DNA of 63,977 nucleotides, counting the filler. It is 8 parts of 8 records of this genome, joined end to end, with 100 filler letters (N's around TTAATTAATTAA, not from the genome) between each part and the next. Parts side by side here need not be neighbours in the genome. Positions count along the whole stretch, not along the records: positions 51,708 to 58,647 come from SRR31147125_12409; 7 more parts are not named here. The stretch is one strand, 5' to 3'. The position numbers were made by a program, and so were the translations under genes. Under the pieces are notes generated by a model. That model was given only the letters and a program-made list of their open reading frames with translations. It ran no database searches and was not told where the DNA came from. Each line of letters starts with the position of its first letter. The first letter of the stretch is position 1. Shown piece after piece: positions 1-63,977 of this stretch.

Positions 1-792
1 TTTTGCCGCACTTCTGGCTGTTCCATTTCTGGCACCGTTTTTTTCCTGATTACCGTAGCTCTGAAGACTGCGGATGAGTACCGGAAATTTCCAATCGGTT
101 TTCCTAAGACCATCACCTTTGAGCATATCGCCAATGCATGGGAGCGGGCTAATCTCGGCCATGCCCTTGTTAACTCCCTTACCGTAAGTGTTCTGGCAGT
201 GGGGGTAGCCGCACTACTGAGTCTGTCCGCGGCATTCTGGTTTATTCAATTTAAAAAACCCTGGACTGCACGATTGCGGGGATTAATGATGTTTGGCTAT
301 GCTTTTCCGGCAGTAATCTGGTTGATTCCCCTATTTGTCATACTTGCCAGGACCGGTTTGACCAATAATCTATTCATACTTGGCTCTCTCTATGGTATTT
401 CAAATCTCCCCTTCGGGTTGTACCTAATGTATACCTTTTATAAGCAGACATTAAGAACTGAGATAATTGAGGCTGCGACAATTGACGGTGCAGGGATAAT
501 GAAACAGTTCACATCAATAGCCATTCCCCTTACACTCCCAGCCTTGAGCGCATTAGCAGCACTGGTATTTGTCTGGTCATTCGGGGATCTCCTTTTTGCG
601 GTCACCTTACTGCAGGATGCAGCTAAGTGGACATTACCCATGGCGGCTGCCACACTAGTAAGTTCCCAGAGAATAACAGCTCAGGCCCAGGCCGCTGCAG
701 CCTTTGTCGCACTGTGTCCCAGTCTTCTGGTTGTGATTTTTGCACAGAAGGCATTAGTTCGCGGCTTTGGCGGAGGAGCAAGCAAGGGGTGA
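1..792 (+). CDS. Carbohydrate/nucleoside ABC transporter permease (MalG-like), 5' truncated
   Basis: EAA loop (EIIEAATIDGAG) and C-terminal QKALVRG; hydrophobic; frame open to the window edge, with an apparent slip at the T run near 38-45. Confidence 0.85.
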   Translation, partial: FCRTSGCSISGTVFFLITVALKTADEYRKFPIGFPKTITFEHIANAWERANLGHALVNSLTVSVLAVGVAALLSLSAAFWFIQFKKPWTARLRGLMMFGYAFPAVIWLIPLFVILARTGLTNNLFILGSLYGISNLPFGLYLMYTFYKQTLRTEIIEAATIDGAGIMKQFTSIAIPLTLPALSALAALVFVWSFGDLLFAVTLLQDAAKWTLPMAAATLVSSQRITAQAQAAAAFVALCPSLLVVIFAQKALVRGFGGGASKG

Positions 793-2090
793 AAAACTTG
801 GGCAACAGATATAAAGTTTTCAGTGCTGATATCATTCTGCCAATCACATCTCCCCCTATGAGCGATGCCTCTATCGTAGTAGAGGATGACCAAATAGTAG
901 ATTTCGGGAAAAGAGATCAAATACTGGTAAAATGGGATCTTTGTGAAGAGCTCAGATGGTCGGGAGTACTCATTCCAGGCCTGGTAAATGCCCATACACA
1001 TCTACAGTATACAAGCTTTCTGGAGCTTGGGCAGGCTGTGCACAACAGTTATGAGGAATGGTGCATGGTATTCGATAAGATGTACCGATCCAAGGATACC
1101 ACAGAGGATTGGCATGCCGTGGCACTCGAAGGAGCTGAGATTTCATTAGCATATGGTACAACCACTATCGCTGATATAAGCACCCACCCTGAAGTTGTCA
1201 GTGTTCTATCTACCGCAAATATCGGTGGGTACTCTTTCTTAGAGGTAATGGGTGACAGCTGGGAGGAATGGAATAACGGCACCAGGTGTAAGTTCCTGGA
1301 ACACCTTGATAAGAGTATTTCTGGAACTGAAGCAAGTGTACATATTGGTATTTCACCCCATGCTCCCTACAGTCTGGATACAGCTGTTATGGAGGACTTG
1401 GTTAAAATTGCGGAAGAGTATGACTTAAGGCTCCATACCCATTTAGCAGAATCGGAATTTGAAGATGATTACAGTATGAGTGCGAAAGGCCCATTGGCTG
1501 AGATGGTTGCCTCTATCTGGCCTGATTTCCAGATTGTGAAAGATGGCGGAACAAAATTGACTACTACAGAGTTTACCTGTATGACGGGTCAGTTTAATGG
1601 GAACAGTCATGTTGCCCATGGTATCTATGTCAGTGAAAGTGACCGGTCTATTCTAAAGAATACAAATACACCGGTAGCTCTCTGCCCAAGGTCCAATATA
1701 ACTATCGGCTTGAAAGCTCCCCCAATTGCCAGTTACCTGAAAGAGGGAAATCCCATAGCAATAGGTACAGACTCACTCTCCTCTTGCCCCTCACTGGATT
1801 TGATGGAAGATGTTGTACTGCTCAGGAAGTTGGCTGTCCAACAGGGTTATCAGGATAGTGACCTTGATAGCCGCTTGCTTTATGCAGCAACGATGGGCGG
1901 AGCAATAAGTTTAGGAATGGATGATACCAATAAGGGTGTTGGCTCTATTGAAAAAGGAAAACTTGCTAATTTTGCTGTTTTTGACCTTTCAAGCTCTGAA
2001 TCCGATGCTGAAACAGTATTGGTTAAAGAGGGAGCAGGGAAGTGCATCGCAACAATTATCTCTGGTGTAATTCGTTATACAAAGAATTAG
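789..2090 (+). CDS. Amidohydrolase-family nucleoside deaminase (MTA/SAH or aminodeoxyfutalosine deaminase-like)
   Basis: PGLVNAHTH, SPHAPYS, HTHLAES, HG and GTDS metal-site motifs; start re-called to GTG 789, overlapping the permease stop (GTGA). Confidence 0.8.
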   Translation: MKNLGNRYKVFSADIILPITSPPMSDASIVVEDDQIVDFGKRDQILVKWDLCEELRWSGVLIPGLVNAHTHLQYTSFLELGQAVHNSYEEWCMVFDKMYRSKDTTEDWHAVALEGAEISLAYGTTTIADISTHPEVVSVLSTANIGGYSFLEVMGDSWEEWNNGTRCKFLEHLDKSISGTEASVHIGISPHAPYSLDTAVMEDLVKIAEEYDLRLHTHLAESEFEDDYSMSAKGPLAEMVASIWPDFQIVKDGGTKLTTTEFTCMTGQFNGNSHVAHGIYVSESDRSILKNTNTPVALCPRSNITIGLKAPPIASYLKEGNPIAIGTDSLSSCPSLDLMEDVVLLRKLAVQQGYQDSDLDSRLLYAATMGGAISLGMDDTNKGVGSIEKGKLANFAVFDLSSSESDAETVLVKEGAGKCIATIISGVIRYTKN

Positions 2091-2118
2091 ATTTACCTAT
2101 ATTTCAAATCAAATAAGG

Positions 2119-2838
2119 ATGGATACAATGGCTACACCACATATCGAGGCAAATCCTGGGGATGTTGCCGGAACAGTACTTATGCCCGGCGACCCGCTGC
2201 GAGCGAAGTATATAGCGGAAAAATTTCTGGAAAATAGTAAACAGTTTAATCGTGTAAGGGGAATGCTTGGCTTCACGGGTACATACAGAGGTAACCGTAT
2301 ATCCGTTATGGGGCATGGAATGGGGCAGCCGTCTATTGGTATTTATAGCTATGAACTGTATAAGTTCTTCAATGTAGAAAATATAATCAGGGTAGGTTCA
2401 TGTGGAGCTTTTACTGAAGATTTGGATTTATTCGATATTCTGCTTGTTGAAGAGGCATATACTGATTCCACATACGCAAAGATTCAATGTGGAAATACTA
2501 AGAATATACTGAAACCATCACTGGGCTTATTGGAGAAATTAGAGAATACAGCAGATCAGCTTGGAATGTTAGTGAAAAAGGGACGGGTAGATTCCAGTGA
2601 TGTTTTTTACAATGAAGATGCCGATAGTTTTAAGAGATTAAGAGATGAAGAGGGCTGCCTCGCTGTCGAGATGGAATCTTTTGCTTTATTCAGTAATGCG
2701 ATTACCTTAGGGAAGAAGGCTGCCTGTATACTAACTGTTTCAGATCATTTTCTTTCTGAAAGGAAAGCAAGCTCATCAGAAAGAGAAACCGGATTCAATA
2801 AGATGATTACACTCGCCCTTGAGACAGCTGTACATTAG
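2119..2838 (+). CDS. deoD: Purine nucleoside phosphorylase, DeoD type
   Basis: TPHI, MPGDPLRAKYIA, GHGMGQPSIGIYSYEL, RVGSCG and VEMES motifs. Confidence 0.95.
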   Translation: MDTMATPHIEANPGDVAGTVLMPGDPLRAKYIAEKFLENSKQFNRVRGMLGFTGTYRGNRISVMGHGMGQPSIGIYSYELYKFFNVENIIRVGSCGAFTEDLDLFDILLVEEAYTDSTYAKIQCGNTKNILKPSLGLLEKLENTADQLGMLVKKGRVDSSDVFYNEDADSFKRLRDEEGCLAVEMESFALFSNAITLGKKAACILTVSDHFLSERKASSSERETGFNKMITLALETAVH

Positions 2839-2925
2839 GGTATTCTGCTGCAGGAATATGAAATAATCTTCTTCTTTTCACAGAAAGTAGATATAGGCTT
2901 TCGTGGCTAGTGACGCCTGTGAAGC

Positions 2926-3516
2926 TCAAATGTTCAGCAGGGCTGCAGTAAGTTGCTTAATCTCTTCTATAGTAAACTGATAATCAACACCAGGCTCTTC
3001 CATGATAACCTGGATTCCGTAGGCATCAAGCAATGCAACTAAACCTCTGGCTATTACCAGGGAATCTAGATCAGGAGAGAATAACTTTATCTCTATTCCT
3101 TTGTTAATAATACCTACCAGAAAGCTGACCTGATGCTGGTGCAGCATTGCAGACATTTTACTATAGGTCTTCGCAAATCTCGGCTCTCCAGAGAATTGAT
3201 ACATGATAACCGAATCGATATCATCCACGCCAAACGGGACTGATAAATCAATATATCTCTTCAACTGATTCCATGGGGTGTCAATTTTTTCTATTAATTT
3301 ACTTTTATCAATATAGCTCTCAATTGTGCGAATATATACATCTTCAAGTAATTCATCCAAATCCGGGAAGTAATAGCTTACCGCAGGGCCGGTGACCCCA
3401 GCCTCTTCAGCGATATCCATTCTTCTCAAGGTGCTGATGCCCCTTTTTGCTATTGCCCTTTGAGCGGCTCTAATTAAGTCTTTTTTTCTCTTATCCTGGT
3501 TTTTTGGACGGGCCAT
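2926..3516 (-). CDS. TetR-family regulator (BetI-like C-terminal domain)
   Basis: MARPK start; HTH DIAEEAGVTGPAVSYYF. Confidence 0.9.
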   Translation of the reverse strand: MARPKNQDKRKKDLIRAAQRAIAKRGISTLRRMDIAEEAGVTGPAVSYYFPDLDELLEDVYIRTIESYIDKSKLIEKIDTPWNQLKRYIDLSVPFGVDDIDSVIMYQFSGEPRFAKTYSKMSAMLHQHQVSFLVGIINKGIEIKLFSPDLDSLVIARGLVALLDAYGIQVIMEEPGVDYQFTIEEIKQLTAALLNI

Positions 3517-4005
3517 TTATTTTTTCTCATTTCATTACTTAGATAATTTATACTATTTATACAAATTGAGTTTGCTTACTAGCAATTTATTGCAAAGTAT
3601 AGCATACCATCCAGATGCCGCCAAGAGTTTAGGAAATCTCAGCGGTTGCGAGGTTGGTAATATAAGAGGAAATTACTTCATCTATAATTGCTATATCACG
3701 ATTGGGGATTGCTACTCTGGTACTGATTGGACTCTCTTTTTTAAACCAGCTGCTGCAGTCTCCATTGCTAAAAAGCATGCAGCCATAGAGCAAACCAAGG
3801 GAGTTGTTTTAGAATATGATGATGGCTCTCGTATCAGTAAATCTGGAAGCAATGCCATCCCTTCAAATTGGGAAAGATTCATTATTTAAGCATGGTATTT
3901 AAACATATATTAAAGAGTGTTTGGCAATATAAATATGAGTTTTGATAGCAAAATGATGTTAATATTTTGAGAATCTGCATTTACAGGTTTTTAAAGCAAT
4001 ATAGG

Positions 4006-4027
4006 TGTACGCAAATTGTACGCAAAT
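4006..4027. repeat. Perfect tandem 11-bp direct repeat TGTACGCAAAT x2 (integrase arm-site-like)
   Basis: Seen directly about 100 nt beyond the tRNA 3' end; function is inferred. Confidence 0.6.
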
Positions 4028-4043
4028 GCCTTCATTTTGACCC

Positions 4044-4079
4044 AAAAAAGGCCGTTTTCTCAATTTGGAAAATCGGCCT
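4044..4079 (-). terminator. Intrinsic terminator downstream of tRNA-Cys
   Basis: AGGCCGATTTTC...GAAAACGGCCT followed by a T tract on the minus strand. Confidence 0.7.
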
Positions 4080-4126
4080 AATTCTTTACTATTTCAAGAC
4101 TTACAAGAAAACTTAAAAGTTCGAAT

Positions 4127-4198
4127 AGGCGCCGACCGGATTCGAACCGGTGCATAAAGGTTTTGCAGACCTCTCCCTTACCACTTGGGTACGGCGCC
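4127..4198 (-). tRNA. tRNA-Cys (GCA)
   Basis: GGCGCCG acceptor stem, AAGTGGTAA D loop, GAGGT-CTGCAAA-ACCTT anticodon arm, GGTTCGAATCC T arm, U discriminator; CCA not encoded. Confidence 0.97.
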
Positions 4199-4264
4199 GT
4201 TGCGGTTTCATACAGTATCAGAAATGCTTTGTTAGTTCAAGAGATTGTGATATGCTTTCAGTTC

Positions 4265-5354
4265 ATGGAATCCAAACCCTCAGAAAAACCTGCGGTGCTG
4301 CTGATCCAGCCTCCAATATATGATTTTGCACTCTATGATCTGTTCTTCAAACCCTATGGATTAATGCGGTTGGGAAGATGGTTTTCCGAAAGCGGATATG
4401 CCGTTTCCTGGGTTAACGCGCTGGATTGGAATAACTCGGAAGGTGAGCAGCTGCTTGGTACCCCTAAGCGTAAAAAGAATGGCACGGGCAAGTTTTTCAA
4501 ACAGCACGTTGCGCTGCCGAAGGGAATCTCACGGATACCCCGCCGGTACAGCCGCTATGGCTTGCCGCGGAACGTTCTGGAAAAGCAGATCAGATCAGCA
4601 ACAGCCGATATTGTCTGTATCACCTCCGGTATGACCTACTGGTACCATGGAGTCGCGGAAACAGTTCAAATTGTACGTGAATCTCTTCCAAACGCTAAAA
4701 TAGTTGTGGGTGGTATATACGCTACTCTTATGCCCGACCATGCAGATGAAAAGGTCGCTGCCGATCTTATAGTAACTGGTGACGGGGAAGATCAATTACG
4801 GAATTTTTTAACAGCAGAAGGCTATATCCCGCCGGAAAAACCAATACCTGCCTATCCCGATGCAGGAATTCTGCCGGATACAATTATCGGCCAGTCCGGA
4901 GCTGTCAGGCTCAATATCGGGTGTCCCATGCACTGCGACTATTGTGCTTCCAACCGGATCAGCCCCACCTTCAAACAGGGTGATCCGGATTCAGCTTTTT
5001 CCTATGTAAGTGAGCTGCATACAAAGTTTGATATACATAACTTTGGTTTCTATGATGATGCACTCCTGGTCAATAAAGAACAGGTTTTACTACCACTTCT
5101 GGAAAAAGTTATTGAATCTGGATACGATCTCTCATTCTATACACCAAATGCCGTGCATGTTCGGTATATAGATAAGGAAAGCGCAAGATTGATGCGTCGT
5201 TCAGGTTTCAAGGAGGTTCGCATGGGGTACGAATCAGAAGCCGAAGAATTTCATGAGAAACATGATCAGAAATTTCTGCCGGATGATTTCGCCCATTCAC
5301 TGCAGCATCTGCACGCGGCAGGATATTCACCAGCCGAACTACCGGTCTACATCT
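4265..5354 (+). CDS. B12-binding-domain radical SAM protein, 3' truncated
   Basis: CPMHCDYC (CxxxCxxC), PYGL, GGIYATL and FYDD motifs; start re-called to ATG 4265 because the track start overlaps the tRNA. Confidence 0.85.
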
Positions 5355-5454
5355 NNNNNNNNNNNNNNNNNNNNNNNNNNNNNNNNNNNNNNNNNNNNTT
5401 AATTAATTAANNNNNNNNNNNNNNNNNNNNNNNNNNNNNNNNNNNNNNNNNNNN
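5355..5454. other. Artificial contig linker (also at 15321-15420, 21724-21823, 37012-37111, 45906-46005, 51608-51707, 58648-58747)
   Basis: N44-TTAATTAATTAA-N44 with stops in all six frames; genes are truncated at the linkers. Confidence 0.99.
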
Positions 5455-6143
5455 AAAAAATACATTGGAGAGATCACATTTGGAGATAAAACAGACACTC
5501 AGGATAGCTATGGACAAATAGTTGAGTCTGATAATAAAACCATCTCTATTCATATGCTAAAAACTGTTATTCCAAAATTCTTAGGCACTATTGATCAAAC
5601 TCCTTCAAAATATTCCGCTATAAGAGTCGATGGAAAAAAAGCATATGAGCTTGCAAGGTCGGGCAAGGATGTTGTTTTAAAAAGCAGAAAAGTTCATATT
5701 TATGATATTAAAGTACTAGATCAAACAGGTGACAATTGTTTTTTGATTGAAGTTTGTTGTTCAAAAGGTACATATATACGTGCTCTTTTTGAGGATATAG
5801 GAGAAAAACTAAATACATGCGCATATATGTCTTTTTTACAGCGCCAGGAATCAGGCGGTTTTAAAGCATGTAATTGTTTTACTGCTGATGAAATTACTGA
5901 TATGGTAAAGCAAGGCAATTATAATTTTTTAATTGATATTCCAAACTCAATTAAGGAATATGAGCGGATTGATGTTATAGATTCTCATTACAAAAAAATA
6001 GCCAATGGGCTTGCAGCCAGTTATGTTGGTGAACAAAAAAAGAAAACATCTCATATAGAGTTTACTGTAAAAACGAGTTTTTTGGGTTAGGAAGTGTTTT
6101 AAATAACACAGTAAAGCTCAATACTCATCTTAAAGAGGGTTAA
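5455..6143 (+). CDS. truB: tRNA pseudouridine-55 synthase, 5' truncated, frameshift near 6035-6045
   Basis: TDTQD, PSKYSAIRVDGKKAYELAR and CSKGTYIRAL; C-terminus continues in a shifted frame (YRVYCKNEFLGLG); upstream of ribF. Confidence 0.92.
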
Positions 6144-6148
6144 TAGTT

Positions 6149-7078
6149 GTGAAGATAATAGATAAAAATAGCAAGCTGACCGACGAAGGTGTGGTGCTTT
6201 GCCTAGGGACCTTTGATGGGCTACATATTGGTCATAAAAGCTTGGTTCAACGCGCAATTAAAATTTCTAAACAAAATGGATATAAAACATGTGTCTATAC
6301 ATTCGAAAACATTCCTGCTATTTTTTTTCATCAATATAAAGATAATATTTCTTTATTTACTGTATCAGAAAAAATCGAATCATTTAAAAGCACTGGTATA
6401 GATTACCTTTGGATTGATGAATTTTCAAATCAAGTTGCAAATATAGAGTGTGAAGCCTTTATAAAATACTTGATCTCTGTATTGAAAATAAAGCATATTG
6501 TAGTAGGGTTTAATTATAAATTTGGAAAAGATGCTAAAGGAAAATCTCAAGATTTGATTACCTTAGGTGAAAAATACGACTTTAAGGTAAGTGTAATCGA
6601 ACCCATAAAGTGCAATTTAATTACTATTAGCAGTACAGAAATTAGAAAAAATATCTCGAATGGAAATATTGAAATTGCTAATAAGATGTTAGGCAGACAC
6701 TATCAAATTGGCGGGAAAATTATTCGCGGATTAAAAAACGGTACTAAAATTAACTATCCAACTATTAACATAGATTATAACACACATAAGGTGTCACCAA
6801 AGTTTGGAGTTTATGCTACACTCACAAAGATATTTGGCGATACTTACTATTCGATTACAAATGTAGGAAACAATCCAACGATTCCAGGAGAAAGAAAAAC
6901 AACCATAGAAACAAATATATTCGAATTTGATAAAGTATGTTATGATGAGTATGCCGATATAGAGTTTCTTCACTTTGTTAGAGCAGAGGAGCATTTTTCT
7001 GGCTTAACAGAGCTAAGAGACCAAATTAATAAAGATGTTGAATATGTAAAAAACTACTTTGAAAGGACTTTTATCTAA
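6149..7078 (+). CDS. ribF: Bifunctional riboflavin kinase/FAD synthetase
   Basis: GTFDGLHIGH, ISSTEIR, YPTIN and NVGNNPT motifs. Confidence 0.95.
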   Translation: MKIIDKNSKLTDEGVVLCLGTFDGLHIGHKSLVQRAIKISKQNGYKTCVYTFENIPAIFFHQYKDNISLFTVSEKIESFKSTGIDYLWIDEFSNQVANIECEAFIKYLISVLKIKHIVVGFNYKFGKDAKGKSQDLITLGEKYDFKVSVIEPIKCNLITISSTEIRKNISNGNIEIANKMLGRHYQIGGKIIRGLKNGTKINYPTINIDYNTHKVSPKFGVYATLTKIFGDTYYSITNVGNNPTIPGERKTTIETNIFEFDKVCYDEYADIEFLHFVRAEEHFSGLTELRDQINKDVEYVKNYFERTFI

Positions 7079-7602
7079 TGGAAGCATTGAAATGTATTTA
7101 TTCAAGGAGAAGTATCCGAGATTATGTTTTGGGTAAAGAAGTTGAAAAGGAATTAGTGGATGATTTATTAAAAGCCGCTTGCAGTTCTCCTAGCGCAAAA
7201 AACAAGAAACCGTGGGAATTTATTGTTATAAAAAACAGAGACACCATTGAAAAACTTGCTACTACATGCCCATACTATGTAAAGCCACTAAAAAATGCTC
7301 CTTTAGCAATTGCAGTAGTATTTGAAAAAAATCCAGAGGATAAATCAAATATGGAGCAATACAAGTATCAAGATTGCGCTATAGCTACTCAAAATATAAT
7401 GTTAGCGGCAACTGCGAATGGATTAGGTTCGTGTTATATGGGCGGACTTTTGGATGAAAAAAGCATGAATAAGGTCAATGAAATACTAGATTTACCTGAA
7501 AATATTGAATTTTTCTCTTTGATATCAATAGGGTATAGTAACGAAGAAAAAACGCCTAAAGGTCTTATTAGAGAAGAAAAAGTACACTACGAAAGATATT
7601 AA
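7078..7602 (+). CDS. Nitroreductase family protein
   Basis: RRSIR, PSAKNKKPWEF and NIMLAATANGLGSC. Confidence 0.9.
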   Translation: MEALKCIYSRRSIRDYVLGKEVEKELVDDLLKAACSSPSAKNKKPWEFIVIKNRDTIEKLATTCPYYVKPLKNAPLAIAVVFEKNPEDKSNMEQYKYQDCAIATQNIMLAATANGLGSCYMGGLLDEKSMNKVNEILDLPENIEFFSLISIGYSNEEKTPKGLIREEKVHYERY

Positions 7603-7626
7603 ATAAATAATTGTTTAAAAATATGC

Positions 7627-7947
7627 CTATATGGCATATTTTTTATAATAAGCTGCAAACTCACTATAATCTTTTTTATTATTAAAAATAACTTCAAAAG
7701 ACATGCCTTTAATTTCTAGTTTAACACTTAACGTTTTCTCCTTAAAAGATATAGGTATATTTGAAAAATAATCCTGTTTAACATCAATATGAGAATCATA
7801 ATAAAACAAAATAATTTTCTTAGTTGTAATTTCAATTACATTATTCAAACATCTATATGGTTTAATTGGGTTCTCATCATCATCTAGATATCTTTTCGCT
7901 TCGTAAGAAAATCTAAAATAGTTATCTAATAAATCTTGTAAATCCAT
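7627..7947 (-). CDS. Hypothetical protein
   Basis: 106-aa ORF with AAAGGTGA RBS; no recognised motif. Confidence 0.6.
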   Translation of the reverse strand: MDLQDLLDNYFRFSYEAKRYLDDDENPIKPYRCLNNVIEITTKKIILFYYDSHIDVKQDYFSNIPISFKEKTLSVKLEIKGMSFEVIFNNKKDYSEFAAYYKKYAI

Positions 7948-8093
7948 AAAATCACCTTTGTTAAAATTTTATCAAACACATTATAGTACATTTATTTGTT
8001 TTTTTCAATATATAATTAAGCATCTGATAAATTTAATAATAACATATTCTTATAGTGCATATTTATTATTATAAATAATTTTAGGGAGATTAT

Positions 8094-8384
8094 ATGTATC
8101 CACATAAATTTGTGTTTTCTAATAAAATAAAAGGCGATATAATTGCGTCAAACGAACTTTCAAACTCAAAAGTTCTATGTGGCGTTGTTTTTGATAATGA
8201 AAATATCCCTATTAAAGATGCAATTATAAAGGTAGAGCCCTGTGATAGATGCGAAGATGCAGTTTACATTGTTACAGATAAAGACGGAGAATTTATATAT
8301 GGTCCTTTAAAAAGTTCATGCAATATAAATATCAAAGTTTGGGTAGAAAATGTTTACAAAAAAATATTTAGTAAATGTTTCTAA
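8094..8384 (+). CDS. Small carboxypeptidase-regulatory-like (Cna-B/transthyretin fold) protein
   Basis: GVVFD...PIKDAII...TDKDGEFIYGPL pattern; GGGAG RBS. Confidence 0.6.
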   Translation: MYPHKFVFSNKIKGDIIASNELSNSKVLCGVVFDNENIPIKDAIIKVEPCDRCEDAVYIVTDKDGEFIYGPLKSSCNINIKVWVENVYKKIFSKCF

Positions 8385-8447
8385 TAACGTATAAGTATAG
8401 CAAGTAATGATAAAAATATAACAGAGAATATTTTTAGGAGAGATGCT

Positions 8448-8879
8448 ATGCATAATGATGATTTAAAGGTCTTAAACGAAATACACAAGGGTTGCCAGAT
8501 GGCACTTTATTCACTAAACGAACTGATGCCGAAAGCTGAAAACCGCAACATGGTAGAATCAATGGATAAAGCAAAACAACAGTTTTTAAGTTTTAGAGAA
8601 AAGGTGAAATATGAGATCCTACGCTATGGTGAAATACCCGAAGAGATACCTGGTATACAAAAAGTTTCTGCAGCAGCTTCTATTAATCTATCTACTATGT
8701 TCAACAATTCTGCAGAGAACATGTCGGAAATGATAGTAAAAGGTAATAGAATGGGAGAAAAAACCATTAGTGAAGATTTGGACAAGATGAGTGGAATATC
8801 AGATCAGACGTGGACGCTTTGTAATGATTTTATCGATTTACAAAAAAAACAAAAAGAGGAGTTTCATAAATACATGTAA
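8448..8879 (+). CDS. Conserved Clostridia hypothetical protein, probably a ferritin-like helical bundle
   Basis: LNEIHKGCQMA and SEMIVKGNRMG; AGGAG RBS. Confidence 0.6.
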   Translation: MHNDDLKVLNEIHKGCQMALYSLNELMPKAENRNMVESMDKAKQQFLSFREKVKYEILRYGEIPEEIPGIQKVSAAASINLSTMFNNSAENMSEMIVKGNRMGEKTISEDLDKMSGISDQTWTLCNDFIDLQKKQKEEFHKYM

Positions 8880-8967
8880 CAGTTTAAAAATAAGTTTTAT
8901 GATTATCACTTATATATCAGCTTGAATATGATAATGTATACTGGTAAAGGAGTATAAACATCATATC

Positions 8968-9300
8968 ATGCAACGAGGAGATATATATTTTGCGGATTTA
9001 AACCCCGTTGTAGGTTCTGAACAAGGTGGATTTAGGCCAGTTTTAATTGTACAAAATGATGTAGGTAATAAATTTAGTCCTACTGTAATAGTTGCTGCAA
9101 TTACTTCTAAAACTGATAAAACTTTTTTGCCAACGCATATTGAAATTGGCAAAGAATGCGGATTAGAAAAAAGAAGTGTTGTTTTACTAGAACAAATTAG
9201 AACTTTGGATAAAAAAAGAATCTACAAGAAAATTGGAAGAATTGATGAAAACGAACTAAGTAAAATTAACCAAGCATTAGCAATAAGTGTTGGAGTTTAA
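8968..9300 (+). CDS. mazF: PemK/MazF-family endoribonuclease (EndoA-like)
   Basis: RGDIYFADLNPVVGSEQGGFRPVLIVQNDVGN, LPTH and LLEQIRTLDK. Confidence 0.95.
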   Translation: MQRGDIYFADLNPVVGSEQGGFRPVLIVQNDVGNKFSPTVIVAAITSKTDKTFLPTHIEIGKECGLEKRSVVLLEQIRTLDKKRIYKKIGRIDENELSKINQALAISVGV

Positions 9301-9330
9301 TAAATTACTTTTATGACCATATAAAAACTA

Positions 9331-9356
9331 AAAATAGGCGTTTCATGCCTATTTTT
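9331..9356. terminator. Bidirectional intrinsic terminator
   Basis: AAAAATAGGC-GTTTCAT-GCCTATTTTT. Confidence 0.75.
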
Positions 9357-9420
9357 AGATTATATGATATAATTATTTTGCGTGAATATTAAAATCAAAA
9401 ATACAGAGGAAATATATAAA

Positions 9421-10253
9421 ATGAAAAAAAAGTTGGGGAATACTTTCTTATCTTAATTGGAGTTGCATTAACGGCCTTTGGTCTAGATTGTTTTTTAATA
9501 CCAAATAAAATTGCCGCAGGTGGCGTTAGTGGTATTTCTACTATTATCTACCATTTATCTGGGTTTCCAGTCGGAATTAGTATGCTTTTAATCAATATAC
9601 CTTTATTTATAATAGGCGGTAAAGTTGTAGGTAAATCATTTTTTAAAACACTATTTGCCACAATTACACTTTCTGCACTAATAGACTTAATATACCTACC
9701 GGCTATAACGAATGATATTACGCTTGCTACTGTTTACGGTGGTGTTTTATGCGGGGCAGGCTTAGGGCTCGTTATATATGCAGGGAGCACTACTGGCGGA
9801 ACAGATATGGCAGCAAAAATATTGCATCAACTTATTCCTAGAATAAGTGTTGCAACACTTTTATTTATAATCGATCTTTTTGTAGTCATTTTTGCAGCAT
9901 TTGTATTTGACACAACTACTGCACTTTATGCTGTAGCTTCTATATATATTGTGAGCAAAGTTATAGATGTAATACTACAAGGTTATAGAAACGCAAAAGC
10001 ATACTTAATAATTAGTAATAACAGTCTTCAAATAAAACAGGACATTATTGGAGTGATGGATAGGGGAGTCACAATGCTAAAAGCTATTGGCGGATATACA
10101 AATCAAGATAAAAACGTTATCCTGTGTGTAATACGCAGAAACTCCGAAGTAATTAGATTAAAAGAGATTGTAAAGAAAAATGATAAAGACGCTTTTGTTA
10201 TGGCTTTCAATGTAACCGAGGTTTTAGGTGAAGGGTTTGACCCAAATATTTAA
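9421..10253 (+). CDS. YitT family membrane protein (DUF2179 C-terminus), frameshift near 9425-9438
   Basis: PNKIAAGGVSG, STTGGTD, DRGVT and DKDAFV...EVLGEGF; the N-terminus is in another frame after an A run. Confidence 0.88.
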
Positions 10254-10313
10254 ATGTGCTATATTTGTTTAACGTAATAAATACAGCATTTTTTGTGCTG
10301 TAAAGGAGTATAG

Positions 10314-11675
10314 TTGAATCAAAATCAAAACAGCGCATTGAAAATGGGGCATTATCCTATAAATAAATTGGTTTTTAGTATGGCATTACCGCCCATGTTT
10401 TCCTTGGTTGTTCAATCATTATACAATATAATAGACTCAATATATATTTCAGGATACAGTGAGGCAGCATTTACAGCTGTATCACTTGCGTTTCCAATTC
10501 AAGTTATCCTTATCTCGTTAGCTGGCGGATTAAGCGTTGGCTTAAGTTCATTAATATCAATTAAATTAGGCGAAAAAGACTATCATGGTGCAAACAATGT
10601 TGCAGAACATGGAATCGTTATTTCTATTATGATAAGTCTTGTCGTTTTATTGGCTGGTTTGTTTTTAAGTAAGTATTTTTTTCATATTTTCACTGATGAC
10701 AAAAATCTTATTGAGCTTGGTACCATATACATAAGTATCATTATGGTCTTTTCATTTGCAAGATTCATAGCACAATCTTTTATCAGTATTTTTCAAGGTT
10801 GCGGCAGTATGGTGATACCCATGGTTTCTCAAATAATTGGAGCTGTTGTTAATATAATTTTTGACCCAATATTAATTTATGGAAAAATATTTGGATTATA
10901 TTTGTTTGAGCCATTAGGTATTAGTGGAGCGGCTTACGCTACAATCATTGGACAAGTATGCGCATTTATATATTTGATTATAGCTTTTATAACAAAAGAT
11001 CATCTAATAAAACTAAACATCAAAGATTTTAAATATCATTCAGTTTTTATTAAAAAAATAGTTTTGGCAGGTTTGCCGGCAGGGCTAGCACAAGGCAGTT
11101 ATTCTTTTGTTGTTATTGGTCTTAACTTAATACTAGCAAGCATCAGTTTATCTGCTGTAACGGCGCTTGGAGCTTACTATAAGCTTAACTCAATATATAT
11201 TCTTCCGGCGTTCGGTATTTCAGCAGGGCTTATACCTATTTGCGGATACAATTATGGAGCAAAAAACTATAACAGAATGAAAAAAGCTATCAAAGTGGGT
11301 GTCTTATATGCTATGCCGTTTGGTTTCGTTGCCTTTTTCTTTTTTATGTTTTTACCAGAAACTTTATTATCTATATTCAGTTTGTCGGATGATGTAGTAA
11401 AGATAGGGGTTGTTGCTTTTAAGGCAATAAGCATTGTTTTTCCTCTATCATGCTTCAACATAACATTTAGTTCAATATTTCAAGGGATAGGAAAATCTCA
11501 TATAAACCTTGGAGATAGTTTATTTAGAACATTTTTTGTGTTACTCCCATCAGCTTATATATTATTTAACTTTGTAGGTATAAACTACGGATGGTATGCT
11601 TTTTTGATTGCAAATATTTTTTCTATCACTTATTATCTTTTTCAGTATAAAAAGGTTAAAAAGACTTTTATATAA
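10314..11675 (+). CDS. MATE family efflux transporter
   Basis: LYNIIDSIY, NIIFDPILIYG and GYNYGAK; polytopic membrane pattern. Confidence 0.92.
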   Translation: MNQNQNSALKMGHYPINKLVFSMALPPMFSLVVQSLYNIIDSIYISGYSEAAFTAVSLAFPIQVILISLAGGLSVGLSSLISIKLGEKDYHGANNVAEHGIVISIMISLVVLLAGLFLSKYFFHIFTDDKNLIELGTIYISIIMVFSFARFIAQSFISIFQGCGSMVIPMVSQIIGAVVNIIFDPILIYGKIFGLYLFEPLGISGAAYATIIGQVCAFIYLIIAFITKDHLIKLNIKDFKYHSVFIKKIVLAGLPAGLAQGSYSFVVIGLNLILASISLSAVTALGAYYKLNSIYILPAFGISAGLIPICGYNYGAKNYNRMKKAIKVGVLYAMPFGFVAFFFFMFLPETLLSIFSLSDDVVKIGVVAFKAISIVFPLSCFNITFSSIFQGIGKSHINLGDSLFRTFFVLLPSAYILFNFVGINYGWYAFLIANIFSITYYLFQYKKVKKTFI

Positions 11676-11725
11676 AAAAACAGCCCCAATCTTAAAAGAT
11701 GAGGCCGTCATATAAATCACTATTT

Positions 11726-12931
11726 TTATGGCATGTCGTTAAGATCACCAATAATTACAGTAACAGTAGATGTTTCACCATCTCTCCAAATTTCAAATTC
11801 TACACTTTCTCCAATGTCAATTTTATTAATCATATTTGGCAAGTTATCAGCGTTATCTATTTTTTCACCATTTAACCCAATAATGATATCTTCAGCTTTA
11901 ATTCCAGCCTTATCAGCAGGACCATTTTCCTTAACTTCTGCTACATAAGCTCCAACAGGAATATCTTCTTGCGCTGCAATTTCCTCAGTAATCGTTTGAA
12001 ATGAAATCCCTATGCCAGGTCTTTTCACTTCACCATTTTCAATTATCTGATTAGCAACATCTATTGCATCATTTACAGGAATTGCAAAACCAATACCTTC
12101 GGTAGCAATAGGCATACCATATTCATCAACGCCAGCTAAGTAATTTTTAAGCGCATTTACACCAATTACCTCACCGTTAACATTAACAAGAGGTCCGCCG
12201 CTATTACCAGGGTTGATTGCCGCATCTGTTTGGATATATTCTCTTCCTTCAACGAGTCTTTGAACAGCACTGATATATCCAACTGTAACAGTACCTGCTA
12301 ATCCTTCGCCAAGAGGGCTTCCAATAGCAACAGCCATTTCACCAGCCTTTACATTTTCAGAATCACCTATTAAGATTGGAGTCAAGTTTTTTTCATCTAT
12401 TTTAACAACAGCAATATCCCTAAATTCGTCTCCACCAATTAATTCCGCTTCATATTCATCTCCATTATAAAAAGTAACAGTAAATATTTTGCCATCTTCA
12501 ATTACATGATAGTTAGTTACAATATAACCATCTTCTGATAAAACAAAACCAGATCCAAAGGAAGACTCGCTTTCAGTATCAAAAGCAGATACTATGCTGT
12601 AATCTGTTTTAATACTTACAACACTAGGGCTCACATATTCTGCAATATCCACAACAGGATTTTGATATTCGTGAGTTACTGTTTCACTTTTAGGTTCCTC
12701 TTCTACGTCAGGTTCCTCAAGCATCACATCATTTTTATCCTCATCAACCTCATCGGCTGCTTCTTCATATAGTTTGTCCTCGTCTTTATTAAACAATTTT
12801 TGTTCAATTGTTGGTGTGAATATGTAAGTTGATGCCAAAACACCCGTTACAAAGCTGACCACAATTACAACAATAAAAGCTAATGCAATATTGGTTTTTT
12901 TAGTTTTTCTTTCCGAATTAAAATCATTCAT
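11726..12931 (-). CDS. htrA: HtrA/DegP-like serine protease with PDZ domain
   Basis: TNYHV, DIAV and TDAAINPGNSGGPL catalytic motifs; N-terminal TM; C-terminal PDZ. Confidence 0.93.
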   Translation of the reverse strand: MNDFNSERKTKKTNIALAFIVVIVVSFVTGVLASTYIFTPTIEQKLFNKDEDKLYEEAADEVDEDKNDVMLEEPDVEEEPKSETVTHEYQNPVVDIAEYVSPSVVSIKTDYSIVSAFDTESESSFGSGFVLSEDGYIVTNYHVIEDGKIFTVTFYNGDEYEAELIGGDEFRDIAVVKIDEKNLTPILIGDSENVKAGEMAVAIGSPLGEGLAGTVTVGYISAVQRLVEGREYIQTDAAINPGNSGGPLVNVNGEVIGVNALKNYLAGVDEYGMPIATEGIGFAIPVNDAIDVANQIIENGEVKRPGIGISFQTITEEIAAQEDIPVGAYVAEVKENGPADKAGIKAEDIIIGLNGEKIDNADNLPNMINKIDIGESVEFEIWRDGETSTVTVIIGDLNDMP

Positions 12932-12983
12932 TGATACACCCTATTCCTTTCATTAAGCAATATATAAAAGATATAATTGCATG

Positions 12984-14420
12984 TTATTGTTTTAAATCTT
13001 TTGCACTTTTTAATGTAAAACAAAATGCAGTTGTTCCATTACTATCTTCTATCCAAATTTTTTCTCCATGTTGGGCTAAAATCTTTTTAACAAGCGAAAG
13101 CCCTATACCAGTACCTGGTATTTTTCTATTGTGCGATTGATCTGCTTTATAAAATCTTTCAAATATTAATTCTTTATCAGATTCTGCAATAGGTTCACCA
13201 GTATTAGATATTTTTACTTCAATTTTGTTTCTAACTAACTGAACTTTTAAACCTAAACTCCCTTTAACACTGTTAAACTTAATAGCGTTATCAATTAAGT
13301 TTGAAACAACCTGCGTAATTTTATCTTTATCAGCAGCCACATAAATGTTATCTGCTTGAAAATCTATAACTATATTCAATTGCTTTTCATCAATTCTTTT
13401 TTCAAATGATAAAAGTGTAATTCTTAATAGTTCATTTATATCAAAAGAGCTTATATTGATTGGGAATTTACCTGAATCTACTTTAGAAAGCTCTAATAAA
13501 TCAGTTATTAAAGAATTAAGTCTTCTTGTTTCAGACAAAACAATATTTAAGAAATTTGGGTGTTCTTCTTTAGGTATTGTACCATCTAACATTCCTGTTA
13601 CAAAACCATTAATTGCTGTCATGGGTGTTCTAAGTTCATGCGAAACATTACCTACAAATGAATTTCTAAGAGCTTCATGTTTTTCTAAATCTGTAGCCAT
13701 TTGGTTAAATGAATTTGCAAGGTATGATATTTCATCTTCACCTTTGTAATCAACTCTAGTTGAAAAATCTCCTTTTGCAATGCTTTTAAGTGACTTTGTT
13801 AAGCCATTAATAGGTTTTGTAATTGATTTTGCTATTGTCCATATTAATACAAAGGCAATAGTGAACGAAAAGAGAGCAGAAGCAATAAATTGTTTGTTCA
13901 TTGACTGAAAAAGAATATTAAGCTCGCCAAGTTTTTTATATATCATAACCCCGCCAAGCACAATATCATCACTTGACAAAATAGGAGTTGAATACACTAC
14001 TAAAGGATGATTAGATATTGAATCTTCTTGGAAAATAGTTGAACCTTTTTCTCCATCTAAAGTGGCATTAACTAACTCCTGATATGATTCATCAGAAAAA
14101 GTGGTATTAATATTCCCTAAATAATCATCAGGTAAAATCAGTATAGAATTATTACTGCTATATAAAATTGTTATCGCTGTATTCTCTCTATTAGCAATAG
14201 AATTACATTCATGCAAAAATCTTAATTCGGATATTTTACCAGCAGTTTTCAAGTTAAAGCTTTTAATGATTTCAGCCGAAACTTCATCCATTTCATTTGA
14301 AAAACTAGCAAGGTAATCTGATTTAATTAAGTAAGCAGAAAGTGTTACAACAATGAGTAATGCAATCAAAATAACAAGAACACACGTAATAAACAGTCTT
14401 GCAAAAATCGAATTGAACAT
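12984..14420 (-). CDS. HAMP-domain sensor histidine kinase
   Basis: SHELRTP H box, NLIDNAIK N box, FERFYK and GTGIGL. Confidence 0.95.
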   Translation of the reverse strand: MFNSIFARLFITCVLVILIALLIVVTLSAYLIKSDYLASFSNEMDEVSAEIIKSFNLKTAGKISELRFLHECNSIANRENTAITILYSSNNSILILPDDYLGNINTTFSDESYQELVNATLDGEKGSTIFQEDSISNHPLVVYSTPILSSDDIVLGGVMIYKKLGELNILFQSMNKQFIASALFSFTIAFVLIWTIAKSITKPINGLTKSLKSIAKGDFSTRVDYKGEDEISYLANSFNQMATDLEKHEALRNSFVGNVSHELRTPMTAINGFVTGMLDGTIPKEEHPNFLNIVLSETRRLNSLITDLLELSKVDSGKFPINISSFDINELLRITLLSFEKRIDEKQLNIVIDFQADNIYVAADKDKITQVVSNLIDNAIKFNSVKGSLGLKVQLVRNKIEVKISNTGEPIAESDKELIFERFYKADQSHNRKIPGTGIGLSLVKKILAQHGEKIWIEDSNGTTAFCFTLKSAKDLKQ

Positions 14421-15101
14421 TATTCTACCTCAAACTTATAACCCACACCCCAAACAGTTTTAATTTCCCAATTTTTATCTTCGTTTGCAAGTTTTTCGCG
14501 AATTCGTTTTATATGAACATCAACTGTTCTTGAATCACCAAAGAAATCAAAGCCCCATACTTGCTGTAACAGTTGTTCTCTTGTGAAAACTCTGTTTTTC
14601 TTTAAAGCAAGAAAATACAATAATTCAATTTCCTTTGGCGGCATCTCTAATTCATTTTCATCAAATATAACTTTATAGTTGTCAATATTGATGGTAAGCC
14701 CATCATATTGTAATATTTTTTCTTCTACATCCACATCTTTTGTTCTTCTAAGCAACGCTTTAACTCTTGCTAAAAGTTCTTTTGGTTCAAAAGGCTTAGT
14801 AATATAATCATCAGCACCAAGCTCTAGCCCCAATACTTTATCAAATGTTTCACCCTTTGCAGAAAGCATGATACAAGGAACACTAGCTTTAGAACGTATT
14901 TCTCTCACAACTTCCCAACCGTCTTTTCCGCATCATAATGTCCAACAATACAAGGTCAGGTTTTTTTTCATTAAATTTTTGTAGCCCTTCAATACCATCC
15001 ATGGCAACTTCTACGTCATAACCATCTTTTTCAAGATACATTCTAACAATGCTACAAATGTTTTTATCATCATCTACCAAAAGTATTAGATCTTTTTTCA
15101 T
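14420..15101 (-). CDS. OmpR-family response regulator, frameshift near 14928
   Basis: LLVDDD...LLDIMM receiver (14889-15101) joins GADDYITKPF and wHTH RTVDVHIKRIR (14420-14908). Confidence 0.92.
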
Positions 15102-15420
15102 ATATTTTACCTCTTATTTTCTCGTTAATATAACTATATAATATTTAAGCCTGTTTTAAAAGAGTACATTTATATTATTTACCAATTATTCATATGCAAT
15201 TTATCGTATTTATGTATTTTATATAGTAATAAAAAGATATATTCATAATAAATTTAATAAAACTACATATATTCATTAAAAGTATTATAATACTAATTAT
15301 TAACAATAAACAAATAAAAANNNNNNNNNNNNNNNNNNNNNNNNNNNNNNNNNNNNNNNNNNNNTTAATTAATTAANNNNNNNNNNNNNNNNNNNNNNNN
15401 NNNNNNNNNNNNNNNNNNNN

Positions 15421-16533
15421 GGAAAAAGCTCAACATTCAGCATCAGGTTGCCGTTTTTGCTGTTCATATCGATAAGCATTTCGATTACGGTTTGTGCGTT
15501 ATGGCGTGGTTCTTTGTCAACCTTATAAAACCAGCTGCCAAACGTAAGCGTACCTTGCCAACGATTTGGCAATATTTCAGAAGCTCCTCCCCTTTCAATA
15601 TCCTGAATTGTGGATGGTTCGTTAGCTATTTTGGCACATACAATTGCATCGAGTTTACCATACCTATTTAGTTTGTGGTTATAAAATGCCCGGCAAACTT
15701 CTTTCCCATATTCTTTGTATGGAAATCCATATCCATCAAACCAGAGCATATCCACGTCGTATTTTATGGCCAACTCTTTATGGCGTAGCACCCAATTTTC
15801 TTTTACTCCTTTTATATACTCAGGCGTTCGTTGTTTTGGTGGCAATCCGTATAACTTCGATGGGTCCATTCCATCCCACCATTTTCCTTTTCCATCAGCA
15901 ACAGTCATGTGTCCGTCATACGGCAGTCCTTTGTAAATACCCGAAGTATCGGCGCCAAAGGCAGGAAGCCACCAGTTAAGAAACCTGTCGTCGTGCGAAC
16001 TAACTCCAAAAGGAATGTCGTATTTCCTGGCCGACTTTTCAAACTCACCGATAATGTCTTTTTTAGGACCAACATTCACCGAATTCCATTCAAAATGCGT
16101 TGATTTAAAGTTGTCGAAACGGTCGTGATGATTGGCTAAGGCCATAAAATATTTTGCACCTATACTTTTAAAATACTTTATCAGGTAATCAGTGTCAAGG
16201 TTCTCGGCTTTCCATTCATTAAGCACATCTTTGTAGCCAATTTCTGAAGGATGCCCATAGGTTTTACAATGATATTCATATGCATCTTTACCCCAAAGCT
16301 GGTTGCCAACATCTTGTTGATACATATGACGGGCATACCAACCGCCTCCTTTTTCGGGCTGTGTTTGTGCGCCCCAATGCACCCAAATACCAAAGCCGGC
16401 TTCTTCAAACCAGTATTGGGCATTCAAATTCTTGCCTTAGTTCTTCCCATGTCAGATCTTTATCCTGTGCAAAAGCGTAATTTCCACAAAGGATAAACAA
16501 AATTACAATCGTTATCAGTTTAATTTTCTTCAT
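15421..16533 (-). CDS. GH29 alpha-L-fucosidase, 3' truncated, frameshift near 16415
   Basis: FGIWVHWG, HHDRF, LWFDG and SKNGNLMLN; signal peptide MKKIKLITIVILF from ATG 16533 in a shifted frame. Confidence 0.88.
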
Positions 16534-16561
16534 CACTCTAATTGTAAGGTTAAATACAGTT

Positions 16562-17608
16562 TTATTCAGTTTTTACAGGCACAAAAACCGTATACGATTC
16601 ATTTCCTTTTTTTACAGCCATACAAAGTGTTTTTACCTTTCCATTTTCAACAAAAACAAATGGGCGCTCCATTCGGTCGGGTTTTATAGCGTTTCCGGTT
16701 TTCATCGGAATGAGTTTCTTATGAATTTCGTAATCGCCTGCTTTTTCCCAGTTCAGTCCATCTACCGATGTAATTAACCCGATGTAGGTATGGGCATGAA
16801 AAACTCCGTAAAATCGTTCCTTCTCTTCATCAAACCACAACGACATATCTTCGGTATCGAGATAATCGATAACAGGTTTTTCTTGCATTTGAAAAGGACC
16901 AATAGGCGAATTTGAAACTGCAATTGCCTGGTTACGAATAAAACGTGTTTCGTTGGGTTTATCGCCTTTAACAATCAGGTAGAATTTACCATCAGCACCT
17001 TTATCAATGGCAGGATTTACAGTTAGTGTGGTAATTGGCCCCGCTGGTTCAATAATTGGTGCATCTAATCTAAGCCACGGACCATTAATAGAATTCGAAA
17101 CAGCGACTCCTGTTCTTTGGTTGTTCCGAAGCGTTTTCCAATGCGGATGGCTGTACCCTGTTTGGCACATCTCAAGTAGTAAGTCATTATCAAAATCCAA
17201 ATTTCCAAAATTGGTGGCTATATAATACAGGTAGTATTTATTGCCGAACTTTTTAATTTTAGGATTATGTGCTGTAATGGCATCCCAATATCCTTTTCCT
17301 CGTCCTTTTAGTACCGTTTCTTTATATTTCCATGGTCCGTTTGGGCTATCGGAAACTGCATGCGCCACTTCGGAATGTGTAAGCCAGGCATAAAAACTAT
17401 TTTGCCAGCGCGAGTAAAACAAGTGGTATTTACCATCGTCGCCTTTTATTATCGACGCTCCCCAATTGTAATACCCTTCAGTTTTAAAAATATTATCGTC
17501 GGTAATATTCTCAAACCGGTTTTCAAAACTTAAATCGTCGGTATTGTTTTGTGCTAATACGGCATTACTCAAACAAATCAGAATTATCAATATTTTTATT
17601 GCTTTCAT
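16562..17608 (-). CDS. Secreted five-bladed beta-propeller glycoside hydrolase (GH43/GH117-like)
   Basis: Signal peptide; YHLFYSRW, HAVSDSPNGPW, HNP, TEDM and MERPFV. Confidence 0.75.
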   Translation of the reverse strand: MKAIKILIILICLSNAVLAQNNTDDLSFENRFENITDDNIFKTEGYYNWGASIIKGDDGKYHLFYSRWQNSFYAWLTHSEVAHAVSDSPNGPWKYKETVLKGRGKGYWDAITAHNPKIKKFGNKYYLYYIATNFGNLDFDNDLLLEMCQTGYSHPHWKTLRNNQRTGVAVSNSINGPWLRLDAPIIEPAGPITTLTVNPAIDKGADGKFYLIVKGDKPNETRFIRNQAIAVSNSPIGPFQMQEKPVIDYLDTEDMSLWFDEEKERFYGVFHAHTYIGLITSVDGLNWEKAGDYEIHKKLIPMKTGNAIKPDRMERPFVFVENGKVKTLCMAVKKGNESYTVFVPVKTE

Positions 17609-17625
17609 TATTTAATACTTTCTAA

Positions 17626-19197
17626 TTATTTAAAAATGTGCATCTTCATGTTGTCTTTATACTCATCGGGCCAGAGAATAAGTTTGCCTGTTTCGGTTCG
17701 GGTAGGACGCTGTGCTTTAACGCTGCGCAGGTATTCACCAAGTTCTTTTGCCAGCTTTTGGGCTCGTTTCTCTTCCTTTTTTACGAGATTATTCTTTTCC
17801 GAAATATCTTCAGAAATATTAAACAGCTCAAAACTTTCGTCGGTATAGTAATAAATCAGTTTCCAGTCGCCTTTTCTGATGGCACTGTAGGTACTAATTC
17901 CAGGGCCATGTGGTCCCCAATGATTTGGGTAATGCCAAAACAATGGTCGGTCATCATCTTTATTTTTCTTGCCCACTAACTTATATGTAAAACTTTTTCC
18001 ATCTATCGGCTGACATTCACCATCCAGTTTTTCAAGACCTGCCATTTCTAAAATAGTCGGATAAAAATCTTCAATTATCAGGTAATCATCACATGTCGAT
18101 TTTTCTTGCACTACTCCCGGCCATTTCACAATCATTGGTTCGCGAATTCCTCCTTCGTGAATAGAACCTTTTCCACTACTTAAAGGATAATTGTGCTTGT
18201 GCTTTTCTCCTCCACGGGCGTGTGCACTTAAACCTCCATTATCCGACATAAAAATTATAATGGTGTTTTCGCCTAATCCCTGAGAATTAATATAATCCAT
18301 TATATCACCCAGACTTTTGTCCATCCCTTCTATTAACGAAGCGTATTTTGCCTCTACAGGTTCGAGCCCTGCATCAAGGTATTTCTGTTCAAAACGCTTG
18401 TCGCCCATAATTGGAGCGTGCACCGCATAGTGTGCCATGTACAGAAAAAATGGTTTTTCTTCTTTTACCGATTTATCAACTGCTTTAATTGCCTTTTGCG
18501 TAAGTGCTTCGGTTAAAAAAATATCTAAGCCATGATATTCCTCCAGCCCCGGAATATCCCAAACTGATGGCTCTTTTTTTGCAAAATTTTCTGTACCGTA
18601 ATAGGTTGCAGGACCTCCGGCAGCATGCCCTGCAATATTTACAGTAAAACCAATATTTTCAGGATTCGCGGCCAATGTTCCTATCGCTCCAAAGTGTGCT
18701 TTTCCGCAATGAATAGTAGTGTAGCCATTTTCCTGAAGCACTTTAGGTAAAGGTTGTGGCGTATAAATGGCATTATTTAAGTTTTTATCCACTCCTATTC
18801 CATTCATGTTCCAGCGGGGCATGGTTAATCCTTTGGGAGGACGAACAGCCATTTCATCTTTACGAAGTGTCCAGTTTGTAACCCGATGGTGGGCGGCGTT
18901 CATCCCGGTCATTAAACTTACGCGGGTTGGCGAACAAACGGCGCAAGCATAGGCCTGTGTAAACATCATTCCCTGCTCGGCCAAACGCTCCATATTTGGA
19001 GTTTGGTAACGCTCGTTAAAGTGCGTTTTCTTTTTCCAAAATGGCAGCGAAGTGTCTTGCCAGCCCATATCGTCTACCATGAAAAGTACAATATTGGGCC
19101 TGTTTTCTTTTAACGAAGATTTTTGAGTTGAAGCAGCCCGACAAACTGCAAAACTTGCCAAAAATGACACTGTTAGAATCAATACGATTTTTTGCAT
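17626..19197 (-). CDS. S1 formylglycine-dependent sulfatase
   Basis: PNIVLFMVDDMGW, CSPTR (CxPxR), GKAH and SDNGG. Confidence 0.95.
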   Translation of the reverse strand: MQKIVLILTVSFLASFAVCRAASTQKSSLKENRPNIVLFMVDDMGWQDTSLPFWKKKTHFNERYQTPNMERLAEQGMMFTQAYACAVCSPTRVSLMTGMNAAHHRVTNWTLRKDEMAVRPPKGLTMPRWNMNGIGVDKNLNNAIYTPQPLPKVLQENGYTTIHCGKAHFGAIGTLAANPENIGFTVNIAGHAAGGPATYYGTENFAKKEPSVWDIPGLEEYHGLDIFLTEALTQKAIKAVDKSVKEEKPFFLYMAHYAVHAPIMGDKRFEQKYLDAGLEPVEAKYASLIEGMDKSLGDIMDYINSQGLGENTIIIFMSDNGGLSAHARGGEKHKHNYPLSSGKGSIHEGGIREPMIVKWPGVVQEKSTCDDYLIIEDFYPTILEMAGLEKLDGECQPIDGKSFTYKLVGKKNKDDDRPLFWHYPNHWGPHGPGISTYSAIRKGDWKLIYYYTDESFELFNISEDISEKNNLVKKEEKRAQKLAKELGEYLRSVKAQRPTRTETGKLILWPDEYKDNMKMHIFK

Positions 19198-19246
19198 TAT
19201 TTTTTTTATTACGATGTAACACTCCGGAATAATTTCGGTCTGCTAA

Positions 19247-21334
19247 CTACTCCGTTACAATATTAAACTCGGCATAACCGGCTGCAGTGTTTCCTGCAGT
19301 GTTGCTTAATGCGCTCAATTTTACGAAACGTGCATTTGTTGCTGCAAATGATTTCTTCTGCCAAACCGGGTGGTTATTAATATTAGAGAACTCTCCCGAC
19401 GACTGTTTTTTCCAATTCTTCCCGTTTTCCGAGGTATAAAATTCGTAATTAAAAATAATCCCTTTGGCATAACGTCCCTGATCAGGTAAGTATCTAAATC
19501 CTTTTATTGAATGTATTTCACCTAAATCAATAATAAGGTCAATGGGCATTTTCTTGCTGTATTGTGCCCAGCTGGAGCCAGGATTTCCATCCAAAACAGC
19601 ATTGCTTCGTTTGTCGTTGGTTTTTACAATTGTCCATTTCGAGCGATTTATATCCAACTCATCACTTACCACCGAACTTTTCCGGTCGGAAGTAGGATCG
19701 CAGGCAATCACTTTAATTGTTGCTTTTCCTTCTAACATAAATGGTTTTGTATATTTTTTCGATGATTTTGTTGGCTCGTTTCCGTCGAGCGTGTAAAAAA
19801 TATCGAGTGCTGTATTTGGAGACAGTATTGATACCACACCGTTTTTATCGCGCTGAATTCGTGGACTGGTTATAAGTTGCGGAGCATTATACAATTCAAT
19901 ATTCGATATTGTTGGGCAAGCCTTGGCACCTGTTACCGTAAATCTAATTTTATTAGCTGTTAGGTTTGGTAAGCGCAATATTCGCTTGTAACCGATGGTG
20001 GTTTCAGAAGCAACTACTTTCCAGTTTCCTTCGGGAGCTTCAATTTCAAGCGTAAAATATTTTACGCGCTGTCCCAATGCAATATACTCCTGAACAAGGA
20101 AACGGTTAAAAGTAATGGTGCTTTTAAAGCTTAAAGTTAAACTTGCTGATGTTACACCATCATCAGTTGCCCAATACGAATTCTTATCTTCATTGTTTAC
20201 ATTTATGGCTGCAAATTTTCTCGAACCTCCTCTAACATTCGAAGCTTCCATTTCGTCAACTTCAGTCATTAGGTTTTCTGCTAAATCTTTTTCAATTGTT
20301 TTTTGCCATTCAATTACATTTTCGGCATCAATTTCATGGATTAATCCACGATGGTCAACCGGGAAGTTCAATAAAGCAGTTCCGTTTCTTCCCACCGATT
20401 CATAATAATAATCCATCAAACGCGGAAGATCTTTTACTTTATGGTCTTCTGATTTGTGGTAGAACCATCCCGGACGAATTGACGTATTAATTTCTGCCGG
20501 TACCCAGTAGTCACCATCTTCGTGCCCCGGATTAAGTTCTTTGTAACGAGGCCACCCCGGCCAGGCTTCATCGCGGCGTAAAGTCGACCAGTTGGTACGG
20601 CCACCAATTCCACTTTCGTTTCCGCACCAACGAATATCCGGACCGGCATCGCTAAAAATTAAAGCATTGGGTTGAAGTTTACGAACCAATTCTATTGTAG
20701 TTGGCCAGTCATAGTAGGTTTTACGATCTACCGAGCGTTTTTCGTCGGCACCACCATAATATCCGGTTCCTCCGTTTGCTCCGTCGAACCAAACCTCGAA
20801 AACCTCGCCGTAATTGGTTAACAGGTCGGTTAGCTGGTCTCTGAAATATAGAATGTATTCCGGCGTTCCGTACAATTCACAATTCCTATCCCATGGCGAT
20901 AAGTAAATGCCAAATTTAAGCCCATGTTTTTTACAGGCATCCGACACTTCACGAACAAGGTCGCCTTTACCATCTCTCCATGGAGAATTTTTAACCGAAT
21001 ATCCCGTCCCTTTGTATGGCCACAAGCAAAAACCATCGTGATGTTTACAGGTTAAAACCACACCTTTCATTCCTGCGTCTTTAATAACTCTACACCACTG
21101 GTCGGCATCTAATTCCGAAGGATTAAAAGTTGTGGCAGGAGAATCGCCGTAGCCCCATTCCATATCGTTGAATGTATTCAATCCAAAATGAATGAAAGCA
21201 TTTCGCTCCATTTCGTTCCAGGCAATTTGTTGTTCTGTTGGAACAGGTTGAACAGGCGTAGGAGGCTCAACAGTTTGGCAACCGGTAAAAGCAATTGCCA
21301 AAATTAAGTTAGCCAGTAAGATAAGTTTTCTCAT
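19247..21334 (-). CDS. GH29 alpha-L-fucosidase lipoprotein with Fn3-like and F5/8 type C modules
   Basis: FIHFG, KHHDGFCLW, YLSPWD, WFDGA and SVGRN; lipobox FTGC. Confidence 0.93.
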   Translation of the reverse strand: MRKLILLANLILAIAFTGCQTVEPPTPVQPVPTEQQIAWNEMERNAFIHFGLNTFNDMEWGYGDSPATTFNPSELDADQWCRVIKDAGMKGVVLTCKHHDGFCLWPYKGTGYSVKNSPWRDGKGDLVREVSDACKKHGLKFGIYLSPWDRNCELYGTPEYILYFRDQLTDLLTNYGEVFEVWFDGANGGTGYYGGADEKRSVDRKTYYDWPTTIELVRKLQPNALIFSDAGPDIRWCGNESGIGGRTNWSTLRRDEAWPGWPRYKELNPGHEDGDYWVPAEINTSIRPGWFYHKSEDHKVKDLPRLMDYYYESVGRNGTALLNFPVDHRGLIHEIDAENVIEWQKTIEKDLAENLMTEVDEMEASNVRGGSRKFAAINVNNEDKNSYWATDDGVTSASLTLSFKSTITFNRFLVQEYIALGQRVKYFTLEIEAPEGNWKVVASETTIGYKRILRLPNLTANKIRFTVTGAKACPTISNIELYNAPQLITSPRIQRDKNGVVSILSPNTALDIFYTLDGNEPTKSSKKYTKPFMLEGKATIKVIACDPTSDRKSSVVSDELDINRSKWTIVKTNDKRSNAVLDGNPGSSWAQYSKKMPIDLIIDLGEIHSIKGFRYLPDQGRYAKGIIFNYEFYTSENGKNWKKQSSGEFSNINNHPVWQKKSFAATNARFVKLSALSNTAGNTAAGYAEFNIVTE

Positions 21335-21521
21335 GTTATACTTATTTATGATAGTTTTAACTCAAAATTACATTACAAGAATAAGTATATAAGCAAAAGA
21401 ACAAAGTCACACATGTAAACGATACTGTTCATTAGGTAAAACAACCGAAAAAACTGCTCATAAAGAGCCATTTAATAAATTGCCTCCTCTTAGCAACTGC
21501 CTATATTCCGAAGTAAAATAT

Positions 21522-21723
21522 TTAGCTTAATTCATTCAACAATTCTTTTCCTTCCAGAACAGCTTTCTCAGCTCCTTCTTTTCCAATATTCTCAACTTCA
21601 AAAGCTTTTAAAACATCTTCTAATTTCTCCAGCTGAATTTTGGCTTCCGGAGAGCTTGATTTCTTTAACTCTGCAACAAGAATTCTTAACTTTTCATAAT
21701 CCTGAATTCCTTCTATTAGTTTT
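21522..21723 (-). CDS. C-terminal fragment of a DUF4091/GH123-like glycoside hydrolase
   Basis: Manual translation KLIEGIQDYEKLRIL...ELLNELS*; not in the ORF track. Confidence 0.6.
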
Positions 21724-21862
21724 NNNNNNNNNNNNNNNNNNNNNNNNNNNNNNNNNNNNNNNNNNNNTTAATTAATTAANNNNNNNNNNNNNNNNNNNNN
21801 NNNNNNNNNNNNNNNNNNNNNNNCAAGCTTATTTTCTTATATTTAACTGTTAAAGAGTAAAT

Positions 21863-21894
21863 TTCATAATTAATTCACAAAAAATAAATATAAT
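21863..21894 (+). promoter_or_regulatory. TTCAYA-N5-TTCAYA direct repeat plus TATAAT -10
   Basis: TTCATA (21863) and TTCACA (21874), then 9 nt, then TATAAT. Confidence 0.55.
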
Positions 21895-21921
21895 ATAGAA
21901 AAAATTAGAAGGGGGTAATAT

Positions 21922-23343
21922 ATGAAAAAATATCTATTTAGCAGTTTGTTAATATCAGGATTTGTCATTAGTCTTAGTGGTTGCGGAAATACAGACGAAA
22001 AACAAACATCCACATATGTATATGCTGAAGCTAAAAATATTCATTCTGAACATGGAAAGCCTGATTTTGGAGATAAGCCTCCGCAAGATATGAATGGAAA
22101 TAGACCGTTAATGCCACCACCAGGGGAGTATAGCGGTTTTCATTCTGAAGAGGTAGTTGGGACTGCGGTATACTCCATACAAGGAAAAACTGATACACAG
22201 AAAAATAAAATAATAGACGCTGTTAAATCTAATCAATCAATAATAAAAGTTTCCAATGAAGGTGTTCTAACAATTTCTAATTCAACTTTATTAAAAAGTA
22301 AAGGCGATACTACTTCAAACGACAGTAGTAATTTCAATGGTTTAAATGCAGGTGTACTTGCAGAAAGTAGTTCTAAAATTCAATTATCTGATACGATTGT
22401 AAGAACAGATTCGGAAGGATCAAACGCTATATTTGCAACAGGTGAGAATTCAATAATTACATTAAAAAATGTCGTTATAGAGGCAAAACAGAATTCATCT
22501 AGAGGTATAGATGCAACTTATAATGGAACTGTCGAATCACATAATACAAACATAACTACAAGAGGAAAAAATAGTGCGGCTATCGCTACTGATAGAGGAG
22601 AGGGAACTATAAGAGTTGAAGGAGGAACTGCAACTACTTTTGGATCAGATTCACCTGGAATATACTCAACTGGAAATATTACTGTTTCACAAATGGAAAT
22701 CAATGCTTTTGATTCGGAGGCTGCTGTTATTGAAGGAAAAAACTCTATAACTCTAAACAATGTAGATATTACCGCCTATAAAAAAAGAGGAGTCATGTTG
22801 TATCAAAGTTTTTCTGGAGATGCAGGAGTTGGAACAAGTGTATTTACTATGAATGAAGGTAAACTTTATGCTAAAAGCGGTCCGATATTTTTCTCAACAA
22901 ATACGCAAACTATTATTAACTTGAACCAAGCAGAAATTTTGGGAGATTCAGGAATTTTATTAAACGTTTATGCTGATAGATGGGGACATGAAGGCTCTAA
23001 CGGTGCTGATGTTACTCTAAACAGTAAAAATGAAAAATTAAACGGAGATATCTTATGTGATGAATTAAGCACAATCATCCTTAACCTGGAAAGTACTTAT
23101 CTCAAAGGAAGTATCAATGCACTAAATTCAGCAAAGAAAATAACAATAAGTTTGGATGAAAAAAGTATATGGGAATTAAAAGACAACTCATATATCAATG
23201 ATTTTAATAATAAAGTAGATAATTTTTCTAATATAAAAGATAATGGAAATAATATTTATTATGATAAGAATTCTAGTGCAAATAAATGGCTTAAAGGAAA
23301 AGAGTATAAACTACCTAATGGTGGTCGATTAATTCCTTCTTAG
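21922..23343 (+). CDS. Lipoprotein with a beta-helix (pectin lyase/autotransporter passenger-like) domain
   Basis: Lipobox LSGC; Pro-rich linker; repeating T/S/G-rich strands (ITTRGKNSAAIATDRGEG, TTFGSDSPGIYSTG). Confidence 0.7.
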   Translation: MKKYLFSSLLISGFVISLSGCGNTDEKQTSTYVYAEAKNIHSEHGKPDFGDKPPQDMNGNRPLMPPPGEYSGFHSEEVVGTAVYSIQGKTDTQKNKIIDAVKSNQSIIKVSNEGVLTISNSTLLKSKGDTTSNDSSNFNGLNAGVLAESSSKIQLSDTIVRTDSEGSNAIFATGENSIITLKNVVIEAKQNSSRGIDATYNGTVESHNTNITTRGKNSAAIATDRGEGTIRVEGGTATTFGSDSPGIYSTGNITVSQMEINAFDSEAAVIEGKNSITLNNVDITAYKKRGVMLYQSFSGDAGVGTSVFTMNEGKLYAKSGPIFFSTNTQTIINLNQAEILGDSGILLNVYADRWGHEGSNGADVTLNSKNEKLNGDILCDELSTIILNLESTYLKGSINALNSAKKITISLDEKSIWELKDNSYINDFNNKVDNFSNIKDNGNNIYYDKNSSANKWLKGKEYKLPNGGRLIPS

Positions 23344-23367
23344 GATTTTATAAAGAAATAACTTAGA

Positions 23368-23402
23368 AAAATCAGCTCTTAAAATTTCAGAGCTGATTTT
23401 TT
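23368..23402 (+). terminator. Intrinsic terminator
   Basis: AAAATCAGCTCT...AGAGCTGATTTTTT. Confidence 0.75.
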
Positions 23403-23484
23403 ATTTTTTTATGCGATCCAGTTTATTTAACTAAATAATTATAATTAAGGAGTTTAAATCAGAAATTGTATACATAATTTTTTA

Positions 23485-23519
23485 TTGCATGTAATACTAA
23501 TTAGTAGTATAATCGATAT
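23485..23519 (+). promoter_or_regulatory. Sigma70 promoter with palindromic operator for marR
   Basis: TTGCAT-N17-TATAAT; perfect palindrome TACTAATTAGTA (23495-23506) in the spacer; ATG 6 nt after the -10. Confidence 0.7.
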
Positions 23520-23963
23520 ATGGATAAAAAGTTATATAGTTCAGAAGACTCGTTAAACTTAAAACTATTTTTAATATTAAACAGGTGTGCACACTCAGTT
23601 AATAAAAACATCTACCCAATTTTTAAAGCGGAGGGGATAACTGAATCGCAATTTGATGTTCTTGAATATTTATATCATGTAGGTGATTCCAGGATAAAAG
23701 ATATTATAGAAAAGACATTTTCAAGCGGTGGAACAATGACTGTCATAATAGATAACCTTGAAAAACGTCAGTTAATTGAGCGGAAAAAAGATCCGAGTGA
23801 TAGAAGGGCATATTTAATTAGTTTGTCTACAAAAGGTAGAGAGTTAATTGAGCACATTTTTAACCTTCATATTAAAAACTTAGAAGCAGTTTTTGGAGTT
23901 TTATCTGACCAAGAAAAATTAGAAGTTAGACAGATCTTAAAAAAATTAGGTAAATCACAGTAA
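23520..23963 (+). CDS. MarR family regulator (MhqR-like)
   Basis: GITESQFDVLEYL, SGGTMTVIIDNLEK and DPSDRR. Confidence 0.92.
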   Translation: MDKKLYSSEDSLNLKLFLILNRCAHSVNKNIYPIFKAEGITESQFDVLEYLYHVGDSRIKDIIEKTFSSGGTMTVIIDNLEKRQLIERKKDPSDRRAYLISLSTKGRELIEHIFNLHIKNLEAVFGVLSDQEKLEVRQILKKLGKSQ

Positions 23964-24042
23964 GGCGCATAGGCGTCTTATTTATGTGCAATAAATTTTA
24001 CAATGATTGTTTCCATATACTTATCAACTTAGGAGGTTTACT

Positions 24043-24261
24043 ATGAGTGAATTATCAGAAAATGGAAAAAGTAAAGAACTAAAATCTAAACTTGGAAATG
24101 ATGAAAACTCAAAAATGTTAAAGCTTCATAAAGAAGCTATCAGAGTTGAAAGAAAAAGATCCGTCAAATATGTACTTAATCATTTCATGAAATTAGGAAT
24201 TTTAGATGAAACAAATTATGAAAGATATCTAAATATATTTTTGCATGATTTAGATAATTAA
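24043..24261 (+). CDS. Small hypothetical protein (72 aa)
   Basis: AGGAGG RBS before ATG 24043; hairpin terminator near 24290-24320. Confidence 0.65.
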   Translation: MSELSENGKSKELKSKLGNDENSKMLKLHKEAIRVERKRSVKYVLNHFMKLGILDETNYERYLNIFLHDLDN

Positions 24262-24413
24262 GTTTTAGTTAAAAAACCAAAAAAAGACAGTCCCCTTCGA
24301 TTAAAATCAAAGGGGACTTTTATATATAACATCTGCATAAGGATAAGGGATTTTGGGATGGGATATAACCTTATGCAAATTGATTATATAACTTAATTTA
24401 AATAGATAAACTT

Positions 24414-25637
24414 TTATTCGTGTCTCAGTGCATCTATTGGATTAAGCTGTGCTGCTTTATTTGCTGGATAAGTTCCGAAAATTATTCCTATAGCAGCGGA
24501 TACTCCGAATGAAATAAGTAACATAACTGTACTTAATACCGGTTCAATACTTATGACATTTCCAATTATCATACTTGAAGTATAACCTAGTCCTATTCCC
24601 AAAGCACCACCTATAATTGTTAAGAATGCTGCCTCAATTAGGAACTGTACTAATATATCTTGATTTCTTGCTCCTAAAGATTTTCTAATACCTATCTCTT
24701 TCGTTCTCTCCGTCACTGTTACAAGCATAATATTCATTACACCTATCCCACCTACCAGAAGTGATATACCTGCCACTGCAGTCAACAGCAGTGAAAGGGT
24801 AGATAGTATCTCATTAAACGAATCAAGTCCTGAACTCTGTAAGCTTATCTGATAAACTTCCTCTTTGTCATGAGATCTCTCAAGATAAGTAACAATGTCC
24901 GCTGATATCTGATCTTTAACTGTTAAGTCATCAAACATAATTGTTATAGAAGATATTTCTTGGTCTTCTATGTACTCTTGGAACGTTGTGTATGGTACAT
25001 ATGGGAAGTACATCTCTCTTCCTCCCATAGTACTCATAAGTGCTTTCATTGGATGTTCAAACACACCAACTATCAGATAACTTTGCTTCTTAAGCTGTTC
25101 TCCTCTACCTACACTTATTTCAATTATTTCACCTGCAACATCTATTCTCCCGAATTTTCTCATTGCATATATATCATCAATTAATATAACTTTTTCAGCT
25201 TTCTTAACTTCCTCTTCTGTAAAACTACGCCCATATAGAATGTCAGTGCTCTCTAAAGTTTCAAAATCTTCTGTTGAAGTTGAAATTCTAGAAAATTTAG
25301 AACTCTTAGCGTCTTTACCTGGAAGCATTGCCCTAGTACTCATAGATGGAGTTACAGCTTGGACATTTCCTAAATTTTCGATATATTCTAAATTCTCTTC
25401 TGTAATATAATCCACTCTTTTTAAAATCTCATCATCTGACTGAACATTTATAACTGTTGACCTATCCAGGGCTTCAGTTAAATCTCCAGTGATCGAGTTT
25501 TGACTTCCTTTTCCAACCATCGAGATAATTATAACAGACGAAATCCCTATAATTATTCCCAACATTGTCAGAAGTGATCTGATTTTATTAGCTAGAAGGC
25601 TCTGCAAGGCAGATTTTAATGTTTCTATAATATTCAT
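24414..25637 (-). CDS. MacB/FtsX-family ABC permease
   Basis: RSLLTMLGIIIG, GGIGVMNIMLVTVTERTKEIG and PIDALRHE. Confidence 0.95.
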   Translation of the reverse strand: MNIIETLKSALQSLLANKIRSLLTMLGIIIGISSVIIISMVGKGSQNSITGDLTEALDRSTVINVQSDDEILKRVDYITEENLEYIENLGNVQAVTPSMSTRAMLPGKDAKSSKFSRISTSTEDFETLESTDILYGRSFTEEEVKKAEKVILIDDIYAMRKFGRIDVAGEIIEISVGRGEQLKKQSYLIVGVFEHPMKALMSTMGGREMYFPYVPYTTFQEYIEDQEISSITIMFDDLTVKDQISADIVTYLERSHDKEEVYQISLQSSGLDSFNEILSTLSLLLTAVAGISLLVGGIGVMNIMLVTVTERTKEIGIRKSLGARNQDILVQFLIEAAFLTIIGGALGIGLGYTSSMIIGNVISIEPVLSTVMLLISFGVSAAIGIIFGTYPANKAAQLNPIDALRHE

Positions 25638-25667
25638 TTTCTTCCTCCCAAACATTCATAAAATTTA

Positions 25668-26348
25668 CTAATATGAATTTCTTTCATCTTTTATAATCTC
25701 ACCATCTTTGAAGGTAACAGCTCTCTTACATGTAGCAGCTATTGCTGGTTCATGTGTTACCATAACTATTGTTACTCCTTCATTATTAAGCTCTCTAAAG
25801 ATTTCTATTATTTCCGCCTCTGATCTACTATCAAGGTTCCCTGTAGGTTCATCTGCTAAAATTATTGCCGGGTCATTAACTAATGATCTGGCTATTGCCA
25901 CTCTCTGTCTCTGTCCACCACTTAGTTCATTTGGTCTATGGTGTACTCTATCTCCGAGCCCAACTCTTTCAAGTGCTTTAATTGCTTTCTCATGTCTAAG
26001 TTTAGCATTTAATCCTGCATATATCATAGGTAGTTCTACATTTTGAAGAGCGGATAGTTTTGGTAATAAATTGAAAGATTGAAATACAAATCCAATTTTT
26101 TTGTTTCTAACACCTGCGATATCATTATCCTTAACTTTTGCGATATCTAATCCATCTAAATAAAAGTCACCAGAACTAGCTGTGTCAAGACAACCCAGGA
26201 TATTCATCATTGTGGATTTTCCACTACCACTACTTCCTATTATTGCTGTAAACTCCTCTTTTTCTATATGAAGGTTAATATTTTTCAATGCCTGAACTTC
26301 AATATCACCTGTTTTATATATTTTATTTATATTTTCTAGTTTAATCAT
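25668..26348 (-). CDS. ABC transporter ATP-binding protein (LolD/MacB type)
   Basis: [17 protein letters not shown] and DEPTGNLD. Confidence 0.96.
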
Positions 26349-26416
26349 CTCTATTCCCTCCAAATTATTTCATAAAACAAATGTTTTATTTAACTTTGAT
26401 TTAAAAAATAATTCTA

Positions 26417-27901
26417 TTATGGTCTTGGACCTCCTCCTCCTGGTCCTCCTCCTCTTTCTTTCTCTTCTCCAACTTCACTTGTCATTCTATCAACCACATT
26501 TACCTTTGTACCAGGTCTTAATTTAGTTCCATTCATTACGATTTTCTCATCGCCATCTAAATTAAGAATTTCAGCTGTAGTTGTTGTTTTAATTCCAATT
26601 TCAACTTTCTTTTTTGACACTGTATTATCATCATTTAAAATTGTTATTATATTTTCACCATTTCTACTTGTTATTGCAAATGTTGGAATTGTTACTGCAT
26701 TATCTTTCTCACTTGTGATTATTTCTAAATCTACACTATAACCAGGTCTCAATTTAGAGTTTTCAGAATCAAAACTAACCTCTACTTCTACAACTACATC
26801 CTGATATCCACTTCCAGATTCAACAGTTGCAAGTGATGCAATCTTCTCAACTTTACCTGTAATATAGTTGCCTTCTCCTAGCGAATCAGATGTGATCTTA
26901 ACCTCTTGCCCTACAGCAACATCATTAATATCAGAACTTGTAACATTTGCAGTTATCACTTGCGACTCAATATCCGATATAGTCATTAAGCTTTCACTTG
27001 TATCTGACAAGAAATTTTCCTCAGCGTTTACCTCAGTGATTGTACCACTTACCGGACTTACTAGATATTCAACAGTTTTTTCTAATTCCTCTTGATAAGA
27101 TGCAATCTGAATCTCGTATTGCTTAATAGCTATTTCTGATCTTTTGATGTCATTTTTTCTCTTAACAATTTCCTCATCATATTCTTTAATTTCATTTTCT
27201 AGAGTTTTATTTGCAAATTCTAAATCTGTCATTGCAGTTGCTAAATCTATTTTATATTCTTTAATTTCCCACTCTTTTGTTTCTAAATCTTTTATAGATG
27301 TATCTTTTGCTTCCTCCGAACTATTTAATTCAGTCAGTGCGATTCCTTCCATATCAAAGAGTTTTTGGTTTACTTCAAATTCCTGAATATTGTTTTCAAG
27401 TTCTTTTTCAAGTGTTTCTTTTTCGATTTCTGCTATTCTTATTTTATCTCCATATTTCTCAATATCAGAAGTTAAATCTTTGATCTCTTTTTCAGCAGTT
27501 TCTATACTTATTTTACTCACTTTAAATTCATTTTCAGTTATTGAAAGTTTTTCTTCTTCTATTTTTAGTTTAACTGTTTCAATGTCTCTAAGCAGCTCAT
27601 TTCTCTCTTCAGGATCAAATATAATTAGTTTATCACCTTTTTTTACTGTATCATTTTCTTCAAATAATACTTCTTCGATTCGAAGCTCTCTACTTACGTA
27701 GATATCCTCTTCATTAGAAATTTCTATCTCTCCCTCAGCAGTAACACTTTGTACTAAATTTCCTTTCGAAGCTTGTTTAACTATTACATCTGTTATATTA
27801 TCTGAATTTGATCTCTTTGCTCCGCTAAAAAGGGTAATTCCCCCGCCAGCTAAAGCTGCAACAACTAATAAAACTATTATTTTCTTTTTCAATTTTCCCA
27901 C
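26417..27901 (-). CDS. Efflux periplasmic adaptor (MacA/HlyD-like) with a long coiled coil
   Basis: N-terminal TM, VKKGD lipoyl half, SPVSGTI, long coiled coil and LRPG. Confidence 0.88.
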   Translation of the reverse strand: MGKLKKKIIVLLVVAALAGGGITLFSGAKRSNSDNITDVIVKQASKGNLVQSVTAEGEIEISNEEDIYVSRELRIEEVLFEENDTVKKGDKLIIFDPEERNELLRDIETVKLKIEEEKLSITENEFKVSKISIETAEKEIKDLTSDIEKYGDKIRIAEIEKETLEKELENNIQEFEVNQKLFDMEGIALTELNSSEEAKDTSIKDLETKEWEIKEYKIDLATAMTDLEFANKTLENEIKEYDEEIVKRKNDIKRSEIAIKQYEIQIASYQEELEKTVEYLVSPVSGTITEVNAEENFLSDTSESLMTISDIESQVITANVTSSDINDVAVGQEVKITSDSLGEGNYITGKVEKIASLATVESGSGYQDVVVEVEVSFDSENSKLRPGYSVDLEIITSEKDNAVTIPTFAITSRNGENIITILNDDNTVSKKKVEIGIKTTTTAEILNLDGDEKIVMNGTKLRPGTKVNVVDRMTSEVGEEKERGGGPGGGGPRP

Positions 27902-27903
27902 CT

Positions 27904-29118
27904 CTATTTGATAATATTTAAATATTCGTTATATGCTATATAATATTCCGTATTTAGGTTAACTAATTCTAACTTACTTGTAATTACGTCATTTTTACTT
28001 GATAAATATGACTCTGTATCTAGATATCTATTCTCGTATCTGATAACATCTAATTTATACTTTTCATTTCTAGCTTCCACAAGTTTATTTTGTGCATCGA
28101 TCTGTTTTTCCAATTTTTCTAACTCATAGTATTTAGTTTTAAGCTCTAATACAGCTTCGTCAATATCATCTTTTTTGCTTAATTTTTGTATCTCATAACT
28201 ATTTTGAGCTTGCTTAACTTCATTTTTCGTTTCTCCCCAATCAAACAGTTCATATGATAAGCTAACTCCTGCTTTCCATTCCCATTCACCTAATGAATCA
28301 GCCAGCTCTTCGTCACTTGATGAGTATGAAAAATTAAAATCTAAATCAGGTAGATAATCAGCTTTTTGAATTTCTACGCTTTCAGCTAAAATCTTTTCAT
28401 TTAGCTCACCTATTTTGATATCAATATTATTCTCTTTTAACTCCTCACTGTCAGAACTGTAGTCAATCTCATCTGTACTAACATTTGGCATTTTTAATGT
28501 AATATCATTCCCAGTATACTGGATTGAGTTCTTAAGTTTCTCAAGTTGAACTTTATAGTTATTTTCTACTTCTATCAAGCTACTCTCCGTTTCGATTATT
28601 TCTGCTTCAAGTTCCAATAACTCATTTTTAGCTAAGAATTTATTAGCATATAAAACTTTTTGCTGCTTATACTGCTCCTCTAGTTCTTCAAGTGAAGAGC
28701 TATATATTTCAATTTGATTTTGATATTTTAAAGCATTCATATAGTAGCTTACAACTTCTAATTTCACACTTTCAATTTCACTTTGTAATTCCAAATTAGC
28801 TTTTTCCTGCTCAAGTTCAGATTTCTCAATTTGATTAGTTATCGCGTTTCCCGTGTATAAACTTTGTTTTATACTTACTGAATGGGTAAATGAATCTGTA
28901 TCCTCTGCTTTATTTGCACTTGATGACCAATCAAAAGTTGGTAGTTTTGATATTTTTGAATTCTTTAAATCTAAATCAGCATTTTCACTTTCAAGTTTCT
29001 TTTGCATAATTGTATTATTTGATTTTTCAGCCTGCTTTAGAGCATCTTGCAGCGATAACTCTGCAGAAAAAGCTGAACTAGATAATAATAACAATAGTGC
29101 GTAAATTTTCTTTTTCAT
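27904..29118 (-). CDS. TolC family outer membrane efflux protein
   Basis: Signal peptide; LSLQDAL and YLPDL...ELFDWG repeats; first gene of the efflux operon. Confidence 0.88.
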   Translation of the reverse strand: MKKKIYALLLLLSSSAFSAELSLQDALKQAEKSNNTIMQKKLESENADLDLKNSKISKLPTFDWSSSANKAEDTDSFTHSVSIKQSLYTGNAITNQIEKSELEQEKANLELQSEIESVKLEVVSYYMNALKYQNQIEIYSSSLEELEEQYKQQKVLYANKFLAKNELLELEAEIIETESSLIEVENNYKVQLEKLKNSIQYTGNDITLKMPNVSTDEIDYSSDSEELKENNIDIKIGELNEKILAESVEIQKADYLPDLDFNFSYSSSDEELADSLGEWEWKAGVSLSYELFDWGETKNEVKQAQNSYEIQKLSKKDDIDEAVLELKTKYYELEKLEKQIDAQNKLVEARNEKYKLDVIRYENRYLDTESYLSSKNDVITSKLELVNLNTEYYIAYNEYLNIIK

Positions 29119-29175
29119 AATTTAACCTCTCATCTATAATTTAGTAATTTTTACTTTATATCTCCTTACATAAAC

Positions 29176-29207
29176 AGTATACAAAATAAATATGAAAATT
29201 ATGTGAA
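29176..29207 (-). promoter_or_regulatory. TTCAYA-N5-TTCAYA direct repeat plus TATACT -10 upstream of tolC
   Basis: Minus strand TTCACA-N5-TTCATA, then 9 nt, then TATACT; same geometry as 21863-21894. Confidence 0.55.
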
Positions 29208-29344
29208 ATTTCATTAGCCAGCTAATTATATTTTTAATTCTATAAAATATATAGAATTTTTTCGTATTTTCAAAGGATATTAATTAATTTTGGGTAAATG
29301 ATATTGATACTTCAAAACTATTCAAACTTAAGGGAGGATAATAT

Positions 29345-30172
29345 ATGATTATTGAAAACAAAGAGTATAGCTCACCAGTTGAGATTGCTGATGGGGTTTT
29401 TTGGGTTGGATATTATGATGAAGAGGATGGTTTACATTGTAATCCATATCTTATTATAGAGGGAGACGAAGCTGTATTAATAGATGGTGGAAGTAGAAAT
29501 GACTTTAGTTCAGTTATGATTAAAATTTTACAAACAGGATTAAATCCGTCCAACATAGGTAATTTAATATTACAACATTACGACCCTGACTTATGCAGTA
29601 GTATTCCACATTTTGAAAAAATAATTGATAATCCAAATTTAAAAATTATCTCACATAAAGAAAATAATGTTTTTATAAAGTATTATGCAACTAAATCACC
29701 TAGACTTTGTGTAGACGAGCTTGGACTATCGTATAAATTCAAAACTGGTAGAGAATTAAAATTTTATAGAACTCCATACTGTCATTCCGCAGGAAGTTTC
29801 ATGACCTATGACACACAAACTGGCACCCTGTTTAGCAGTGACCTATTTGGATGTTATGGGCATGAATGGAGTTTATTAGTAGAAATAGAGGATGAATGTC
29901 ATGTTTGTACAGACTATAGTAACTGTGCATTTGGTAGAAGTACATGTCATATATATAAAATGATAAATTTCCATGAAAGAATAATGACTTCTGTAAAAGC
30001 TCTAAATTATGCCATGAATAAGATATCTGAAATAAAAAATATTAATTTAATTGCACCACAACACGGAAGTGCAATTTACAGAAAAAAAGATATAAATTTT
30101 ACAATTAATAAACTAAAATCACTAAGAAATGTTGGAATTGATAAAATGTGTGGTGAAAATTCCAATGAATGA
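29345..30172 (+). CDS. MBL-fold di-iron protein (ODP, oxygen-binding di-iron protein-like)
   Basis: HCNPYL, QHYDPD, TPYCH, FSSDLFG and APQHGS; stand-alone FprA-type lactamase domain without flavodoxin. Confidence 0.8.
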   Translation: MIIENKEYSSPVEIADGVFWVGYYDEEDGLHCNPYLIIEGDEAVLIDGGSRNDFSSVMIKILQTGLNPSNIGNLILQHYDPDLCSSIPHFEKIIDNPNLKIISHKENNVFIKYYATKSPRLCVDELGLSYKFKTGRELKFYRTPYCHSAGSFMTYDTQTGTLFSSDLFGCYGHEWSLLVEIEDECHVCTDYSNCAFGRSTCHIYKMINFHERIMTSVKALNYAMNKISEIKNINLIAPQHGSAIYRKKDINFTINKLKSLRNVGIDKMCGENSNE

Positions 30173-30872
30173 AAATAAAATGAAAAATGAAAAAATTAGA
30201 GATTACGCTATTCATTTTAAAACTTATAAAAAAAATGCAGAATTTTTTCTCTATCATTCGCAGTATTCCATTGAAACCTTTGCAAAGGATTATGATCACC
30301 AGATAGAGAAAGTCCTCTTAAAAGATCTACTAACAAAATATACTTTGTTAGCTAAACAATTAGAAGAAAAGATAGATGAGGTTACTAGACTCTCTATTAC
30401 TGATCAGTTAACCCAAATATACAACAGGCATAAATTAGTTGAAGAGATTGAAAAAGCTGTTAATTTAGTCCATAGATATGAAACTAAAATATGTCTTTCC
30501 CTTTTTGATATTGACCATTTCAAATCTGTTAATGACAATTACGGTCATGACATAGGAGACGTTGTTCTTAAATCTGTGGCTAAAATTGTAAAAGAGAGTT
30601 TAAGAAAAACTGATATTTTTGGAAGATGGGGAGGAGAAGAATTTATTATTGTAATGCCTGAAACCTCTTTAAAGTCTGGACTTCTTGCACTAGAAAAAAT
30701 AAGAGTTGCTATTGAAAACAATAGAGTTGAAAATGCTCCTAATATCACATGTAGCTTTGGTTTAGTAGAGTTACAGAAAGATGAGTCAACCGATTCTGCA
30801 GTGAAGAGAGTTGATACTTTACTATATGATGCCAAGGAAGGTGGAAGGAATAATATCAAATATGAAACTTAA
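30165..30872 (+). CDS. GGDEF diguanylate cyclase
   Basis: TDQLT, DIDHFKSVND, RKTD I-site and GGEEF active site; ATG overlaps the upstream gene end. Confidence 0.93.
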   Translation: MNENKMKNEKIRDYAIHFKTYKKNAEFFLYHSQYSIETFAKDYDHQIEKVLLKDLLTKYTLLAKQLEEKIDEVTRLSITDQLTQIYNRHKLVEEIEKAVNLVHRYETKICLSLFDIDHFKSVNDNYGHDIGDVVLKSVAKIVKESLRKTDIFGRWGGEEFIIVMPETSLKSGLLALEKIRVAIENNRVENAPNITCSFGLVELQKDESTDSAVKRVDTLLYDAKEGGRNNIKYET

Positions 30873-30880
30873 AACTAAAT

Positions 30881-30916
30881 AAAAAATCTGAGCAAATTGT
30901 ATGCTCAGATTTTTTA
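30881..30916. terminator. Bidirectional intrinsic terminator
   Basis: AAAAAATCTGAGCA...TGCTCAGATTTTTT between convergent genes. Confidence 0.8.
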
Positions 30917-31416
30917 ATTTATCTTTTCCCATTCAGACCTCATAAGTATCTGTCTATTATTTGTTAAATGGTCAGTTGCAAGAATTCCATCTAAATGATC
31001 AATTTCATGCTGAAAGAGCTCCGACATTTCATCAGAGAACTCCTCAATTTTCGTTTCGAACTTTTCATTTTGATATTTTATTTTAATGATTCTATTTCGT
31101 TTTACTTTTATAAAAAAGGATACATCAAAGCTATAACAACTATCCCAAACATCAAACTTTGCTGCACTTTGGTAAATTATCTTTGGATTAATCATTATTA
31201 TTTCCCTACCCTCTGAATTAAAGTAGATAACCTTTTTAAAATGACCAATTTGAGGAGCTGCTAATGCTCTACCAATTTTTTTGTATTCTGTAATGAAAAC
31301 AAAGTGTCTTTTAAATCTGTAATTACCTCTTTTAATTGTGGATCTTTTTTTAAAACTTCTTCAGATTTTTTTCTAAGTTTAGGATTTCCAATCATTAATA
31401 CATCTTTTATACCCAT
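30914..31416 (-). CDS. def: Peptide deformylase, variant motifs, frameshift near 31276-31282
   Basis: MIGNPKLR, GRALAAPQIG, INP, DSCYS and QHEIDHLDG, reconstructed across an A run. Confidence 0.85.
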
Positions 31417-31681
31417 CTATATCTTCCTTTCTAAGTTTAGTTTATAAAACTCTTATTAATAGTTATATACCACATTTCAAATTATCCTTCAAAATATATA
31501 CATTTACTATACTATAAGAAATCTATCTTAAGAATTAATTAAGTTTATTAAGTTAAAATTACTAACGTTTTTAGAAAGGTATTTGAATATTACTCAAAAA
31601 AGATTTTAACTACATGCGAGAAATGTTGTATAATACTCTGATAGGTATTTGAAGCAAACTAAACTGAAGGGAATGAATGAG

Positions 31682-33064
31682 ATGCTTGAAAAAAAGGTGA
31701 TTGAAGAAGTATTAACAGAATCTCTGTCAACAGGTGGAGATTTTGCGGAAATTTTTATAGAAGATAAAAGAAACAGAAGCATTGCATTAATAGGAGGAAA
31801 GGTGGATAACAGTCTTTCCGGAAGAGATTTTGGAATTGGTTTAAGAATCTTCAAAGGTCTATTTTCTGTATATGCTTATACAAACTTAAGTGACAGAGAG
31901 AGCCTTCTAAAAACTGCCAAAGAAGCAGCTTCCGCTATTGATGGAACTAAAGAAGACATAACTATAAACTTAATAAAACAAGACGTGGAAAACAGGCATA
32001 AAATTATTAAAATGCCTAATAGTATTGAGAGTAAAGAAAAAGTTGAGCTAATAAGAAGAGCATATCATGCAGCGAAAAATTATGATGAAGTTATTAGCCA
32101 AGTTAGAGTTAATTATATTGATAGTGTTCAAAATGTGCTTATTGCTAACTCAGAGGGATTATTTAAAGAAGATCAAAGAGTAAGAACTAGAATGATGATA
32201 AATAGTGTGGCTTCAAATGGTGTAGATATGCAAACAGGCGGATATAACCCAGGTGCACACAAAGGTTACGAGTTCTATGATTCGATTAATGTTGAAGAAT
32301 ACGCGAGAGAGGCGTCAAGAATAGCCAAAACAATGTTATACGCAGAGGAGTGCCCTAGTGGTACGATGCCAGTTGTAATTGACAATGAGTTTGGTGGAGT
32401 AATATTCCATGAGGCATGTGGACATGGTCTAGAAGCAACCAGCGTTGCAAAAGGTCAATCTGTTTTTGCCGGTAAAATCGGAGAAAAGGTAGCATCTGAC
32501 TGTGTAACGGCCATTGACGACGGAACTATGCCAAATGCTTGGGGTTCTCTAAACATTGATGATGAAGGAACACCTACTCAAAGAAACGTTTTAATCGAAG
32601 ACGGAATCTTGAAAGGTTATATGATAGATAAATTAAATGGTCGAAGAATGGGGATGGAAAGTACTGGTTCCGCTAGAAGACAATCATATAAATTTGCACC
32701 AACATCAAGAATGACTAACACTTATATTGACTCTGGAAATTCAAAATTTGATGATATGATATCTAGCACAGAAAAAGGTATCTATGCTAAATATATGGGT
32801 GGAGGTTCAGTTAATCCAGCAACTGGTGACTTTAACTTTGCCATAATGGAAGGTTACTTAATCGAGAATGGTAAAATTACTAAACCTGTTAAAGGAGCTA
32901 CACTTATTGGAAATGGTCCTGAAATCCTTAAAAAGATCGAGATGGTTGGAGATAATTTAGCACATGGACAAGGTATGTGCGGTTCAGTTAGTGGAAGCAT
33001 CCCTGCAAACGTTGGACAACCAAGTATAAAAGTTAGCAATATCACTGTTGGCGGAAAAAAATAA
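31682..33064 (+). CDS. tldD: TldD metalloprotease subunit
   Basis: GGDFAEIF, HEACGHGLEA, DDEG, RMTNT and GMCGS...VGQP. Confidence 0.95.
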   Translation: MLEKKVIEEVLTESLSTGGDFAEIFIEDKRNRSIALIGGKVDNSLSGRDFGIGLRIFKGLFSVYAYTNLSDRESLLKTAKEAASAIDGTKEDITINLIKQDVENRHKIIKMPNSIESKEKVELIRRAYHAAKNYDEVISQVRVNYIDSVQNVLIANSEGLFKEDQRVRTRMMINSVASNGVDMQTGGYNPGAHKGYEFYDSINVEEYAREASRIAKTMLYAEECPSGTMPVVIDNEFGGVIFHEACGHGLEATSVAKGQSVFAGKIGEKVASDCVTAIDDGTMPNAWGSLNIDDEGTPTQRNVLIEDGILKGYMIDKLNGRRMGMESTGSARRQSYKFAPTSRMTNTYIDSGNSKFDDMISSTEKGIYAKYMGGGSVNPATGDFNFAIMEGYLIENGKITKPVKGATLIGNGPEILKKIEMVGDNLAHGQGMCGSVSGSIPANVGQPSIKVSNITVGGKK

Positions 33065-33078
33065 TTAGGGGGATCATA

Positions 33079-34431
33079 ATGAACATAAATGATTTTATAA
33101 ATAACTTATTTAATAAAGCGGAAGCAAAAGGATTAAGAGAATATGAAGTTTACTTCACTGAGGGAAAAAGCTTCTCTGTAAAAGTATTTAATGCCGAGGT
33201 AGATGATTATAAAAATGCTAAAACACACGGCTTATCTTTCCGTGCTTTGTATAATGAAAAAATGGGCTATTCATATACTGAAATATTTGATGAAGCGGCT
33301 ATTGATATGCTAGTTAATGATTTAATAGAAAATGCAAGTATGATAGAAAACGAAGATAAAATCCCTATATTTGAAGGTTCTGACTCATACCAAGAGGTTA
33401 ACAACTATAATGAAAAATTAGAAGAGGTAACAACCGCAGATAAGATTCAATTTACTAAAAAATTAGAGGAGTATGCAAAATCTCTAGACGAAAGAGTCCA
33501 AAGTGTAAACTACTGTTTATTAGGTAACTCAAGTGGTAAAAGGTTAATTCAAAACTCAAAAGGTTTAAAACTCGAAAGTAAAGGAAATATAATTTATACA
33601 TATGTTTCTGTTGTTGTTAAGGAAAAGGATGATATAAAAACAGCCCATGCATATAGTGTAAGTAGAGATTTTGCTAAACTAAATTATGAAGATTTAGCTA
33701 AAGAAGCTGTGGAAAAAGCAACAGCTAAATTAGGGGCAAAACCTGTTTCAACTGGAGAATATAAAATTATCATAGAAAATGAAGCTATGACTGATATGCT
33801 TGGAACTGTAACAGGAATCTTTTCTGCTGAAGCTGTACAAAAAGGATTATCCAAGTTTAAAGGTAAAATAAATGAAAAAGTAGCTATTGATAAACTTAAC
33901 ATAATTGATAACCCTTTCCTAGAGGGAGGGTTTGCTAATAAAAGTTTCGATGATGAAGGAGTCGCTGCAAGAAAGAAAAAGATCATTGAAAATGGTATCT
34001 TAAAAACTTATTTCCATAATCTAAAAACAGCAAAAAAAGATAATGTCAAACCAACAGGAAATGGAACAAAGTCTTCGTATAAATCTTCTATAGGGATTGC
34101 ACCAAGCAATCTATATATCGAAGCTGGAGAGTTTTCAAAAGAAAAACTCATTGAGAAAGCTGAAAAAGGTCTTTTAATCACTAGCTTAGCTGGACTTCAT
34201 TCTGGATTCAACTCAATTTCTGGTGATTTTTCACTATCAGCTGAAGGGTTTTATTTCGAAAATGCTAAAATAGATAGATCGGTTAATCAAATTACTATTG
34301 CAGGTAATTTCTTTGATTTATTAAATTCCATTGAAGCAATAGGAAGTGACTTAAAATTCTCACTACCAGGTTCATCAGCAATAGGTTCTCCATCACTACT
34401 TATAAAAAAATTAACTGTAGCAGGTAGTTAG
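33079..34431 (+). CDS. pmbA: PmbA/TldE subunit
   Basis: FDDEG, SGDFSL, ITIAGN and SPSL; lacks HExxH; follows tldD. Confidence 0.9.
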   Translation: MNINDFINNLFNKAEAKGLREYEVYFTEGKSFSVKVFNAEVDDYKNAKTHGLSFRALYNEKMGYSYTEIFDEAAIDMLVNDLIENASMIENEDKIPIFEGSDSYQEVNNYNEKLEEVTTADKIQFTKKLEEYAKSLDERVQSVNYCLLGNSSGKRLIQNSKGLKLESKGNIIYTYVSVVVKEKDDIKTAHAYSVSRDFAKLNYEDLAKEAVEKATAKLGAKPVSTGEYKIIIENEAMTDMLGTVTGIFSAEAVQKGLSKFKGKINEKVAIDKLNIIDNPFLEGGFANKSFDDEGVAARKKKIIENGILKTYFHNLKTAKKDNVKPTGNGTKSSYKSSIGIAPSNLYIEAGEFSKEKLIEKAEKGLLITSLAGLHSGFNSISGDFSLSAEGFYFENAKIDRSVNQITIAGNFFDLLNSIEAIGSDLKFSLPGSSAIGSPSLLIKKLTVAGS

Positions 34432-34455
34432 TTTAACCAAAGGAGGATTGAGAAT

Positions 34456-36043
34456 ATGCACACAATTTTACATAGTGAATATCTAATGTTATGCGCATTG
34501 GCATATTGTTATTTTTCCAAACAAGATATAGATAAGTGGTTAACAAAATTACTAATAGATGAAAGCCCGGAACTACAGACAAACAAAGAGCGTATTTTGC
34601 TAAAAAATACGCTCTTTAAAAAATGAACTACTATGATAACTGGGATGTTATTGAAAAAAATTATGGCTATCTATTTGAAAATTGGAAAATACTTGAGATT
34701 ATGGATAGAACAAACAACGATCTCCAGAATCAAAAGCCAACTGGTTTTTATGCTATAGCATTTGGTAAATATAACAATGACGAAGAGCTTGAAAGCATAG
34801 TTTGCACATTTCGAGGAAGTGAATTATTCCCAATCCAAGAAGCTTTCAAGGATTTTATTGAAACTGATATGTTGATCGGTATAGCTAAAAAACCGAGGCA
34901 ATATGATCAAGGATTGGAGTTCTATAAATTCATATCATCAAAATATGATTATAAAATAATTAACTTAGCTGGACATTCATTAGGTGGAGGTATCGCCCAA
35001 TACGTTGCAGTTATGTCTGAAACTATTGTGCCAGACAAGACGTTCTGTCCAAATACATTTACAATTAACGGTATTGGAACTCTTTCGCCTGGTTTTATAG
35101 AGGTACAGAGTTTTATGAAATATAAAGAGGAATTTTTCGAAAAGTTCGCAGAATCTGAAATCTTTTTAACTGAGTATGACAGGTTAAGTAAAATTTTTAT
35201 TCCATATATTATGACAAGATGTCCATATATTAAAAATTCTTCTAGAGTTAAGAAAATACCACAATTTGCCCCAAATTTTAACTACAGAATCTCTCCACTT
35301 GAGAGAATGTTTTTAATCAAATCTATTAGGCTGGCGTATAAAAATTTCAAGTTAAATGATTCGCAAATTGAACAGACAATAAATTTTTTCTTTAAAAGAA
35401 ATCGCCTTTTTTCGTACCTGAAGGAAGCTGAGTCTGTACTAAATAATTTTTATTCAAACAACAAGTATACAAATGTTTTAAACTATGTACACTCAAGGGA
35501 CTTCACAGCCTCATTTTTACCACATGTAGGTACTACATTTGAGGTTGACAAAAAATTGAAAATAAGAGAGAATGTAGTAAAAAGGAATTTTTTAAGCAAC
35601 TAAGCAGAGTATCTGTTATTATAGAAAAATATCATATGATTGATGTCTTTACACCATTTATTTCAACTAATGCTGGGAAAAATGTAATAGATAATTTAAA
35701 ACAAGGTGATTTCAGTAATGAGATAAATGAAACCTACATTTCAAGTGCACTTAGAAAATTAATTTATCTGGAAAAATCTGTTAATAATAATCTATTAATT
35801 TTATATCACTCTCGAAAAAGGCTCCTAAATGATGATGAGTTAGAACTAATTAGAATTGAACTATTAAATACTCTTAAAACTTCAGCAATTAGGCACATTA
35901 AATACTCTAGAATCATTTATGAAAAACTAGAGTGTGCAGACTGCGACACCATTAGACGAATCTGGTTCGGTACACTTGATAAAAGTGTTAGTCCATATAA
36001 ATGCCTTGACCTAGATGATATAATGGTTTACCACTATATTTAA
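34456..36043 (+). CDS. Class-3 lipase/Mbeg1-like alpha/beta hydrolase, frameshifts near 34618-34623 and 35579-35593
   Basis: AGGAGG RBS; LCALAY, FRGSE, GHSLGG, YVHSRD and YHMIDVF (catalytic His), spread over three frames. Confidence 0.7.
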
Positions 36044-36058
36044 AATAAGGAAATCCAT

Positions 36059-36418
36059 ATGAAAATATTGATAGTAGATGATATGTTTTATATTCGCGAA
36101 GAGATTCGTGATATTTTAGAGAGAAATGGATATAAATATATTGAGGAAGCTGAAGATGGTGTAGAAGCAATAGCAATTTTTCATGAATTTAAACCTGACA
36201 TAATTAGCATGGATATTAATATGCCAAATATGAATGGCTTAGAAGCTGCAAAAAAAATAAAACTAGAAAATAGAGATGTTAAAATACTTTTATGTAGTAC
36301 AATAGTTTCCTATAAGGATATACGAGAGCAAGGAGAATCAATAGGTATCGATGCCTATCTAAGTAAACCCTTTAACAAAGATTCATATATGGAGCAATTT
36401 AATAAATTATTGTCATGA
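36059..36418 (+). CDS. CheY-like single-domain response regulator
   Basis: ILIVDD, MDINMP and KPF. Confidence 0.9.
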   Translation: MKILIVDDMFYIREEIRDILERNGYKYIEEAEDGVEAIAIFHEFKPDIISMDINMPNMNGLEAAKKIKLENRDVKILLCSTIVSYKDIREQGESIGIDAYLSKPFNKDSYMEQFNKLLS

Positions 36419-36438
36419 AGTATTTTAGGAGGGGTAAA

Positions 36439-36957
36439 ATGTTTAACTTTTTAAAATCGTGGGGCAAGAAAAAAACTGACTCTAGCAGTCAAAGTGGGAG
36501 TTATGTTGATGTATTATCTCCAATGGATGGTGAGATAATTGATTTATCACAAATTCCTGATGAAGCTTTTGCTTCAAAATTAGTTGGAGACGGCGTGGGA
36601 ATTATTCCAAACGAAAATAGCAATACATTATCAAGTCCATGCACAACAGAAATAATGAATATTTATGATACAGGGCATGCAGTAACATTTGATTATAAAG
36701 AATTAGAATTATTAGTTCACATTGGTGTAGGAACAGTAAAGTTAAAAGGAAAAGGTTTTAATAAACTAATTTCAGATGGAGCGGTAAAGGAAAAAGATAA
36801 AATAATTAAATATGATTTAGATTTCATCAAAAATAATTCCAAATCAGAAAAAACTGCTGTGGTTATTGCAAATATGGAGCGGGTATCAAAAATAGAAAAA
36901 AAGAGTGGTAAAATAAAATCAGGTGACCTTTTAATGAGGGTTTACCTAGTAGGCTAA
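36439..36957 (+). CDS. crr: PTS glucose-family EIIA component
   Basis: DEAFASKLVGDG, GHAV and LVHIGVGTVKLKGKGF; AGGAGG RBS. Confidence 0.9.
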   Translation: MFNFLKSWGKKKTDSSSQSGSYVDVLSPMDGEIIDLSQIPDEAFASKLVGDGVGIIPNENSNTLSSPCTTEIMNIYDTGHAVTFDYKELELLVHIGVGTVKLKGKGFNKLISDGAVKEKDKIIKYDLDFIKNNSKSEKTAVVIANMERVSKIEKKSGKIKSGDLLMRVYLVG

Positions 36958-37111
36958 ATTTCATAACTTATGAAGTTTAGCTTTTTTTATACTATAGTAA
37001 AGTATAGATTTNNNNNNNNNNNNNNNNNNNNNNNNNNNNNNNNNNNNNNNNNNNNTTAATTAATTAANNNNNNNNNNNNNNNNNNNNNNNNNNNNNNNNN
37101 NNNNNNNNNNN

Positions 37112-38001
37112 CCTTCATCGAAATCAACCGGGAAGAATGCACCATCAACAATTACCAATGGGTCGTTGCTGGCATTAATGGAGCGCTGACCCCGAACTAA
37201 AATTTCACCACTTTGGCCAGGGCGTCCATTATCCATAAATTGTACTCCGGCAACACGTCCACGTAATGCCTGTCCAACATTGGTATTGGGTTGTGCCTCC
37301 ATTTGTTCTACATCAACCTGGGTAACAGAACCGGTTACATGGCGTTTTACCTGGCTTCCATAACCAATTACAACAATCTCTTCCAGCGACTGTATGTTTT
37401 CTATCATGGTGATGTTAATAATTGTCTGACCAGCTATTTCTATTTCCTCAGGAAGGTATCCAACATAAGAAAAGCTTAAAATAGCATTGGGCGAACTTAC
37501 TGAAATGGAATATTCACCTTCCAGGTTTGTAACTGCTCCGTTGGTTGTGCCCTTTTCAACAATATTAACACCAGGTAATGGATTGTCCTCGGAATCAACT
37601 ATTTTCCCTTTAATTGTAATTTCTTGTTCTGCCTGCACCAGCGGGGTGATCACAACAATTTTTTCATCGAAGATTTTGTATTTGTATTCGTTCTGAGTAA
37701 AGACTGATTCAAGAAATTCGGGGACTGTATAATTTTCTGATTCAATAAATAATTTTTTCGTGTCATCAAGATGTTCTTCGAGGTAAAAAAATTTATAACC
37801 GGTCTTTGCTTCTATTTTGTCAAAAGCTTCCCTGATAGTAACATTGCTAAACTCCTCCCCAATTTTTTCACTTTGTGAAAAAGTATCAGCACAGATGCTT
37901 AATGTACTAATGGTCAAAAGTATAAATGTTAGTTTCATAATTAGTAAAATTTTTAAATGTACCTTTCTAAGTGAAAGATTGTTAATTAATTTTTCTTTCA
38001 T
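37112..38001 (-). CDS. SusC/RagA TonB-dependent transducer with STN domain, 3' truncated
   Basis: MKLTFILL, STN region, PLPGVNIVEKGTTNG, VVIGYG and RGQRS...PLVIVDG. Confidence 0.92.
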
Positions 38002-38161
38002 AATTTTGTTGTATTAAGTGAATAACTAATGATCTTTTTCTGATCCTCCAGATCAGAATTAGGAAATTAATCGGGGGATATTACCAGTATCTTCCGATTT
38101 TTTGTTTTTACTTTTCTTTACTTATGTCATACGCTTCGTGTTTAGGTTAATAATTATAGTT

Positions 38162-39271
38162 TTAATTCTTAGTCTCATTTTTCTCTTTCTGTATAGTGAT
38201 TACGTTCTGTTCAATTTCAAACTGTATAGGTAGGGCAAATTGCATTACTTTCATTACCTGTGTAACCGTCTCGTTATCAATGGTACCATTGAAATGGTAG
38301 TTGAGGATTTCTTCATCAATAACATTAAATTTTACACCATACCATCTCTCAAGCCTTACTAAAACCTCGGTAAGATTTTCGCTCCTAAAAACAAGTTTAT
38401 TTTCTTTCCATGAGGTGTAGACTTTTGTGTCAATATTTTCATCAATTACAATGGGTTTCTTTTTGTCCAGTAGTATTTCTTCATTTTTCTGTTCCTGTTT
38501 TTTGTCCTCAGTATTGGCAATTACGACCTTGTTGTCGTTTTTGGTGATAACAGCCCTTTGCTTTGGTTTGAGCACCGCTATTTTATTATTGTTTTTTCCT
38601 TCTTTTCGTTCAATGATAACTTCGCCTTCCTCGAGAGTGGTTTCAATTGTGTTTTCATCCGGGTATGCTTTTAAATTGAACATTGTACCGGTTACATTGA
38701 TGGTTACTTCAGAGGTATTTACACGGAATGGTAATGCGGCGTTTTTTTCTACATCGAAAAATGCCTCGCCCTCAAGTTCTACTAACCTATCTCTTTTGCC
38801 AAAATTGGAAGAATAGAATAGTTTGCTGTCTGAATTTAGCCATACCTTTGTGCCGTCAGGTAGTTTAACAAATGACTTGGAACCCTTTGGTGCGTTAATT
38901 TCTACACTATCCGATATATGGTTTAGTGATAGTATCTTGTTGCTATCCATTAAATATAAAATAAAGGCTCCCAATGTAAAAGATAATACAAATATGGCGG
39001 CCACTTTCATCCAGGCTGGCAAAATAATTCCTGCCATTCTTTTCTCTTTTTCCTTGTTTTTTATTTTAGCCTGTAATTTCAACCACGACTCATTGGTTGC
39101 TTTGGTGTGGATTTGATTATATTGATTTCTTGAAATGTATTCCTTAAAAGCATAATAATTTTTCTCTGATGAATTAATCCATTCGGATAACTTTACTTCA
39201 TTTTCTGCTTCCAGCTCACCGCTCAGGTAGCTGCTGATTAATTGTAAAATATGTTGAGGCAGTAATTCCAT
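38162..39271 (-). CDS. FecR-family anti-sigma factor
   Basis: LPDGTKVWLN, LEGEAFF, VTGTMFN and LERWYGV. Confidence 0.93.
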   Translation of the reverse strand: MELLPQHILQLISSYLSGELEAENEVKLSEWINSSEKNYYAFKEYISRNQYNQIHTKATNESWLKLQAKIKNKEKEKRMAGIILPAWMKVAAIFVLSFTLGAFILYLMDSNKILSLNHISDSVEINAPKGSKSFVKLPDGTKVWLNSDSKLFYSSNFGKRDRLVELEGEAFFDVEKNAALPFRVNTSEVTINVTGTMFNLKAYPDENTIETTLEEGEVIIERKEGKNNNKIAVLKPKQRAVITKNDNKVVIANTEDKKQEQKNEEILLDKKKPIVIDENIDTKVYTSWKENKLVFRSENLTEVLVRLERWYGVKFNVIDEEILNYHFNGTIDNETVTQVMKVMQFALPIQFEIEQNVITIQKEKNETKN

Positions 39272-39437
39272 TTTTATGTGTTATACTATTAGTAATACAA
39301 TTGAGAGATAAAATACCGATCCCCTATTTTACTATTTTTTTTATGTTTTTTTACGATTTTTTATGGATTCTTTTTAAAGTAATCCGAATTGGATTGGATC
39401 TTGATGATATTTTTGCCACAAATATTAATAAATACAA

Positions 39438-40046
39438 CTATTTTATAATCCTGAGTAGATCAATGACAACGATGGCAATTAAATAATGATCGGATAAATG
39501 TGTTTTTAATTTTTGAAGGGCTCGTGTATTGTGTTTTTCTATGGTTCGTAATGAAAGGTCAAGCATTTGAGCAATTTCTGTGTTTTTCATCCCTTTAAAA
39601 CGGGAAAGTCGAAATACTTTTTGTGTCTGCTCCGGAAGACTATCCATTACTTTCTCAATTTCTTCCTGTATTTCATTAAATATGGTCTGATGTAATGGAT
39701 CACTGAAAAAATCGGCATAATAAAGGCTTTCTATTTTCGTAATATCACCTTCAAGAATGGTACTGGTGTCTGTAATTTGTTGGTGTTTTAAATAGTTCAG
39801 GCAGGCATTTCTTACCAGCGTAAATAAATATGATTGAAAAGTCTCTTCTTCGATTTCATTTCTTTTCTCCCACACTTTTAAAAAAACTCCCTGGATAATA
39901 TCTTCCGCTTCATCCCTGTCCGGGACAAATTTTTTCGCAAATGCCATCAACCTGGGGAAGTAGGCCTTAAAAATAAACTCAAACATTTTTTCATCATTAA
40001 ATAAAAGTTTGTTTGATGCGTGTTTATTTTTATTGAGCATTTCCAT
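39438..40046 (-). CDS. ECF RNA polymerase sigma-70 factor (Bacteroidota type)
   Basis: AEDIIQGVFLKVW, RNACLNYLKH and VFRLSRFKGMKNTEIA; TAnnTTTG promoter just upstream. Confidence 0.93.
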   Translation of the reverse strand: MEMLNKNKHASNKLLFNDEKMFEFIFKAYFPRLMAFAKKFVPDRDEAEDIIQGVFLKVWEKRNEIEEETFQSYLFTLVRNACLNYLKHQQITDTSTILEGDITKIESLYYADFFSDPLHQTIFNEIQEEIEKVMDSLPEQTQKVFRLSRFKGMKNTEIAQMLDLSLRTIEKHNTRALQKLKTHLSDHYLIAIVVIDLLRIIK

Positions 40047-40263
40047 TGTTGACAAAAGTAGAAATTAATTTATAAATTTTAATTTGAGAACCTGATAACT
40101 TACTTGTGTTCCAACTAGTGCTTAATGGCAATGCATTTAAATAACGTTTTTAGCATGCAGTTTCAGAAGGAGATGATTTAAGTAGGTTTTCACGGGAATG
40201 AAATATGAATATCTTAAATTTAGCATTTTTAAATAAACCATTTCAATTCAAAATTTTCAAAAC

Positions 40264-41186
40264 ATGAAAAACCGAATAGTATATTTTTTAATTTCAATCA
40301 CATTTGTGTTACTAAATTCATGTTCGAACAGTGCTTTGGATTATATCGATATCAATTACCCATCTGATACATCAAAAGCTTTTGCAGAATCTGTTTTTCA
40401 AAGTCAGTATGATTATATACAATCATTAGATATTTCAACAAACAAGAAAGAATACTTCTTCCAGCTAACCAACAAAAATTGGAGCTTTGATAAAATATTA
40501 TGTTTATCAGTAAATAATGATGGTCTTTACATTTTTGATACCATTGTTGATTCAAAAACGAATGATGTAATCAAACATTGTGGCGAGCCTTGTATTTCAA
40601 AAGATGGAAAAGAATTGTTTTTCTCATCGCTTGGCGATATCTGGAAAATGAGCAGGGTAAATGGAGTTTGGGAAAGCCCTGTAAAACTAGGCACTCCTGT
40701 AAATAGCGATTGGAAAGACGGCCATCCGTCCATTTCCAACAATGGCACACTTTATTTTCATTCATTTGAAAAAGACCCATTAAACAATAGTGTTTTCTTT
40801 TCTGAATTGCATCATGGTAAATATTTGGAAAGAACCAAAATAGATATACTAAGCGAAGTAGGCGATGCCGGCGATCCTGGAATCGCGCCGGATGAATCAT
40901 TTATTGTATTTGGTTCTTCGCGTGAAGGTGGTTTTGGAAATACCGATTTATACATAAGCCTAAAAACAAAAATGGTTGGTCGAGTCCGGAAAACTTAGGA
41001 GAAAATATTAACACTTCGGATTGGGAATTAGGTCCCAAAATTAGTCCCGATGGTAAATATTTATTTTATTATCGAAGGGATACCTGGAAGAATGCGAAGT
41101 ACTCGAAGATATATTGGGTAAATATTGAGGAAATTATAAAGGAATTACTTCATAAAATACCTAATAATGAAGCTAAAAGTAATTGA
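40264..41186 (+). CDS. PD40/WD40-like beta-propeller lipoprotein, frameshift near 40962-40973
   Basis: PCISKDGKELFF, PGIAPDESFIVF and GGFGNTDLYIS; continues NGWSSPENLG...ISPDGKYLF in a shifted frame. Confidence 0.8.
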
Positions 41187-41241
41187 ACTTAAGGAAACAA
41201 GTTTGTGATTAATCCATACTTGCCACGAAGTCATAATCATT

Positions 41242-42129
41242 TTATTCAATTGTATTCCAATCGCTTCTATATTTAACTGGAGACAACCCTGTATGTTTTT
41301 TAAAAAAACGGCTAAAATAGTTGGGATACTCAAAATTTAGCGAATATGCTATTTCAGAAATACTATAGGAAGTGTATATCAGGTAATTTTTTGCTTTTTG
41401 TATGAGATGTTCGTGTATTAATTTACTGGCAGGTTTATCGGCTGCCTGGTTACAAATACGATTTAAATGTACCGTTGTAATTCCTATATTATTTGCAATT
41501 TGTTGTATTGTAGTTTTGTTGTCTGCATTTCGTAACATTAATTGAAATTTTCGAAAATACTTTAACGAACGGTAATCAGTATTATTTGCTTTTAAGTCTT
41601 GTTTGTTCTTCCATAATCTGAAAATAATAATAAATACTTCTTGTAAAAGGGTTTGCAACATTCCATGTTTCTCAGGGTATATTTCGTTTAGTTCATTATC
41701 AATATATCCTAAAACTTGCGTTATCCGGTTTTGCTCAATTTTATATTTTTCTAACGAAATAATTTCCAGTTCTGAAAACATAGACACTAAATTTTCATAG
41801 ACAGAGACAATCTCGTCGGCCATAGAACTGTTTAGAGATAGTATGCTTCCCACGCTGTCTTCCGAAAAATTAAAACCATGAACAATTGTGGCAGGAATTA
41901 GTATCAGGCAGGGGCTGTTAATTTGCTGTTTTGTTTGCCCAGTATGCAGGATGACAGTTCCCTTTTCAATTAGAAAAAGTTGATGGATCCCCGGATGGAT
42001 ATGAGGCTTTATATTCCAATTAAAGTGCTTGCTGCGAATTTCAAGTCGTTCTGTAAAAATATAAGCTTCGTTTGTGCCAGAAACATGTTCTTTATAAAGC
42101 CTGTTATATTTTTCTATTGGCTGGATCAT
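41242..42129 (-). CDS. AraC family regulator with cupin domain (PobR/HpaA-like)
   Basis: IKPHIH cupin, HLNRIC and ISEIAYSLNFEYPNYFSRFFKK; divergent from the decarboxylase. Confidence 0.9.
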   Translation of the reverse strand: MIQPIEKYNRLYKEHVSGTNEAYIFTERLEIRSKHFNWNIKPHIHPGIHQLFLIEKGTVILHTGQTKQQINSPCLILIPATIVHGFNFSEDSVGSILSLNSSMADEIVSVYENLVSMFSELEIISLEKYKIEQNRITQVLGYIDNELNEIYPEKHGMLQTLLQEVFIIIFRLWKNKQDLKANNTDYRSLKYFRKFQLMLRNADNKTTIQQIANNIGITTVHLNRICNQAADKPASKLIHEHLIQKAKNYLIYTSYSISEIAYSLNFEYPNYFSRFFKKHTGLSPVKYRSDWNTIE

Positions 42130-42277
42130 TATATTATGGGAGTTGTTCTAAATATATCTTAATTCGGCGTAAAAATATGTATTAATTTAGATAATGTTTC
42201 ATTTGTATCTTTTCTTTGTTTAAAAGTGTCTTTGCGTATTGAATAAATTCATGAATTTTGATTTAAAATTGATATTT

Positions 42278-43750
42278 ATGGATATTAGTGATTTACGAAG
42301 TGCAATTAAGTATCTTGAAACACAACAAGGAGAACTGCTTACAACTGATGTGGAAGTAAATCCCGATGCCGAACTGGCTGGAGTTTATAAGCATGTAGGT
42401 GCCGGGGGAACATTAAAGCGTCCAACCAGAATCGGACCAGCCATGGTTTTTAATAAAGTTAAAGGTTATCCTGATGCCCGGGTTTTAATCGGTTTACTTT
42501 CTAGTCGTAAGCGGGTTGGAAAGTTATTGGGAATCAAATCCGAACGTTTGGGCTGGGCATTAAAGGAATCAGTAAACAATCCTATTCAACCTATTGGAGT
42601 TGATAAAAGTAAAGCTTTGTGCCAGGAAGTTGTTCATTTGGCCAGCGATAATAATTTTGATTTAAACAGAATCATCCCTGCACCCACAAATTCACCATTA
42701 GATGCCGGGCCTTATATTACCCTTGGTATGTGTTATGCCTCACATCCTGATTCAGGTGTTTCCGACATTACCATTCACAGGCTATGCATTCAAAGCAAAG
42801 ATGAAATGTCTATATTTTTTACTCCGGGCATTAGGCATATTGGTGCAATGGCAAAAAGAGCAAGTGAACTTGGAAAACCACTGCCTATTTCTATCAGTAT
42901 AGGTGTTGACCCGGCTATTGAGATTGCTACGTGTTTCGAACCACCTACCACACCGCTTGGGTATGATGAGTTAGCCATTGCAGGTGCTCTCCGTAATAAA
43001 CCGGTGGAGATGGTACAGTGCGTAACCATTAATGAAAAAGCCATTGCCAATGCAGAATATGTTATTGAAGGTGAAATTCTGCCCGGTGTTACCGTGCGAG
43101 AAGATAAAAATACGAATACCGGGTATGCCATGCCCGAATTTCCCGGATATACTGGCGAAGCCTGTCCCGATTGTCCTGTAATTAAAGTAAAGGCAGTTAC
43201 TCACCGAAAAAAACCAATTATGCAAACATGCATTGGTCCCAGTGAGGAACATATTAGTATGACAGGCATTCCTACCGAAGCCAGCATCATAGATATGGTT
43301 GAACGATCCATGCCCGGACGCTTACAAAATGTATATATGACTTCATCGGGTGGAGGGAAATATATGGCAATAATGCAATTCAAAAAAAATGAAATCAGTG
43401 ATGAAGGTCGGCAGCGACAAGCTGCAATAACAGCTTTTACGGCATTCCCCGAATTAAAGCATGTTATACTGGTAGATGAAGATGTTGACATTTTCGATAT
43501 GGATGACGTGCTTTGGGCAATGAACACCCGTTATCAGGGCGATAAAGACACGGTTATGATTCCTGGTGTGCGTTGTCATCCCCTCGATCCTTCTCAATCG
43601 ACAGAATACAATCCCGAGAATCCGGTAAAAGGAATAAGCTGTAAAACCATTTTCGATTGCACGGTACCATATCATTTGAAAGATAAATTTAAACGATCGG
43701 ATTATATGGAAGTCGACATTAAAAAATTTTTACCGGATTTTAAAGCATAA
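42278..43750 (+). CDS. UbiD-family gallate/protocatechuate decarboxylase (LpdC/AroY type)
   Basis: ELAGVYKHVGAGGT.KRPTRIGPAM, TIHRLC, MPEFPGY and RCHPLDPSQ, characteristic of the AroY/LpdC clade. Confidence 0.9.
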   Translation: MDISDLRSAIKYLETQQGELLTTDVEVNPDAELAGVYKHVGAGGTLKRPTRIGPAMVFNKVKGYPDARVLIGLLSSRKRVGKLLGIKSERLGWALKESVNNPIQPIGVDKSKALCQEVVHLASDNNFDLNRIIPAPTNSPLDAGPYITLGMCYASHPDSGVSDITIHRLCIQSKDEMSIFFTPGIRHIGAMAKRASELGKPLPISISIGVDPAIEIATCFEPPTTPLGYDELAIAGALRNKPVEMVQCVTINEKAIANAEYVIEGEILPGVTVREDKNTNTGYAMPEFPGYTGEACPDCPVIKVKAVTHRKKPIMQTCIGPSEEHISMTGIPTEASIIDMVERSMPGRLQNVYMTSSGGGKYMAIMQFKKNEISDEGRQRQAAITAFTAFPELKHVILVDEDVDIFDMDDVLWAMNTRYQGDKDTVMIPGVRCHPLDPSQSTEYNPENPVKGISCKTIFDCTVPYHLKDKFKRSDYMEVDIKKFLPDFKA

Positions 43751-43754
43751 CATT

Positions 43755-44348
43755 ATGGAAAACAAAAGACGAATTGTTGTTGGAATTACCGGTGCCAGTG
43801 GCGCTCCAATAGCTATATCATTATTAAATGCGCTTAGAAGTACTACCGGAATTGAAACTCACCTGGTAATTTCTGACAGTGCTAAATTAACCATAAAACA
43901 AGAAACAGAGCTAGATATAAAAAGTGTGGAAGATTTGGCTGATGTGGTTTACCCTGTTCATGATATAGCTGCAAAAATATCGAGTGGTACTTTTAAAACA
44001 GAAGGAATGATTATCGTACCGTGTTCCATGAAAAGCCTTGCTGCAATAAATCATGGGTATAGCGATAATCTCATTCATAGAGCCGCCGATGTAACCCTGA
44101 AAGAAAAAAGAAAACTATTACTGGTGCCTCGAGAAACTCCCTTAAGCCAGATTCACCTGAGAAACATGTATGAATTGTCCCAAATGGGTGTTGATATAAT
44201 GCCCCCGGTCATGGGATTTTATAATAAACCCGAATCCATTCAGGATATTACAAACCATATTGTTGGTAAAATACTTGATGTATTTCAAATTGACTATCAG
44301 TATTTAAAGCGTTGGAATGGTATGGAAAAAGATTTAAAGATTGTTTAA
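43755..44348 (+). CDS. ubiX: Flavin prenyltransferase
   Basis: VGITGASG, SSG, PCSMKSL, RAADVTLKE and PRETP. Confidence 0.95.
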   Translation: MENKRRIVVGITGASGAPIAISLLNALRSTTGIETHLVISDSAKLTIKQETELDIKSVEDLADVVYPVHDIAAKISSGTFKTEGMIIVPCSMKSLAAINHGYSDNLIHRAADVTLKEKRKLLLVPRETPLSQIHLRNMYELSQMGVDIMPPVMGFYNKPESIQDITNHIVGKILDVFQIDYQYLKRWNGMEKDLKIV

Positions 44349-44366
44349 CAATAAAAGCTGGACAAA

Positions 44367-45805
44367 ATGAAATACTTAAAAACAATTTCCTTATTAATTA
44401 TAAGTTTATTATCAGTATTTTACTTACTAAGTTGTTCTCAAAAAGACAACATTTTAACTTTCGATGTTAATGAATATGCTGTTGAAACAAAAATTGTACA
44501 TTCATCCGCGGGTGTCATCGAAGTAAAGTATCATGCATACATGCATATACCTTATGTAGCAAAACCTGTTGATACAAATTATCAAAGCTTAAATGTGTTT
44601 GTGCCGGTTCAAGTTAACGGAAAAAAATAGATGCCACCAACGCACCCATTTTCTTAAAAATTGCTGTTGGTGGATATATGCCCGTAGACAATAGTAAAGA
44701 CAAAACCATCGGCAACGAAAGTGGAAATAGTCGTGAAGATTTGGCATTGGCAGCTGGTATTGTTGTAGTTGCACCGGGATGCAGAGGACGCAGTAATCAG
44801 GCAGCCAATGGAGGGTATTATGGAAAAGCACCAGCAGCCATTGTCGATTTAAAAGCCGCAGTTCGCTATTTAAAATATAACAAAGACATAATTCCAGGTA
44901 ATGTCGAGCAAATAATATCAGATGGCTGTAGTGCAGGTGGCGCTCTTTCTGCATTGCTAGGAGCCTCAGGAAATAGTTCTTTATACGAACCCTATCTAAA
45001 TGATATGGGGGCGGCAAACACCAGCGATAATATTTTTGCCAGTGCATGCTACAGTCCGATAACAGATTTAGAGCACTCCGACATGGCCTACGAATGGATG
45101 TATGGTAACATACCAGTTAGAGGGGAGTTGGTTGACCAGGATTTATCGGCTATGCTAATAGAAGAATATGAAACCTATCAGGCTTTCCTGGAAATACATG
45201 GCAAAGATGGTTATGGAATACTCACTGCTGATAATTATAAGGATTATCTTCTAAAATATTACCTAATACCTTCTGCTGAAAAATATTTAATAGAATTATC
45301 TGAAAATGAGCGTATGGAATATTTAAATTCCAATAGCTGGATGCAAATGAAAAATAATAAATTGTTGTTTGATTTTGATGACTATGCCTCTCATGCAGGA
45401 CGAATGAAAGATTTACCTGCTTTTGATGATTTTGATATGCGAAGCCCCGAAACTATTTTGTTTGGCAATGATTCTGTTAATGCTCGCCATTACACGAATT
45501 TCAGCCTTCGGCATACTTTAAGCAATAGGGAAGTAGAGATAGACGATAATTTAAAGCAGGTAGTAGAGATGATGAATGCACTGTATTTTGTGCTTCAGGA
45601 TAATGCCGGATGTGCTAATAATTGGTGGCTGCGAAATGGAACGAGCGATAACCATACTTCGCAAACTGTGATGATAAATTTAGCTGCTGCTCTCGAAAAT
45701 AAAGACAAATCAGTTAATACCTGGTTATTCTGGGATGGAGGGCACTGTGCCGATTACGATGCAGATGGACTAATTGATTGGATTTTAAAAATTTGTAATT
45801 ACTAA
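44367..45805 (+). CDS. Subtype-B tannase lipoprotein, frameshift near 44621-44627
   Basis: Lipobox LLSC; YVAKPVDTNYQSLNVFVP, GKAPAAIVDLKAAVRYL, GCSAGG nucleophile elbow, CYSPITDLEHSDMAYEW and GGH. Confidence 0.82.
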
Positions 45806-45847
45806 AAGTTACGATTATTTAAGAGTAGAAATTTAAAGATTAACAAA

Positions 45848-45905
45848 ATGAATATGAAAATAGGGATAATTATTGGAAGCTTGAGGAGAGGATCATTCTC
45901 AAAAA
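45848..45905 (+). CDS. NAD(P)H-dependent FMN reductase, N-terminal fragment
   Basis: Manual translation MNMKIGIIIGSLRRGSFSK (GSLRxGS motif); cut by the contig end. Confidence 0.7.
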
Positions 45906-46005
45906 NNNNNNNNNNNNNNNNNNNNNNNNNNNNNNNNNNNNNNNNNNNNTTAATTAATTAANNNNNNNNNNNNNNNNNNNNNNNNNNNNNNNNNNNNNNN
46001 NNNNN

Positions 46006-46747
46006 CGAATATCTGACCAGTTTGTGTGCCGAGATCATCGCCCATGTGACCACAGTCTACACCGAGTTCGATATAATTCTTTGCTAGCTCAATTCGATAG
46101 TCGGTTACTTTATCCATCAATTCACCAATAAGCTCAGGCTCAACAAGCATGTTTTCCATTAGTAAGCCGAAACTCATTAGTCCATAACAACGTTCGTGAA
46201 TGCCGAGATATCCGCAAGCCATATAGAAGTAATCATCGCCTTGTTCTTCCTTGGTCTGTTTGGCGTAATCCATGATGCCTTCTTTATGTGGGTCTGGTGC
46301 TGTCCAGAGGCTTATTCGGTCTTCAATATCTTCAGCCATGCATGCTTCATGAATTCGTTCTGGGATCCATTTATTGAGGAATTCTTTATCAGTGATCTGG
46401 TTTTCGAGTGGGTGGAAACACATGCAGAGTCCATCTTCGCCAATTTTAAAACCAATGCCCCATTCATCATAAATAACCATGTTGTCAAGGTCTATTTTGC
46501 AGTAACCTTCTTTTTCCATTTCACGCTGCAGCTCGATATCGTTACGTAGCAACCAAGGAATATCCTGTTTATGATATAGAAACCATACAGAATTACCAAG
46601 GTGCTGATCAAGGTCTTCATTTAGTGGAAGGCCTATTGCTTCTTTTACGGCATCTTTTCTTGTCTTATCAGCGAAATCAACTTGATTTGGAATATAGTCA
46701 ACTTTTTCACCAGCAATCATTCTTTTAATTCGTTCTTTATTATTCAT
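46006..46747 (-). CDS. Uroporphyrinogen decarboxylase/cobalamin methyltransferase (URO-D) family protein, 3' truncated
   Basis: MNNKERI...GEKVDYIP, DEWG, HPL and GDDLGTQ. Confidence 0.75.
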
Positions 46748-46767
46748 TATTTTCCTTCGTAATTCTG

Positions 46768-46803
46768 CAGCGACTATAATATCTATAAATTTTATAGTCG
46801 CTG
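46768..46803. repeat. 12-bp inverted repeat between the SBP and URO-D genes
   Basis: CAGCGACTATAA-N12-TTATAGTCGCTG. Confidence 0.7.
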
Positions 46804-46845
46804 ATTTGCAATATCATTAATTATAAAATTAAATATGTTTAAGGA

Positions 46846-47790
46846 CTAGTATGCGCGATTGTCAATATAATCTTTATAGTTGTTCTCATCGAACAGGAGG
46901 GCTGGAACAATGATTAATTTATCAAGATTTTCACCTGCCATATAAGCTTCATATGTGTCAAAACTGATAGGTGCAAGGATTGGTGTGCATTCAACTGTAC
47001 AAGTTAGTTTACCTTGATCTAAGGCAAGAAATGCATCACGTATGGCATCAACAGAAATAATCTTAATGTCTTCATGCGGTTTTTTGCCTACTTCTTCAAT
47101 GGCCATAATAGCACCAAGGCTCATACCATCATTGTGAGAATATATCATGTCAATTTCATCATCATAAGCTTTAAGAAATGCTTCCATTACTTCTTTGCCT
47201 TTGCCTTCCTGGAAGTCACCACTCTGTGAGGCGATAATTTTCATTTCAGGGTAGTCTTTGATTGCATCCATAAATCCTTTTTGTCTCTGAATTGCAGCTG
47301 AAGATCCAACTGTACCTTGAAGCTCAGCAATATTAGCTTTCCCGCCAGATATTTTTACTGCATATTCACCAGCTACACGACCTTCTTTATATTGGTCACC
47401 ACGAATAACAGTTACATAAAGGCTTTCATCTGAATCAATACTTCTTCCTACAAGTATAACTGGAACTCCAGATCTTTTAGCCTCTTTTAAAACAGGATCC
47501 CAACCAGTTTCAACTTGTGGTGCTAGGAAAATCGCATCAACTCCCTGAGCAACAAATGAACGCATTGCCTGAATCTGTTTTGCCTGACTTCCTGCTGAAT
47601 CGACAAATTTGAGCTGATAACCTCTTTTAGCTGATTCGCTTCTGAATGACTCTGTCTCAGCAAGCATCCAAGGATTTGCACTGTCAATTTGAACAAAACC
47701 TACAACCTTATCATCATCAGCATTTGCTGAAAATAGATATAGTGAAACCATACAAACACAAACAACCATACTAAATACTTTTTTAATCAT
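46846..47790 (-). CDS. Sugar ABC transporter substrate-binding protein (YtfQ/galactofuranose-like)
   Basis: VGFVQ, QIQAMRSFVAQGVDAIFLAP.VETGWDPVLKEAK, ELQGTVGSS and HNDGM. Confidence 0.88.
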   Translation of the reverse strand: MIKKVFSMVVCVCMVSLYLFSANADDDKVVGFVQIDSANPWMLAETESFRSESAKRGYQLKFVDSAGSQAKQIQAMRSFVAQGVDAIFLAPQVETGWDPVLKEAKRSGVPVILVGRSIDSDESLYVTVIRGDQYKEGRVAGEYAVKISGGKANIAELQGTVGSSAAIQRQKGFMDAIKDYPEMKIIASQSGDFQEGKGKEVMEAFLKAYDDEIDMIYSHNDGMSLGAIMAIEEVGKKPHEDIKIISVDAIRDAFLALDQGKLTCTVECTPILAPISFDTYEAYMAGENLDKLIIVPALLFDENNYKDYIDNRAY

Positions 47791-48432
47791 GTTCTTTCTC
47801 CACAGCAAAAAAATAAACAGACACATAATTGTTATTTATTCATAAATAATCATCAAAAAATAACAATTGCTAACAAACAATATCCAGTATACCGTCCTAA
47901 ATATCACTAAGCAAGTTAATAAAATGGGTTTTCTAACATTTTTACTAATTTTATTGTAAATTAGTCCTAAAATTGTACGATATTACAAAATATTCTTACA
48001 TATTTACCAATTTATAACAAAGGCAGCTTTGTTATTTGTAATTAAGTAATATGAATCTATGTTTGTTTAGTATTAATTTTTGTTAAATTAGTGACGTTTG
48101 GGAGAGAACATGTGTATTTTAAGATTATTTTTACATGTTTTCGTAATAAGAGTAATTTAAGGTGAGAATTATATCTAGTATACAATTTTGTTTCTGTGGC
48201 ATGTATAGTAGAGTTAATCTTTTAAAAGCTGTGATATTGTTAGTTGATATGATGTAGACAAAGTAACTTAGCTTGCAGGAGGGGTGAAAATAGTGAGATA
48301 GCAAAGTATTTTCTGTTATTGTTTTGAACAGTACAATATTACTTATTATATTGCTATTCTAGGTTAAATTGATTAGCAGGGGTAGTAGATAGTTTATAGT
48401 CGATAATAATTTATCCATGGTATTGGTTGGTA

Positions 48433-51400
48433 CTAACCTATCAGTGATAATGCTGATTGATTGAGTTGATTTGCTTGTGCGAGCATTGATGTACCGGCTT
48501 GAACCATTATTTGGTTTTTTGAGAATTGAGTAGATTCTTTAGCCATATCTGCATCTCTGATATAGCTTTCTGTTTTGGTTATATTTTCTACAGCGACACT
48601 CAGGCTACTGGCATTTGTTTCCAGCATGTTTGCCTGAAACGCACCAAGGTTTGCTCGAAGTTCTGAGACATCCTCGATTGCCTGGTCGATAATCTCCAGT
48701 GACTTGATAGGATCTGTCGACAGACTTGCCCAGCCGCCAGAGAGCATATCATTGATTGATAAAGTTTTGTCGGAGTCGAGTGGGGTTTCGAAACTATCAT
48801 GGAACTTTGTTTTGCCAAGTGCTGTGGCTGTCATGTCTTTGACAGAAAGTACAATCCTATCTTGGTCGCCGGCACCCTCACCGAGCTGGAACTGCATGCC
48901 GCCTGTGAAATTATCAATAGTTTCAGTTGTGCTATGCAGAGCATTTACTACATCATCAGTATAGGTGCTGAATTGACCGGCTCTGGTGGCAAAAGCCCCG
49001 AGATTATAGCCTGTAGCTGCAATTGTGCTGCAACCAATATATCCTTGATTAAAAACAATATCGGCATTAGAATCAAGATTAGTTATGGAACCGTGTATGC
49101 CGTCAAGAGTCAGGCTTTGGCCATTGAGAGAGATGGTAGCATCCTGCCCATATTCGGTAAATTCTACGCCTGTCAGACCTGCATCAAGAAGTTCTGAGCC
49201 TGACACTTCGGAATAACGTGTGAAGAGGGCACCTTCATGAGCAGCTATCTTTAGAAATTGATCTGAGCCATATTCCTCAGCACTGAGGCGCATCGCGTGA
49301 TGGGTTGTGTCAATCTCACTGGTGAAACTTCCATTGGCATCAACATACCCAAGATTGATAGTGCCATAGAGGTGGGCATCACCAGTTGAACCAGTCTCTG
49401 TGCCAAAGAGGCGTACGCTCATGTATTCATCAGCTGTGAGATCGTGAGTGGCACTCTGAGCAACAAGATCCTCATTTCGCATGCGTTCATCTTTATAGAG
49501 ATATACAGTTGTTTGAGTGCCATTATTTTCAGAAGTTATTTTGCTGAAGAGTTTGCCGACATCAGAGGTGTTCTTGCCAAGTTCTAAGCCGGAGAGGAAT
49601 GAACCATGATTGAGAAAGACTTGGTTTCCGTCAGAGCTTAGGGCGTCCATGTTTGTTTCGAATATGCCAAAATCAATACCCTGATCAGTATTAGTGTCTT
49701 CTTGCAGATAATCAAGTTGAATTACTGCGCTGTATCCAGCTTGCATTTGTCCAGTGGAACGTTGTAGTGTTAGTGCCGGAGAGTCTGCATTATTGATTGA
49801 GCGTAGTTCCGCAGTTCCTGATGAGTCAAATTTTCCTTCGCCTATTTGCATCGTCATGGAGTTATCTTTATAGATATTAAAATTATCATTATCGATCATC
49901 TTGATATAGATGCGTCCATAACCATCAGTATTAAAGCCAGGATTCTGTACGCCTGTATCAGCTCCATCCTGTTCATCAAGTCCTTTGGTCAGGGCTTTAG
50001 TTCCGTTATTATCAGTTACGGTCATATCTTTATTAGCATAATTATCATTTATATTAAGCGATCCACCAGAATCGTCATATCCATAAACCCTGCCTATATT
50101 GCTTCCTGAAGTAGAGGTAATGGTATCACTAAGTACTTTATTATTTTGTATTGAAATATTAGAGTAGGCAACTCCAATAATGCCACCAACTCCATTTGTG
50201 CCTGCAGCTGTAGAGCTAATATTACCTGATGCATAACAATTATCAATGGTTAAATTTTTTCCTTCAGCAGCAATACCGCCAGCAGTACTGATAGTCGCTG
50301 TTGCATTTCCAAGTGAATATGAATTGCTGATGGTGGAAGAAGCTGAGCTGCCTACAAGACCTCCAGCGAGTCTTACTCCGGAAACATTCCCAGTTGCAAA
50401 TGAATTCTGAATATCGGCTTGGTTTCCTCCAACTAGACCACCGACGCAGCTGTTTGAGCTTGAAGTGCTGGTGTCTGCTGAGCAATTAGTGATTGTGCTA
50501 ACTCCTTCGGCGCTACCAATCAATCCGCCAGTTTCGTCACGACCATTGCATACAGATGAATAGGCGTGACAGTTGCTATAGGTAGTGTTATCACTGAAAC
50601 CGACAAGTGTGCCGGTATTGTCACGACCAGAAATATTTGCATCTGCTAGATTGATATTTGCAATTGTGTTATTCTCGGTATAGCCAAAGAGGCCACAGTA
50701 ATCGGTACTTTGAGTTATTGATAAATTACTTATGGTATGTCCATTGCCATTGAGATTTCCTGTAAAACTTGTGACTGCAGTACCAATTGTTGTCATATTG
50801 CTTATGTTGCTCATGTCAATATCTGATTTAAGGGCATAGCTGTTTGTCCATGCGCCTGCTGCACCAGCCGAATTGGCAAGAGCAGAAAGCTTCTCAGCAC
50901 TATCAATTTCATAGTATCCATCTTCATCGGCTGTAAAATCCAAGCCACCTATTGATATAGTGCCAGAACCGCCACCTGCAGGGATGGTGGTTTCTGTTGA
51001 TGTAGCAAAAGTACCGCCTGTACCAATGCTTAGTGCTTCTAGACCACCATTGTTAGCAATATTTCCATCTGCATCTCTGACAAAAAAATCCATTCCTCCG
51101 CTGAGATGTGCGCTTCCTGCAGTTGCTCCGAGTGCGCCCATTGTGGAATCAACATCACTATCAAAAGTAAGTCTCGCTTCTACTCCGGTCGATGCACTTA
51201 CACTGTTAATACTTGTGACGACTTCACCAAGGTGAGAGCCTTCTGCAAAACTGAAATATCGGCTGCCTTTATTGCCGGAAAGGGTAAAAGACTGGTCACG
51301 TGTCAGGGAGCTTGTAGTAGTGTTATATTGTGTGGCTTGATTTTCGTCATGGCTGGCTTCTAGATATGCTTTCTCTGCCTGAGTGCCGCTTGCTCCATCT

Positions 51401-51607
51401 GTTAAAGAGCCGCCTGAAAAATTAATATTCAATTTAAAGTCATCTTTTTTGAATATCTGGCGAATATCAGAAAGATTGGTATCAATAAGGTTCATATCTC
51501 TGCTGTTAGAGACTTGAAGAGTTGTGTCATAGTGTAATTCTTTATTACCATTGAGCAGGAACTGATCTGAGAATTTTGTGGTTCTGGCTATGCGATCCAG
51601 AGTCTGA
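48433..51607 (-). CDS. fliC: Giant flagellin with inserted GLUG-repeat domain, 5' truncated
   Basis: End of the N-terminal helical domain (LDRIARTTKFSDQFLLNG) upstream of the track start; C-terminal LRANLGAFQAN...ESYIRDADMAKE...QAGTSMLAQANQ. Confidence 0.92.
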
Positions 51608-51707
51608 NNNNNNNNNNNNNNNNNNNNNNNNNNNNNNNNNNNNNNNNNNNNTTAATTAATTAANNNNNNNNNNNNNNNNNNNNNNNNNNNNNNNNNNNNN
51701 NNNNNNN

Positions 51708-53084
51708 TTCTTTTAAACTGATGGAATTTACAATGGCCTTCCCTTGCAAACATTTCAATCCTGCCTCAATCACGTTCCACTTCGACGAGTCGATCATAAT
51801 AGGCAGTTTGGCAATGTCGGGTTCTGCCATAATCAGGTTAAGGAACGTCACCATTTCCTTTTCGGCATCTAACATGGCATCGTCCATATTTACGTCGATT
51901 ACCTGCGCGCCGTTTTCAACCTGGGCACGTGCAATTGAAAGCGCTTCTTCGTATTTTTCTTCGCGAATAAGGCGGGCAAATTTACGCGAACCAGCCACGT
52001 TACATCGCTCACCAATATTAACAAAATTGGTATTTTCGGTTATAGTTACCGGTTCCAGTCCACTCAATCGGGTATTTAGATTGGTCTCAACTACCGCGTG
52101 AGGCTGTGCTGATTTGGCAATTTCAGCAAACGCTTTTATATGCTCTGGAGTGGTTCCGCAACAGCCTCCAATAATATTTATAAATTGATTGTCGAGATAA
52201 TCTTTTATTTTGCCGGCCATAATTTCCGCACTCTGGTCGTATTCGCCAAACTGGTTGGGCAGCCCCGCATTTGGGTGTGCACTAATATTGAACGGTGCCT
52301 TTTTCGATAGTTCTTTTACATAAGGACGTAAATCAGTTGCCCCCAACGAGCAGTTCAATCCTACACTCAGCAAGTCGACATGCGACACGGAGTTTAGAAA
52401 TGCTTCCAATGTTTGTCCCGAAAGTGTACGACCGCTGGCGTCGGTAATAGTTCCCGAAACCATCAGCGGAAGTTTCATATTTCTTGCTTCCAGCGCTTCT
52501 TCAATGGCAAAAATTGCAGCTTTTGCATTTAAGGTATCAAACACGGTTTCGATTATCAACAAATCAACGCCGCCATCAATCAGCCCATCCGCCTGTTCGC
52601 GGTAAGCACCTTTCACCTCATCGAATGAAATAGCACGGTAACCGGGGTCGTTTACATCGGGTGAAAGCGACAATGTTTTATTGGTTGGCCCTAAAGAACC
52701 TGCGACATAACGTGGCTTTTCTGGATTTTGCCTGGTGAATTCTTCTGCAAGTCCACTTGCAATCTCTGCAGAGACTTTATTCATCTCGTATACAAAATCC
52801 TCCGTTCCGTAATCGGCCTGCGAAATTCGGGTAGCATTGAAAGTGTTTGTTAGGAGAATATCGGCACCTGCTTCCAAATATTTTTTATGAATTTCTTTAA
52901 TAATTTCAGGATGCGTAATCGATAAAATATCATTGTTCCCCTTTTGATCATTAGGGTGATTTTTTAGTCGTTCGCCATGATAATCGGCATCGGTTAATTT
53001 ATATTCCTGAATTAACGATCCCATTGCCCCGTCCATTACAAGTACGCGAGTTTTGAGTTCGTTACGTATATCTTTTTTCTTCAT
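51708..53084 (-). CDS. metH: B12-dependent methionine synthase, 3' truncated
   Basis: [32 protein letters not shown] and DSSKW. Confidence 0.96.
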
Positions 53085-53124
53085 TTGTGTTTCTCTTTTC
53101 TCAATTCCTACCTGTTCTTTTTTC

Positions 53125-53154
53125 AAATTTCCCCTTGAGGGGATTATGGGGTGA
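53125..53154 (+). repeat. REP-like palindromic repeat, copy A
   Basis: AAATTTCCCCTTGAGGGGATTATGGGGTGA; contains the DUF559 stop codon. Confidence 0.65.
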
Positions 53155-53545
53155 TTTTATTTCTTTCTTGTTCTTCAAGTTCCGTAATATAATGCTCTAA
53201 AGTGATACGAACATTATATAAATTATTAAGAACTTCTTGATTATGAAAGCGAATAATATTATACCCCATTTTTACTAATTCTTCTTCTCTCTTTTTATCT
53301 TTCTTCTTTTGAAAACGATGAATAGTACCGTCTAATTCTATTATCATTTTTAAATCTTTACAGAAAAAATCAACGATATAGTTTCCAATTGGTCTTTGTC
53401 TTAAAAATGAATATCCTTTTAGTTGCTTTCGTTTTAGAACTTTATCCCATAGAATAACCTCACTCAAAGTTGAGTTATTCCTAAGTTTCCTTGCGAACTC
53501 CTTTAAATTTTTGTTATAGTGGCTATTTGAATGTTTTTCTGTCAT
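53144..53545 (-). CDS. DUF559 (Vsr-like) endonuclease domain protein
   Basis: [38 protein letters not shown] and IIRFHN. Confidence 0.92.
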
Positions 53546-53552
53546 CTATTTT

Positions 53553-53583
53553 ACATCCCCCTACCCCCTTTAAAAGGGAGATT
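53553..53583 (-). repeat. REP-like palindromic repeat, copy B (inverted relative to A)
   Basis: Reverse complement AATCTCCCTTTTAAAGGGGGTAGGGGGATGT; immediately upstream of the DUF559 start. Confidence 0.65.
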
Positions 53584-53631
53584 CGAATAAAGATCCTGTC
53601 CCAAAATTTATGGTAATATGACTTTTCAAAA

Positions 53632-54384
53632 TTATTTTAAAATCCGAATCTCATTCTCGCCCTTAATTCCAACCTTATCCTCGCAAATAATTAGCAACGA
53701 CTGTATTTCGGGAATATTTTCAGCTTGTTTAATTACTTTTTCAACATGATTTGGCGATTTAACTTTATTACCCAGTGCCGTTGCAAAAGCATCTGCCAAC
53801 AAAATATCTTCGCAAACCACTACCACGGCATCAGCTTTCCCATAACTTATCGATGGCCCAACTGTTCCGGCCGAAGTACAAATTCCCAATTTGTTATTTT
53901 TCGCAGGAATTACCAATCCAATTCGTTCCGAAAGAATCGACTCGCCGGCAAAAACCGAAAGAACCAATTCGTCTTGCAACTGCACATAAATGTCGCCACC
54001 GTTCTCTACAACCAACTCCTGCACCGAAAAATTTTTGAGAATTTCTTCGCCAACCTCGCGGGCAAATAAACCTGCCACTGCCGACATCGGTCCTATTCCG
54101 GCTTTTTCAGCAGCAGTTGCCATTTCACTTGTTTCTGCAGGAGCAATTTCCGACGGATGAAATGGTTTCAGGCTCTTTTTAAAGAATGGCTCCTTTTCAA
54201 TATATTCATCAAATAACTTCCTCAAAGCTTCCGCTTTTGTCAGGGACAATTCCTTCATACCATCATCAAACGATTCCGAATCGACACCAATCCACAAATC
54301 AGTTTCAAGAAATTTTATTTCAAAGCCTTTAAATCGCTCTGAATTGAATTGGGTGCGATATGTTCTTTCTTCGAATAAATTCAT
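53632..54384 (-). CDS. UPF0280/COG2122 ApbE-like protein (MA1715-like)
   Basis: ETDLWIG, GIGPMSAVAG, ENGGDI, GICTSAGTVGPS.SYGKAD and ADAFATALGN. Confidence 0.9.
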   Translation of the reverse strand: MNLFEERTYRTQFNSERFKGFEIKFLETDLWIGVDSESFDDGMKELSLTKAEALRKLFDEYIEKEPFFKKSLKPFHPSEIAPAETSEMATAAEKAGIGPMSAVAGLFAREVGEEILKNFSVQELVVENGGDIYVQLQDELVLSVFAGESILSERIGLVIPAKNNKLGICTSAGTVGPSISYGKADAVVVVCEDILLADAFATALGNKVKSPNHVEKVIKQAENIPEIQSLLIICEDKVGIKGENEIRILK

Positions 54385-55514
54385 AAAATGTTCTTTCTAA
54401 ACCAAATTTCAAAAAGAGGATCGATAAATAAAATTTCATTTTTAGCTATATCAATAATATCTTTTCCTTCCAATATTTTTTTGTTTTTTAAAATGTTTCG
54501 AGGAGTTCCAATGTTGTACTCCTGCATAGTTTTTTGAGCAGTTAGCTGTATTTCTCCATTTGACATAGCTTTTAGCAAGTTAACCTGGGTTTTGCTTAAC
54601 TCCTCAATAATTTTTAGAAAAAATGCCGAGTTAGACGTTTGCATAAATTCAAGTGAATAATCAATTACATCGGCAGTCACTTTTTTCCCCGAGAACGACC
54701 AAACAAAATGCGCTAACTGCTGCACGTAATGCGGATGATTTTTCATCTTCGAAACAATGTCAAGGACAAGTTCCCGGTCGATTGTCTTTTTGCTTTGTTC
54801 AAATTTGTCGGAAATAAATTTTTCCCAATGCTCGGTGCCTATTCTCCCTAAAGTAAATTGCGACCCAAAACGATAAAACGGCTTATCGGTTTGTTCAAAA
54901 ATTTCACGCATCATGTGGCGTTTGCTCCCATACATGCAATACGAAACATCTTTGTGCTTCTGCCAAACTGAACGCAATAGTTTTTGAAATTCAATACTAT
55001 TGTCGAAAGAACTTACGTTTTGAAACTCATCGAGATAGATAATTATCTTTTTATTTCTCTTTTGAGCAATTACCTGAGGTAGTTCTAACACCTCAGTTTT
55101 ATATTTTTTAATTTCTTTTACATCGAAAGAAACCGAAAAATCATTTAAAGGATCGGTACCGATTGAAATTCGTGGTGTTAGCTGTTTGAAAAATATTTTT
55201 GCACTGTTTAGCCATTCTTCGAGCTTTCTTGATGAACACTTGATTAGTTCTCTTGAAAAAACTTCGTAAAAATCATCTTCGTTTTGTATGCTAAACAGGT
55301 CTATCATACAGTGTATAATATCATTATCATCGCTATTTCTCAGAATAAATTGCTGTACAAGTGAAGATTTGCCATACCTGCGTGGCGACATGATTATTAA
55401 ATTATTGCCACTGAATAGATTGGCTTCAAGAAGAGCAACCTCCTGATGTCGGTTTGTGAACTCATTAGAATCTACAATTTGCCCAAACCTAAAAGGCGAA
55501 ACATTTCTTACCAT
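54381..55514 (-). CDS. AAA-family (archaeal ATPase-like) ATP-binding protein with C-terminal wHTH-like region
   Basis: PFRFG, FTNR, SPRRYGKSSL Walker A, LDEFQ Walker B, HPHYVQ and DPLFEIW. Confidence 0.85.
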   Translation of the reverse strand: MVRNVSPFRFGQIVDSNEFTNRHQEVALLEANLFSGNNLIIMSPRRYGKSSLVQQFILRNSDDNDIIHCMIDLFSIQNEDDFYEVFSRELIKCSSRKLEEWLNSAKIFFKQLTPRISIGTDPLNDFSVSFDVKEIKKYKTEVLELPQVIAQKRNKKIIIYLDEFQNVSSFDNSIEFQKLLRSVWQKHKDVSYCMYGSKRHMMREIFEQTDKPFYRFGSQFTLGRIGTEHWEKFISDKFEQSKKTIDRELVLDIVSKMKNHPHYVQQLAHFVWSFSGKKVTADVIDYSLEFMQTSNSAFFLKIIEELSKTQVNLLKAMSNGEIQLTAQKTMQEYNIGTPRNILKNKKILEGKDIIDIAKNEILFIDPLFEIWFRKNIL

Positions 55515-55535
55515 TTTTCATAACATTAAAAAATC

Positions 55536-55581
55536 ATAATACCATTTGGTATTATACCGGATGGTATTATACTCAAAGGTA
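55536..55581 (-). promoter_or_regulatory. Internal Bacteroidota promoter and operator for the ATPase gene
   Basis: TACCTTTG (-7, 55574-55581); palindrome ATAATACCA-TT-TGGTATTAT (55536-55555) plus a second TGGTATTATAC (55562-55572). Confidence 0.65.
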
Positions 55582-55589
55582 TAACAATT

Positions 55590-56000
55590 TTATCTAAAAT
55601 CTATCTCAAATAAATTCAACGGGCATGCCGGAATACAAAGTTCGCAAACTACACATTTACTTTTGTCGAATTCCAGTTTCCATGTTTCTTTATTCATGGT
55701 TAAAGCACCGGCAAAACACACGGCAGTGCAATTCCCGCAGTCAATACATTTCTCTTCTTTCCAGCTTATTCGTTTATCGAGCGATTCGCAGGTAATTTTG
55801 TTGCTTTTAATGTATTCTACACCTTTTTCAATGTTATCCTTTTTCCCTTGAAGTTCCAACAGAAGACTACCTCGTTTCCCGGGATAAACTTCCGCTTTCA
55901 GTATATTTATTCTAAGATCGTAATCTTTTACAAGGTGATATGTAAATGCTTTATCTCCACTTTGAGGTGGAAAATTCAGGATGTATCTTTTCTTAATCAT
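55590..56000 (-). CDS. NIL domain-ferredoxin (MA1822-like)
   Basis: N-terminal NIL (LVKDYDLRINILKAEV); two CxxCxxCxxxC clusters. Confidence 0.92.
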   Translation of the reverse strand: MIKKRYILNFPPQSGDKAFTYHLVKDYDLRINILKAEVYPGKRGSLLLELQGKKDNIEKGVEYIKSNKITCESLDKRISWKEEKCIDCGNCTAVCFAGALTMNKETWKLEFDKSKCVVCELCIPACPLNLFEIDFR

Positions 56001-57156
56001 TGTCGGCCTCCGTTTCGTCTAATCCGTTTAACGATGTATTGGTTGGAAACATTTGCACGGGCTTGCTCACTTCAAATTCGCTGTTTTGCAGCCATTTTTT
56101 TAATTCGTCGGCAATTTTGCGTGCTTTTGCCAAACTGGCAACCGGGGCAGTCCGTATCTTTTTCCCTTTCACTTTTATCGAACCACTTTGAAGTTCTTCG
56201 TATGTAACCTGCCCTAATTTTGGTGTTCCAACGGTTCCATAATCCAGTACCGAAGTTTCAATCTGGCTATTGTTTATCGATACGCGTTTAGCAATATCGG
56301 CATTCAACATCGGAATAGGAATTCCAATTCCCACAAACATACTTACCCCATATTTTTCGTAATATGCTGCCTGAATATAATCGGCCGACATTTCTTTTAA
56401 ATTACCCATTACAGCAATAGTTGCAGCATTGGTTACCGGCACTCCTAAATCGTTTTTTGGGCGTGTGGTATGAAACTGCGTCCCCGGCCAAACCACAAAT
56501 CCTTGTGTTCCACCAAGAAAAATTCGTGTTCCCAAACCAATAGTTTTAAACTCAGGATCATTCAACAACGGGCTTAACTCTCCCGAAGTTGAATAGGTTG
56601 CATTACGCAAATTTGGGAGTAAAGTTCCCATGTAAGTATGCTTAATTTTGGGCGTGGTATTTACAGCCACATTGTAATTTTGGTAAGCATTTCGTGGATT
56701 AAAAAGTGTAAACTCGTTAACCGTATTAATATTAATTGTGGTTTTTATATGTTTGCGCGGATAGCAATCGGTTCCTTTTGCCCAGGCTTCCAGAACAACA
56801 TCTTTCCCTTCTAACATATCTTGAATAACGTGCGCACCTCCGTATTCCGGATTATCAGGATCGCAAGCAGTTGCGCCAATGTACGAATCAACAGCAGCCA
56901 ATCCCTCGTAACATGGCACTCCGTTCAATCGAATTTTTTCCATTCGGATAGGTGGGTCGGCATGACCAAAATTTATTATAGCCCCCGACGAGCACATAGC
57001 TCCAAAAGTGGCAGTGGTTACTACATCCACTTTTTCAACAATTTCTTCCGGCGACATTTCTTTCGCCATTTCCGAAACCTCTTCGGCAGTTAGCACTACG
57101 GCCTCGCCCGATTTAAGTTTCTGATTAATTTCTTCGTATGTTTTTACTTTTGACAT
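55993..57156 (-). CDS. DUF39 homocysteine biosynthesis protein (aspartate-semialdehyde sulfurtransferase, MA1821/MJ0100-like, no CBS domains)
   Basis: KTYEEIN, VDVVTTATFGAMCSSG, YGGAHVI, GTDCYP, NPRNAYQNY and GELSPLLNDP. Confidence 0.93.
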   Translation of the reverse strand: MSKVKTYEEINQKLKSGEAVVLTAEEVSEMAKEMSPEEIVEKVDVVTTATFGAMCSSGAIINFGHADPPIRMEKIRLNGVPCYEGLAAVDSYIGATACDPDNPEYGGAHVIQDMLEGKDVVLEAWAKGTDCYPRKHIKTTININTVNEFTLFNPRNAYQNYNVAVNTTPKIKHTYMGTLLPNLRNATYSTSGELSPLLNDPEFKTIGLGTRIFLGGTQGFVVWPGTQFHTTRPKNDLGVPVTNAATIAVMGNLKEMSADYIQAAYYEKYGVSMFVGIGIPIPMLNADIAKRVSINNSQIETSVLDYGTVGTPKLGQVTYEELQSGSIKVKGKKIRTAPVASLAKARKIADELKKWLQNSEFEVSKPVQMFPTNTSLNGLDETEADND

Positions 57157-57265
57157 ATTTATAATACGAAAGACCAAAGACGGCAGACCGAAGTTAAATC
57201 GCAGTCAATATCTATGTCTTTCCAATTTAAAATTAGACAACGTTTATATCTTGTATTCAAAGCGG

Positions 57266-57343
57266 CTAAAACCGCATTCGCATACACATATTTGCCCCAT
57301 GCAAATAAGTTGTAAAAAATAATTTGTAGTGCAGTATCTTCAT
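57266..57343 (-). CDS. Putative Met/Cys-rich leader peptide MKILHYKLFFTTYLHGANMCMRMRF
   Basis: Manual translation; ATG 13 nt after the riboswitch; ATG-TGT-ATG-CGA-ATG cluster near the stop. Confidence 0.6.
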   Translation of the reverse strand: MKILHYKLFFTTYLHGANMCMRMRF

Positions 57344-57356
57344 GATAGTGTTCAAA

Positions 57357-57452
57357 TTATAATTCCGTTCCCGGCCGGGTATTGGCACCTTTTCATCTTT
57401 CTGAAGGTTGCCAGAGTATCAATGAGCCCGCTCTCTCCTCTCTTCTGTATAA
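57357..57452 (-). ncRNA. SAM-I riboswitch
   Basis: TTATACAGAAG...GAGAGAGCGGGCTC..TGATACTCTGGCAACC...AAGGTGCCAATACC...GGAATTATAA; P1 TTATA/TATAA; upstream of Met biosynthesis genes. Confidence 0.9.
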
Positions 57453-57487
57453 CCAAACACTCTTTATCGAAAGAATATTTGATAGCG

Positions 57488-57517
57488 CAAAGTTAATCGA
57501 AATTGTCATTTTGCAAA
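57488..57517 (-). promoter_or_regulatory. Bacteroidota sigma-A promoter of the met operon
   Basis: TTTG (-33) ... TAACTTTG (-7, TAnnTTTG). Confidence 0.7.
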
Positions 57518-57975
57518 TATTTGCATTTCATTCGCTACATTTCTTAACGAAAGCAATACAGTTTGGGCAGATTGTTATCCGGTAAAAGTGCAGAGATTAC
57601 ATATAGCAATTAAAATGAAACAGAAAATAAGATGCCATGAATATGTTCTTGAAATGTTATAAACCTTCTTGCCCAATTTATTCCTGTTAATAACTTTTAG
57701 TTACATCTCAAAACGCCGAGAATACTATAAAAAGCAACAAGACCGTACCTTTCTTTTAAGTATGGAGGGAAACTTTAGCTGAGCACTTCAAACAATTATC
57801 ATCGGAATGATTTATCTTTAGTAATTCAAAACAGGGTAGCCAAATGGTTACGCGGGGAAGATAAAAAGGAATACTACCGGGGTACACAACTTTAGCGACC
57901 ACCCAATATAATTACATCATAATTCTTTCTGATGTTTTGAGAAACCATTATCACTAATCTAACTCAACGAATGTT

Positions 57976-58599
57976 ATGAGCGACGAAGAGGAATTAAGAA
58001 ATTTAGTTTTAGCCCCATACATTTTAAAGGCAACTGCGCTTATTGGGGTAAACCGAAGAGTCGGAGGAAATCAGTTCAGACATGCCATGGCTACACTCGC
58101 CATTTTGCTTGATTACAAGTACTTCGACAACCATATTCTACTCAAAGCATCGGTAATTCACGACTTATTTGAGGATGTCCCGAAAACCAATATCAATGCG
58201 ATTAAAAATATTGACATTGATGGCCCGAAAGTGGTTAAATTAGTTTTAGAGGTTACTCAAAATAAAGCTGAATCAAAAGATATATTTCTTAACCGAATTA
58301 AAGAAGATGGTTCGGTTAATGCCAAAACGTTAAAAGTTGCCGACAGGATTAGTAATCTCACTGATTTCAACGGTGATATTTTTTCAATCAAAAAAATGGA
58401 AAGAATCCTGGATGAAACTGAAGAATATATCATTCCGATGGCGGAGGAAGTTAATCCAGATCTGGAAAGAGAAATACGAGATTTAGTGAATATTAGACGT
58501 ACAAGACTGAATAACAAAAAAATCATGGTGAAACTAAAGAATTTATTCCGAAAACTCAGGAGCTTATTCCAATCAAACCAAAACGTACAATCTAATTAG
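57976..58599 (+). CDS. HD-domain small alarmone hydrolase-like protein (Mesh1/SpoT HD)
   Basis: R..G..QFRH, IHDLFED, LVLEVT and LKVADRISNL. Confidence 0.75.
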   Translation: MSDEEELRNLVLAPYILKATALIGVNRRVGGNQFRHAMATLAILLDYKYFDNHILLKASVIHDLFEDVPKTNINAIKNIDIDGPKVVKLVLEVTQNKAESKDIFLNRIKEDGSVNAKTLKVADRISNLTDFNGDIFSIKKMERILDETEEYIIPMAEEVNPDLEREIRDLVNIRRTRLNNKKIMVKLKNLFRKLRSLFQSNQNVQSN

Positions 58600-58747
58600 T
58601 ACCAAATGTGCTTTTTCTATTAACCCGAGTTCGACTTAAAATCACGCNNNNNNNNNNNNNNNNNNNNNNNNNNNNNNNNNNNNNNNNNNNNTTAATTAAT
58701 TAANNNNNNNNNNNNNNNNNNNNNNNNNNNNNNNNNNNNNNNNNNNN

Positions 58748-59150
58748 TTTTTCAAACGTGTGAACACCATGCTCGTCGTGACAATGTTCTTTGCAGTACC
58801 AGCCTGTGCAGCAGGCGGTGGAGGAGGCGGCGGCCGTGGCGGCCAGCAAGGGACCTCCGCCGGAAGCGATCGAAGCATGTGTGGACGAGGTCGAAGGTGA
58901 AGTTGTCAGTTTCTGATTACCCGCACCGTCAAGATGAACCTGACAGGCGGTAACATGGGGGAGGTACGGTCGCTGCATATCTGCATGGGATACGTGGGAT
59001 CATTCTTTCTGCTCATCCACCCGTTGCTGATTATCGCGCCGCGTCATTTCGAGGCGGGGTTGTCACCGTATCAGGCATTCATCAAGATCATCTCGACCCG
59101 AACGCCTGGGATCACCACGGGGCTCGTGGCCTGGGGCATGCCGATGCTGC
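58748..59150 (+). pseudogene. Decayed remnants: Gly-rich exported protein (GPPPEAIEAC) and a ferric-reductase-like TM fragment
   Basis: Signal peptide plus poly-G, then PPPEAIEAC in another frame ending in a stop; LH..MGY...LIHPLLIIAPRHFEAG fragment lacking both ends. Confidence 0.45.
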
Positions 59151-59184
59151 GGGCCGGGGATATGCACGAGCTGCCGGTTCGCAC

Positions 59185-59397
59185 TCACATCTCATATACC
59201 TCGTCGACAACTGCATCTGCCGGTCGTGTCAACCGCGCCTGTAATTCCATCTCTTCGCGCCTTTCCTCAAGAACCCGGTGTACTTCTTCAGAAATCAGGT
59301 AGGCAAGGCAGACGATCAGGGTGGCGAAACAGCTGTAGAAGAAGAAAATGAGCAGTGAACTGGTGAAAATCGTTTCGATGACATAGGCCGGAGTCAT
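59185..59397 (-). CDS. Small single-TM protein (70 aa), unknown function
   Basis: GGGAGG RBS before ATG 59397; hydrophobic N-half and charged helical C-half. Confidence 0.7.
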   Translation of the reverse strand: MTPAYVIETIFTSSLLIFFFYSCFATLIVCLAYLISEEVHRVLEERREEMELQARLTRPADAVVDEVYEM

Positions 59398-59428
59398 GGC
59401 AGCCTCCCATAGTAATGGTGGAATGAAC

Positions 59429-59467
59429 AAAAAAAATCGCCCATCTTCGAGACCGAAAACAGGCGAT
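59429..59467 (-). terminator. Intrinsic terminator (riboswitch expression platform)
   Basis: ATCGCCTGTTTTCG-GTCT-CGAAGATGGGCGAT followed by a T run. Confidence 0.85.
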
Positions 59468-59485
59468 GCGTTCCTATGGGCATGG

Positions 59486-59575
59486 CCCATCCGTTCGGTA
59501 ACCCGGCTGCCAGAAAGTGCTGGCCCGTGGCTTTGCGTCTCCGGGTCTCCCCGGGTTTGCCGTTTCGTAGATGGC
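59486..59575 (-). ncRNA. c-di-GMP-I (GEMM) riboswitch
   Basis: GGCAAAC-CCGGG-GAGA-CCCGG-AGACGCAAAGCCACGGGCC...GGCAGCCGGGTTACCGAA; P1 CCATC/GATGG. Confidence 0.9.
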
Positions 59576-60037
59576 TTTCTTACCAATTATAGTAAGTATA
59601 CGTGAAAATCAAAACGATTGTCAAGAAACGGATCGGCTTGTGCCTTCATCAGAGCGAAACCGGAAGATTCACCGACTCGGTATCTGTATCTGTGATCTTG
59701 GAGATGTGATATGGCTATCTAATTGAAAAAAGCATAATGTTATCTGAAGTAAAAAGGCTTTTCGGTTTATATCGGGAAGCCTTTTCTATTTTTTGATGGA
59801 ATGGAAGTCTCTTGTGGTCAATGAATGCCATTATGGGGTGTCAGGAGACTAAAATTGTCATTAGTTGTAGAGTATTGCACGTGTGAAAATTCAAGAGTGG
59901 TCTATGTTCCGTTTGCGATAATCACTTGTTTCGTAAATCGGTGAAGAGGAGATTTGCATGAATAATTATGGTATTGGTAATATTTATCGATTAACAAAGA
60001 CTTGCGACCTGGAATACGTGGATAACTATCCAATCTC

Positions 60038-61337
60038 ATGAAAGATACGTTTATGAAACTCTCCCCTGTAGTTCTGTCATTGCTACTTGGTATAGCTGCG
60101 ATGTCTCTCTATATGTCCAATGGCAGATATATTGGAACATCAGACACTTTACCTGCATTGTTACTCCCCTTTTCTTTATTGGAAGAACAGAATTTTGATT
60201 TTAACGAGTTTTCAGATGTTCATGAGGCGCAACCGTACTGGTTTGTTGTTAAAAAAGATCGAGTTGTTTCATACTACCCTGTTATTCCGGGGTTTTAAAC
60301 AGTATTACGCATCTGGCCGGCAGGCAATTTGGTTGGAAATGTAAAGCTCCCTGTCCTAAAGCAGCAAAGTTCACAGCGGCATTTGCCTCGGCTCTATCAG
60401 TCTCTCTCTTATTTTTAGCATTGATAAAACTCTGTAAACAAAGAAGCACGGCCTTTGTAGCGACAATCATTTATGCGGTCTCTACTTGTGTTTGGAGCGT
60501 TGCAGCTCAGGGGTTGTGGCAACATGGTCCATCCCTGTTATTTTTAACTGCGGCATTAGCCTGTTTTACGCGACCTGAACGAAAATTGATATTTGCTTTG
60601 AGTGGATTCTTTTTTGGAATGGCAGTTTTTAATCGTCCTGCAAATATAATTTTCGCGCTACCTGCAACTATTTATGTTCTATGGGAGCACCCGAGGCACC
60701 TGGTGAAGTTTCTGATTGCTGCTGCGATACCTGCTGTCATTATGGCGTGGTATTCTTGGGAATATTGGGGATCGCTACTGGCTTTGGGGCAGGGACATAG
60801 CTTGTGGACCAGCACGCATGGTTCTCATATAACTAATTTCAACTACCCTTTACTCAAAGGATTAGCTGGAATTTTATTCAGCCCGGGACGAGGATTATTT
60901 GTTTTTAGTCCTGTGTTCCTCTTTTCCATTCCCCTTGTGCTCTATTCATTGTGGCCGAGAGCAAGGATAGATCCTCTTTGTCGCACAATGTCCTTTGGAG
61001 TTATTGGCTACATACTTATGACCTCAAGCTGGAGTATTTGGTGGGGCGGGTGGTCCTTTGGCTATCGTATGCTTTTAGATATCACTCCTATTTTAACGGT
61101 GTTTCTAGCGTTGACCTATGAGCGCTGGATTGCCCCTCATAAGTGGTTTCAATTTGTTTTTTGGGGACTGCCCTCATTTCATTCTACATTCACTTTTTAG
61201 GATCCACTTTTTACCCTACAGATTGGGAAAGACGGGTCGATGTTGATAATAATCCTGAACGGCTTTGGGATTGGTCAGATTCTGAATTGAACGCTTTGCA
61301 AGATAAATTCAATGCATCAGTCTCAGAGAAACTATAG
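60038..61337 (+). CDS. GT-C fold (ArnT/PMT-like) membrane glycosyltransferase, frameshifts near 60290-60296 and 61158-61166
   Basis: SDTLP, SYYP, LWQHG, NRP, GILFSPGRGLFVFSP and WWGGWSFGYR, spread over three track ORFs. Confidence 0.7.
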
Positions 61338-61408
61338 CCGTATACCTTCAACATACTCATGGATAGTTAGTCCCTGTTAACCTCTTAAATGATAATCTCG
61401 GCGCAGAT

Positions 61409-63082
61409 ATGAAGTATATCTTTTTGATTATACTGGTTTTGTTAGGGTTTTATATGCGAATCGTCTGCCCTTCAGCGGATCCACCTCATTGGTCGTATGT
61501 TTATAATACGGATGAGGGACACTACTCATATAATACCCATAATAAACTGAAGTATGGGGAATGGTTTGTGAACGAAGCTCACTATTCACTTATCACCCCG
61601 CTGTTTTCATATATTCAGTACAAAGTAGCCACTATCGTGGATTCAGATAGTCGTATTTCACGCTATCGATCAATAAGTATATTATGTGGGATTTTGTCCT
61701 GTGTATGCATGGCATTCTATTTTAGAGAAAAGTGGGTTCAATATGCTGCTATAACAATCTGTTCCATTTCATTTATCGGGATTGTACATTCACGCATTGG
61801 CATACCTGAAGCGATGCTCACATTATTTTTCCAAATAACAATCCTGACATCATGGATTGGATACACCAGGAATAGCATATTTTTGTCCTGTCTCTCAGGT
61901 ATCCTAGCTGTTGCTTCAATCACCGTCAAAACGACTGGACTACTTATCGTTCCTGTTATCCTGCTTGCACCGGTAATTCATTTAGCGAATCATGATGGTA
62001 ATCGAAGGTATCTGATCAGTGCCATTGCGGGGGTGGTTTGCGGTCTCTTGATATGGTTTTTCGTGGTTATTTTTCCCAATAGAGAGGCCTGGAGCTACAT
62101 GCAGTCTATGGCTACTCAATACGGCAGGGATTCCATTATCTTAAATCCCTATGTGCTTCTAAAATCAATATTCAAATTCATGTTATCGCCTGCGTTGCAG
62201 ACGATTCCTATCCTCTGGTCCATGGCGTTGTGCTGGTGTGTTTTTATTTTCGCCCCGCAATTTAAAAGTAAATCTAACAGCTTCCTCGATACTTTAATGT
62301 TCTTGTGGCTTATCATTGTGGGGCTCGGCCTGGCTCTACCGGCATATCAACCTGCCAGATGGCAATTGGTTATTTTCCCACCAATTATTTACTGTGGCCT
62401 ACGCTTTGTCCGAGATTGCAAGGATAGAAACATAATGATTTTTGCCTTTCTACTGGCGGTAATTCTTGCACTGTTGAGTACCACTGTATTTTCGAAAAAT
62501 ATTTTAGAGTTGACGACGAATATCAATCCTGGAAATGGTATTTTCAGTAATGTCCTTTTTCCTCTTATCCTTGTTTCGGCAGGCATTGCAACATACTTTA
62601 TCGCGAAAAAGTATTGTAGAGAACATTGGAAAGTGATCAGTGCTACTGTCCTTGTGTTGAATCTAACAGTACAAATTCCATTGCACGCTGTGTATTTGAT
62701 TCCGTCATATGTTCGAGACAGTCAATGGCATAATGTTTCTATCTATTTAGAACAGCTTTCTGTTAACGGAAATGAAGTATTCTCAGGTGATATAACTCAA
62801 GACCTTGCGTTACACTCGGATATACATGTTCTTCCTACCTTCTATTTAGTTGAAAGAGAAAACGATCCTTCATTAAAGAAATACTATGGAAATGCAGACC
62901 AACCTCCTTCCTATTTTATTCTTGCTGACTATAAACAAAGTCGATTGCAGTCTGAAGCACCTGAGTTTGTTAAACACATAAAAGAAATTTCTCGTTTCCC
63001 TCTTCTAATTGGTGGTCTTGGATATAGAAATTATTATCTTTACAAAATTACTTCATATGCATGGTTAGACTCTGGCAAATAA
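61409..63082 (+). CDS. GT39/ArnT-like membrane glycosyltransferase
   Basis: NTDEG loop motif, PLF, R..SIL.G, SR...PE, VK and QPARW; polytopic. Confidence 0.75.
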   Translation: MKYIFLIILVLLGFYMRIVCPSADPPHWSYVYNTDEGHYSYNTHNKLKYGEWFVNEAHYSLITPLFSYIQYKVATIVDSDSRISRYRSISILCGILSCVCMAFYFREKWVQYAAITICSISFIGIVHSRIGIPEAMLTLFFQITILTSWIGYTRNSIFLSCLSGILAVASITVKTTGLLIVPVILLAPVIHLANHDGNRRYLISAIAGVVCGLLIWFFVVIFPNREAWSYMQSMATQYGRDSIILNPYVLLKSIFKFMLSPALQTIPILWSMALCWCVFIFAPQFKSKSNSFLDTLMFLWLIIVGLGLALPAYQPARWQLVIFPPIIYCGLRFVRDCKDRNIMIFAFLLAVILALLSTTVFSKNILELTTNINPGNGIFSNVLFPLILVSAGIATYFIAKKYCREHWKVISATVLVLNLTVQIPLHAVYLIPSYVRDSQWHNVSIYLEQLSVNGNEVFSGDITQDLALHSDIHVLPTFYLVERENDPSLKKYYGNADQPPSYFILADYKQSRLQSEAPEFVKHIKEISRFPLLIGGLGYRNYYLYKITSYAWLDSGK

Positions 63083-63225
63083 AATGACTATCGATCTTAT
63101 TATTCAAGGTCCCCTTGCCCTTATAATTGGAATTGACTGAGAGTCAGGATTATATTTGCCCGAACTAAAGGTGAGAGCATGTACGGCCAAGTCATATGCA
63201 ATTCAGATAGTTGAAAGGAAAACCC

Positions 63226-63977
63226 ATGGGCTTTGTCCCCCAAAAAAACGGCACAGTGACGATAGGTCGCACGGCTCTCTGTATTTTATTATCAGGGGCC
63301 AGAAAGTAATAGTACAGCGGAGTGGAGGCAGCTATTCGTTTCCGTCATGGACGGATCTTTCAGGATGCGATCTGGACCTGGAAAAAGCTCATTTTATCGG
63401 CTATTGGGATGATGATATCTGCTATGCGCTTGAATATATCGATCATGTACCGTTGCCCGATCGGTTCGAACCCATGCCTATCCGTAATGCCTTCACCCAA
63501 TTCTCCACACATGCCATTCAGGCAATCAGTCTGGCAAAACAGATACTGACCTGGGATAAGGAATATCGTTTCTGCGGTCGCTGCGGCCATCCGACAACCG
63601 AGCTGTCCGGTGAGCGCGCAAAGATTTGTAATAAATGCGGTTCCGTAAACTACCCGAGGCTGTCCCCTTCAATTATCGTTTCGGTGGCCAGAGATAATCA
63701 ACTATTGCTCGCCCGCTCGGACCATTTCCCGAAAAACATGTATTCTGTTCTCGCGGGTTTTGTTGAACCTGGTGAAACACTCGAGGAGTGTATTCAGAGA
63801 GAAGTCCTGGAAGAGGTGGGAATTGAAGTTCAGAATATACGATATTTTGGCAGCCAGAACTGGCCGTTTCCCCACTCATTGATGATCGGCTTCACTGCAG
63901 ATTATCTGAGAGGCGAGATCAGCATCGATAACGATGAGATCGTCGATGCCGGGTGGTTCCGGGCAAAGGAGTTTCCG
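63226..63977 (+). CDS. nudC: NAD(+) diphosphatase NudC, 3' truncated, frameshift near 63237-63248
   Basis: Manual translation: RFCGRCG, CNKCG..NYPRLSP, Nudix box AGFVEPGETLEECIQREVLEEVG and SQNWPFPHSLM; absent from the ORF track. Confidence 0.93.

Follow-up and report, generated by a model that had tools for sequence, protein, structure and literature searches.

A SAM-I riboswitch followed by a conserved Met/Cys-ended leader ORF: probably a second, ribosome-based control step in front of a homocysteine operon

The leader and its aptamer

On the minus strand of the window, by which we mean the whole stretch of 63,977 nucleotides that was analysed, lies an operon encoding HcyBio (formerly DUF39), an enzyme of homocysteine biosynthesis acting in sulfur incorporation, and a second protein combining a NIL domain with a 4Fe-4S ferredoxin, whose gene overlaps the end of the HcyBio gene. 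The leader of this operon is composed of a complete SAM-I aptamer, a short linker, a leader ORF (uORF) and a spacer of 109 nt running from the stop codon of the uORF to the ATG of HcyBio (57156). The aptamer was identified with the Rfam covariance model and the proteins with Pfam profiles, and the positions of all features are collected in Table 1. Taken as a whole, the leader is probably a SAM-I aptamer followed by a Met/Cys uORF which acts as a second, ribosome-based control step for the homocysteine operon.

Table 1. Features of the homocysteine operon and of its leader, in window positions
Feature	Position	Strand	Remarks
SAM-I riboswitch aptamer	57354..57455	-	Rfam RF00162, 65.4 bits (cut-off 44.4), E 5.8e-13, full model, 1-108 of 108
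Linker between aptamer and uORF start, 10 nt, A/U-rich (GAACACUAUC)	57344..57353	-	
Leader ORF (uORF), 25 codons + TAG, MKILHYKLFFTTYLHGANMCMRMRF	57266..57343	-	ATG 57343-57341; stop TAG 57268-57266
Met/Cys codon cluster M19-C20-M21-R22-M23	57275..57289	-	conserved core C20-M21
Hairpin H1, within the uORF	57275..57307	-	Y-L-H codons pair with C-M-R codons
Hairpin H2, stop codon in the loop	57253..57285	-	core GCGG-UUUUAG-CCGC, 57262-57275
3' leader hairpin	57168..57222	-	-15.2 kcal/mol, z -2.0
HcyBio (formerly DUF39), 387 aa	55993..57156	-	PF01837, E 1.9e-146
NIL domain + 4Fe-4S ferredoxin protein, second operon gene, 136 aa	55590..56000	-	PF09383, PF00037

The only internal Met codons of the uORF are codons 19, 21 and 23 and its only Cys codon is codon 20, in a tail reading M-C-M-R-M-R-F. 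Three Met and one Cys thus fall within the last 7 of 25 codons, a clustering of pathway codons of the kind expected for an attenuator, the translation of the uORF being suggested by its coding signature. Between the Rfam match and the ATG there are 10 nt, and the distance to the ATG from the last paired base of the P1 helix is 13 nt. An earlier note made on this DNA had given both the distance of 13 nt and the grouping of the sole internal Met and Cys codons as M-C-M-R-M near the stop, and the measured positions and the reading frame bear it out.

Among 80 related loci, the aptamer occupies the same place, as a 5' leader element adjoining the Met-pathway gene HcyBio, in 69, which divide into 51 long leaders and 18 short ones. 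The distance from the aptamer to the uORF start is 7-14 nt in 51 of 52 leaders, and the position of the aptamer directly 5' of a conserved uORF is the one characteristic of translational platforms of the type of the M. tuberculosis Mbox. The mRNAs of Bacteroidota are largely devoid of Shine-Dalgarno sequences. The 18 short-leader relatives have neither uORF nor spacer, and the AUG of HcyBio itself lies 11-37 nt past their aptamer. Because several of them keep words of the linker, found there directly 5' of the HcyBio ATG, the AUG beside the aptamer appears to be the regulated one and, given that in these 18 relatives the AUG of the enzyme stands in that place, the aptamer most likely gates the adjacent AUG. 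From these comparisons we regard the gating of uORF initiation by the SAM-I aptamer as likely; the earlier note had raised it as something that may occur, and it fits the fixed spacing as well as the 18 short leaders.

Two pairings between the aptamer and the rest of the leader were considered and rejected. The invariant AAAUUAU of the uORF may pair with the 3' strand of P1 (AUAAUUU) in clade A, in a helix made of A-U pairs only and not kept in clade B. A long-range helix joining the purine-rich 5' half of the aptamer to the C/U-rich tract of the spacer, which appears in the minimum-energy fold of the full leader, was set aside because composition alone makes such pairing likely.

Conservation and coding signature of the leader ORF

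The uORF is present in all 51 related long-leader loci of Prolixibacteraceae, with an ATG start in 50 of them and a TTG in the remaining one (L076); its frame is open in 52 of 52 leaders and the changes in length preserve it. A conserved block of 14 codons extends up to the Cys-Met core, with the stop placed 0, 1 or 4 codons later in 48 of the 52. For this block pN/pS is 0.29 in frame versus 0.83 and 1.23 in the other two frames; it is 0.36 when the Met/Cys codons and the H1 arms are left out, and 0.48 in the N-terminal part. At the level of single residues, the final Met is kept in 50 of 50 distinct rows and the preceding Cys in 48, as is the Asn two codons 5' of this Cys. The Leu located 12 codons before the Cys is likewise conserved in 48 of 50 rows, with six different codons encoding it, one Ser is maintained through AGT, AGC and TCT, and one Ala/Ser site is found with all four third bases. 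Gly takes the place of the Met which precedes the Cys in 8 of the 50 rows, Leu, Ile or Val frequently stand for the Met located six codons upstream of the Cys, and the number of Cys per uORF goes from 0 to 2 among the relatives; near-invariance is restricted to one Met and one Cys. Among the natural variants, the stop comes early in three uORFs and has been lost in two, and another residue stands in place of the Cys in two.

None of the 7 riboswitch-less loci having enough upstream sequence contains the uORF. The 25-residue peptide has no match in Pfam, and a permissive Rfam search of the leader 3' of the aptamer (57100-57360) returned only chance-level miRNA matches (E 0.19 and 6.6) and no known family. 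Among sequencing runs, a search for this DNA gave no RNA run containing it, one DNA run containing it in full, perhaps that of the source sample, and six runs sharing a small part of its words; this has no bearing on expression. The earlier note had made its proposal depend on homologous leaders possessing the uORF and its Met/Cys enrichment, and this is what the comparison gave, with the uORF in 51 of 51 and the terminal Cys-Met kept. Judging from this conservation and these substitution patterns, the presence of the uORF is not due to chance, and it is very probably real, translated and part of the control region.

The comparison was extended to the SAM-I leaders of the same order, where a short ORF begins between +1 and +25 in 33 of 53; in 15 of these 33, two or more of the last 8 codons are Met. 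With the start window widened to -12 to +25, 37 leaders qualify, and the last 8 codons of their ORFs contain 16.6% Met and 9.1% Cys, versus 3.0% each in the body of the ORF. Clusters of the form AUG-NNN-AUG lie in the open frame of the aptamer-adjacent AUG in 18 of 23 cases, versus 0 and 1 in the other frames, and are followed by a stop within 4 codons in 13 of 23, versus 3 and 5 of 23. Two controls were performed: among the TPP leaders of the same genomes an adjacent short ORF was found in 3 of 30, with no Met in the tail, and a Met-rich tail was found in 0 of 70 SAM-I leaders sampled from elsewhere in the phylum. Unrelated uORFs precede different met genes in other SAM-I leaders of the order, and have the Met-rich tail next to the stop as their only common trait. 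The residue between or after the Met residues in these families is mostly Cys (UGY) or Arg (CGN), and these YGN codons hint at a nucleotide motif YAUG-YGN-AUG-YG, that is, at a possible constraint on the RNA.

Hairpins, spacer and termination signals

Two hairpins occupy the last third of the uORF. H1 folds at -10.2 kcal/mol (z -2.4) and is also predicted by RNAalifold; in 32 sequences 97.4% of its cells are paired, and no pair was changed on both sides in these 32. The core of H2, which holds the stop codon in its loop, extends to a stem of 13 pairs (57285-57253), with a 5' arm beginning 9 nt past the invariant Met codon. Together with a small upstream hairpin, H2 belongs to a stretch of 59 nt folding at -19.6 kcal/mol (z -2.8). 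Its cells are paired at 98.4%; clade A retains the hairpin, and a single compensatory change, G:C to C:G, is seen in two related sequences (L045 and L053). H2 is also kept where the stop comes earlier (L020, L030 and L032). H1 and the extended H2 overlap, the former with its 3' arm and the latter with its 5' arm; in the window, the long form of H1 and the extended H2 share AUGCGAAU; covariation is minimal, and roles as terminator and antiterminator are hypothetical.

The third hairpin is formed in the spacer between the purine box GAAAGAC and GUCUUUC, the last unit of the C/U-rich tract, and ends 11 nt before the AUG of HcyBio. In six relatives (L001, L007, L009, L016, L023 and L026) versions of this hairpin of -13 to -18 kcal/mol are followed by a U run located 13-14 nt before the ATG. 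The sequence of the spacer is not conserved between subclades. In some leaders of clade A a second small ORF (MK...RLRASNFRL) can be read over CUUCC repeats; its frame is not constant with respect to that of the main gene, its ATG is absent from the window, and we read this stretch as an RNA element, not a gene.

A consensus scan of the minus strand between 56900 and 58000 found no classic terminator, and our own scan of the window leader gave weak candidates only, the best of -6.7 kcal/mol, which falls short of an intrinsic terminator. With a C/G ratio of 0.89, the spacer of the window is not C-rich over G; overall the ratio ranges from 0.46 to 5.0, with most relatives above 1. Because there is neither a U-tailed terminator nor a spacer richer in C than in G, no intrinsic or Rho terminator is evident in the window. 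A Rut-like composition of the spacer was discarded as a sign of Rho, the C/G ratio varying too widely among relatives to be diagnostic. Rho is encoded in both of the 2 relatives searched, and no T-box was found in five relatives. The description given by the earlier note for this region holds: it had placed a GCGG-TTTTAG-CCGC hairpin over the stop, which H2 confirms; it had reported about 110 nt with a further hairpin and a C/U-rich tract, the tract being the 3' side of that hairpin; and it had seen no classic U-tailed terminator past the aptamer.

A two-stage mechanism and its alternatives

We propose, as a tentative explanation to which we give slightly less than an even chance, that the leader of the homocysteine-biosynthesis operon works in two stages. 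In the first stage, the aptamer would control the access of ribosomes to the AUG 10 nt downstream: with SAM bound and P1 closed, the A/U-rich stretch just 5' of the AUG would be sequestered within the folded aptamer or against it, and the uORF would remain untranslated. In the second stage, at low SAM, ribosomes would translate the 25 codons of the uORF, which carries the Cys-Met core and H1/H2 in its last third, and a ribosome lingering on the AUG and UGU codons would cover the 5' arm of H2. The likeliest cause of such lingering would be a scarcity of charged Met-tRNA or Cys-tRNA, and that the uORF reads this supply seems to us about as probable as not. With H2 covered, the leader would adopt a form allowing transcription and translation to reach the enzyme gene. 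With a ribosome leaving quickly after termination, or with no ribosome at all, H2 and the 3' hairpin would fold and expose the 109-nt untranslated spacer to decay or to an early end of transcription, either brought about by Rho or occurring at the 3' hairpin; a role of Rho as effector is rather doubtful. Stalling as a report on the charging of Met-tRNA and Cys-tRNA, perhaps through Rho, had already been suggested by the earlier note, whose interpretation our results support in part. The aptamer, the conserved uORF with its coding signature, the constant spacing, the conserved hairpins and the variants devoid of a uORF are observed; we infer that P1 occludes the start, that ribosomes stall at the Met/Cys codons, in which sense H2 switches the operon on or off, and which factor terminates transcription.

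Several observations count against parts of this two-stage reading. A pure codon sensor needs no selection outside the Met/Cys codons, and the selection acting on the whole peptide, as estimated from pN/pS, therefore argues against an attenuator that only counts codons; the Gly found in place of the pre-Cys Met and the YGN pattern argue in the same direction. The scarcity of covariation in H1 and H2, the lack of an evident terminator in the window and the divergence of the spacer between subclades also weigh against it. Starvation for Met would limit the initiation of the uORF too, and the 18 relatives manage without any uORF.

It is possible, though we consider it unlikely, that the leader has one input only. 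The uORF would then be merely the expression platform of the riboswitch in a phylum which does not use Shine-Dalgarno pairing: SAM would decide on translation, translation would shield the leader from Rho or RNases or unfold H1/H2, and the charging of tRNA would not be read at all, the Met/Cys codons being by-products of H1, of H2 or of a nucleotide motif. The fixed spacing between aptamer and AUG and the variants with the main AUG beside the aptamer fit this explanation, as do the YGN pattern around the Met codons and the fact that the Met/Cys codons make up the 3' arm of H1 and abut H2; a precedent, an Mbox that acts on a conserved uORF by way of a translational platform plus Rho, is given in the available text of PMC12810186. 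However, hairpins specific to one family hardly explain why unrelated uORF families in front of different met genes share nothing but a stop-proximal Met-rich tail, and the TPP leaders of the same genomes, as well as the SAM-I leaders sampled elsewhere in the phylum, do without such tails.

The selection over the whole block, which extends to sites belonging to neither the Met/Cys codons nor the H1 arms, is of the kind expected for an arrest peptide. The 14-residue segment ending in N-M-C-M would act in the exit tunnel like TnaC or SpeFL, by itself or together with a small molecule, and halt the ribosome near the stop during elongation or termination, and the stalled ribosome would mask H2 or a loading site of Rho. 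The constant extent of the block up to the Cys-Met core, shortly before the stop, agrees with this, and for tnaC and speFL the accessible part of PMC12360218 gives it as established that a ribosome stalled at the stop of the uORF shields a Rut site. On the other side, no likeness to a known arrest motif was noticed and Pfam gave no match; stalling induced by a ligand as a gene-on signal suits catabolic rather than biosynthetic operons, unless the ligand is a shortage signal; and the other uORF families are wholly different except for the Met tail. We judge arrest of this sort improbable. We also give a low probability to a broader proposal in which Met/Cys-tailed peptides are the missing expression platform of SAM-I in Bacteroidales devoid of Shine-Dalgarno sequences, and the N-M-C-M segment is a true arrest sequence with stalling set by Met/Cys-tRNA or by a sulfur metabolite.

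Conservation at the amino acid level would also be expected of a small functional protein of 21-25 residues, rich in His, Cys and Met, for instance a sulfur- or metal-related micropeptide encoded by the first gene of a SAM-regulated operon, and the available portion of PMC12810186 considers that the uORF controlled by the Mbox of M. tuberculosis may encode a small protein whose role is unknown. This is very unlikely here: the uORF was never found away from the aptamer, is dispensable in 18 relatives, has no family match, carries its stop codon inside a conserved hairpin, and is replaced before different met genes by unrelated peptides sharing only the Met-rich end. Finally, the high nucleotide identity within clade A, including some synonymous sites and the invariant AAAUUAUU, and the conservation of H1 and H2 would agree with an untranslated expression platform in which the open frame is incidental, an explanation made most improbable by the frame that stays open through changes in length, the in-frame pN/pS, the Leu and Ser kept through unrelated codons, and the AUG clusters lying in frame with the adjacent start.

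SAM riboswitches, T-boxes or MetJ are usually named as the regulators of methionine operons, and the classical leader-peptide attenuators include trpL, pheL, thrL, leuL and the Bacteroid-trp motif. To our knowledge methionine is among the amino acids without a textbook leader-peptide attenuator; we know of no methionine version, and our search of the literature found none. The mgtL uORF of Salmonella, with which the present one may be compared, is proline-rich. The classical attenuators, among which the accessible text of PMC12360218 lists hisL, share with this leader a short ORF, codons for the end product clustered near the stop and, putatively, overlapping alternative hairpins; the differences lie here in the absence of a U-tailed terminator in the window, in the probable gating of the ORF by a riboswitch and in the selection over the whole peptide.

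The closest parallels combine an RNA sensor with a uORF. In M. tuberculosis the Mbox of pe20 controls the conserved uORF rv1805A via a translational platform and Rho, and the available text of PMC12810186 proposes, for an aptamer likewise directly 5' of a small ORF, a control of ORF translation with transcription of the downstream operon following. That system differs by its ligand, Mg2+, and its phylum, and the same text describes no pathway-matching codons in its uORF, whereas here a Met/Cys-ended ORF precedes a Met-pathway operon and the role of Rho is hypothetical. The Salmonella mgtA leader, with a Mg2+ riboswitch and the mgtL uORF, also joins both elements, and ribosome traffic sets its folding and Rho-dependent termination, as reported with the corA and mgtCBR leaders in the parts of PMC12360218 available; ligand and amino acid are different, and mgtL lies within the riboswitch folds while our uORF starts past a complete aptamer. 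In Xanthomonas campestris, according to the portion of PMC7270179 available, a met-operon SAM-I riboswitch also binds uncharged initiator tRNA-Met and combines SAM with a signal of Met-tRNA charging, acting mainly on translation. There, the tRNA is bound directly by the expression platform and the Shine-Dalgarno sequence is sequestered, whereas here ribosomes would decode the Met/Cys codons of the uORF. The mycobacterial polycysteine short ORFs also use sulfur amino acid codons, at which stalled ribosomes open an mRNA structure controlling downstream genes (bioRxiv 10.1101/834739, from the available part); they are leaderless, with Cys runs and no riboswitch, whereas this uORF, with 1 Cys, stands behind a 102-nt aptamer and the linker of the same leader, and uORFs of the present kind follow a SAM-I aptamer and contain 1-2 Cys and 2-3 Met. 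TnaC and SpeFL resemble it by a conserved peptide with the regulatory site at or next to the stop, where a held ribosome shields downstream RNA from Rho; as described in the accessible part of PMC12360218, they sense free tryptophan or ornithine and switch on catabolic or decarboxylase genes, while arrest and ligand are hypothetical here.

The earlier note knew of no description of this architecture. This stands for the combination of a SAM-I riboswitch with a Met-rich leader peptide behind it, for which our literature search, covering sources outside subscription journals and supplements, found no description; it does not stand for the general design, since the M. tuberculosis Mbox has been published as a riboswitch that gates a conserved uORF with Rho (PMC12810186, available text), and the Xanthomonas SAM-I riboswitch as one that also senses uncharged initiator tRNA (PMC7270179, available text). 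The natural variants, with 51 uORF leaders, 18 fusions of aptamer and AUG, early or lost stops and Cys replacements, constitute a ready comparative series for cultivable strains of Draconibacterium and Maribellus. If arrest were true, the uORF would be the first methionine-responsive arrest peptide, and the leader would compute "SAM low AND methionine or cysteine low". A leader ORF with Met/Cys codons in series behind a SAM-I aptamer would add a methionine sensor of the leader-peptide kind, and would show that one leader can read both the cofactor, SAM, and the amino acid supply at the ribosome. It also offers an answer to how riboswitches of Bacteroidota may pass on their decision, given few Shine-Dalgarno sequences and, at this locus, no terminator past the aptamer.

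Architecture of the leader and its operon

The earlier note had described a SAM-I aptamer followed by a Met/Cys-rich leader ORF (uORF), a hairpin over the uORF stop and about 110 nt with no classic terminator, and every particular was correct on the sequence. The aptamer matches RF00162, and the gene downstream is the homocysteine-biosynthesis gene HcyBio. The uORF begins 10 bases past the end of the Rfam match and 13 bases past the last paired base of P1, the closing helix of the aptamer. Its internal Met codons are codons 19, 21 and 23 only, and its sole Cys is codon 20. Two hairpins are predicted, H1 inside the uORF and H2 with the stop codon in its loop, and the segment AUGCGAAU is common to H1 and the extended H2 stem. 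In the 109-nt spacer between uORF and HcyBio, C is not in excess over G, and the predicted hairpin pairs a purine box with the end of a C/U-rich tract, ending 11 nt 5' of the HcyBio ATG. No hairpin-plus-U-tract terminator was found on the minus strand of the leader region, a second scan giving weak candidates only. Some 33 nt 5' of the aptamer, TAACTTTG (57488-57495, minus strand) fits TAnnTTTG, the Bacteroides-type -7 promoter word; a sigma-70 promoter scan showed nothing relevant.

Features of the leader and neighbouring genes in the window
Feature	Position	Strand	Basis
c-di-GMP-I aptamer (RF01051), complete	59494-59571	minus	66.1 bits, cut-off 35
ORF overlapping the c-di-GMP-I aptamer	59188-59586	minus	ORF
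ORF downstream of the c-di-GMP-I aptamer	58703-58978	minus	ORF
SAM-I aptamer, complete	57455-57354	minus	Rfam, 65.4 bits, cut-off 44.4
uORF MKILHYKLFFTTYLHGANMCMRMRF, 25 codons	ATG at 57343, TAG 57268-57266	minus	read from sequence
H1, within uORF	57307-57275	minus	predicted fold, -10.2 kcal/mol
H2 extended, 13-pair stem	57285-57253	minus	predicted fold
H2 core GCGG-UUUUAG-CCGC, uORF stop in loop	57275-57262	minus	predicted fold
Spacer hairpin	57222-57168	minus	predicted fold, -15.2 kcal/mol
HcyBio, homocysteine-biosynthesis enzyme, 387 residues	ATG 57156	minus	PF01837, E 1.9e-146
NIL/4Fe-4S ferredoxin gene	directly after HcyBio	minus	domain match
AAA ATPase	54381-55514	minus	Pfam
250-residue protein, no Pfam family	53632-54384	minus	ORF
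DUF559 endonuclease-like protein	53144-53545	minus	Pfam
MetH-like ORF, 488 residues	51660-53126	minus	homocysteine S-methyltransferase and pterin-binding domains only

Between the HcyBio/ferredoxin pair and the MetH-like gene lie three genes (53144-55514) that seem out of place in a met operon and may be an inserted element. The MetH-like ORF falls far short of a full-length cobalamin-dependent methionine synthase and could be part of a split enzyme or a truncated one. Pfam gave no convincing match for the two ORFs downstream of the c-di-GMP-I aptamer.

Conservation and coding signature of the uORF

We compared 80 loci encoding close relatives of the enzyme (75-94% identical), all from Prolixibacteraceae, Draconibacterium, Maribellus and Mariniphaga among them. 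SAM-I was called upstream of HcyBio in 69. Four of the other 11 had too little upstream sequence (in one, L045, the uORF tail is still visible); in the remaining seven, with at least 330 nt upstream, neither aptamer nor uORF was found, so that a uORF without an aptamer occurred in 0 of 7 riboswitch-less loci. The 69 loci take two forms, 18 short leaders and 51 long ones with an aptamer-gene distance of 136-385 nt. The check set by the earlier note, whether homologous leaders keep the uORF and its Met/Cys end, left its proposal standing: all 51 long leaders have the uORF, starting with ATG in 50 and TTG in L076, and among 50 distinct rows (from 52 frames anchored on the Cys-Met core) the final Met is kept in 50, the Cys in 48 and an Asn in 48. 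The arrangement observed is real and conserved. The Cys is replaced by Ser in L033 and Phe in L075, the stop follows directly after Cys-Met in L020, L030 and L032, and it is lost in L006 and L007, where the frame runs on. The start lies 7-14 nt past the aptamer in 51 of 52 leaders, the exception, L024, being due to an insertion. This insertion (~92 nt, L024:2705-2806) moves the conserved uORF away from the aptamer and puts a 28-codon ORF of its own beside it, a natural test of whether aptamer-uORF adjacency matters. On the opposite strand of five related loci (L002, L007, L009, L011, L038), ~1-3.8 kb downstream of the HcyBio start, we also observed the Acido-Lenti-1 motif (RF01687; 39.6-45.1 bits, cut-off 37); Rfam found none in the window.

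Judged from its codons, the substitution pattern of the uORF is that of a translated sequence. At the position 12 codons before the Cys, 48 of the 50 rows retain Leu, encoded by TTA, TTG, CTT, CTA, CTC or CTG, and one Ser is retained as AGT, AGC or TCT; all four third bases occur at an Ala/Ser site, and the Asn, Cys, His and Phe codons vary at the third base only. For a 14-codon block, pN/pS (summed pairwise Nei-Gojobori proportions, crude given non-independent pairs and a nearly saturated pS) was 0.29 in frame versus 0.83 and 1.23 out of frame, a contrast that is clear despite the crude estimates; the ratio was still low, 0.36, beyond the Met/Cys codons and H1 arms, and 0.48 in the N-terminal part. 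RNA-level constraints are also present. In clade A, a subclade of these leaders, AAAUUAUU, AAUAUGUGUAUG and GCGGUUUUAACCGC hardly vary. RNAalifold predicted both hairpins. Across 32 sequences, H1 has 97.4% of cells paired and a double-sided change in no pair, H2 98.4% and one G:C to C:G exchange (L045 and L053). H2 is retained even in leaders whose uORF stops earlier; in clade B (L055-L079) it is absent, the peptide ends in C-M-C or C-M-R, and H1 extends to the stop. Many clade A leaders (L001, L002, L016, L018, L019, L022, L023, L026, L031, L035) carry 2-4 CUUCC(G/A)A repeats just upstream of the gene, a region ~135 nt after the aptamer where an ATG-started frame (..RLRASNFRL..) overlaps the main start in varying frames; in the window, the repeats are degenerate and this ATG is absent.

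Met/Cys tails across the order

In an order-wide sample of 151 genomes, SAM-I occurred in 47, at 54 places, and 53 leaders were analysed, the remaining one being already in the data set. An ATG ORF of 12-60 codons starts +1 to +25 after the aptamer in 33; in five, the main gene takes its place. These ORFs precede genes for methionine synthase, O-acetylhomoserine sulfhydrylase, aspartate kinase and HcyBio, and are not related to one another in sequence; even so, many have tails like MRMR, MCMR, MPMSMR, MPMMPMCMH or MDMRGMRM, and many Met tails have a hairpin at or over the stop immediately 3'. Widening the start window to -12 to +25 gives 37 such leaders, four of them by virtue of an ATG inside P1; the last eight codons of these ORFs contain 16.6% Met and 9.1% Cys versus 3.0% each in the ORF body (naive binomial p of 7e-22 and 5e-7, sites taken as independent). 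AUG-NNN-AUG clusters number 23, in 19 of the 53 leaders: 18 are in the open frame of the aptamer-adjacent AUG, against 0 and 1 in the other two frames, and 13 of the 23 have a stop no more than four codons later, against 3 and 5 of 23 in the other frames.

Among 30 TPP riboswitch leaders from the same genomes, an adjacent short ORF was found in three and tail Met in none. Among 70 SAM-I leaders from across Bacteroidota (the 30 best-scoring plus 40 picked from the rows listed), 24 had an adjacent ORF and none had at least two Met in the last eight codons; most look like ordinary hairpin-plus-U platforms. In 19 of these 70 (L169-L238), AUGAUG lies inside the 3' strand of P1, frames such as MMMVCMPFC... 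begin within the aptamer, and a conserved CAUACCUCUCUU word follows, which might reflect another layout of Met codons or simply RNA pairing.

A proposed serial device and its alternatives

In the 18 short leaders, the HcyBio ATG lies 11-37 nt past the aptamer. Several join the linker words of the long form to the A/U-rich stretch usually found just before the gene; uORF and spacer have therefore been excised. These variants, with the fixed aptamer-AUG spacing, argue that regulation acts on the AUG adjoining P1. In the genomes of five relatives, one SAM-I match was obtained per genome, at HcyBio (150 of ~360-440 first-look candidates scored). No T-box was found in five relatives.

The best-supported reading is a serial device, a SAM-gated uORF start followed by ribosome residence on the Met/Cys end. 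SAM would close P1 and keep ribosomes from starting at the adjacent AUG; when SAM is absent, the uORF would be translated, and residence on its Met/Cys end would decide the fate of the stop-proximal hairpin, hence of the downstream leader. Set against the size of a ribosome footprint, the 5' arm of H2 should be reachable for a ribosome waiting at the invariant Met, since it starts only 9 nt downstream. The spacer beyond differs between subclades; in some relatives, a purine box and CUUCC repeats form a strong hairpin, accompanied by a U run 13-14 nt ahead of the gene. Rho is encoded in two relatives.

The two-input attenuator of the earlier note is supported in part: homologous leaders keep the uORF and its Cys-Met end, and spacing and short variants fit control of its start by the aptamer. 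Its second input has live competitors: selection across the whole peptide would also suit an arrest peptide, and the YGN pattern around the Mets an expression platform with no further input. The second stage of the serial device may respond to the supply of Met/Cys-tRNA, to the peptide itself, or to no signal other than SAM.

Related systems are known. The Mbox riboswitch of M. tuberculosis controls a conserved uORF via a translational platform and Rho (PMC12810186); the mgtA, corA and mgtCBR leaders combine an RNA sensor with a uORF, and in tnaC and speFL stop-proximal stalling shields Rut sites (PMC12360218). In Xanthomonas, a SAM-I riboswitch responds to uncharged initiator tRNA as well (PMC7270179), and mycobacterial sulfur genes are attenuated by polycysteine short ORFs (10.1101/834739). 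None of them is a SAM-I aptamer with a Met/Cys-tailed leader peptide, and full-text searching outside subscription journals and supplements did not find this combination. The kinds behind the finding, the riboswitch-gated uORF and the leader-peptide attenuator, are known, and a SAM-I aptamer with a Met/Cys tail is a variant of them.
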